Shown: positions 1-64,000 of the stretch, in pieces
How positions within the stretch are numbered: position 1 is the first letter of the stretch
Layout of the letters: each line of letters opens with the position of its first letter
NCBI RefSeq assembly: GCF_964204645.1
Contig: NC_134026.1
Span: 26,198,150-26,262,149 of the forward strand
Origin: Tubulanus polymorphus
Lineage: Eukaryota > Animalia > Nemertea
Length of the DNA: 64,000 nucleotides
Direction: 5' to 3'
The notes under the pieces: model-generated
Database searches by the model: none
What the model was told of the DNA's origin: nothing
Seen by the model: only the letters and a program-made list of their open reading frames with translations
Made by a program: the position numbers and the translations under genes

Positions 1-429
1 ATAGTCTTGTTGGATAGATCCTGAATGCCGAAAAATAATTTTTATTTGGGCCCAAACAGTTTTCCCAACAATTTTAGTTCGGTAACAAAAATCGCACATT
101 CGGTCACAAACGCTTCAGATTTTCAAATGATTTGTTGGAATTTTTCACTCACATATCTATCTAAATTTAATTTAAGTCAAGATATCTTTTTCCTAACTGT
201 ATTTATCTATCTCAAAAATAATTTTAAAACACTTTAATGAATTTTCAAATATTATTTTGAAAAACGAAAATATTTCATTTCCTACCTTGCATGGTAAAAT
301 GCTTCGCTTTCTTTCTCAGAGTACACTTCATCGCCTTTGTAAAATCGGCTGGATATTGGCCATTCAACAGGTAATTAGAAAGGTTCGTTGCTTCAGCAGG
401 ATCCATTTTTATTGATGATAGTTAAATAA

Positions 430-1125
430 ATCGATAAGTATATTATCGGAAACAAAAAGCACGGCGCGATTGATTACGGTAAATGCTAGCTATGCTGTCA
501 GAGGATGCCGTTTATACGGCGAAAAGCTGTCTGCTATTGACGCATGCGCAGTGCATATTGACGCATGCGCAGTCTGCTATGGGATGCCTGTTGTACGGGG
601 ATGCTAGTTGTACTGTGACACCGGTATCACTCCCGAACTCGCTTCCACCAGCCCCCTGGCCTCACGAAGCGTGATTTCATTACTGGCGCTGTCGCGCGTG
701 ACGTCATATATATCGATTTGCGAAATATTTCCTTGTTCGATAAAACGTTCGCTGATTGGTCAATTTAACAGAAAAACCAAAAGAAGTCTACTGACGGTTT
801 GTTACAAGCGCTGTGATTGGTACGACCGGATTCTGGCCGGCTAGTAACGACTCCAACGACTCGTGAGGTCAAGGGGTTCGGGGAACAGCTTTAGCGTAGT
901 GGGTTCGAATCCCCGGGTGAAGATGGGGTACTAACCGGACATCATTTTTCCACACGTTCAACACTTGCCAATTTGACAAGACAGGTAAAAAGAATTACTA
1001 GGTCTTGGTCCTACGAAAAAAATAGATATCGTAGCAGCATAGTTTCTATGAACCGGTAGGACCGTTACCCGGCCGCACACTGGCGCGTGAGGATGACAAT
1101 TTGCACCATTCCAAGTCCAATACCG
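430..1125. mobile_element. Probable interspersed repeat (non-autonomous element) with a Pol III B-box-like motif; boundaries approximate
   Basis: GC-richer than its flanks; internal tandem duplication TATTGACGCATGCGCAGT x2 (~535-573); GGTTCGAATCC at 902-912 with no tRNA cloverleaf; only short non-homologous ORFs. No clear TIR or TSD seen. Confidence 0.4.
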
Positions 1126-1281
1126 TATTTTAATTCTGACTCGTATTTTCCCACCCAGATGGCGGTTTCGTCGATTACATTGCCTTGTTCGCCGACGTTT
1201 TCTCGTCGCGCTTTTCTTTTTTCTCTATTCTAGCTATTTATCTGTTTATTGTGGATGAGAGTTTATCATTGAATTGTTTAG

Positions 1282-4200
1282 ATGACTTCGTTCCGTGTGG
1301 TTCAAGTCACAAATGTGGCACCAACTGCAACCCGTGATCAAATGAAAACGTTGTTTTCTTACATCGGAAAAATTGAAGAATTGAAACTTTATCCGAATGA
1401 GTAAGTTAGTTTAAGAAGAACTGAGTATTTTCTTTTTTGGCAGTTGAAAGTAAAATTCGATAACCTGCTGTGTGGATGATTTGATGAGAAAAAAACAAAA
1501 CTTTTTTGAAAAACCAGAAGAAAACAAGAAAATGAGCACTCGTGTTTCTTGCTTTAATATAATTAATAATGACAAATGGAAATATGGCCGGCCCTGATTT
1601 TGAATTAAACCGAGAAAAATTAGGCTAATTATTTCAATTAGGCTTGCACAAACGCAGGGACAAAGCTGGCCAAACAAGCTATTGAATTGACTTGCCTTCG
1701 AATAAACCTTTCAGATACTTTTTCGTATTGAATTATCATCCATATTATCCATTTTTTGCAATCGAAAAAAGACTTGTTAACCTGTAACCATTGATTTGCA
1801 TGAAAGGTTAACTCTACATTATTTATTTTTTTCAGAGAATCTTTCATCTTAGATTCTTCATCAAATCGCGTTTGTTATGTGAAATATGTGGATAACGCGG
1901 ATGCTGGTGTAGCCTGTCACCTCACTAATACTGTATTCATCGACAGAGCATTAATTGTTGTTCCCGCTCCGGACAGTAAGTTTAATTGTCTTTCAGAAGT
2001 TGAATGTAAATACTGTATAGCCTCATACTGTTATAGCATTGCTTGTAATTTAGCTCAAATCCCTGATGAAGTTACTGCCCTAAAACTTGGTGGACCTGGA
2101 GGTGGTTCTGCACCTGGAATGACTAATTGGCCTGCTGATGTTGTTAATAAGGTAAGAATTCCTGCACCATTTTCAGTTTCAAAGTTTGAACGCATTATTG
2201 TGATGATTTCATCTTCTGATCAAATAGGAAAAGTTTTCTTATTTTTCCTATCATTTTTCAGGTTACAGGAACTGGCAGTTCGCAAATGTTGATGACATTC
2301 GACCCAAAATTAGCAGCAATGGATCTACCAGCATATCCAGCACTACCAGCAACATTGGACAATAGCAAAATTGATGATATTCGTAGAACAGTCTATGTGC
2401 AGGATATTGATCCATCGGTAAACTAGTGCATGGAATACTGACATATTGAAATGTAACTTTTTATAAGAAAAGGGTTATTTTCTTCGTATGAATATATTTC
2501 CAATAGGTGAATCAGGAAGAGCTTCTGACATTTTTTAATCAAGCTGGAGAGATCAAGTATGCCAGGATGGCCGGAACTGATAACTCTGGAAATCAAAATG
2601 CTTTTATCGAATTCTCTTATCAGTCAAGTGTTCCATCTGCCCTTGCTTTTAATGGTGTTCTGCTAAAGAATGGACTTGTTAGGTAAAGAAAAACCAGACA
2701 TCATTCGACATTACAAGAACAAATGATATTTGTTCTTGTGTGTGTTTTTAAAATTAAAGCAAATTTCTACTGAGATCAAACAATATTTTTGTTCCAGTGT
2801 TACACATTCAATGACTGCAATTGTTAAACCAACAAATAAATCGGAAGCAGGTTCTCGCGAAGTTGAAGAAGCCTTGAAGAAAGTTAAAGAGGCTCAGTCT
2901 TTGATATCAGCCGCTGTAGATCCGGGTCAGTCCAAGTCACCTTCATAGTTGGTGTGTTTTCTACCGACAGATTTGGATAACTAATAAATCTGGTGATGAT
3001 TTTATTTTTCAGAATATAATACGAAAAGAAGAAGTCGTTCTCCAAGGAGAAGAAGATCGACTTCTCGATCGAGGCATTCACGTTCTCGACGTTCAAGGTG
3101 AGCCTAGTGTTGAAACTGTTGTGATGATGTTGATTTTATTTTAGATGCTGTTTTATCGGTTTCTCCTCACACACTTGCGTACCCTATTTCACTTTGGTTT
3201 CCATGATCGGCACTAGTTATCAGTTACAGTAAAAACCACAAGACAAACAACCGTTAATATTAACTGTTTTTTGTTTTGTGATAAAGTCGATGTGTAAATT
3301 CTGTTTAATGAATTGTAAAGGTACCTGTATGAATATTTTTTATTGATTTTCATGAAACAAGATCAAAATCGAAATCGAAACAAGTGAAGGACAAAGAACA
3401 GTAAGATTATAATCATCTCCATCATTAATGTATCAAAAAAATTAAACCCAAACTCAATGTATTGCTCTTTTCTGGCTGTGTTTTCTAACATAAACGGGAG
3501 AGAAGAGGTAACATGATTGACTAGAATAGATACAAATATTACCTGTATTTTCACCATGCAGGAGTCATTTCAGTTTCTTTACAAACCGTACTTGTGACAA
3601 AACATGTGCATAACAAAATGGAAACTTTTTATCAATTTAGTTGTGTTCAACTGATGATGTGTTGCATACAGTTCACAACTTTTCATGTCGAGGGTTGTTA
3701 AATGTATAAGATGCTGAAAATCAGTTCTTCAGTGGGATTTCTCTTAAGGTAGTCATTGCTTAGGTAGATAGAAGCATTATAAGTGAAAATGGCTGTGTGC
3801 ATGAGGGGTGCACTGCATTGAAAAATGTAATTGTTTACCTTGTTTTAATTTCAGTGTTTTGATAACTGGCATTTTCTATATTCATTTAAAAAGCTTGAAT
3901 CAATCTATACAATAATTTACGTCTTAATATGATCCTGTTTCTGAAATGATCTTTCATGTACTTTAATTGTCAACGTCCCAAATTTATATTGAAAACTTTT
4001 GACAATATGATATGCCTTGTATTTCAGTCTGAAGTTTAATTATCTATTGTTGTTTCGTTTTATAGATCTCGACGCAGGTCTCATTCACGTAGAAGATCGA
4101 CCAGTAGATCTCGCCGTCGATCTCGTTCAAGGTCGCGCAAACGTTCGAAATCACCACGCCGCAGCAGACGTTCGCGGTCGCGATCCAGGTATTTACAGTG

Positions 4201-6203
4201 TTAATCATACAGTCAATCTCCAATATATCGCCACCCCTTGCTGATGCCCGATTTTTTTCTGAGAAAATATGGTTTGTTGCAAGTCAACTAAGTGATACTA
4301 GTGCCAATTTTAGAAACAATTTGTGAAGGCTCTGATACGTGCTTATTTTTCACAGAAATGTCAAAAGTGCAGAAAAGTGCTACCTTTTGACTAAACAAAA
4401 TAGATCAGAAAATTTTTTGTCACAGCATTTGTAACTGATATAGTAAGAACCGTATTGATCAAATTAATCAAAATCAACCAAGCACGTATCACTTCTGGGC
4501 AAGCAACAAAAATATTTCCTAGTTCATGGATGACAGTGATTTGTCCATAGGTTATTAATATCATTTGACAAACCCCAAAGAGCAGTTACGTACAATGACA
4601 ATCGTGCCAAAAAGTGCTAACTTTGTGCTTAAGTCTTACTTTCTATACGGCCATACTCTATATACAGCCAAAATCCTAAATCACCGATGTTGATGGTATA
4701 TCAGGGATTGAATGTAGATCATCATATGAATTCTAACATGTTTTGTAGTATTATAAATGATTTAATGCAATATTGCATTGCAGAGGTCGTCGCAAAAAGT
4801 CTCGTTCTAGAACTCCACCCCGTGGCTATCGTGGTTCACGGCGGTCAAGATCTACAAGCAGGTAAGCTTACTCATGGCTGTTACTGTACTTCTTATGGTC
4901 TTTTATTAACACACTTACCGTAACTTTTTGAAAATGTCTGATCGTAGGGATCGAGATAAGAAGAAGCGCAAATCCTCGCCAAGCCCTACAAAAAAGCGGA
5001 CGAGTCGTTCAAAATCTGCTTCTCCTGTGAAGAAAGCAGATTCTGAATCACCTGCCAGGAAAAAATCTACCAAAGCTAGGTAATTTTGGATCAAATTTTA
5101 TAATGGTGTTATATAATTTATAGCAAATCTATGATTCTACCCATATTATTTTTTACATTTTAGTTTAAGGTAATTTCCGTATTAAATACATCATGTATCT
5201 TGTATTTTAGGTCGCCCTCAAGGAGAAAGCGTTCTCGTAGCAGAAGGTACCGTATAGTGCATTGTAGTTAACCTATCCCAAACGCCTCCAATCATTCCTC
5301 ATTTTCTGTATTGATCATTTTGGTCTACTCATTGATATGATTTGTTTGATGTGGTCTGAAATATGAGAGATATAGCTGAGGGTCTGATCCCTCTATACTG
5401 ATGTATTCAAGCATGTTCTTTCATATTCCAATGAAACGTTCCTGCTACAAATTATTGTTACTGGCAGCACTTCCCTGAAGTTGGCAGCTCTGGTCCTCCA
5501 TTAAACTTCCCATACTCATTCTCACATAGGAGTTTGAAATCTTGTTCATAGTAAAATGTACCTACCCGTTTAGTTCTGATGTATCGTATGTTACATTGGC
5601 TACTAGAGTTCTTTCGTGACATTTTGATAAAAATATTGATGCCGGTAGTGGGAAGTTATAAAGTATATTCTATTTTTAGCCATACTCGAACAAGTGCTAA
5701 AACTGCGGCTAAAAGGTCAGTGATAGATTAAAGACTTAGGCTTAAGCTTAATTTTGAGAATGATTAGAACGATTGGTTTCAATTATTATTGTTTTTATTA
5801 CAGGCGATCAAGGAGTAAAAGTCGTGAAAAGCGTTCTAGATCGAGATCCAGGTGTGAATCCACTCCGCCGTTAAAAAACTTTTTCGAATTTTTGAGTTAG
5901 AACATATTATTTCATAAAAAGATATCAATTTTGAATTTCAGACATCGAAAAGAAAAGAAAAGAAGTCGTTCCCGAAGTAAGGATCGTTCGAGCAAGAAAA
6001 AACGAGATAAAGAAACGAAAGAGGGTGTCGTCGTCAAACGGGATTACGATGCTGAAGAAAAAGATGATTTCAGTAGCGACGAGGATGTCAAAAAGAGAAA
6101 GAAGAAGAAGAGAAGTAGCTCTCCATCATCTCCCGCAGCTGCAGATATCGATGATAGTAAGGATAATCTACAGCAAATGGATATGGATATGGATAGTGAC
6201 TGA
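1282..6203 (+). CDS. SREK1: SR-related splicing factor, SREK1/SRSF11 (SRp54) family; multi-exon, two RRMs plus RS domain
   Basis: ATG 1282 gives MTSFRVVQVTNVAPTATRDQMKTLFSYIGKIEELKLYP (donor 1401). Exon 2 has RVCYVKY...ACHLTNTVFIDRALIVVP, the SRSF11/SREK1 signature. Second RRM IRRTVYVQDIDP...FFNQAGEIKYARMAG, then EVEEALKKVKEAQSLISAAVDP, several RS-rich exons (3013-3097, 4066-4187 and others) and a last exon ending MDMDMDSD-TGA at 6203. Confidence 0.92.
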
Positions 6204-7526
6204 TTTTGTATGAAGTTGATTTTAAATGTCTTGTATGTCTATCTACATCTTGAAATGAAAAATGATCATGGCATGATGTTTGTATTGGACTACCGTATTA
6301 TGTTGTATCCTATCTTTTTTTAATGTCTCCTTGTTGATTTTCTCTCAGCAATGATGTAAAGAAGTAATTGTAGTTTAGAATGTTTGTATCATTGAATGTC
6401 CTTGAAATATATTTCCAATCCATTAGACATTGAGATTTGTTTGATTTTGTGGTGAATTGACTATCTACGAAAGAGGAGGATGAAAGGAAGGATGTAAACA
6501 TGGCCACATTTTCGATGATTATACCAATCCGGTCACCCTTATTAACCGTACTGGGACGAGACAAAATACGTTCATATGGAAAATGTTTACTGTCGGCTCG
6601 ATAGAGAATTCCACTGACCGGCTACTTAGCTGCTTGCGCTTGACTGCCTGTAACGACTCATGAATAACATGAAATATGTCTGGGAATTCTGGAAACACGT
6701 TCACCATGACATGTAACTTCAAAATACGTCACGTTTTTTCCTTGAAGCCCTTCGTTTAATTGGGATCAAGTGTGTCTAGATATTTGTTTACGGTACTATT
6801 ATGTAGAGCAATGGGGAAATCAGTACTTATTGCTTATTAATTCTTGCTACAATGATCACATAGTTCTTTTTAAAATAAAAGTACGAATTATCTTACGTAA
6901 AACTAAAAAAAAGTGGAATTAGGCCAATGTCAATAGTATTGTTGAGAAATGGCATACGTTGTTTCCTAGAAAACTCCATTCAAAGAACTACACAATCATT
7001 CAAAAAATACGGCCAGTGTCCTTGATCCGACAATTCAATATATCAGTCAAAAATACATAACACGCGCTTACTTCGAGGAGATTCAAAACTGTCTGCAACA
7101 GTGAAAGTTGAATGAGAAGCCTTTTTGTTTTGATGAAATCTGTCTCTGTTTGCCGAACATACATCCGGTATTACCGAGTGAAAAAAAAACTGATCTGCTC
7201 GGAAGATTATAATGAAACAGGATTTTAGCCACTGGAACCTTACGCAAACCAATCGAGAGTAACCTTGTCCCAACTAACTCGCGGTAAACAAAACTATTAT
7301 AGGTAGTGTTTTTGTGGTTTTATTTTTGCCTTAATTCGTATGCGGTGCTCTCAATGAGAACTTGCATGAGTGAACTGGACATTAGTTTCAATCTTATATA
7401 CATATATGTACATAATTCTTCACCGACCGTCGGACACAAAGCGACCCAGTTATCGGCTTGGCGGTCGTACAACACGCAGTAAAAAATATCTTGATTTCTG
7501 ACAATTCGATCATTATTCGGAGTAGA

Positions 7527-10500
7527 ATGATGCAGAACAAACGAATAGCGATAATTGGAGCTGGGTGCAGTGGTTTAACTGCCATCAAATGTTGCCTCGA
7601 CGAAGGTTTGGAACCAGTTTGTTTTGAAATGGACGATGATATCGGAGGATTGTGGAATTACACGGACGATACTAGACCAGGTCAAGGGAGTGTTTATCAT
7701 TCGTGTATCATCAACACGAGCAAAGAAATGATGGCTTTCAGTGATTTTCCGGTTCCGTCACATTTCCCACCATTTATGCCACACAAATACGTTCTGAAAT
7801 ATTTTCGATTATACGCCAAGAATTTTAATTTACTGCAACATATCAAATTTTCATGTTGCGTCGAAAGCGTTAGACCAGCAGCCGATTTCGCGGAAACTGG
7901 CCGTTGGGAGGTTTTTACGCGACCAGCTGGATTTACTGACAGCAACGAAACTTCAGAAATATTTGACGGTGTGATGATTTGTACAGGACATCACGTATAT
8001 CCACACATTCCGAATCTCCCGGGCCTGAATAAATTTAAAGGAGAGGTGATTCATACACACGATTACAAACGTCCCGAATCGTACAGTGATAAGAAGGTGC
8101 TGATAATCGGTAAGTGATTTCATTTTCATGATTTAATTTTCATTTGATTGAATACCACTTTCATATGTTTTGTATCTCGACTCTGATTGAAATCATCGCG
8201 AGTTTTCTTTATGTTCTTCTTTTACAATTTACAATTATATCTTGTTTTTAGGAATTGGCAATTCGGCGGTAGATGTGGCTGTTGATTTGAGCAGAGTTTG
8301 CTCTAAGGTACGGTGATGATGGAATATCGAAAACATAAACTTCTGCAAACTCTTTTATGAAGCATTTCACTTGCTGTATTGATTTACGAAGATCATCTAG
8401 CAAAGTTTATTACCTTCCCAAAAATATTTCTATAATTGAAAATACATAATATTAATAATGGTAATAATGATAATGATATTTATAACTTATTTTCTTATAT
8501 TACGCACTTATACAAATTGTAATCAGTTTGCTTTTTTACGTCGGTATAGAGCAAAAATGAGCTGATAGTATACAATTTAAAACACTTGGACAGAATTCAC
8601 AGGTGACGAAGATTGAATGCAGTTATGAATTATTCTTGAAAATTACGTTTTCAACATTAAACTGTTGCCTGATGTTTTAAGAGAGCAGTTGAAAATCACC
8701 TTGGCCTAATTTCAATATTGTCAAAAGTATCTGATATTTTGGTCAGAGTATAGAACTATGGTGGTCTGTCCATTGATAGTTGTTACAACTTTTTATCTTG
8801 CGGTTGCCGTGGGCCCCGATTAATGACAATGAACTTTTTGTTGATATATCGAATGTTGAGTGTACCTATCAAACTGGGTCGCTATATCTTTTGTTCGAGA
8901 TGTGGTTTTTTTACGGCCACGATACCATTCAATAATGCAGGTTATTTCCGTGTACTTCTGGGCAATCTAAATCACTTATGTCGGTGTTCATTTTTTGTTT
9001 ACCAAAAATATCGTATACATTAACTCGAATGAATAAATGAAAATTGAAACGCGGGCTGGTGGTCATGCATAGGGTGTGAGGACTGCTCGCGAGGGATATT
9101 TTCCTCGACATTCTATTCAGAAGTTTATCTTTGTTAATTTTCCATAGGTTTATCTATCAACTCGCCGTGGCGCATGGATCGTAAACCGAATGGGCCCATG
9201 GGGCATTCCTGCAGATGCGTTGGCAAATAGCAGATTCATGTTTTCGTTGCCTCAAAATTGGTTGCAATGGATGGTAGAAAAATTAGCAAACTACCGTTTC
9301 GATCACGAAACGTACGGTGTTAAACCGTCTCACAGGTGAAAATATTAAACTTCCCTTTAGCTTGAAATTTATACATATCGTGTGAAAAAAATGCGTTTCT
9401 AATCAGCGATCGTGTTTTTGTATAGAGCTTTAGAAGCGCACCCAACAATAAACGACGAACTACCACAGCGGATAATGACCGGAGGGGTACAGGTAAGAAC
9501 GAACGTTAGAACTTTTACCGGAGATGGTGTTGAATTCGACGATGGCACATTCAAGAAAATAGACGCAGTAGTCTTGGCAACCGGATACAATTACCAGTTC
9601 AAGTTTGTCGACGAATCAATTTTGAAAATAAACCGCAACGATACATCACTGTTTAAATACACATTCGTGCCGGATTTGCAACACCCGACGCTTGCGGTAA
9701 TAGGTTTAGTTCAAGCGATCGGAGCCGTAATGCCAATTGCCGAAATGCAGTGTCGTTGGTATACACGAGTTGTCAAAGGTATAAAACTACAAGCTAAACT
9801 AATATCATAAATCTATAAGAATAAAATTTGTGTTAATGAAGCTACATGTATTTCATTCTAGGCATTGTTCAGCTGCCTTCGAGAGATGATATGAATTACG
9901 ATATACTGAAGAAAAAAGAAGCCATGAAAAATCAGTATGTTTCATGTCAACGACACACATTGCAGGTTATTGCTTTTACTTAATTCTTTCAGTTTTCCGA
10001 GGGTAAAATAAGTTTAATATACCAAAGTAATTGTGACAAAGTTTGCCGTTGAGTGAGTCGCAACAAACACTTCATTACAAAAAAGAAATTAATAGGGTGT
10101 GACAAAGTCCCATCTACCACACGCGGACAAAGTTATTATACACTATTCTGTGATGTTTTTGCTACCTTCGTAAACCAGTGAAGTTGATCGAAATATATAA
10201 GTTGTAAGGTCTGGTAATTCGGTTAATTGAAAATAAACCAAGCGTCTGTTATGATAGATTAGAATGTCACATTTATTGAAAGTCAATTAAATGAGATTCA
10301 TTGCTGCATAGAGGTCTGACGGATAAATCTGATTTTACGATTATGACCAATTGCCTTATTTTTCAGACATTTTGGATTAGTTTCATGGACCAATTGGCAT
10401 CGGAAGTCGGGGTAAAGCCTAATTTGAAATCAATGTTCTTCGAGGATCCGTTTCTAACGCTGCGTTGCTTTTTTGGTCCATGTGTACCGGCGCAATATCG

Positions 10501-10693
10501 GCTCAACGGCCCAGGAAAATGGCCCGGAGCAAAGAAAACTATCCAGTCTGCCTTCATTAATATGTCATCTGCAACAAGAACAAGATCTACAACTGGGTTA
10601 TCCGGAAGTTCTGGTCTTGCCAAGCGTTATGTTATCATTATTTTGGGCATTATGTTATTCTTACTATGCGCTCTAAAGCTTAATTCAATCTAA
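7527..10693 (+). CDS. FMO: Flavin-containing monooxygenase (FMO5-like), 6 coding exons
   Basis: FAD motif KRIAIIGAGCSGL; DIGGLW; NTSKEMMAFSDFP; FMO fingerprint FKGEVIHTHDYK; NADPH motif IIGIGNSA across a splice junction; STRRGAW; HPTINDELP; LATGY; QYRLNGPGKWPGA; C-terminal hydrophobic anchor. Exons about 7527-8110, 8252-8307, 9148-9335, 9426-9778, 9862-9965, 10367-10693. Confidence 0.95.
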
Positions 10694-10830
10694 GATAACT
10701 GACCCAAGTGGACCAGCCGATGTAACTATAAAATTAGTGTTCTGTTATCCTGGACCCTGTGTTTCGAAAGATAATAAATGTGCCATATGTTTTAGATTAT
10801 ACTGTATACTGTATACTTATTTGCCTCTTT

Positions 10831-11200
10831 GGGACGTGGCCATTTGAGACTCGCTGTATGGTCAAGATCTCCGTCCCTGTGTCAGCAGTGTGGCGGTTTC
10901 CGCGCGCCCGGCCCAGGTCGGTGCCTGCGGCACGGCGCCGCCGGGCGCCCGTGAGAAATACTACTATCCTAGCGGTGGCTGCTATTTCTTTCAATTTCCC
11001 AGTGATTGGCCGTAGTGATGCATTTTTCAGTGAGCACGCTCGTAGATTGACAAGAGATTCTAGTTTTTAGGACCGTATTCGGCGGTATCGTGAGACTCAG
11101 GGCCACCGCGCCGGAAAACGCGTCCGGACGAGTCGTCTATGGCAAGCGAGAGACGGAGCAACCCTACCACCAACTCCGTTGTGACAGGTCCGTTCCAGTA
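10831..11200 (-). ncRNA. Candidate structured non-coding RNA of unknown class, divergent from the ACTR1A promoter
   Basis: GC-rich segment between the FMO poly(A) signal (AATAAA ~10772) and the ACTR1A 5' end. Stems read on the minus strand: ACGGAG/CTCCGT, CCGGA/TCCGG, GCGGTGGC/GCCACCGC, GCGCCCGGC/GCCGGGCGC, GTGCC/GGCAC, GGGACG/CGTCCC. G-U extensions favour the minus strand. No family motif recognised. Confidence 0.3.
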
Positions 11201-11223
11201 GTCCAAATCAAAATCGTACCTCG

Positions 11224-11252
11224 TGCGCACGCGCAGTTGTTTCATTTCCTGG
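11224..11252. promoter_or_regulatory. ACTR1A core promoter with NRF1-like and ETS sites
   Basis: TGCGCACGCGCA (one mismatch to the NRF1 palindrome TGCGCATGCGCA) and CATTTCCTGG (ETS core), about 80-95 bp upstream of the ACTR1A ATG. Confidence 0.45.
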
Positions 11253-11318
11253 TTCGATTTTTGCACCAATTTTGCAGATTTTTCTCACAAAACTTGAAAT
11301 ATCGTTAATCTAGACTGC

Positions 11319-15324
<4,006 letters not shown>

Positions 15325-17416
15325 GTCAGTCACGCAAAAAAGTGAAACATTCGCATATAAACTTACTTTCTTCCATTGTGGTTTTAGTTCCTGAGAGTAA
15401 TCCTTTTAATCCACACATGCAAGTGAAGTAGCATGCTGGGATTTTGTGGTCTCTTTCAACATCACATAGAAGCTTTGTATAAATTAGTGTTAGTCATGAC
15501 ATCAGTGACGTTTTGTTTGTTTGAGTTAAGAGATTCCTTTTATTATAACAGCTTTTCCTGTAAGTTATTGGCGGCTAGTCATTCACATGTTTTTGTCCTA
15601 TCTTGATGAGAACTTGTAAAGCTCATAGCTAAAATGGTTAGCTGATATGGCTTCAGTAAAAGTCTCACATGAAAAGGACTGTAAAAGGACAAATAAAGGA
15701 ATTATCGTAGGAATGAGCAGTTTTGAATACATTTTTACAAGTCATAACTTAACCTGATGTACAATCGAATTTTAGGCATTTGTGCAAAAGATAGTTGTAA
15801 GTATGACTGCCATTTGATATTTCATGGACAGCTATGATCGTGTATCGTAATTTCCTAAAATAGTTGTGTCAGCAGCGTCACATGCATTTCGTCCATTGGT
15901 ATTAATTGGAAATTTATTTTTTAACTTGCACAAATTATTTAGTTTCACAAAAATACATGAAATTATCATGTTAATGTTTTCTTGAACTGTGGTAGGTTGG
16001 GATGAAAAAATGAAGAGATTCATTATGAAACATAATAGATGCAGTCTGTTCCTAAAAGCATTTCATAACTACATATTTATGCTGTTCATTAATGAATCTA
16101 CATTATTCGTCCATGATCAAAACAGATAGTCTTGTAGTACATTGCACATACTGTAAGCATAACAGATTGATAAAACAATATACAGGTAGTTCTTGTTAAA
16201 ATTCTGATGTTATTACATCTTTTCATCCTGGAAAGACAAGATCTGTTAACAAAAATTAGATATTTCATTTCTAGGAAAGGGTCCGAGAGCCTACTTCTTT
16301 GTCTTGTCCAACATAAGGGAAATGGCTTTCAAGACCATTTAAGCAGATGTGATTTTTGTAAATAAACAGTACTTACGGAAAATACCTAATTTATATGAAT
16401 TGTCTGATTATGCTTTTTGGGGAAATGGTAAAACTGGTACCGGAAAGGTAGATTCAATCATTTATTTCTGGTATCTTGTACAAAATTACATGTACATGTA
16501 TTGTTTCTATGTAAGACCTGAATTTTATTCTATGGTTTTGGATTTTGTAGTTCCCATGAAGGTTTGTTACGTAGGTGAATAAATTCTTTTTTGTGTTGCC
16601 AGCTTCATATGTTTTCTAAGAATAGAATGACATGTTTTTGTGTATTTATAAAAAACATTTTCATCTATGTATAGATGACAAACATCACAATTGTAATTGG
16701 GATAACTCATATTATACCAGTAAGATATATCTTCTGCCCACCGCTCTACTCTGGAAAGGTTAATATCAGTCTGGGATATTAGAATGGCTTACTCCTTTTT
16801 AATATGCCTAGTTTCTGTGAGGGATTGAAAATAATTGTTTGACATAAACAATCGCTGCTGAACAGATGAGCCTTGTTCAGAAAGCTGAGGATTGAAATTC
16901 TACTGTCGCTACATAGATAGATTTCTTCAATACCTGTGCTACTTTACTAAATGTCATATGTATAAAGTAAAACATCTCAAAATGTTCGTAAGTATATGTA
17001 ATAACTATTTAAAAATGCTTATTTTCAGTTGCATGTCATTTTAAACTTGTAGAATGGGTTATTCAGGAGCCACACTCACATGAAGAATTTTCAGATTAGG
17101 TTCTCTATATTTTGCAAATTACAAAATGTACAGCATTTTAGTCTGGGAGATATCTTAAGAAATCTGTTTTTTTCTCCTGTGGTGCTTTTGGAAATATTGA
17201 TCAATTTTGTTGATGAATAAATATTGATCATATAATATTATGATAGAAATATTTGATTTTTTCACTGAAGGTAATTTATCAACACGCAATGCCTCATGTA
17301 TCTATGGTGACTTTATTTAAAGATCTGAACCAATTTGATATACTGTTGATTTTCATTACATCGAATGAATCAACACAAAACAATTAAAACTTTTTAAGTA
17401 AAATGTAACGTTAATG

Positions 17417-18974
17417 TCACTGCGATCCATTCCAACATGCAATGCCTGCAATGTGATCTATATCCATTTTCATACCGTGACAAAGTTTGCGAGATAGATA
17501 CTCCTGCAGTGCATGAGGTATTACAAATGTCTTGACAACTTTTGGTAATCCAATGTGGTCATTTAACAGTAAAACTTCCTGAATTGTTTTACGACAGAGG
17601 TTCTTCAGGGTAAGCGGGCTGTTACATTGATCTATGTACCATATCATGAATGCATTATCGTCATCTCCTTGATCATCTTTACATAAATCCGGCGGAATTC
17701 CGGTTCCTTTCCACAAGGTCCATTCAGTGAAATTTAACATGTCACATCCAGCTCGGAACAAGGATCGGACACATGGCAATTGTAGTCTTAGATCATCACG
17801 ATACATTGCCATACTTAATGTGCTCATGCATACATATAATGGAGTTCTTCCACGATCGTCGACAGCATCAACATTACAGTGAGCTGATAACATAACCTCG
17901 GTGACTTTTGGAGATTTTCCATAGAGAGCAGCAATGTGTAACAGACCCAATCCACCTTCTGTGACTCTACAGTAAGAATTAATCACTAGTAAAAGATTGA
18001 AATCATTGTTATGAAATGGGGTATTTTTACATAGTTTGATAGCCAAAAATGTATCTTATAATTATCTTTTAATTACTAAATAAATACTGTCTATGACAAA
18101 CAATTCATCTCTACTCATACCGTCTATCACATGAATATAGTATTTTACAGATAATTATGAAATACATTTTTGGCTATCAAACTATATATGTAAAATACCC
18201 CATTTCATAACATCATTATAAGAAATGGCCTTCAGCTTAATTACTTGAAATTTTTCAACTGATCAAAAAGAAGCTAGATTATTATGAATGAAAGCCCTGC
18301 CTAAGTAAAAGATTACTTGCATTTGAATATCAGCGCCATGTTGTATAAAGCAGTTTCATACTCTCAGTATTGTTGTGTATCACATAGTTTTGCACTGCTA
18401 TACTGAGAGGAGTTTGTCCTAAGCCATTCCGTAGATTCACATCAGCACCTATAATTATGAATATTTAGTTCTATTTGAAAGTATGAGGGATAAGCATAAA
18501 GGTAAAATTACCTGCATCTAGCAAAAGTTGAATTAAGTGTGGCCTTCCGTGAAATGCTGCTTTATAAAGTGGACTATTACCAAATGAATCTGTTAAATTT
18601 ACTTGAGCTCCAGCTGCCAACAATATCTGAAGAATCAGGTTTAATTTTCATTTATTGAGGAGAAGCAATGACAATAGATATTAGCTTTGCAGCCAATTTT
18701 TACTAACCTTGGCTACATTGACAAAGTTTAGTGACACTGCACAGATAAGTGGAGTTGAACCATCTTTAATAGAGGGATTTGATGGATTTTGCCATGGGGC
18801 ATTGACATCAACTTTAGCTTCAATACATTGAAGGATATCTTCTCTTTGATTTCCCATAACAGCATAGTGTAGACGTAATACATCGGACGCCATGGTTTCA
18901 ATCGGATTATTGCAACTATTGCCCTCATCCACCTCATTTTCCATGAGATTGGGTGATGACTGACGGATTCCCAT
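17417..18974 (-). CDS. Ankyrin repeat and SOCS box protein (ASB family)
   Basis: Ankyrin repeats (LHYAVMGN...AKVDVN, GSTPLICAVSLN, GNSPLYKAAFHG, GQTPLSIAV, GLGLLHIAALYG, DDRGRTPLY) and C-terminal SOCS box SPLTLKNLCRKTIQ...IPHALQEYL. Exons about 18974-18708, 18626-18512, 18448-18317, 17966-17417. Confidence 0.88.
18007..18212. mobile_element. Ginger-like MITE (TGT...ACA termini, ~60-bp TIRs, 4-bp TSD TCAT) in the ASB intron
   Basis: TGTTATGAAATGGGGTATTTT...TAGTTTGATAGCCAAAAATGTAT at the left end is mirrored at 18149-18212; TCAT flanks both ends (18003-18006, 18213-18216). Confidence 0.8.
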
Positions 18975-19181
18975 TTATATTGTTTAGGCCTTACCTACTT
19001 CAAAGTAAAAAGATATAATACTCTGATACTACCAGGTACTACACATCATAGGACACTAGCGTAAACATTGCGCACCGGGGTATCTTTATGGCCAATCTTT
19101 ATCCGCCGTAGCTCCAGAGAAAAACCTAGGCACACGTAAATGCCTTGTCCTATTAGAATAATGAAAAGCCATTTGACATTA

Positions 19182-19478
19182 GGGAATACCATTGTTTGGG
19201 AATCCCCGAATCTAAACTATGACGTCATCACGCTTTGCCGCGCGCTACATGACGAAGTAAAATCAAAATAACTTTATTGATAGTCCTATTAGCTTTGGTC
19301 CCACCCTCTCGGCATTCAGATTATAATCTAATTGATAATTCTAATTAAAGTCCTCTACCAGTAGGAGTAAGATGCGCTGCACTTGCATACCAAAGATGTA
19401 ACTTGTTATTCCATGATTCCCCTCACACACAGTTTTGGGATTGAGTGGGTTTTCCGTGGGTTTTCCCCATTGCGCACA
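19182..19478. promoter_or_regulatory. Cluster of NF-kappaB, CRE and C/EBP-like sites in the divergent ASB / TNIP-like promoter
   Basis: GGGAATCCCC 19198-19207 (perfect kappaB), GGGTTTTCCC 19458-19467, near-sites GGGAATACCA 19182 and GGGTTTTCCG 19447, TGACGTCA 19220-19227, ATTGCGCACA 19469. A likely 5'UTR exon donor GTAAGT follows at 19569. Confidence 0.6.
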
Positions 19479-19808
19479 TCCTCTATTCGCGTGCCATTGT
19501 CCAACCTCCAATTCCGACAAAACAGGTTACAAACACTGCGTAATCGTATCATTCTCGTGAACTGGTCGGTAAGTAAAGATTGTTGGTGGTGGTCCCAATA
19601 GAAGTTTTTGTTTCGGTTGTTGTTTACAAGGAAAAATAAGCTTAAACCCCTCGAGGAGGGCTGTGGCCTTCTTGGGCTTGGCCCCCTGCTGGGGGAGGGG
19701 GTAGCCTGAATACCAGTCGTTGTTACGGGTTCCCTTGTTTGGGGAACAACGGCCAGGTAGGCCTACTAGACTAAGGGAGCTGGGGTAGTTTTACCTAACT
19801 GTTGGCGG

Positions 19809-19926
19809 CACAGGAACCTGAAAAAAAATCCTAGGTACTGCTGTATATAAAAAAACATATAGTTTTTTTTTATATATAGTACCTAGGGTACTGGGGTCCA
19901 AAAATTTTGTTTGTCAGGTCCCTGTG
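19809..19926. mobile_element. hAT-type MITE, 118 bp, 8-bp TSD GTTGGCGG
   Basis: TIRs CACAGGAACCTGA / TCAGGTCCCTGTG (12/13); internal palindrome CCTAGGTACT...AGTACCTAGG; GTTGGCGG at 19801-19808 and 19927-19934. Confidence 0.85.
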
Positions 19927-19987
19927 GTTGGCGGCAAGCTTTTACAATCGGATCGGTGTGAAAATGATGGTGAAACTAAACCACAGA

Positions 19988-20267
19988 CATTGGCGTCCCT
20001 AGGGGGGGTTAGGTAGTTCGAACAAATCCCCTTTTTTGAATCTTCAAACGTCGACGAACGTCAGCACATGGTCTGCATCTGCTAAATTAGCAAAATAATA
20101 ATCGATTCATGCAAAGTAAATGGGAACCAGTCTACCTGTCGGCCTCAGATTGCACCAGAGCGCGCCTGCTTGCAAGAAATTTTCAAAAATTTTCTGGGGA
20201 GGACCCCCAGACCCCTCTATTCCTAAAAACGAACCCCCCTAAAAATATCCTGCTGAGGACGCCCATG
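19988..20267. mobile_element. Non-autonomous DNA element with 5-bp TSD (hAT5-like)
   Basis: TIRs CATTGGCGTCC / GGACGCCCATG (10/11); ACAGA on both flanks; subterminal GGGGGG..TTCGAAC / CGAACCCCCC motifs. Confidence 0.7.
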
Positions 20268-20593
20268 ACAGACAGGTTACTTAGACGGATTCTGGACATG
20301 GTACATACGGGGTGGTGAAATGTGCCATGAAAAATATTCTGGTGACATTTCGAAGGTTCTTCTAGACTTTTGGCAATATGGCTAATATAGTCTAGATTCA
20401 CCCGACACGTATTAACCATCATCTTATTGTCTTGTAACAAGCCCCTGTGAATGAGATGATGTACTTGTTCCCAAGTTTGTCAAGATTCTAAGACCCTGCA
20501 TGCTCTCTGGTAGGCAATTAGCCTTCAATACTACGTAAGATCCACTCCTGTACTGTAGTACTTTACTATACTTCGATCAAACATTTTCAGACT

Positions 20594-23500
20594 ATGAGCA
20601 GCGGTACTAGTAGTCAAGGTGTGAATAGAAGTCATGTTAAGACGAAAAAGAAGAAAAAAGCAACAAAAGAGGCATCTCCTGCATCAGCAGTGATTACAGA
20701 TCAATCATTGGACATGTCTCATTTGGTAACAGCTCTACAAACTGCAAAAATACAAGAAAGACGTTTGAAAATTGTTAACTCTCGACTCGCGGATGAGCTA
20801 GATGAAAAAGAACAGACATTGATTGATAATGAACAGCAAATCCATACGTATAGATACCATGTACAGTATCTTCAAGAACTATTACGTGAGAATAATCTCC
20901 CATTTACAGTAGAGGTTAATAGAACTTTAATGCCTGGTGTTTCTGAAGAAATAGCTCATCAACTAAGAACAGAAAATGCGACATTGAAATATGAACTCAA
21001 TTATTCGAAATGTGATTATTATGATATGCAGGAAATTGTTGAGGTGAGTTTGAACAATGAAGCATTTGACTTTTTTTCTGAAGTTTTCCACAAAAATAAA
21101 TTATTAGGGAAAAGTACATTATCATAGGGTGCAGTTGTATGTCTGAAAAAGTGATGAGGAAAACTTTAGACTAACATTACTTTATTTCCAACATTCCAGG
21201 CAAATCGATCTCTTTACAAGGAACTGGAAGCAAAGAATAATTCAATTACTGAATTAGAAGATAAAATAAAACATCTGGAAACTGTGCAAACTGCTGGCAG
21301 TTGTAAAGAAGTTTATGCTCTTCAAGAAGAACTGAAAAAGCACATTGAGAAAGAGACATTACAAGAGATAATATGTAACAGTCTTTACTATGAAACGGAA
21401 GGATTCAAACAAAGTTTGCTGAAAGCTGAAGAAGAAATTCAAAAATATATGATGGGTACTGAAATCGATGGGAAAATCAATGGTGATAAGGTAAAATCTT
21501 TAAGATTTTGATGTGATTTTGTCCTCCGCCTTAATTTTGAGAACGTTATTTGATAAACGACATCAATATATATTTGTCTTCAAGGTAATAGCAACTAGCC
21601 CAGAGGAAAAAAAGGAAACTCTTGCATTGAGGGCAAAATTTAAGGAGGTTAGTTTTTGTTGTGTGAAATTTCATATCCAGAAAGCTTGAAATTCAGAAAA
21701 GATCTTTGAAATGACAATGACGCATTTTAGGTAGTGGAATTAAACAAGAAATGGCAAACTTATAACAATGAACAACAGGCTGTTATGAAAACACTGAAAT
21801 CGAGGGTTGAGGATCTGGAGAAAATTATTAAAACAACTGCCACCAAAGGAGAGGCAGAGCGAGGAAAAGAAGTAATTGAAAAATTTATCAAAGTTCATAC
21901 AAATGAACTTGATAGAATTCAGCATGAAAAAGCACAGGTAACAGCTCTCTAATGTTCGTATGTAATTTTCAACAAATCCAATTTCTATATTCTGTTTGTA
22001 TATGTATATTGGTTATTTATTAAGTTATTTACGTTTTTATTAGTAACTACCAGTATGGTTATTTTTAGGCAGAAAACGAACTGAAAAAATCCAAGTTAGA
22101 TCTAATGGAGGCCAAAAAGTGTATTGAAACTGAGAAGTTGTTGAAAGAAGCATTAGAAAAAGAACTTCATAATTTAAAAGCTGCAAAGGTACCTTAAACA
22201 GTTACATTTACCTGTATTTTTATGCGGTGTTTTAGCTCTAAACTATGAATGTATTCTACAGGTGGATGTATTGTCTGAAAATACAGCTCAAACAGAAATG
22301 ACAAATTTGAGATCAAAGTATAAAGAGGTAAAATAAATTGTGTATTTGTTTGATTACTACTAGTGACTTAACCCTCCGAATGAATACTCATTACAAGTGC
22401 AAAAATCCATTGCTGTAGAATCAACTCTGTGGAAAGATTTTCAAGGCATTCAAAAATATGTTATTTTTATTATAAAGGTTGTTGAAGTGAACAAGAAATG
22501 GCAGATCTATGGTAATGCTAATGATAGTAAGATGAATGCAATGCAAAAGCGTATTTTGGAGCTGGAAAAGCAACTGGAAGAGCGAGATGTAAATAGCGAT
22601 TTACCTGAAAAATCTGATGTTGAACATGCTGGTAGTTTGTCAGAGATAAATGTTATTAAATCAAAACTTAAAGAGGTGGGAGATGATTGTGCATATGATT
22701 TTGACATGTGTATTCTATAGTTTTATAGTATTTTATATTGTTTGATATCATATTGATAGAGTATGGCACAAAATGTCAAATGGCAAGTGTACAATAATGA
22801 TCTACAGACGAAGATGAAAGATTCAGCCACTCGAATGAAAGAACTTGAGGCAATCATTGAGAGCACAGTTCAAACTGGACAAGATGCTGAGGCAACTAGA
22901 CAATTACTCGAACTTAACAAGAATGAATTGTTAAGAGTTCAGGAGGAGAATAATGCAGTAAGATTTTACAACTATATTCTTATCTTAGTCCTTGTAAAAT
23001 CCCTTTGAAGATATTTTTAGAACACAACTTTCCAAAATTTTCAGTTTTCAACACGAATGAATGCATATAATGAAGTGCTGGAGAAACTGCGAATGACTGA
23101 GAGGCAATTATCTGAATCTGAAAGAGCTAAAGAACAGTTTCATACCTATGGCATTGAATTGAAGCAAGAGAAGTGTAAAAATGCTGAATTTATTAAAAAA
23201 TTAGACCGAATGAGAAGCGACATTAAGCAGTTGCAAGCAGACAAGCGTACATTAAAAAAACAAAATCAAGAATTGCAGATTAAATTATCTCAACTTGGTA
23301 TGTTCTGTTTTGATGATAAGGTTATAGAATTTGTGTCATAATGAAACCATGCATTTATGATCTATTAATCGATAAACTAGGTCCTGCACAAGCTGAAGCT
23401 TCCATTCATCCAGAGCTTAAATCACAGTACGAATCGCATATAAATCATCTACAATCCGAATTGTATTCAGCTGAGCAGCGTATGAAATCAATGGAAAATT

Positions 23501-24254
23501 CACAGACCTTTGTCAAACCTTCTGTTGGGGTAAATAACCTTTAAGCTTCTATTTACATACAAGACTTTATTTGTTGATGTGTACTGGTATATGAATTTAT
23601 TGGATTGAATTTTTATTTTTCTCAGGGCGGCTTGGAAAAGTTGAAAAGAGAATGGTCAACTTATACACAGTACCGGCAGCGTTCAATTAGTTCAGCCAGT
23701 TCCCTGTCATCTCTGCAGCAGGTAATTAATACCAGTCACTAGGGATCTAGGGACACCACGCGCCTACATGGTGACACGCTTGACAATCTGACAATTTCAA
23801 TATTCACATTAACATTTATTCACATTAAAACTTTCGACAAGTTGCATATAATTCAATATTGAACAACAATGCTACTGGTCGGCCATCTTGATTCTGATTG
23901 GACCAGTTTTCAATTGCAATGTCTTCAAAACTTCCCAACAATTCCGTTCACGGATGAACACATTTGCTAAAAATGTTTTTTTCGTTACTTTCCAGCTTTG
24001 AGACACTATTCATAATTCTTAATGTGAGATAACTTGTTATTGTGTAATTGCAGGTACCTGTATATGTTCGATCGGCTTCCCAAACTCCAGTGTCACCAGA
24101 CAGTCAACTAAAATCACCAAATAGTCCGCCTTTTGACCCACCAACTGGTGTATGTGTCACCCCTATGGAAAAGTGTCCATATTGCAGACAGAACTTCAAG
24201 ATTACAGAAATGGACGAGCACAATAAAGGCTGTCATGAGAAAATGAAGAAATGA
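20594..24254 (+). CDS. Coiled-coil protein of the TNIP2/CEP55/NEMO group: three EABR-like repeats, degenerate UBAN, C-terminal CCHC zinc finger
   Basis: About 13 coding exons, mostly phase 0. Repeats VVELNKKWQTYN, VVEVNKKWQIYG, SMAQNVKWQVYN resemble TNIP2 VEDLNAKWQRYN and CEP55 LEKNQQWLVYD. KEQFHTYGIELKQEK is in UBAN register. C-terminal CPYCRQNFKITEMDEHNKGC. The gene is well supported; the family call is moderate. Confidence 0.7.
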
Positions 24255-24513
24255 GTATGCGCATACTGGGTGGCACCTGGTTTTTGCTTCGATTGAGGCC
24301 ATTCTGCATGCAATCTAGATCCATGTGGGTTGAAAACTTGAATGGGTGAATGCAACTACTCTTGCAGTTCTTGGATTGATGCATACCGGTATTGCTATAC
24401 CTGAAGGATCCTTTCGACCTTCATACTGTAGATTGGTATTGAAGTTAGGTTCCCAAGTTTGATTCTGCTTTAACAAGAATCAAGTAGAATTAAACTGTAG
24501 GAGTAACTATGTA

Positions 24514-24665
24514 CAGTCAACCCCCGATATACCGCCCTCCCATATACCACCATCCCCGCCTACCGTCAGTTTTTCTCAATGTACAGACCCCCGATATACC
24601 GCCATACTCTCTATACCGCCAAAATCGTTCAGCACCGATGTTGGCGGTATATCGGGGGTTGACTG
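24514..24665. mobile_element. Tc1/mariner (pogo/Tigger-like) MITE, 152 bp, TA TSD
   Basis: Perfect 23-bp TIRs CAGTCAACCCCCGATATACCGCC / GGCGGTATATCGGGGGTTGACTG flanked by TA; internal repeats of TATACCGCC. Confidence 0.93.
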
Positions 24666-24929
24666 TATTTGTAAACAGGTGATAGATAGATCATGTATAT
24701 ACTTAAAAACAGTGCGAATCAAAGACTGATTTAAAGAAAATTTGTAATTAATGACAATTCAACTGATTATTTATTTCATACCTCATGGAGCATTAATGCA
24801 TTTACATGTATCAATATATCACTTTTAGATTAAGGTTATTATTGAAAGAACTCTGTGGATTTGTATACACAATCTATTATATCAGGAGTAGAAAACTAGC
24901 ACATGTTTATCATTGACAATTCCTGCATA

Positions 24930-26470
24930 TTAGCCTTTCATTTGTTCATACAACTTGGGCACGTAATCATCAAATTCTGCCCAGTAGAAATTTCCTGCAA
25001 CCAATTTCAAGTCATGCTTTTTGGCGAATTCTCTTGCTTTCCAACTAGCCCGACCATTTGCAGAGCGATTTGTGAGCTTACTCATCCCAGCAAATGTTTG
25101 CTTTGCTTTTTGCTCATAGATAAGGAAAACATAACGATGGAGACCTAGAATTTTATAAACAATATAAAACATGATGATGAATTTTACAAATTCATCCATT
25201 ATTAGAAATTGAATATGACTTAATCGGTTTTGATACCTGTCCCTTTAGGAGGTCCTGATCCAATGTATTCAGACATGATTTCTCCATTAGTGACATCACT
25301 ACCTGGTATGTTCGCTACACACCAGTGATGCCACTCCCCAAATTTCGGATTTTGTTTTGAAGGAGCATCAGGATCTAACATATATAAGAATGATCTATGA
25401 TCATGTACCGATATCGATAGAAAGACTGGATCATTATTCATTGAACATAGCTTGACTTCAATGAATTATATTTATTTACCATGCATCAGCAGACTGTAGT
25501 ATGTTCCTTCCTTAGCCGTCCATTCAACTGTTGGGACATGCTGTACCTGAAAGAAATTTACCAAACAAATTCTCAATTGTACCAGGTTATAATATTAGTA
25601 TTATAATCTAATATTATTAATTAAGTTGAAATGATCGTAACAATACCTGAGTAGGTGTAAGGACAACACCAGGACTCACTGACAGACCACCATTGTAGGT
25701 TACCTTTACCAATGAATAGAATGCAGCACCTTAACATTTTGTACAGATAATATGGAGAAAAAAGGTGCGTTATTTATTCACTTCTCACAAATCATGTATA
25801 TACGTGTATATAGAAACAGATTTGATATTTTGAGGTCAACGACTTGCAGAAAATAGTTTGAAGTGGGTTTTCGTTTTATTGCCTTTCCTTTTTGTTCTCG
25901 TGATTTATGTTAAGAAAATAAAGGACAAACTTAAACGTCTTTTTTATGGAGAGAAATTGTGTTTCTCATGACCAGTGCAAAACGGAGAGGATGGGACAGT
26001 GATTATTTTTCCATAGTATGTGGAGAGCACAGAAAGGCATTCGGAAGTAGGAATTTTTCCACTCTAACCATTTCAATGGTATACCTGGGAATATACAATA
26101 TCTACATAACAACAGAAAAATAAACTTTTCTTGATGAAATATAACAAAGTTATGCATACACTTTTTACAATATATCAATTATTGGAGGAATCTATTTACA
26201 TCTCGGCCTATTTTGATGAATTTAGCTAACTTTTAAGGCAGCCGATGGAATTGCTGCCATCTGTCTTTGGAACCAATAACTAATGCAACGGCAAATATTT
26301 CTCCGTAGCGCAAGTCTGATAAGATGACATGTTGCGGTTTCGGTAAAAATCTGAATAAATTTACTCTAAAAAACAGTAGCTGTTATTGAAATTAATACCT
26401 TAGCTATCGCAGGAGGGGCTTCGTCCAAAACATCTTTTACAACACCGTGCTTTGCGAATTCAGACGCCAT
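24930..26470 (-). CDS. PEBP: Phosphatidylethanolamine-binding protein (PEBP/RKIP/OV-16 family), 5 exons
   Basis: [20 protein letters not shown]...|[19 protein letters not shown]|VQHVPTVEW...YYSLLMH|[25 protein letters not shown]...[10 protein letters not shown]|[12 protein letters not shown]...[27 protein letters not shown] and GLHRY family motifs. Confidence 0.96.
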
Positions 26471-27514
26471 GTTTCCGATGAGAGTGGCGGCATATTTGAA
26501 CCGCTTTTAAAATCACAATAACACTACATAACTTGTTGGTCGTTTTCCTTTTTATTTTTGATCACCCACATAAAATGCACAGGGGCTCGTCGTTGAAGTT
26601 TGAGGTGTATTTTAAGGGGCTGATCCAGTGAAATTATTACTCAGATCTGCCTGGCGAAACGCATAGGTTTGGGGATCTTCGGGAGAACTTCCCCAAGAAA
26701 ACATTGAAAAATAATTCGTTTTCTTTGTATCTAAGGCATTCTGGACCTGTCAGATTAGGTACGGAATATGTTAGTCATATTTTTCTGACTATGCTGGCGA
26801 CTAACAGTGGAATATAGGCCCCTGTACCAGGTTGTACCGGGTAATGATCCACCGGCCTGATTTGCACGCATGGCAGCATCACAACGAGCCCTTGTGGTTA
26901 AAAAATTAGCTTTAAGAATATTCAACTAGATTTTGAGCCACCTTCTCAATTTATGTTCACATCCTCAAATTCAAGATTTTATTTAAAATTTGTCAAAAAG
27001 AATTCTTATCTGGTACTGCATCGTCATCGAGATTTTGATCATGTCATCGCCACAATTACAATTTTCGTGCAATGTTTCAGCACGGTTTTGGAGCTTGTTC
27101 TAATTTGACTAGAAACGGGATTCGAGGATAATCGAGACTAATCAGTAGTTTTTCCGTACTCATTATAAGAAGCTACTCCACCCTCAACATCATCAACATG
27201 GACGAGTCGTGTGTGGGATGCTGATAAATCAGATGCTGCAGTTGCAGTCACATTCTCGGCGACAAATCCGATACACATATCAAAGGCTAGTCGCGGAGAG
27301 GTAAGGTTTTATGCAATACTATTTCAATGTTATCAATATATGTATATATATTGCGGTACTGAGTTTACATTAAAACTGGATGTATATTTATCTTGAGTAT
27401 TGAGAGACGACGGGCGGAACGATTAGATTTATATACAAAATATATGTATATTTCATGTACATATGGAATAATGAGTGATGGCAATGACAAATAAGATATG
27501 CAAACACACGTATT

Positions 27515-27745
27515 CAGGGGCGGATTTAGTACACGAACCCCTGGGCTGCCTTTTCCAATGAGGTTGCCCTTTTTTCCAAGACAAAGATCGTTAAACCAGC
27601 AAATTTGTCACGCACTCTTCATCGGGAATTGGATGTACGCATTTCCCCAAAAATATCTGGGACCTCGATGACATGGCTGCTTCATCTGAAAAGGCCTTTT
27701 CTTGTCTTCTGGATATGCCTTCCAAATTTCCTCGATCCGCCCCTG
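27515..27745. mobile_element. Non-autonomous DNA element with 5-bp TSD (hAT5-like MITE) in the neurensin 5'UTR intron
   Basis: TIRs CAGGGGCGGAT / ATCCGCCCCTG (11/11); GTATT immediately on both sides. Confidence 0.85.
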
Positions 27746-27819
27746 GTATTCGCCGTCATCTTCCACATTATTAAGAAATTCAAAAAGCAACTATATTTCC
27801 GACAAGATTTAAATCTTAA

Positions 27820-28078
<259 letters not shown>

Positions 28079-28580
28079 TTTATGTGTATATACATATACA
28101 TTTTAAAGCAATTTTCTTGAAATTCTGCGGATTCTAACCGCGCATAGTTAGGACGTTTACACATGCACGAATGATGAGCACGCTAGAGAAAATCATGCGA
28201 AGTCATAATTTCCATTAATGCGTCTCTGCGGTTATCGCCTCACAGACGGCCATTTATAGCGTGCTGTAACTCGATTTAAATATGCATTGCATCCGCTAAT
28301 GTCGAATATTCTAGGCAACCATGATGTTCAATCATTACAATCCATATCTCTGATACCAGACTTGTAGTGATCTGAAAGACCAATGCCTAATACATATATA
28401 ATCAAAGAGACCAAGATTCCTTCATAATGGCTATCATACAACATCGGTCAACAACGATGCATTTGAAATCGCAATCAGTGCTGATGTATTATCATAACTT
28501 TTTTTAAGGTATATTAGTGACATCCAATGGAAATGGCCAGATGAGTTATATCGTGATCCAAATCTGTAGTAATTTGAGCA

Positions 28581-29354
28581 ATGGAATCTGATGCTGAAAC
28601 GGCATTGTTGGCTAGTTCGGATGGGCGAAAAGGGTCCACGAGTGGTAAACCAAATGATGGAAAAAGAACGGAGTCAGATAGCCGGAGATCGAGTCGACGG
28701 TTGAGCGGGAAACCACCATTACAGCGTGTTGATGAAGTCGAGCAACAATCTACAGATGGTGAACGTCGCAGATCAGGATGCCCGGATTATTTCGGCGTTA
28801 AATCCTATCTGCACTTCTTCTACGATCCATCTGTTATCAAAGATCCTTCAATCTACGAGGACGACGATGGATTCCCGTTCCTGAACCCTCGTCCACGTCG
28901 AGCAAGATGTCGGTCTATTTGGTGGAAGATATTTGTGTGGATCGGGGCTAATTTGTTGGTGTTCGGGATCCTTGGAATACTGATCAGTTATCTGTTACCT
29001 AGGCGACCGACAGAAATGCTGAAAGGTGATAAGTACGAAGTCCTCGATACGTCAGCGATACGTTTTAATCACAACTTAGATTTATGTAAATTGGTCAGCC
29101 TAATCGTATTCTGCGTTGGAGGCCTCACCCTCATCATATCTTTGCTATTTCCCAGTTTATTATATCATTATTGTGATGAATCTTCGAAAAAAGATGATGG
29201 GTTTAAAGTAGGCTTACTGAACGAAGAACCGGCGCCTATGAGCCCAATAGAAATGACTGTACCAGCCACATCGAAACTGCAAAATGTTCAGCCCCAGCGG
29301 AAATCAGAGGAAGCTATTATAACACAAGAGGGGACCGTCAACTTCAAAGATTAA
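28581..29354 (+). CDS. NRSN: Neurensin family protein (single coding exon)
   Basis: Family motif YFGVKSYLHFFY (human NRSN1 YGVRSYLHQFY); two hydrophobic helices (IFVWIGANLLVFGILGILISYLLP and LVSLIVFCVGGLTLIISLLFP) separated by FNHNLDLCKL; C-terminal KLQNVQP. Probable upstream non-coding exon with donor at 27301. Confidence 0.9.
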   Translation: MESDAETALLASSDGRKGSTSGKPNDGKRTESDSRRSSRRLSGKPPLQRVDEVEQQSTDGERRRSGCPDYFGVKSYLHFFYDPSVIKDPSIYEDDDGFPFLNPRPRRARCRSIWWKIFVWIGANLLVFGILGILISYLLPRRPTEMLKGDKYEVLDTSAIRFNHNLDLCKLVSLIVFCVGGLTLIISLLFPSLLYHYCDESSKKDDGFKVGLLNEEPAPMSPIEMTVPATSKLQNVQPQRKSEEAIITQEGTVNFKD

Positions 29355-32300
29355 TGTACTGGACATAAATTCACCATCAAAATTCTGCATCATCAACATT
29401 GAATAAATCAATACATCAATACTGATTATTTAGGCTTTGGTCGATTACTTGAACTATGCGGGATTGTTCTGAAATGATGTTGCGGTCGTCCCGGGATACG
29501 ACTTGCATTCAAGCCGCTACCATTGTCCGTATGGCGGGAACATATCTTTATTTTGTAAAACTAAATTTAAGGTGTAGTCTATTTTTGTATTGTATTTATA
29601 ATATGTAAATTAGACCGATTATGACCGAAATGGCCGGAATTCGGTTTGAAAATATATATTCAGTTTGAATCAACATCAATTCCACTCACTGTATAGAAAT
29701 ATATGGAGTGGAATTAATTAGTTGTTAATCGGTCTTACTATCAATGTCTAATAAACTTGTTTCCTGGTAGACCAGCAAAATTTTAAAAATTGTTAATAAA
29801 AGTAAGATACATGTATATATGATGTTATGCGTGCTTTCTTCTCTGGTGCCATGAGAAAATCTCCGCTTGTAATTTAAAACTCACAACAAATTTTAAAAGG
29901 AATTTTATTGCTCAAGAATTAAAAACCAAAGACACAACATTTTGGACTCTCTCAAGCCATTTTTCGGACCGTGTGTATAAAATAACTAAAACATGGGGTA
30001 GGGGAAAACGAGTTAATTGAGTAAATTGGGTAATTGAGTGAGTACGTATATCTACGGTAGCGGTTTATGAGGAAGTAAATTAAGCCTCTTAAATTTTTTA
30101 GTGGGTTTTTAAACTTATAATATATTATCTTCGTCGGAGTGTTGTGACTCGTATCCCACTTATATCCATGAAGAATACAGAAACTTTCGAATGAATGGAA
30201 CCAGCTGCTACTACCATGCAATCCAATTGTCTCATCGATTGTGACAACGACCCTGGACTCGCTCACTTTTTGGTTGAAAGGAACGCAATACGGTCAAAGC
30301 GTTTGCCTGGCGTAAATACGGATATACTCCTACGTCCATTACGCATCAAAGGCACCCACACGGTAATGAGCCATCACCCCGGGATCAAGTTGTCTGTCTC
30401 AGAAATCTGCTTTCGTTACCATAACAACAACTGAATCGCTGGTGGCTGAGAAGAAAGCAAATTAAAACCAGAGTACACATCCATACAATTAGTCCGGTTG
30501 TTCCCTTATTTTCTGTGCATTTTTGCGAACTATTTTTGCGTACCCATCATTCCACCAAATAAAGAAATAAATAAAGAAATTGTATCATGAAGTAGAAAAT
30601 CTTTTGATTCTTTACTTCGTCATTATTGCAAGAAAACGTGAAATAGTGAATTTCGCCATTTATATATACCATTCACTTGCTTTTACCTCTGAAAAGACAC
30701 TCTTGTATGCAATAATTGTGTCTAGACTACAAAAACATTTTTTTATTTGTGGACAAACAGACAGCACGTATATATCACTTCTCGATGTTCTGATTAGTTA
30801 GAGCGCGTTTCTTGAAATACCACGTCCTGCATCCTTAACGGAGGAATCGTTACCAAGACAACACATCCTCCAGGCGTTGATGACCATGATGTAAATGCAT
30901 TGCATTCACCCATGGACTCGAATCTTCGTTTCAGAGTCCATGATTCACCTTTCTACAAAGACCTTCTACAAATCAGTCGCCGTATATATGCATAAGATAA
31001 TTAACCCGTCACAAACAAGTGCGACTCAAGACAATGAACCCGGTAATTTGAGCTTACGTACATTAGAATCAAGGAAATAACAACCATGTGCCGGAACAAC
31101 AGGTGGTGATAGGAAAAGCAATTTTTTGTTCAGATATATTTATCTTGGGGTCAGTCTGATTACTCCAAGGCCAGATAATATTAATTAATAAAATTCAGTA
31201 TTCATAGACCTTATATTCATAATATAAGCCTGATAGAGACGTAGAAATCATGCTTTTGAGAAACCGGAGAGAAAGCTGTGTCAATCATTTTCTACCAAAT
31301 TCTTAATTCCCATAATAAATACTTCAAAAATATCTCTTTAATTAACGTCACATTTTGTTAGTTTGCAATTGTTTTGCAATACAGCTTTAAGTTGTTGACA
31401 GGAGGTGGGTGTCGATTAAGGATTTTTACCGAATGGATTTTTACCTACATTCGGTGGATATACGCGTTGTTGTCATATTGGACCGGGTCCCTGTTCGGAC
31501 AAAGGATCCAGTTGCCAAATACAGAACGTGTGCCAAATACAGATCAGTGCCTTTGTTATATCCGACGCTTTAGAATCGCGCAGATGTCTCTTGGAGACAA
31601 GAGACAAATTCTCAAAAGCCACACGCTTAGTAACAAGACCCTCATTATATCGGAATTTGTGTCACGATGTACGAAACATGAATTTCAATAGGCATTGCCT
31701 CCATTTAGAATCTATAGAAAGACAATGTCAAGGATATAGGAAATCGAGTATTTATATATCACTACATACCCGTGATAATATCAGATTTCCATTCAGGACC
31801 CGGATTCTATCATAATTTATCAATACTGGCTCGACTGAAATATACTTCTATTCAATTTCTAAAAAAAATTGAGAGATCAATGGATCAGCAGCAGTAGCAA
31901 AGAAACACACTCGATTACTCCCTGGCCTCCATGGTTGTTTTACTGCGCAAGTTGAATCGTAATAATCATAAAGCAACTGCATCTAAAAGAATTTCAGATA
32001 CGATCTACAGGACTGTACCACTGTGCAGTACTAGGGGTGATCTGATGGATGTTACACGACTGCCATCTATATGCGACTGAGAGCGTTCTTCCACACGTAG
32101 AGAAACCTCCAGTGAAAACAACATTCAGGAACATTCTGAGTGTAAATTTATCTAATTTTATTCACATGACAATTATTCGAACATAAACATAGTATTTGAC
32201 AACATCAAAAATAATTTTTTCAATTGAATAAATGTATCGTTAAAGATGATAAAAACAATTCACTAGGAAGAATAGTAGCTGGACGGAGAAAATAGTATAA

Positions 32301-32424
32301 CATATAATACATTGTACACATGAATAGTACATGTATTTCAGAAGATGCACCATATCAACGATTACAATACATTCATTCACAAACATCATATCACAGTCTA
32401 AAGTTCTATGCCTAGAATTCACTA

Positions 32425-34301
32425 TCAAATCCATCTTCCCGCTGCATTGTATATAAATGATTGTTTTCCAAATGAACTAGGCCGATAGTGTGCTGAAAAA
32501 TATTGAAAAAAAGATTATCAATATGATTTAATTGATTGACTTTTAGTGTGAAAAGGATGAAACTAAATATTTACCAGGTCCAGGTAGGCCACTTTTCTTT
32601 CTACCATCTCCTGTCCATCGACTTGTATTAGAAACGAAGACAGAGCTAGACATATAATGTTTTGGTATTCCTTCATAATTAACTAGTTCGTAACTACCTG
32701 GACCGGGGCCAGGCAATGGATTTGGAAGTGGCATCGCTGGAGCTGATATACACAAATAATGTTTCCGTCTGTACAAAGATAAAAGAATATGACACAGGAA
32801 TTATGTTCTAATGATCTATTAACATTATTAGATCTGCTTGAAATTTTCTCTACCCCAGATGAAATTTCCACATGTTTGAATCTTGTACATAATTTTGACC
32901 AACTCAATAATGTAAACACTTACGGAAATTGTAATCTACCAACAGCATCTATAGGTTCATTAGGATTGTAAGTTCCAGGTCCTGGGTTCTAAAATATAAA
33001 ACATACCATGGAGTAAACTACCATATTTATGACATGTATAATTAGAATTGAAATCAAATTATTAGCTTACTGGAGGAGGAGTTTCTGCCATCTTCCTCAT
33101 AGATTTTGACTTGAAACTTGATGTTGGAATTTTCACGCTATCGTGGAGCAATCTGTCATTAATTTCATACTGCCCTAATAGAAATATTCACATATATTCA
33201 AGTATATATATTCTTCATTTCATTCATAAGGAATAATTGCAGATTTTCCATCTACAGTACATACAAGGTGCTGGCATGACTGATGAGTACTTGGTATCGA
33301 TCAGTTCCCTTTTACTTTGAGACTTGAAAGCTGCATTGGCAGACACATTATTGGATTTGCACACTCGTTGTAACTGATCAAGAACCTAGAACAAATCATA
33401 GAAACATTTTATGAAGAAAAAGCTATCATGTGAGCATATTTTACAAAGCTTTTCTACATACCGAGTATTGATTAGGCGCCGGTACTCCATTTAATTTCTC
33501 TGTAGGATTGGCAATAGGCATGTGAAATGAACGAGTAGCTGGAGCTTTGTTAAAGTCTTTACGGCTTAACAATGTTAATGCAACATTATAAGAGCCAGCT
33601 CCTGGGCTACAGCCAGGATCATGTTTTGTTATTCTTTTATCCTAGAAATTGAAGTGAAAGAATTTAATAAATTAACTGAAATATATATCAATTGAAAATG
33701 CAGTGTATTTCACTAAAATACCTTTGATGCAAAGCCACCTGTGCCTTTCTTTGAATAGGAAGCACTTTTATTTTCAACATCAACTTTATGTGATAAATAA
33801 GATCCTGGACCTGGATTATCATTCTGCAACAAAAATTAAGCCAATTTTCAACATTGTATCAGATTTCCTACACCTTTTCACAGGCAAAGAGACCATATAG
33901 AGCCTACAAACAAACAACACTACTTATCAACTACACTGACACTGCAATTTACAATCAGAATCAATCGTTACACAAACCTGGTTTAAATCATGTTGGAATC
34001 TTTTCGCTTTTGACTGAAAACCCTTATTCTCAGAGTTGTCAATCACTATCGTCTGATATTTACTCGGAATTGAAGAGGTAGGTGCAACAACACTGTGACC
34101 TGCAGCAAAATATCATTCAATTATGCGTTAGTTAATTTATTAGCAGATAAAATTAATTTGCTTTATTTTTGATCAAGTAATTCGATGATCGAATTTGAGA
34201 TTTTGGTAAAATGAAATACCTTTGTGTAAACGCCCTGATACTGTACGGCTGTGAATTCGTTTCACAAAGTCACTGTCTAAGCTCTTAATGCTGTCAACCA
34301 T
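32425..34301 (-). CDS. STPG1: Sperm-tail PG-rich repeat protein STPG1 (O6-methylguanine-induced apoptosis 2, SHIPPO repeats)
   Basis: MVDSIKSLD...|...SSIPSKYQT...ENKGFS...KRF|NDNPGPGSY...SYSRKGTGGFASK|...PAPNQY...LPGPGPGSYELV...HYMSSSVFVSNTSRW...LPGP|..YRP..GKQSFIYNAAGRWI*. PGPGxY repeats; the terminus resembles human KQSFLYNEDKKWI. Confidence 0.9.
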
Positions 34302-34813
34302 TTTAAATGGTCAAAAAGGGAGACTTTTAAAGATTTTTTTCAACAAAATTTTAATTTACTTCCGTGTTTGTGCCGCACAACTCTGACATATGGTTGCGCT
34401 TTCCGGTAGAGATAAAGTGCACGTTGAATTGTCACATTTTTCCATACTGAGTTGACAATTTGAAAAATAAGTAACTGATCATTAACCAATGTTTATATAT
34501 CATATACCATAAATCCATAAAATATAATGAAAATGTCTATATTTAACTTACATAACCATAGAAATTCTGCCGAATTACTAATATTAATGCGCTACATGTC
34601 GGTCTTGGTAACAGATGAGTCTATTTTTACATAGGGGAGACTAGGCAAAATACGTAATAGTTATTGAACATACATGTATGAGAACGTTTAATTTGCTTCA
34701 GAAATTTTAAGAATTTTAAGTCATGTTTGTCTTAAGTCACATTTTGACTCCTTAATGTGTTGTTGATTGATGGCCTATTTTTTCTTTCACTAATAGTAGA
34801 CCTGTCATACCTC

Positions 34814-34888
34814 TTGGCGAAACCATTCATAGCCAATCACCGTTCTAGTTTTGTTAGCGCCAAATTTGTGCGGTTAATATTGCGGGAA
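34814..34888. promoter_or_regulatory. E2F/CCAAT S-phase promoter of RRM2 (region shared with divergent STPG1)
   Basis: CCAAT 34833-34837, GCGCCAAA 34857-34864 (TTTGGCGC on the minus strand), GCGGGAA 34882-34888, TTGGCGAAA 34814. Confidence 0.65.
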
Positions 34889-34973
34889 CAATGAGAGGAG
34901 CGCATTACCAAACCTGACGCTCAACCTGCCTGGTGTGAATTTTGTTCGACTCGCAAAAACTATTACTTACAAG

Positions 34974-36938
<1,965 letters not shown>

Positions 36939-37038
36939 ATGTTGAACTGGCTTCATTTATTTGTGATTCCTTTCTATGAAAGGCAGACTCAAAAAGTTGA
37001 TCTCGTCAGTGTGGTGCAATTATCCAAATTGTGGCGGC

Positions 37039-37136
37039 TGTCCTTATAAGGACAAGTTGGCTTATATTTATTTAAGTTGTTTTAAACTGCCCTTCTGAGG
37101 GCAAATTTTATTTTTGTTACTGTCCTTCTGAGGACA
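37039..37136 (+). promoter_or_regulatory. Three 6-bp-stem/4-nt-loop hairpins resembling the histone mRNA stem-loop, in the RRM2 3'UTR
   Basis: TGTCCT-TATA-AGGACA 37039-37054; TGCCCT-TCTG-AGGGCA 37088-37103; TGTCCT-TCTG-AGGACA 37121-37136. AATAAA at 37365-37370. Confidence 0.6.
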
Positions 37137-37755
37137 TTTCACTAACATAATTTATGAATGAACCAAAGCTTTTAATATAATGGAGGTGTCTGAGTAAGTA
37201 CTCCACTGCGAGGATTTAAAATAATTACTGTGTATTGAATACTCTTAAGCATTTTGTGTATGTATTTGTAAGTTTTAGCCATTTTATCAGTGAATATGTA
37301 TTTTAATCTTCAAATGTGTGCAGCATTGGTGTATGTTTTATGTTCATGTCTGTAGTTGGATATTAATAAATATCTTGGCATTTTTAAGGTTCTAATACTC
37401 AAGCTACATGTCTTGTCTGATTTGTTTACGAGGATTTGGATTGTGCATTCTCCTTTTCCATTGTAAAAGACCATAAATTATTGTCTTACAGGTTTTACTT
37501 TGATCCTTACAATGGTCCCTTCAATCTTGTATCAAATTTTGTTGGTCTCTGAACTTGTTTCCACGAGGAAGTATGTATTCGGGGTAAATTCTACATCAAA
37601 TGGGCTAGAATCTTCTCCAGAACTTCAAGTTATAAGTATATGCCTTAAATGAGCTCTGTTTTAAGGATTGCCAGGGATCTGGTAGTAATGGAGTATTTAT
37701 CATGATTTAAGTCCACAGATTGAGAGCTGTAGGTGATAAATAGAGACCTATTGCA

Positions 37756-37986
37756 CAAGGTCCGATATAAGAATGAAAGCCACTTGCCCGGGGCATACAT
37801 ATCTGAAATTTTGCTTGCCCTACAAAGGCAGTCTAATAGGTGGCACATTCATCCGTGGTATCGAGTGGGACTGTTTTGTGACAATAAGTTGCACCAGCCC
37901 CGTGGACAAGTGATAATGATAACATACTTGCCCTGATGAGAAAAACTTGTCCTGGGCAATCGGACAAGTGCTTAGGTCAGACCCTG
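37756..37986. mobile_element. Degenerate hAT-like MITE between the RRM2 and RNF144 3' ends
   Basis: Imperfect TIRs CAAGGTCCGATATAAG / CTTAGGTCAGACCCTG (12/16); repeated ACTTGYCC / GGACAAGT subterminal motifs; flanks share TATTG (imperfect TSD). Confidence 0.55.
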
Positions 37987-39079
37987 TATTGTCCTTGAAG
38001 AACACGAAGTACATGTTAGTAAGAAAGTTTTTTATTGACGGTAGCATCAAAAGACCAAGTACTGCTTAACGCAGAACATGACTATATAATACATGTAGAA
38101 TGGCGGTATGTACATTTGGTACCCTGACCCTAGTTGAAGGCAACACAAAATGGAATCGTCAAAATGATCGGAGGAGCCTATTCAAGTCAATAAGCATAAA
38201 TTACAGCAAGAAGCCAATTATTAACAGTCTTCAACAAAATATCAAGAAATCTGGTCCCATATCTCTACAGACATATACTGCACATATATTGTGAATTTAG
38301 ACTAAGATCTGTAAAATACAGGAGAATTTATTAAACATTATAACAGGGTTAGTATAACTGACTCAACCACTTAAATTTTACCAACTTTCCACAAAATATT
38401 ACATACTGTATCACAAACAAAAATTTTTGTTTTTGACCCTTTCAAAATTTGAAGGCACTGGTTTAGAATTGTCAGTCATGAGTTATAATCAATGTTTCGG
38501 TTTTAAAGAAATATTGTAAATAATATAAGTGATTTGTATTCAAAATGGCAGGTAAACAATAAAACAAATATCACATTCAAAAAATAAAGTAAGCAGCAGC
38601 CATAAAACAAGTTAACAACGTATATTTTAAACTAAATATTTCATAACAATAGATGAACGATACCTAAGGTAAAGGGCAGTCAGATTTGCTTTCTTTCCAT
38701 TGGTATATTTTCCATTTGATAAAGAGCAAACTGTCAAAACAATACCAATCTGTAACACCTGTGTAACTATACACCTGTGCAGCCATTATTTACAGAGATC
38801 TCAACCACATGTTAGCAACTGCAATCAGTGGATTTTGTATGTGATTTTCCTATCACTTCTGATGATACATAAACTTTGAATATCTATAGTTTAACAGAAA
38901 AATTAAGCAACATACTGATAATCTAGTCCCGTGTTTGGAGTTATATTGAATTCAATATTTAGAACTAGCAGCTACGAGTTAACAACTAAAGAGATATCCG
39001 ATGAATATTTAAATGCAATCTTATCGGTGGACAGAAAAACACATAGTGGTAACGATTCATTTCCGATTATGAATTTTTG

Positions 39080-41037
<1,958 letters not shown>

Positions 41038-41627
41038 CCCCTGAAAAAAAGGATATTATGAAGACCTAATGGTTTACTGTAAATAACGATAAATACCCAC
41101 GAGTGAATAGCAATTTCTACAGTAGGAAGCTATTACTATCATGGATGGTCCGACTCCAATGGGATGCTCCATGAGCTGGGAAATAGAATTGGAATGGAAG
41201 GTCCATCACACTAAGTCACTATGTCTATACACACACACAGAAAATACTCACAAATCCTGTTTAAATCTTCTCATGTAAATATGGATACATCAGACACATT
41301 CTCCATCATTTAATATACATAAATACACAAAACCCTATCAGTTGAGCGAATTAGCTTAGATGAATTTCAGTAATTTTCGTGAATTATTTACACCAACAGT
41401 AGTAGAATTCATGACTTTTGACAGCTGCCGAATGCGCCTCTGGTGTCAAACATTAACACTATTAGATATAAGGAAAAGATTATACACATCAATTATTCTA
41501 TAAAATTTATATTATCAATTTACTAATTACTAGATTTGAAAATTGATAATGAATATCAAAATTGAGAAATCATGATGGACTTAATCAAAACCGATTATCA
41601 ACCGAACTGTAGATATAAACGGCGCTC

Positions 41628-41673
41628 TGATTGGCTGACGCGTTCCCGCTAGGTCGTATACCGCCGATTTGAA
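41628..41673. promoter_or_regulatory. DEK promoter with CCAAT, E2F and CHR-like sites (divergent with RNF144)
   Basis: ATTGG 41630-41634, TTCCCGC 41643-41649, TTTGAA 41668-41673, directly upstream of the DEK ATG. Confidence 0.5.
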
Positions 41674-41686
41674 GCGAATTTATGTG

Positions 41687-44335
41687 ATGTCGGAGGCTGA
41701 TAAAACCCCCGTTTCCACCGCCGAAAAGGTCCGTATTGGCAACATTTACACACAGTTCTTCGAAGAGTTTATAGGTTATTGATGGGAACTGGCAATCAAA
41801 TCGATATGATGCCTGATTATTGAGAATTTTGCTTCAGAAAACGATTGCGGCGAAATGAAAATTTACTTCCGCGTTGCTGATCGTTTCTTTTTTTCACCTT
41901 TTGTTGTCACTAATTAGGGATCTTATCTCGGTTTCCTGAGATCGAAAACAGATTCTTTGCATGACCCTCAGGTTATATTTGTATTCGTAGTCGGTTATAA
42001 CGGATGATATTATGTACATTAGCAAAATAGGTCTGAAAAATAAAGCGTGTTGTTGTTTTTTTCTTAGAATCATAGATGTCAGCACCTCCTAGAGTATAAA
42101 ACTAGTAACTCGTTTTATTTTACTACTTTAGGCTATTAATGAAAATGGAGATGACAGCATTTCTAAAAAAGATATGGTAAAGTCTTCTGAACCGGAGACA
42201 GTAGTTGCAGAAATGCATACGGATACTGAAAAGAAAAATGAGAATGGAAAAAATAATGACATTGAAGAAGACATGGAGACTGAAGAAGATGAAAAGAAAC
42301 AAATTACGCCTACCACAAATGATAAACAGGCTTCACCGGTAAAAGAGACTGCTGTGACACCTCCAGTAACGCCCAAGAAGAAGGAAAGTGTTGTTAAAGA
42401 GGATGCAATATCCCCTTCAAAAAGTGAAGATGCTGTGTCGCCTCAAAAAAGTGTTAAAGATGAGAGTGAAGAAGAGGATGAATTGAAACGTAAATAATTT
42501 CGCCTTTTTGCTGTGGGTGGGATTTGCCCGAATTCAAGCCCTGATAGTATTTATGTAGAGAAGATACTTCTTACCTCCATGCAAATTAATGAGCTTATGT
42601 ATCTCTATTTCAGCTGGATTGTTAGAGAGACCATTTGTGATTGAAGGCAGCAGTAAGAGGGAGAGAAAGAAGACAGAACGACTGGCAATGACCGACGCGT
42701 TTAATACTCCAGCTGAAAAACAATTAGAAATTCCAGAAGGAACTGGTGAAAAAATTGGCTCAATGCCTCGAGGTAATATATTTGTAGTGTTCGTGGTAAT
42801 CTGTTTGTGAAATAGGTGATATCATATTATGTTATTGTTTGTTGCAGTTGAATTTTTTTTGTCGAAAGCCAATGTGGATGATTGTAAATTACTACATCGG
42901 TTTTTCTTCGGTCGTGTTGGTCAGGCGACAGTTGTACGAAGGAATATCCGGAAATTCTGCGGGTTCACGTTTACCAAAGGATCGGCTGAATGGGAGAAGA
43001 AGTACGCGATCTTAATGAAGTGAGTTGTTTTTTACTGTGAATGTTGTGTTTTTGACTATCCTTCACCAGACTATGATGATTAAACATCTATTGATTACAG
43101 AATGACTCGACCACAACTTCGAGCGATGCGCAATATACTAGATGTCGAATGTGGTAAAGCTAAAGAGGATGATGTGGCCAATATTCTTGAATTTAGTATC
43201 AATCCTAAAGCTTCCGGAAAAGCACTACCTGATAAATCAAAGAAAGGTAGGATCATCAGAATTCAATCAATTGTGGGAGCGAGCATATGCCTCTCTGCTA
43301 GCTGCATCCACATTTTACTGTATATTATCGGTAGGTCGTAAAAGCAAAACGAAGAGTGGAAGTAAGAAAAGCACAAAGAAAAAAGCAGGCAAAAAGAAGG
43401 AAACTAAAGCATCAGATTCGGAGGATGGAGAGGATGATGAAGGAGATGAAGACAGCGATGGAAAACAGTCGGAGGATGAGGAGGAAAATGAGGATGCTAC
43501 TGCTGATAGTGAAGAAGAAAAGCAAGAATCGGAGGAAGCTTCAGAATCGGAAGAAGAAGTAATGATTCCAGATATATAGTTCTTGAAAATTAGCTGCTAG
43601 ATTGAATTCTTGTATATTAGGATTAATCAATATGTAACTTTTTTTGGATTTTAAGAAACCAAAGAAGAAAAAGAAAAAAGCTCAACCCAAGAAGAAAAAG
43701 GAAACTGCCAAAAAAGCAAAGAAGACTCCAGCCAAAAAAGAGAAACCTGCAAAAGAAAAGAAGCCATCCAAGAAGAGAAAAGGTAAGCAAGCCGTTTTAT
43801 TTATGGATGAGTTTGTGGTTCATTGCCTGGTTTGAATATTGTGTCATGTTGCTATTTCTAGCCCCTGAATCTGATGATGAAAGTGATTCAGATGATGAAC
43901 CAGTTGCCAAAAAGAAGAAAGGACCGCCAACGGTAAAAATTGAGTAACCAAAATACTGAAATGATTAAATGTAAATGTTTTAGTGTTTATATATTCTTAT
44001 TAATTACAGAATGCAGAAATTAAGTCAGCTATAAAGAAAATTTTGGAAGGGGTGAATTTCGATGAAGTGACAATGAAGACTGTCTGTAAACAGGTAATGA
44101 AAAGAAAATTAACCGTATATTTCATTTAATTGATGAACATCAGGTGTCATCTTTTACCGGTTATCCACAGGTTTATGCCAAGTTCCCAGATTTTGATTTG
44201 ACTGACCGAAAAGTTTTCATCAAATCTACAGTGAAGGAGGTAACTTTATGTCTAACTTTCATGAATACACTGATTTAACTGTGTCATAATTTAAATTGAT
44301 ATCTTATTTATTTATATTTTCAGTTAATATCCTGA
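41687..44335 (+). CDS. DEK: Chromatin protein DEK
   Basis: MSEADKTPVSTAEK| acidic region; KRERKKTERL...LEIPEGTGEKIG; LLHRFFFGRVG...RRNIRKFCGFTF; SAP-like region; DEK_C domain DDEPVAKKKKGPPT|NAEIKSAIKKILEGVNFDEVTMKTVCKQ|VYAKFPDFDLTDRKVFIKSTVKE|LIS*. Confidence 0.95.
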
Positions 44336-47300
44336 GAAAGCCAAGGGGAGTAAATGGTATTTAAACTAAGCTGTGCAAAAGACATTTATTTACCAACCGT
44401 CAGATAGGAGAGTAACGTATGAGGACCGACTCGAACAGGATACAGAATTAGCAACGTATACTCTCAAATTCCTAGTTCGTAGCATTTTACAATGGAAGGT
44501 CTCTATCACTGTGTTCATGTTCAAAATGATTGATAAGTTTTCCTAAATGTCTTTTTTACAATATATCATTTTAAGGTGTAAATTAATCATGGTTTAACAT
44601 TTATCTTTCACTTCATTCATTTTCTTGTTATCATCCGCTAGTTTTCAACGATGTCATGTCATAATTGAGAAAACTTTTAATCACGCATGATTTACATGGT
44701 TTTATAATTGAATTAATTCTATGTTATTGGTATTTCTGTAAATTTCTTATCGATGCATTGGACTGTTGGGTTGTAAATATCAAATATCTTTTTGAATTTT
44801 ACACAAAGCTCATGAATCTCTCCTACAGCTTACACTTAAAGCAAAATTCTGTTTGAACTGAGTTCGTTGTTAAGTTTTGCCGTCTGGAAATGAAAATGTC
44901 CATTCTTAATATCATAAATGAAGGGCTTTGAAAAATGTTAAGCTAATAATGAAGTAATGGTAATAATAATATGCTAACACATCTGCAAGCAGTATCTATC
45001 TTGTGTTCCTTTTTCGTAGCGAATGATTATTTTTAGAACTTTGTACAAAATGTCAATCTGATATTCAATGAATACACTTTTAATCACTATTTATGTGTAG
45101 GATGATGTACATTTGATATTTGTTGGTTGAAAAACCTAAATGTTAATTCGTTTCGGCCAATTTCTCTTATTTTGTTTAAAAAAAGGAGTAATTCTCAAAT
45201 ATACCACATATTATATGACTAATAAAAAACTGTGTCATGCATGTTAATGATTCTGTTGTCAAATGAAAAATTCTGTTGATATTAATTTCTTGTAAATAGT
45301 TAATGGCTTACTGAAATGTTTGAAACCAAACGTTTAAATGTAAATTGCGCCATATGATTAAATAAGTAATTTGTAAAATCTATAAGTAGAGTATATACTG
45401 ATAAATTGATACAAGTGAATAGTAATTTATTTTGTAATACATAAACATGGAAAATACAGACAGAAGACTGGAGAAATAATACAATGGTTCGTGTATGGTT
45501 AACTCAAAAGTTTGTAAGAGCTCTATTGATATTGATATGAAGATAGTAAAGTACATATCATTTGAGGCTGTAACCTTTGTAGTCCTAAACCTATTGAAGG
45601 TATTCACAATCAATTCACTTGTTTACTGAGAAGTTCAATAAATGCAACAATTTTTACAGATGGAAATGTTATTGTTAAAAAAAGTTTGTTATAATATGCA
45701 ATTGTTCGTTGGGAAAATTGATATCACTTGATACTCGTACAAGAACATGGGAACGACGTGGCAAAAGGGAGTACTGACAGCTGATGTAAGAATATACCTG
45801 GCGAGCTAGACACGATCTTGTATTTGTAACCAAGATAAATTGGTGCTACTTGGAAAAACTGTTAAGGCCCCGATTTGTGCTCCTTTTCACAAAAAAGTAA
45901 ATGTAAGTGCTTTTTGACGTTTTAAAAAGCAGATTCCCCTGGATAAAGCTTTAAAGTTGATATAATCATTTCAAACGAACTAGCGTTGAATGGTGACTGA
46001 AATTTGACTAGTAGAAAAATCTTCATTCCTCGCATGCCACAGCAATATCGCGAGGCGCTGTTGGATCTCAGCCGTTCAGTGCTGCCCCTGAAAATAACGA
46101 TAGCGGTATTTCTGTGAACTTAAATCGTAGCACATTTTTTACCGCCCGGGATATATTTCCACAATACAGATCACCGTGGCGCCTAATAATAATGAACCAT
46201 GATACTATATTAATCCGTCCTAAATTTTGAGTGATATTTCCATATTCTTTTAGGTAACAATAGATGATATCTTAGTTTTGGAAAAAACTCTCAATATCAA
46301 TTATAGTATCTATACAGAATATTATTCACCGACAACTTTAATGATCATTCATCCAAGACACTGACAAAATATCAACTTTCTCCTTTCATGATATATTTGG
46401 CGAGAAAACGATCAGTGCAAAATACAAACACCCCTTTCCCTGGCATTTAAATAGAAATTATTATTGCCAGGGAGAAAGAGTTTGAGTAAATCTGGTCAAA
46501 TCTACGCTTAAACTATCGAGCGTTCACATCACTCCTCAGAAGCAGTAGTATAGTCTGGGTTCGAGCCTGGGACACCCCTGTTCTTTTAGTTCGGACACCT
46601 CACTGTAACACTTCGAACCATTTACGACCGCTGGGCCTGGGACATCCCTATTTATCCTCCATTCTCTCAAGACAATTAAGAATTTACAGGTATCAAGAAA
46701 TGTTTAATTAAGAAAGACATTGTTTTTGTGTTCAATAGTCATATATTTTCGCAGATATTTCATCAATTTCAATACATTATTGTCGATCCTCTAACATCTT
46801 GCCAGAGGTCCTATTTCACAGCCTCAATGCGAATTACATGCAGTATTACATTAGTTCACAGAATTCCCACCAGGGGAGCGTATGGTGCTGCCACCAAGCT
46901 AACGGGATACCGACGAACTAATCATTCATGTCAGAGAACTCAAGAAAAACCTAAGAATCTTTCCCTTAAATTCAGATCTGCCAGGTTAAAGAAAAGAATA
47001 AAACTTTTAATACAAGGATATTTGCTTTTTTATTTCTTCTAAAATACGTATTTACAAGTATTATTAAAATACATCTGATTAATGAATGGGGTTCTTAACT
47101 TTAGGTAGAAAACAAACCTCGATATGAGAGGATAGCATCCAGTATCAACATCACTTATACACCTATTTACATTTTATCATTGTTGTTATTTCATTTAAGT
47201 TCAATAAACCTGAGACTTTAAATGTGATTGATTACATTAATGTACTTTGAAAAGCCTTCAAGATTTTTTCATGATATGGTATTAGTTATTTTTCACATCT

Positions 47301-48156
47301 TTTTTAGTATCTCCAAATGCGTTTATCTAAGCAGTCATTAGACAAATAAATTCAGACATTGCACCACCACGTTACATGGAAATTACCATATTGAACATGT
47401 AAATGGTCCCTGATCACTCAGCTCGGCTACATTATACAGTGACAAGAGATACCTGCACATTATTTACAATGCGTCAACATGCTGTTATTAGTTCTCTTCC
47501 TCAACAATTATCAATGAAGATACAAGATCTTTGCTGATTTGTTTGTTTTTATCAATACTCGCCATCAGAGAAGATACAAGACTGCGATCTGTAGAAATAG
47601 ATCATTAGTGTCTGAGTGAAAATGTGGTAATCAATTCATCTAATACTGTCTGAAATTAGAACCTCAATGGACAGTCTTTATCTAGCCAAACAGTATCTAG
47701 CCAAAATCACTTAAAGAAGCTTGTCATATACAGATAAGAATTTGTCTATCAAATAATGTACATGTATTAGCAAACACACGTGATAAAATGTGCTTCTCTG
47801 AGGCTGAAGAGTAAAATGTATGATTGTCTACAGTGCTGAATGTTCAAAATGATCATGATCGAACATAGTACTAACAGATTAGCAGATGAAATGTTTGTTA
47901 ATGGAGAGTTTACACTTTCAATAGAAACAACAACACATTAATACAATCCGCACTGATCAAGAGCACGAGTGTGTCTACCTAGTACAAACATAGTCTAGTA
48001 GCCTTAGCTAAAACCTTGTCTCCAGTTTCCCTCTGTTTGCAATTCATCGCAACAACACAGGAATAGAAGAATACATGGTTTTTATACAAATGACTGCTGC
48101 CGTTATTTCATGATCAATATCGGCTAATGATTCCGTCCAGCGGAAATCACTAGACG

Positions 48157-48588
48157 TTACACAGAAGTTACTTTACAAGTCGACGATGGAACTGGCTTCG
48201 TGCCGAGCAGCGATTTCTCCACTAAAGTTCGTAACGACGTTTTACCAGATTGAGATTCATAGAATTTTTCCCTTTTGACAAACTCGACGTAATAACCATC
48301 GTATATGGCCTCTTTGTTTTCCCGTTGTACATATTTGACCATCAGTACAATCATACTGAACGCATACGCTAACAAAACAACTATGATATATAACAATGCA
48401 TCGACATTGTTAGACTTTTTAGGCACTGAAGCAGAGGCAGAAGCCGCAGCGCTCAAACCTCGCTCAGTTAAATTCTGACACAATATCTGCGTAAGAAGAC
48501 GAATGGCTCCTGGTGACAAATCAGCCATATCGTTGTCATCCAGCCAGCGTGTCAGATTCACCGAGGAGGTAGAATTATTAACATTCAT
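48157..48588 (-). CDS. KCNE-like single-pass membrane protein (143 aa, single coding exon)
   Basis: No signal peptide; N-terminal N-glycosylation sequons (NNS, NST, NLT x2); one TM helix ALLYIIVVLLAYAFSMIVLMV; juxtamembrane KYVQRENKEAIYDGYYVEF in ungapped register with KCNE1; C-terminal -TSV. Splice acceptor at 48680-48681 upstream. Confidence 0.75.
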   Translation of the reverse strand: MNVNNSTSSVNLTRWLDDNDMADLSPGAIRLLTQILCQNLTERGLSAAASASASVPKKSNNVDALLYIIVVLLAYAFSMIVLMVKYVQRENKEAIYDGYYVEFVKREKFYESQSGKTSLRTLVEKSLLGTKPVPSSTCKVTSV

Positions 48589-51500
48589 GTTAGTTCACTC
48601 TTGATCATATACACTTTACAGCTTTGCTACTCAATGTTCATCATATATACATGATTAGCTTCTCGTTTCTAATTGTATACTTAAAAAAAAGGTATCTTAA
48701 ATTAATACTTCTGAAACGTTTTTTGATTAATTGATTAATTTTCACAGATCAAGAGATGAAAACGCCTACTCACAACAAGATGTCGATTTAATCATCAAAT
48801 AGGGCTTTCAATTCATTCAAAATAGGTAGAATATACTCAATCAAATTACGAGAAATGCTCTCAGCTATAGACAATAGTTCAAGACAAGATTATGAGAAAT
48901 CATGAGCTGAATATAAAGCAGTATCTGTCGGACAATTCCACATGCAAGATAACAGAGAAATTTGACAGAAATTTGAAAAGTGCCACAAGTTTGACACGAT
49001 CACACGTAACTGGTTCTCAGTCCTAAAGGTGATGATATCCAGATTCAGACTTATTTTCAGTGGCTTCCTCCTCAGACGTAGACACGTACAAACAATACAA
49101 CCTTGATAAATGTTTCAGAGTTAGTTTCACTGTCTAATGGAACCTGGCTTCAACTTAAAAAAGATCTTGAACATCGATGACACTCGCACATAAATACGTA
49201 TTATTTAGTCAGTCGCGAAAATGGAAGCTTTGAATACAACGAGCTGAGCGAACAGAGTAATGTATTTCTAAACTAGCTTTGTTACTGATTTGAAAGCGAT
49301 ATCAACGCATCGCTAATTTGAGAACGCGTTATTTCGCACATTGTTTGAACTGATACGAACATTCTCGAAAAATCAATCAAACTTCAGTATGACGGATTAT
49401 TGCGCCGAAATCGATAAAGGAGATCCTGTTTTAATGGAAGGTATTCATTCTAGCTCGCAGGCACATCATGATCTGCGTACCAATCATTTTCTGCATCTTT
49501 AATAAACATTGTATAGAGCTATTTGACTATCAATGTAGCATTCGTTCACGCATTCACACGATAATTGTCGCTGTTGTCGCTAGAATAATCGCAATCCACG
49601 TTGAGTTCCACTGTTGAGACAATGTCCAATTTGTATCCCGATATATTAAGTCTGAAAAATATAAAGAAAAAGAAATAAGAAAAAATTGCAAAAAAAGTTT
49701 TCCGAGTCACATCTGATAAAAATGAACCGACTTATGCGAAGTCTCCTGTAAATACAAAATCATCAATAACTAAAGAACAATGATTTTTTTGTGATAAACC
49801 TAATATCTTGATAAAAGCTTCAAGTTTTTAGCCTGTTCACACTCCACAGTACTGACATCAGTAGTATTTATGATCAAGGCTGTATCAAATGACAGGAAAT
49901 AGAGGGCTATAACTAACGAATGATGATGAGGCTGTTAGAAGCTTTTTTACCTGGCAATTTTTGACCTTTGCGTCAGTAATCAATATAGACATCAATTACC
50001 TCATTAATGAGTTGTGTGAATTAATACATTTGGAGCAGTGCATGTATGTAAATTAATTTCCTGCATTTGATTCAATGCATAAAAGCTGTCAACCTTTTTA
50101 AAAAAAATCATTTATAAAACTAGCATTATATATGATAAATGGGTTGACATCACGATTTACTGACAATCTAATTGATGTATTTCTCACATTTATTAATCAT
50201 TCTATCCTTACATCATTTTATTGCCTACTACTACTACTACTTCTGCTGCTACTCGCCAAGGTTAATGGTCAGGACAAATTCAAAATAACCAAAACATAGT
50301 CACATGGAAGATAAGACCAAAAAATTATTGAACTGATCATGCGAGGAAAATTAGTTTACCTAGAATTATCGATTAATATAATTGCGTTGCCTGAAAAAAC
50401 AGTGCATGTTTCTTATCCCCATGAGTTCCTGTGATTGACTTTCTTCACAAAAATCTAAACTGTCGATGACCAATCTAAAGGGAAATAGCTTCCTATAAAC
50501 TGACGAAACCTGATTGGCATTCTCAAACCAAAAATTGTCTGATAGTATAATTCTTGAATGATGAATATGTCTGCCCATTCGAGTCTGAACTGACAACTAC
50601 CCAAAAAGTGAAACTGGAAGGCATGGAGTTGTCATATAGACATTAAAAATTCATCCGTATGAATTAAAGAGTATCACCAAAGTGGAAGAAAACCACACTA
50701 CCCCGGAGCGGTGCAACTCCCAACAAGCCAATAATGTCCATATCTACTGTTGCTTGCTCTTAGTTTTCTATGTTGCCTTTGTGTGTTCATCATTGTTGCA
50801 GAAATTCTGATCACAAACTAACAGAATTCCACTTAATTTAATCCAAAAAACCCACATAAAATCACCAATTGTTACACGCTAACACACAGGACTGATTAGA
50901 TTTCATCCAACATGGACATCTTAGCTCGTCGTTCAAATATTTACAGAATTTTTATGACAACCAGATGAAATTACAAGCACAACCAACCTTTCCAATTCAT
51001 CAGTGAGTCAGCCAGTCAGTCAGTCAGTCAGAGAAGAGCCAGGGCTATGAACTAGCTATAGAGGATTTACTCCATTTCTTGGTCATCTGTATATGCAATG
51101 ACAACAGCAATCACTATGCGTGGAGGTAATGAAATTTGCTAGACGGGTAAAAAAGTCAATTATCTTGAGGCGATCTGGCTCTTCAGATAAATGTACAGGC
51201 GCAATGACCACACATTCCTGTCACAAATATAACAAACTAAATATAGAACAGCGTTAAGAGTGGTTGTCATATCTTGAATATTCTAGTAGCGTATCGGATA
51301 TTGATAATCTCGCCGATAAACTACAGCTGAAAAAAAACCTGCAAATAATGTGTTCTATATGTATTTATATATAAGTATATACTGACTTACGAAACCACAA
51401 GCTGTGTACAGAAAACTCATCACTCAAATCCATCCATTGGAACAGATTTAAATGACATGAACTGCTGGCTTGACTTGAATTTAATTAAAGTAACCACATT

Positions 51501-54500
51501 CCATGTAACATGTATCTGTGTATTCTTCCCATACTCTTCACCACGCAAACTACAAACTGACTGCTTGGAATAAATCTACATCACCACCAAGAATACAGTC
51601 CGATCAATAGATATTTCAGCAATATCAAATTCATAACCATCCTCCTTTCACAAACTGACAGCAGCCAAGTTAATCTACCATCAGATTATTTCGAGGTTTC
51701 TTTCGGAGACCACATTTTTCAAAATACACTTTTTACGCATCAAATACCGCTGCCAAAAATATGAGAAAAAACCTGATCACAATGACTCGTTTGCTAATTT
51801 TATTTCTTCTTTTTTACTGAGAACCATTTCCCGTGTTTATATAGTAGGAAATCCCTGCGATGGTCAAGTATTCTTGTTCATACTACAATCTATGCCATGA
51901 GTAATCACCTGAATACTGATGAACTGTCATCTTCAGACTAATTGAGAGTATTTTCTGATATGCCTCACGTATTTGTTTGCTTGATTTCCTCACATAATAA
52001 GCTAGGAAATCCTACGCAATGTCACAAACAAGTTAGAGGAGATCGAGTTTGCTGTAGAAACCGGAAATCACCGAACATCTGTTGGATAATCTATGAAAAT
52101 CTGATTTAATTAAACCCGACATTATTCGCAAGCCATTAAGGCCTCATTTTAATCAGAATTGAGATGTTATCTCGATAGAAAATAGTGAAGGAGCGCTGAA
52201 GCAATGCATTATAAAATCCCAAAGCACATATCATCAGTCTACCCACGGAAATAAACATGTAAAATAATTTCTAAACGTCGCGGAGGTCTATATACCCGTA
52301 TACACATACTTTTAGATCTCTCTGTACGAGAATATTACCCTCGAAAATTGCATGTTTCCCTGCGGATTTTCAGGTTATTATATTACTCGTGCTCGAGATT
52401 TTTGATAAACTATACGCAAGTACCTAGTATCTACATATATCTAGGCATAGTAATTCACATTCTACTGATACCGACGCCCGACGGTCGAAGACATTGATTG
52501 TATTACTATTGATATAACTGTAGCCTGTATCATCCAGTAGCTAATCACTGAACATTATACTATATAATAGATGATAAGGCCCGAGTGATTGCCTATTTTA
52601 TTTCTAACTCATCGGCACTGATCGTGAATGCATGGTTGTCGACGTAAATTGAATCAAATGATGAGAAAAATGAACAGCAATGGATTTTTATTTCGCGTGA
52701 CTCTCCATCGAAATTGTGAGCTTCAGACTCGAAGGAAAATTGCGGGACAATTCCACAAATGAAACCAATAAGACTGACAAAAAGGAATAATGAAGTAACC
52801 TGCGCAGAACGTGCTTCGTCCATCCATTATGGTGATTTGATTTTGAGGTGCCACTGAAGCCGGACAGTCAACTCTCAGTGAGATTAAGACCGATGGTGGG
52901 TAAATGGAGAAGATTCTGACCGTATTGCGGCGAAATCTCTCATTAACTGTCGTCGGAAACTTCCCTTCCCTCGAGGATATCATTGCATTAACCCGAAGAT
53001 GATGATAAATCATTATACAGAATTAGCGACCAATTAACTAGTGGTCCCCCACATTTTCAGAAAGACTCCTACAAAGTACATTCATATAGCAGTTAAAAAT
53101 ATAATATCTTTGAACTGATTCTTGTCAGCGAAGTATAATCCACATCCTATCAGTAGGACTAGTTTTCTCATATCTTTAAAAACTACAATCATGAGAAATA
53201 TCTTGTAATTAAAACGTAATATTGCATGATTCTATGAAATGTTAATGACCAATATTAATGTCACTGACAGACCACTAATAGACAGGTCATCTTCCTGCTC
53301 ACTGAAATGAACACATCAATACTAAACCACACCCGATATTCATGATGTTTTCTCTTCGGTATTAGGAAAATATCGAATTACTTCATTAGGATATGATTGA
53401 ATAATAGCCGTCCAAGGTAGAATTCACTGAACAAACACATTCAGTACATATTCACGGAAAGTGAATCTACTGCCTATGGGTTAGTTTTCTGTATCTAAAA
53501 AGTGAACAAGATCAATTTGCAGCTACTGCAGGCTTCAATCGTGACCACTTTACGAACTATTTTTGTCCTGCAATCTATATTTGTGAACACGGAGCGATCC
53601 AATCTTCACATTACGCCTGCCGGTATTATCGCCGTAAATCAGCTTATCATGTGGATAAGTGATGACTTGTTGATGTACAGAAATACATACACAACGCGGT
53701 GCATATAAATACAGGGTGACAGACCGGTCAGTGGTCCTTCTGAATATCCGAATAATTTCATCTCTTCTGTTACTGACCATAATGACAAACTCTTTGCCGT
53801 TATCTGGTCATGAGGTTTTATGTGAGAGGCTTGTTCGAAAGATCATTTTATTTCATCGTGTGTTAGATCATTATTACTGATATTGGCACAGACTGCACAT
53901 ACAAACACAAACTGCTGCCCATGGCAATTTTTCATAATGGCCAAAGTAAATGGCCGTATGATTCCTAGTGATTCTCTACGTACATTTTGACAGAAATACG
54001 CCAGCAATCGTTTGATGTGAAATGTATAACCAACCGTTAGTGATAGGTCTCAGCAAACGTAAAACAGCAATAAAGTTGATTAATCGAGCTGGAAAATCAG
54101 AGGACCCATTACACATACCCGTCCGAAAAACTGGAAAACCATGAAATTATTGATATTACTGGTTATGAGTAGTGTCCGTGTATCCTATCATGTGGAGTTT
54201 ATGTCTATTAGTAAAAAGGATGATTTATCAACTGAGGCCACATCTCGAGTTTCAAGACGACTAATATTGAACGAATATGCAATGCAATCTCAATATCTAA
54301 AACCACTAACAACAGTAGGAAGCACTTCGTATTACTGCTGAGGATTCAGTAGATAATGACCAGTTAGAACTAGGAATCTTCAAACTTGAAAACCACTTAT
54401 TACACAAAAATTCAATTTACTGGAACCAATACTTCGAATAAGAGTTTCGATCTACATGTAATAAACCATTTTCAACCGACTGCGAATGTTACAGGAAATA

Positions 54501-55470
54501 CAGCAATTAAAACAGTCCATGCGAATACGGATGCACATATTACATTCCAATTTCCACACTGGAATGAGCATTGGCTCCATGAAATACTGGCACCGTATCT
54601 ATTCGCAGATCGATATGTTCACGAACTCCAATGTTAGTCTCGACAGTATCAAAACAACTCATGCCTATATCAATTTTAAACAGACAATTTGACTCAATCT
54701 GTACAAATAAAACAACGAATATAGATATTCAAATAGATATCGTCAGGTGTCTGGTGACGATTACCATATATAATGAAGCAAGGAAACTGGCATCGCCGAA
54801 GTCATTACATATGGTAATCCTACTCAAAGACTATGACGACTTTGACAAATAAAAACAAATTAACCCCTGATCTTCTAAAACGTTCACACAAATGATTAGA
54901 TTTATTTATGCTAGATGATATGAATTCTATTAGCGTTAAATAAAAGGGAAATTTTCTTTTTCTCATCAAAATTCGTGCAACGAAACGCCCACTTCGATGA
55001 GATGTTATCATAGAATAACCAATGGCATTTTCTTCGCGACATCAAAGCTTTTATTCACAGCAAGCTGATATACGTTAAAATACTGCAATAAGAAAACAGC
55101 TTACAGATAACTATGAATATAATGAAGAGGCTTAGTGCTTCTCAGACTCGGGTACGGTACATAAAGAAACCTCTAACATGATCAAAGGATAATACCCTTG
55201 TCATACACCTACGTGTGTGCAGCCATCAGCAAAAACTGAATAAACCACCTTTAAACAAATTATCGCTCCTCGATGGCGAAATTGGAACGGGGAATGAATT
55301 AAGAGTATACTAATGATTAGCAACAATAAGAAACTTGACTTCGAAAACAAAAGTTGAGAAGATATTTCTCTGAAAAATTCAGAATACTGCAGAGTTAAAT
55401 ACGAACTTCTTAGATTTTATATTTTCAACCACTCATTTTCAATACGAGATGGAAATATTAAAAAACTCAC

Positions 55471-55680
55471 CTAATAAACCCACAGTATGGTTGTGTTATA
55501 TCAATTAATCCACACTGTCAATGACAATACAACGATCTGTTTTAAGCCACGTTTCCCTGGCAATCTCCGGCAGTATTCTGCCTGTCGCTGCTACCGATTA
55601 CTGCCTGCCTGCCCAGCCTGCCTACTCGCTACGTCTACACTCGCTCGCTCACTCACCACAGACGTAAGAGAGAGAGAGAG
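55471..55680 (-). promoter_or_regulatory. Probable promoter and first non-coding exon of the KCNE-like gene
   Basis: GC-richer patch with (GA)n and GCCT/CTCG repeats, followed on the minus strand by a strong donor AG|GTGAGT at ~55470. Linkage to the CDS is inferred. Confidence 0.35.
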
Positions 55681-58600
55681 ATCGAGAAAGAACTATCATA
55701 CCATCATCTATCCTCGTACATCAATGCATTTTCGTTCAATAAGATTCGAACAATTCTCAATTAACTATCATCGACACGGTCATTTCCTCAGATATATCGA
55801 ATCAAAGAGCTAAACAGTCACGCTCCTACATTGGCAACATATCGATAGGCATCGAATTCCTGATGACATAAATTTGTTGATCAATTATCTAAACATTGAC
55901 TCAGCATTTTAATTTAAACGTGACTTTAGCCCGTAGTAATTACCTTACATCAGTTTCAGCAGGAATCTAATTAAAATTTGCGATTCACCACCAAAATCGT
56001 TGCCATTATCTGCTCTAGCAAGAAGACAACAAACAGCAAAAACTTATTCAAACATTAATTCCCGATTGATCGTTAGAGAATTGCTGAAGATATCCTCGAC
56101 ATTGCAGTTCATGTAGAAAATTTCCTTTGAAAAGTACTGTATAATCATCTGTCAACGAAAGCTGATGTACCTTGAATTTCTATTTGACTGCCTGAAGCCA
56201 GTTATTTGGCAATCATTTTTTGAATTCTCAGATTCATATTGCCATCAGGTATATCATTAGTGCGATGTAATTGATGGTGTTGATATTTTTTCTTATCAGC
56301 CACTCCACAATTTATAGAAGAATATCCAAATTGATAAGGTTAGATCACTGTAAGGTCATGTCCTGCCATTCCGATTAAATGAAAATGGAAAGCTGTCAGA
56401 ATCATAGACTTGTAGCTTCTCGCGTGATGTCAAATGCTCTTATCGCATATTTCATACATATTTAAAAACTAACTGCCGCTCGACGGTCTTGTTTCCCACA
56501 TTATACCTTAACCGGATATTACTCAAGTCCTCTTCATGAATGGACTTGAATCTCACACCTCCACATATTACCTGAAGTAAATGGGGTAGGCTTCCGGGAA
56601 CCGATTCGGGTAATTTTGCCGCGCAGAAAATAGAGACAGCTTGGGTGTCACTTGGTTACATATCGAGTGGACATTGGTTTCGATGAAGGAAATGACCAGC
56701 CATTAATGTAACTGGTGTCTTCATAGTAATGAATGACCAACAATGTCAGACACTATGATAAGAATGAATGACCTTGACTGCAGTTATTGCCACCAGTGAG
56801 ACCATTTTCTATTTGCTCCGATGCATTTGCACTATTTTCCAAAAACGTAAATCATGGAAATTACCTTTGCCTTAAGGGACGTCATTTTTAAGTTCAATAA
56901 CTATCTGCCATGACGTTCTGGCTCAAAAAATTACACATGATTCTACATCAATACATGGCAAGCCACTAGCGCGCATTACATCATGATTGGTTCATTCAGT
57001 GTGGAAGAAATGGTGGCAAGAAAAATTGACAGCATTTCTTACTGCAAGTAGATAAGAGTAGCACCACAGGACTTCTCTATGGGCTTTAATGCAATTCTGA
57101 CAGATTTCAGGACACGGCTATATCAAAAGATGTGCTACGACCATTGTGTAAACAATTGTAACATTATTATTATCGGCATCACTTTAGAGCAGCCATAAAA
57201 CTTGCAAATTGTTATTAATCGGTAATTGTGAAAATCGTGAGTGGAACTGAACGTTAAAGGCTTTCAATAAATTCCATCAATGAAACTAATTTACAGATAA
57301 TTGACGGCTGGTGAACATGACTGCAACAGCCTGAGGATCTACCCAAACAAAACTCAAAAATACCACTTTATTTCAACATCATATCATCAAGATTCAGTGA
57401 GAACCCTGATGAATATCTCATCAACAGGATTATTTGTTTGTATGATTTTTTGACTACCATTAACCCATTAAAGATCGATTCGAGTACAGCAGGGAATGGC
57501 ATATTTCCAGTTTTAATCGAATATCTGCTCTAAGCAGATTACATTTTCAGGCATATTAAAAATGATGAATCGATCAATCGACTGTCCTATCATCTCTAAT
57601 GATCATTCAACATAATTGGTCAAGATTAAGCGTCACCAAACTTCAAATGCACATTAAGAAGTTCACTGCAGTAGAGTGGCCACCCTGTCTAATCGAACAT
57701 GTATATGACTGGTCAAATCAAATCTACGCGCAACATCCATCAAATTTTATGCGTTCAGGCAGCACACAAATAAAACACATTTCCATCACAAACCGGAAAT
57801 AGTGAGCAAATGTATCCAAACAGATGAACACCTAGATAAAATAAAACAGCATCTGAATAGAGATATCATGTCATTTATGGCAGTACCGCTTGTCACACGG
57901 TAATCCCCATCAGGGAACTTTATATTTCAATAAATTACGGCAACCAGAAACCTCAGTGGATAACCTTTGGTTCACGTTGCCAATTCAAGCTTTGAAAACT
58001 GCTTATTACAAAGCACATTTTCTATGCACAAATCTGAATAGATTCCAGAAATAGAAAATGATTAAGCCTTGGATTCTTGCCATCACCAAAATTGATACCT
58101 TATCTGCCCTTGATACACAGGTGATAAAAAGAAGCCATATCCCAAAACCTGCTGCAAACAATTAGCTTGACTCCAGTGACCAGGACTTTGATGATTACCA
58201 TAGTTATCAGTCGCATTTCACACGGAGACCTACTGAAAACTTACAATTACTCTTAAAAAACAAGATACATGAAGTGTGAATATGAAATGATCAAGAGCAA
58301 TAAAGCCTGCTAAGCAAGCTGCGTGGCAATAGACTGATATTTTCACATCACACAGCGGCTGAAGACGCCATTAATACGGATTCTACCTCAATGGTGGTCA
58401 ATTGAAGGAGTAATAAATACCGTGTTTATAACCAGTGATAATTTACAGGTAATCGGCAAAAATTCGATAACTCAGGATTTACCACTGAGAAGAAAAGCGT
58501 GTGAATATTTGTATTGCTGAACAGAATACAGATATAGCAACAGACAGAACTAATCCCGACTGCAAAACAGAGATATTGTCGAAACTAGAGACGTGATATC

Positions 58601-60937
58601 GATATCAATAATATCTGCATGACAATGAATATCGTGAAAGATATGAAATCCTCGTTTATTACAGGTAGACATATAATCGGTGTTTTATCACGCGAGCTAT
58701 TTACTGCTAGATCTTGACAAACGAATCGAATCATCTAAAACTGTACGGAGCTTTTTGTTTGAGTAAATATTTTTGTCATTTGATATTAAGAGTGACATAC
58801 GCGTTTCATGCGTCAGTCATTTTTTCGCATAATGCCCACGTGTAATCATACCATTTATTGGCAATGAGACGTTATTTTACTTGCGTAAATGTTTCAGATA
58901 ACAGCTTCTAAATGGCAACACTTATAAGCAATGACATCAAGAATCCATTAAAGCAAATGCACTCAAGTCATGGGTATGGCACTAGCTTATACAAAGATGA
59001 GATCTATACCGTACTAGCGAGATTCAAATCAACCTTACCGCATTAATCTGCCAGACACATTGAAACATTCAGCGGCAGAAGACACGATTTTACTGTATAA
59101 ATTTTGACAAGGAAATGATCAATTAGTTGTCATCGACGTAAAAGTACAAGAATGACTTTCTTACTTGTCAAATGAACCTTCAAGCATTAATCAGAATAAA
59201 GAAGTGAAACTTTTACTGATTATGGATTTTCTTGTCAGCCGGTGATCTATCAATAAAACTAATATATGAGACGCATTGATGGCATTTCAACCGTGAAAAC
59301 AGTTACATGCTCCATTTTCATTTTTGATTACGTACATCTCCTGTTACAATTTGAAATCAGTCAACCAGTCAATAGAAGCGCAGCAAAATCCCTGCGTGTG
59401 CCTGCCTGAATAATTGATAATAATACTGTCTTCAAGAGAGAAGGCTACAAAACAGTAAAACGACTGATCGCATAACACCAGGAAAATAATACATGACTCA
59501 GGGTTCATCATGGCACTGCCGATCGAAATTCTCCGCTATTCGCTGCTACATTGAAACAATTTTCACTGCAAAATGAATAGCATACAAGGCGAATACTTTC
59601 CTGATTCTGAAAAATATTCACAACACGTTTCTGATGCCACAAATTGGCCCCATTTTTCAGTAGACGTTTATCTGGTCATGCCATTTTCACAGCCCTCTTA
59701 TTATTTCCAAATTCACCGCTATTCAAAAGCTCGAAAGATTTTTTTCAATTTCCTTTATTATCAGTCTACAAACAAGTATGATTGTAGTATTTTTCTAGAT
59801 ATCTCAAGATTTCAATCCAAACGCTTAATAATGAGAACTAATGCACATTCCAACAGACCCGCAGGCAGAAAGTCACTCATTTCACTTCAGCTTCCTGGTT
59901 ATAAAATCATTTATTGCCAATAAAGAAAAACTTCGCAATAAAATCAAGAGTAGCTGATTATAAGGAATAAATGCTCACAGCAACACCATCAGACTGGCAC
60001 GTCACTTTATTTCTCATTCACCGAGCTTTCCTCAGGGAATAACTTATGAAAACATCGACTTCAATCGTTGTTCGAAATTCTTATACATATACAGAAAATA
60101 TTGATTGAATACAGAAATATAAGCCATATAAGATCACGGGGTCAGTTAATTCCCATGGAAACTCAACAGCTGAACAGACCATTTTAGACATAAACATTTA
60201 ACAATAAGCAACATTAAATAAGGAATGATGTTTTCATGGATTGTTTTTTACATGTCAAGTTTAGATTCTGCTAAATTCAAATTACCATTAACGTTTCTAT
60301 TAAAACTTCTTGCCAACAGACAATAAAATGAAGAATGATTTAGGTAATTAATTTAGCGCTCGCTCGATACAATTTGCATAAAGGCCTAGCTAGATTGGAA
60401 TTAGCTAGCTGCAGGCAGGTGTGTCTGCAGATACACCACAATTCTAATGTAATTAAAACTTCATAAATGTATGACTTCAATTAGTGACTTTTAGCCGCGA
60501 GGATTCAATCATCTCACAACACTAATTCTCTCTCATCTATCAAGTGCATGCGAAGCTAATTAAATCCTTGATTTGGCAAATTCAACACCCAGTTGAAGAC
60601 TTTGCGAGGATTTACAGTTTTTATGTTGGCTGAAGAATAATTAATGAGAAAGTCTGAAATTTCATGTAGATAAGTCTAGATTTATAGGAATATCCAGACT
60701 CGTTAGTTGAAGATTATAAATATGTCATATGCAATCAAATTACCAAAACTCTGTAGTTAATTTACAACACTGCACAACCCTCTATGACATAATGAATGAA
60801 GGCTTACATTGGAAACTCTAATGGATTGTTATAGCAATGAATTAGAGCCAGATGAATTCATGAGCCAGAGAAAAGTGATCTTATTGGCAAAAACTCCATA
60901 CGATCAATATTTCATACCTTCACGTTACGATGTCCAC

Positions 60938-63900
60938 TTATACAACAAGATACTTTTCCATTATCATCCGAGCCATATCATCAGAATTACTGGATTGATA
61001 AATGCGACACAAATTAAATGCCAATTCTTTGGTGAGATCAAATACCTGCAACATACAATAAGAGTTTTTTCTAAATATCATGAACAGTCATATTATTACC
61101 TACACATTTCTAACAGTGACAGCGAAATATCCATTAAGTAAAAACAATTTTATTTATTTATTCATTGAACTCTTCTCCATCCACCTGTCTTTCAATGATA
61201 TAGCTTTTTTAACTTTACAGCCGGTTATTATTGTCATAGCAACATTTGCAGACCAGTAAGCACAATGTGAAGAATGATATTCTAAACTTACTCCGTCCTC
61301 TCCTTCAATGCAGGGTGATAAAGTCAGACCTTTCTCATAGAAATACACTGCAGCATGGAACAAACCTAAAGTGATAATTTCATGAATTACTTATGAATGT
61401 TTATTCTATCAAGTGAAAACTATTTCTATATTCATCTACAAGATGTGATAACATACTTAATTGATGCATAGCTCGACCCAAGTTGAAACAAGATTCTTGA
61501 CATTCTCCGCGTAACTGCATATACTGGTTCAAAAACGCACAACCCTGCAATTACCATTTTAATTATAAGAAAATAATGATTGCTTTTCGTACGGACTGAG
61601 ATAGTGGATACACACAAAATAATTGCTAACCTGAATAACTAGAAAATGTCGCCTCATGGAGAATTTAGCAGAAGCTAAATAGATAAACGACAATCCGATA
61701 CAAAGTGAAATAAGCGGATCCTTCGGAATACGGCGATAAGCAGCAATATATTCAGCTGAAAATAAACCCGACATTCAATCATTGAGTAACATGTTAAAAA
61801 CCTGATGTTTAAGGTGCTATACATACCGAGAGCGTATTTATAATTTCCATTGATCATAGATTGATGGCCATTCAAGATTCCTAATGGTAAATTATCAGTG
61901 GCCTGAAACGATGTTGGTGGATAAGATATTACACATTCGAGTACTTTCGTCGAAGATTTGTTTAATATCTAGTACGCACCTTTAGCATGTATCTCATTAA
62001 GAATCTATTGTGTCTCTGATGGTCAGAAATGTGGATAACTTGATTAAAAAGATTCCAAGCTCGATTGTTGTCTATTTCCTGAAATACGAGTATGTTAACT
62101 AATCTCAATACATAATAACCCAGAAATGAGAAGAGAGATGAATATTACTCAAATTTTTACCTTCATACAGTACTCCTTCACAAAGTTAAATGCATAATTC
62201 CCATTCTTGTTCAAAATGAATGATATCAAACAGATAAATTCTGCTTCCTACAAATAGAAATAAAATCATTGCCATAAAGACCAACCTACAGTTGAATTTG
62301 ATTCATTCATTTAGGACTTACCTTAGATTTACTTGAATCATCCATAAACTGAGGTACTGTTAAAGCTGTTATTGCTAGTTCTTCAAATTCCTGATATCTG
62401 TCCAAATCACAAAGTGTATTACAGACCTGTGAATATGCACATTTGAATAAGTTATTGTCAGATATTGGATGGAAGCAGGTATTTGGAGCAAATGTTACAA
62501 TTGTCAGTACCTTAAGATATAGTTCCCATACATCATCAAGTGGCAAGGCATTTGTCCCATCAAAACAGGGAGCTAGGATTTATCAAAGAAGCAACATTTA
62601 AATAACCATCTTTCGATATTAAGAAATTGGTCAGTTTTGCTGATGTTTACCGTCTTTCAAAACTGAATGCACATCCGATCCCAGCATCTGCCTCAAAGCT
62701 AGACTCCTATGTTTCTGAGTTCTATAACTTAACACAACTATAAAAGAGGAGCAATTCTGTCAAATTTATGGTATCTCTATCATAAGATCAATATTCTATG
62801 AATGTTATGAATGATTACCCGCAATGTGCTGTGGATTGAGAATTTCTTTGAAATGGCTGAATAACATCTTCTTCGCCAGTTCAAGAAATTCGGAATATTT
62901 TCCTTGAGAATGAAGTAACAGACAGCGCTGATGTAACAATCTGATATCTTGTCCAATAATTTCTTGCGGTTTTGAAATATCTGAAAGATGTGTAATTCAA
63001 GATGAAGTAAATTGTCTTTGATATGCAAAACCAAAGGATAGTAGATCCGGTGTATCAAATGGATCAATACCTTGCGTCAGTGCATTAAGAGCTTCCTCTG
63101 GTTTACCAAGTCTTTGTTGTATGGTGGATAATTGTACACGTGCGTTGAAATGAATTGGAGCCAGTTCAACTACATGTTTGAATGCTTCGGCAGCATTCTG
63201 TAGTTCACCCATCGCATTTAAACATTCACCATATGTGTTCCATACAGCAGCCTAGTCAAATAAACCAACACGTTATCAATGATTCTATGTTAGCTCCCCT
63301 TAGATCAAGAGTACGATAGATGGCGAATGTGTGCAACAGCAAATAACACAAAGTCTTACCAAGTTATATGTTTGTGAATTAACAAGAGTTGCCAGAATGG
63401 GTTTAGCTTCTTTAAATTGATCTTCTTCCATGTAGGCTTCAGATACATCCAAGAAAAGGTCACCATACTCTTCAGCACTCAATTCAAATAGCGGAGCAAC
63501 CAGAACCTGAAAAGAAATTATGCGCTATGTAGCACTTGAAAAGAGACGATAGAAGAGTACTAAACAGGTTCTAACGGAATGAGAATTGTTTACCTGGACT
63601 ATTTCATCCATTTTCAGATGTATCAAGCAAACAACGAGTTTAACTTGGAGATCAATCGGCATCATTTCAGGTACAATCACACTACAACGTAATACCGGGA
63701 AAAAAAATTCTCAAAATTTTTGATCCATAAAACATACAGATTATGTTGTCTCATTATCGAAATGCACCTTTTGATATTTTCTCGCAATTCCTTAGTTTCA
63801 AAAATATCCCTGGCAGTTTGTCCTTCGATTTCTTCATCTCTCAACAATTTCAATTTGATTCCACAATTTTGTACTATAACCTATCGTTATAAGCGATTAT

Positions 63901-64000
63901 TATGAAATGCATTAAATAAACAGTAAACAAGTAATATTGTAAGCATATTTTCTTCAGTTTCTTTACCTGAACTGGTTTAACATATTCTTTCTGAGACATA
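60938..64000 (-). CDS. GTF3C3: General transcription factor IIIC subunit 3 (TFIIIC102, TPR protein); 5' part lies beyond the window
   Basis: MPIDLQVKLVVCLIHL...EEYGDLFLDVSEAYM...YNL|AAVWNTYGECLNAMGELQNAAEAFKHVVELAPIHFNARVQLSTIQQRLGKPEEALNAL...HNRFLMR...LNGHQSMINGNYKYAL...QESCFNLGRAMHQL|GLFHAAVYFYEKGL...|VFDLTKELAFNLCRIYQSS...KYLVV*; matches the GTF3C3 C-terminus. Confidence 0.93.

What the first reader, a model, noticed from the sequence alone, without database searches (positions are those of the whole stretch)
37039..37136. Three histone-stem-loop-like hairpins in the polyadenylated RRM2 3'UTR: possible SLBP-type co-regulation of dNTP supply and histones
Seen: within 100 nt there are three copies of UG(U/C)CCU-UNUN-AGG(A/G)CA, each a perfect 6-bp stem with a 4-nt loop. 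Stem position 3 covaries between copies (U-A versus C-G), loop positions 2 and 4 vary, and the spacers are unrelated U-rich sequence. This suggests selection on structure rather than simple duplication. Established: the replication-dependent histone stem-loop (GGYYCU-UUUN-AGRRCC) has this geometry, and SLBP recognition depends mainly on the second G-C pair, the top U-A pair and loop U1/U3. All are kept here; the bottom pair is U-A rather than G-C and the CCAAA/ACCCA flanks are missing. R2 is an S-phase gene and a classic masked maternal mRNA in clam oocytes. CPE-like UUUUAU/UUUUAAU (about 37106, 37169, 37300) and AAUAAA (37365) are also present. Inference: SLBP or an oocyte SLBP2-like protein (or ERI1) may couple R2 translation or decay to the histone mRNA programme.
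Basis: partly seen in the sequence, partly recalled or inferred. Interest (0 to 1): 0.82.

Follow-up and report, generated by a model that had tools for sequence, protein, structure and literature searches.

The report
Histone-like hairpin triplet in RRM2 tail

Summary
Observation confirmed. Three perfect 6-bp/4-nt hairpins (37039-54, 37088-103, 37121-136) lie 100-182 nt past the stop codon of RRM2 in a nemertean. They are inside the spliced message, which ends just after AAUAAA 37365 (3 runs, 2 studies). They are the only + strand matches in 64 kb, single-copy in the DNA run, and far beyond chance. Copies 2 and 3 match 14 of 16 positions of the published SLBP-site pattern and keep the key G-C pair, top U-A pair and loop U1/U3; about 0.1% of random hairpins of this shape do. 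They are not histone stem-loops: no Rfam Histone3 hit, bottom pair U-A, no AAA flank, no HDE-like match, not terminal. Canonical U7 cleavage or S-phase decay is therefore unlikely. The covariation is one event. Conservation is untested: none of 160 distant RNR2 loci has the motif, but none I placed was lophotrochozoan. Best reading (0.35): internal, weaker SLBP-family sites affecting R2 translation or storage. Rivals: another RNA-binding protein (0.28); duplicated or transposon-derived palindromes (0.25; a nearby MITE-like repeat holds a similar imperfect hairpin).

The parts
34904..37402 (+). RRM2 (ribonucleotide reductase small subunit) gene, 7 exons; ATG 34974, stop TAG 36936-36938
   Evidence: Spliced contigs in X2, X3, X4; PF00268; P0001, 409 aa
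36939..37402 (+). 3' UTR, about 440-460 nt, G+C 0.32
   Evidence: Contig ends at 37380, 37388, 37402; composition
37039..37054 (+). Hairpin 1, UGUCCU-UAUA-AGGACA; 13 of 16 positions fit the published SLBP-site pattern; a perfect 16-bp palindrome as DNA
37088..37103 (+). Hairpin 2, UGCCCU-UCUG-AGGGCA; 14 of 16 fit; the covarying copy; A at -2 to -4 and +1; the only copy formed in every fold
37121..37136 (+). Hairpin 3, UGUCCU-UCUG-AGGACA; 14 of 16 fit
37029..37117 (+). UUGU 3-7 nt upstream of each hairpin (37029, 37077, 37114); possibly part of the repeated unit
   Evidence: 3 of the 6 UUGU in the UTR; noticed after the fact, uncorrected p about 3e-4
37106..37341 (+). CPE-like U-rich words at 37106, 37170, 37282, 37301, 37336
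   Evidence: pattern match only
37365..37370 (+). Polyadenylation signal AAUAAA
   Evidence: spliced contigs end 10-32 nt later
37756..37986 (.). High-copy MITE-like repeat downstream of the mRNA end; holds an imperfect look-alike hairpin at 37816-37831 (rival origin, not part of the message)
   Evidence: summed depth up to 16,442 against 26 in X1; half-site cluster; alignment

Best explanation
[quoted passage not shown] Shown: sequence, position in the mature message, single-copy status, fit to the SLBP determinants. Inferred: that the hairpins fold in vivo (local folding or a bound protein would have to beat the copy 1/copy 3 cross-pairing), that three copies make up for the missing 5' adenines, and that the effect is on translation or oocyte storage rather than on 3' end formation. 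R2 is the subunit stored as untranslated mRNA in clam oocytes, so such a site would release dNTP supply together with histone synthesis after fertilisation or in S phase; this timing is not shown for this animal.
For: Copies 2 and 3 fit 14 of 16 positions of the SLBP-site pattern of PMC4604434 and deviate only at the bottom pair; copy 1 fits 13. All keep stem G2-C, the only base-specific SLBP contact (PMC10388802 passages), and loop U1 and U3, whose change lowers binding; loop-2 C binds like wild type. The differences between copies are one compensatory pair and loop positions 2 and 4, and none breaks any of the 18 pairs. Only 4 of 3,731 perfect 6/4 hairpins from shuffled UTRs, and only these 3 of 32 such + strand hairpins in the window, have the histone-like features. 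SLBP does recover a polyadenylated message with an internal stem-loop, H2AFX. Clam R2 is stored as untranslated maternal mRNA (PMC2114600 abstract); oocyte-specific SLBP2 is linked to histone mRNA storage in frog and fish (PMC6239174 passages).
Against: No Rfam Histone3 hit at E up to 10, while canonical-looking controls scored 23-28 bits in 4 of 5 loci. The minimal wild-type-affinity site needs two 5' adenines and one 3' adenine; all copies have C at -1, copy 1 has no A in the five upstream bases, and copy 3 has U at +1. The non-canonical bottom U-A pair is the same in all three copies, which suggests common descent or another reader. Human RIP and CLIP found no non-histone SLBP target. The global fold cross-pairs copies 1 and 3. 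None of 160 RNR2 loci (80 viral, 80 JGI) has the motif after the stop; among them two fish-like and several other probable animal transcripts, so the element is not pan-animal. Whether this species has a suitable SLBP paralogue was not tested.
Confidence: 0.35

Rival explanations
1. The hairpins are a selected, repeated RNA signal read by some other protein; the unit is UUGU-N3-7-C-hairpin and the histone likeness is coincidence or a vestige.
For: Features that SLBP would not select are the same in all copies: C at -1, bottom U-A pair, purine at loop 4, upstream UUGU. All differences keep pairing. [quoted passage not shown]
Against: It does not explain why G2, the pyrimidine run, the top U-A pair and loop U1/U3 all match, a combination seen in 4 of 3,731 random hairpins. 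No Rfam family reaches its gathering score. No candidate protein was identified.
Confidence: 0.28
2. The hairpins are unselected leftovers: short local duplications of one palindrome, or decayed sub-terminal palindromes of a MITE-like transposon, with symmetry kept by template switching.
For: The only other cluster of TGYCC/GGRCA half-sites in the 64 kb is a high-copy MITE-like repeat about 620 nt downstream. Its minus strand aligns to hairpin 2 and flanks at 19 of 23 positions; the best local score of 24 was reached by 13 of 500 shuffles (chosen after the fact). The covariation is one event (p about 0.2). No conservation was found. No variant lies in the hairpins, but only 0.3 were expected.
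Against: At 80% likeness only one DNA contig covers the hairpins, so they are not a recognisable repeat copy. The spacers differ in length and sequence while the 16-mers differ by 2-4 letters and break no pair; neutral decay would be expected to hit the stems. The window's MITE copy has no perfect hairpin of this kind.
Confidence: 0.25
3. The motif works as DNA: three everted AGGRCA half-site pairs forming a 3' enhancer for a dimeric transcription factor.
For: The sequence is palindromic, copy 1 perfectly so. AGGRCA resembles nuclear-receptor half-sites (recalled, not from a call).
Against: The spacer and flanks are strand-asymmetric: U at loop 1 and 3, C at -1 and UUGU only on the sense strand. 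All copies lie within the transcribed UTR.
Confidence: 0.06
4. The hairpins are LIN-41/TRIM71 elements read in a shifted three-nucleotide-loop register (U-A closure, purine at loop position III).
For: Loop position 4 is a purine in all copies and a U-A closure of a tri-loop can be drawn; such elements occur in clusters (PMC5908797 passages).
Against: LIN-41 needs exactly three loop nucleotides and four-nucleotide loops were not enriched. The tri-loop closing pair has probability 0.001 against 0.85 for the tetraloop closure.
Confidence: 0.02
5. The hairpins are true histone-type 3' ends: an alternative non-polyadenylated R2 message is cut by U7 after one of them and degraded at the end of S phase.
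For: Geometry and core positions match. H2AFX has such a double end. Contigs drop minor isoforms, so a short form is not excluded.
Against: No match to the purine-rich HDE-like words searched in the UTR (words recalled). The spliced contigs run through to the poly(A) signal. The distance from the stop is 100-182 nt against 25-60 nt (bioRxiv 10.64898/2026.10.14.759114 passages). The gene has six introns.
Confidence: 0.03

Closest known systems
Replication-dependent histone mRNA 3' stem-loop (Rfam RF00032 Histone3) bound by SLBP and 3'hExo/ERI1
   Same: 6-bp stem, 4-nt loop, G-C at stem position 2, pyrimidine/purine arms with a variable third pair, top U-A pair, U at loop 1 and 3; UCUN loops occur in three human histone genes
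   Different: Three copies; internal; 100-182 nt from the stop; bottom pair U-A; no CCAAA or ACCCA flanks; no HDE-like match; intron-containing non-histone gene with a poly(A) signal; no Rfam hit
Polyadenylated H2AFX mRNA with an internal stem-loop recovered with SLBP (PMC4604434, passages read)
   Same: A stem-loop inside the 3' UTR of a polyadenylated message
   Different: H2AFX is a histone gene with one canonical stem-loop plus HDE and a short S-phase form; here a non-histone gene has three non-canonical copies
Masked maternal R2 mRNA of clam oocytes (PMC2114600 abstract; PMC2113603 search listing)
   Same: Same gene; CPE-like U-rich words and AAUAAA in the UTR
   Different: The clam UTR sequence and its masking element could not be read here, so whether it has these hairpins is unknown; oocyte storage is not shown for this species
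Clustered protein-bound UTR hairpins (LIN-41/TRIM71 elements, PMC5908797 passages; iron-responsive elements of transferrin receptor mRNA, recalled)
   Same: Several short hairpins of one design in one UTR, spaced by unrelated sequence
   Different: Loop length and sequence do not fit either element

Membership tests
Histone 3' stem-loop (RF00032) | 6-bp stem with 4-nt loop | tested here: met
   in the global fold only copy 2 is formed
Histone 3' stem-loop (RF00032) | G-C at stem position 2, top U-A pair, U at loop 1 and 3 | tested here: met
   all three copies (determinants)
Histone 3' stem-loop (RF00032) | Full 16-nt pattern including bottom G-C pair | tested here: not met
   13, 14 and 14 of 16; positions 1 and 16 fail in all
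Histone 3' stem-loop (RF00032) | Two adenines 5' of the stem and one 3' | tested here: not met
   5' flanks GCGGC, UAAAC, GUUAC; only copy 2 comes close
Histone 3' stem-loop (RF00032) | Score against the Rfam model | tested here: not met
   no Histone3 row at E up to 10 in 4,001 nt or in 76 nt holding copies 2 and 3; controls hit in 4 of 5 loci, below the gathering score of 34
Histone 3' stem-loop (RF00032) | At the mRNA 3' end, 25-60 nt from the stop, followed by an HDE | tested here: not met
   100-182 nt from the stop, 229-311 nt before AAUAAA; contigs run through; no HDE-like word; a minor short isoform is not excluded
SLBP target | Binds SLBP | not testable with these tools
   needs gel shift or CLIP
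SLBP target | SLBP or oocyte SLBP2-like gene in this genome | not tested
   no genome held and no SLBP sequence among the session's proteins
Conserved RRM2 UTR element | Present in orthologous UTRs of relatives with covariation | tested here: inconclusive
   0 of 160 loci; none of the 41 JGI loci put in the tree fell among lophotrochozoans; the one close relative's contig stops about 46 nt after the stop
LIN-41/TRIM71 element | Three-nucleotide loop closed by U-A | tested here: not met
   probability 0.001 (definition)
Dispersed repeat copy | Other genomic copies of the stretch | tested here: not met
   one DNA contig at 80% likeness; isolated 16-mers elsewhere would not be seen by this test

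The most novel reading that the evidence does not exclude
An SLBP-family protein binds three internal, non-canonical stem-loops in a spliced, polyadenylated non-histone message, RRM2, and so puts the rate-limiting subunit for dNTP synthesis under the same translational or maternal-storage control as histones. The cross-pairing of copies 1 and 3 could act as a switch that exposes one or three sites.
Probability: 0.3. Interest if true: 0.82.

Novelty: new variant of a known kind. Interest (0 to 1): 0.5.

Why it matters
SLBP is described as binding histone messages only (PMC4604434). A non-histone, polyadenylated target that is also the DNA-precursor enzyme stored as masked maternal mRNA in clams would give a direct post-transcriptional link between nucleotide supply and histone supply, and a defined, testable element in a classic masked message. 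If another protein reads the hairpins, it is an undescribed UTR element. If they are transposon or duplication leftovers, it is a curiosity.

Tried and rejected
No genome is held for this window, so no genome-wide motif scan or SLBP search was possible. No holder of the sequence was on record as RNA; the RNA nature of X2-X4 rests on the spliced joints. X5 and X6 do not cover the hairpins and X7, a relative differing at 42 of 296 laid coding letters, stops about 46 nt after the stop. A doublet-motif scan of viral contigs gave 8 loci; those inspected were phage or giant-virus tandem repeats or lone matches, none behind an RNR gene. RNR2 relatives: 80 viral loci and 80 JGI loci (the scan read 17 of 64 parts): CCT-N4-AGG occurs after the stop in 3 of 160, each with a 3-bp stem, and a relaxed histone-like pattern in 0 of 160; 63 of the 80 JGI loci have 200 nt or more after the stop. 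A quick tree of 41 of these 80 with 44 reference proteins placed none among lophotrochozoans (careful search unfinished, many open forks); of 21 loci that I treated as probably animal, 10 have 200 nt or more. A scan for MITE relatives in viral contigs gave 7 loci matching only the short end motif. A strict histone-consensus scan gave 0 loci. Literature: the five literal motif spellings occur in 0 papers; searches showed no paper on such hairpins in RRM2 (titles and abstract starts seen); passages of 10.64898/2026.08.17.745202, PMC10284499 and PMC2323027 and a term search of PMC12153100 added nothing; the clam masking-element paper was not held. Earlier findings of this scan hold no look-alike. 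LIN-41 and canonical U7 readings were tested and given low odds.

Full report
Observation. They are the only exact + strand matches in the 64 kb; allowing two mismatches gives 7 matches (six are these hairpins on both strands) against 1.3 expected, and 0 of 100 shuffles reach 7. In 20,000 dinucleotide shuffles of the 451-nt UTR, 14 had three or more perfect 6-bp/4-nt hairpins of any sequence. The region 37020-37160 folds with z = -3.8.

Gene and message. The upstream gene is the ribonucleotide reductase small chain (PF00268 in 3 of 4 exon translations; best solved relatives are mouse and human R2). Exon 3 is 100% identical to P0001, which NCBI names as a Tubulanus polymorphus (ribbon worm) protein, and the tree groups it with Lineus. 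Contigs of runs X2, X3 and X4 (two studies) skip six GT..AG introns and continue without a break through the hairpins to 37380, 37402 and 37388, 10-32 nt after AAUAAA 37365, while the DNA-like run X1 goes on. The hairpins are therefore in the mature 3' UTR, 100, 149 and 182 nt after the stop and 311, 262 and 229 nt before the poly(A) signal. Three variants lie in the UTR and none in the hairpins, but only 0.3 were expected there. At 80% likeness a single X1 contig covers the region.

Folding. Each hairpin folds on its own (-7 to -9.6 kcal/mol with 5-nt flanks). Because copies 1 and 3 have identical arms, the global optimum pairs them with each other around copy 2; the three-hairpin form is 2.3-2.5 kcal/mol higher. 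With pairing span limited to 80 nt all three form, with inner pairs at 0.92-0.99. Copy 2, the one with the C-G change, is formed in every model. So co-transcriptional folding or a bound protein is needed for three sites. This counts against the simplest picture and may also be a switch.

Fit to the SLBP site. Against the pattern used by Brooks et al. (PMC4604434, passages) the copies score 13, 14 and 14 of 16; the bottom pair fails in all, and loop 2 fails in copy 1. G2 is the only base-specific SLBP contact (PMC10388802, passages). Loop U1 and U3 matter for binding, while loop-2 C binds SLBP like wild type and lowers 3'hExo binding. Only 4 of 3,731 random perfect hairpins from the shuffled UTR carry G2, three pyrimidines, the top U and both loop uridines, so even one founding copy is an unlikely chance match, before allowing for the number of windows screened. 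Against this, the minimal high-affinity site needs 5' adenines, which only copy 2 partly has; Rfam Histone3 gives no row at E up to 10 while controls with the canonical core score 23-28 bits; the position does not fit a histone end (25-60 nt from the stop and terminal; bioRxiv 10.64898/2026.10.14.759114, passages); no HDE-like word was found; and human RIP and CLIP found only histone targets, including polyadenylated H2AFX with its internal stem-loop. The element works, if at all, like an SLBP site; it is not a member of the histone stem-loop family.

Selection. The stronger argument is that all differences between copies leave all 18 pairs intact while spacers differ in length and sequence. 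Each copy also has C at -1 and UUGU 3-7 nt upstream (noticed after the fact), which may be the remains of a duplicated unit or part of a composite site.

Conservation. Not established. None of 80 viral and 80 JGI RNR2 loci has the motif after the stop. The JGI scan read 17 of 64 parts, 63 of 80 loci have 200 nt or more downstream, and none of the 41 put in a quick tree grouped with lophotrochozoans; two grouped with fish. The motif is thus not universal in animals, and nothing can be said about spiralians. The one close relative in reach (X7) stops about 46 nt after the stop.

Transposon rival. The only other cluster of the same half-sites in the window is a high-copy repeat at 37756-37986, beyond the mRNA end. 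It has inverted ends and possibly a decayed 8-bp target duplication, which would make it a hAT-like MITE (my reading; the classification rule is recalled). Its minus strand aligns to hairpin 2 and flanks at 19 of 23 positions, and 13 of 500 shuffles reach the best score. This is weak and was found after the fact, but it offers a source of such palindromes; an exapted origin would be compatible with function. The family consensus could not be built.

Mechanism. I commit to internal, weaker SLBP-family docking sites acting on translation or storage (0.35). Shown: sequence, location in the message, single copy, fit to the known determinants. Inferred: folding in vivo, binding, and effect. Context from print: clam oocytes store R2 as untranslated mRNA (PMC2114600, abstract); frog and fish have an oocyte SLBP2 linked to histone mRNA storage (PMC6239174, passages); C. 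elegans oocytes use a non-SLBP complex on the histone stem-loop region (PMC12803260, abstract). None of this was shown for this animal. Rivals: another protein (0.28), unselected duplication or transposon remnants (0.25), DNA element (0.06), true histone-type end (0.03), LIN-41 (0.02; tri-loop probability 0.001).

Novelty. I found no description of such hairpins in RRM2 (listings only, and the library lacks most subscription papers, including the clam masking-element work; no supplements were read). Unchecked notes of this scan report canonical stem-loop plus HDE behind non-histone genes in molluscs and annelids; they raise the plausibility that spiralians use SLBP more widely but were not tested and are not support. 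Verdict: real, non-random, in the message, suggestive of SLBP-type recognition, untested for conservation and binding. New variant of a known kind; interest 0.5.

Noticed in passing
window 37756-37986: High-copy MITE-like repeat with inverted ends and internal ACTTGYCC/GGRCAAGT sub-repeats; also present in contigs of the spliced runs; only one copy in the window.
   Followed up: partly
window 37034-37141: Copies 1 and 3 can cross-pair into a longer helix enclosing copy 2, about 2.4 kcal/mol more stable than three hairpins; a possible conformational switch.
   Followed up: partly
window 34833-34864: CCAAT (34833) and an E2F-like GCGCCAAA (34857) lie just upstream of the transcript start, in keeping with an S-phase promoter although NCBI labels the protein 'M2 B-like' (motif meaning recalled).
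   Followed up: no
P0001 N-terminus (window 34974-35394): The protein has DEN where vertebrate R2 has a KEN box (recalled), as do the Urechis and Lingula proteins, and an RxxL motif follows; cell-cycle destruction may differ.
   Followed up: no
L002 1498-1543 (-), L004 1498-1557, L005 1498-1555: Viral contigs carry short tandem repeats whose unit closely resembles the histone stem-loop core.
   Followed up: no
L169-L173, about 499-545: Histone3-like hairpins (23-28 bits in 4 of 5, below the gathering score) in viral contigs with no histone gene evident upstream; used only as controls.
   Followed up: partly
window 27825-28100 and 39650-40126: Long (TA)n microsatellites; the second lies inside a gene with a RING/IBR-like cysteine pattern on the minus strand.
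   Followed up: no
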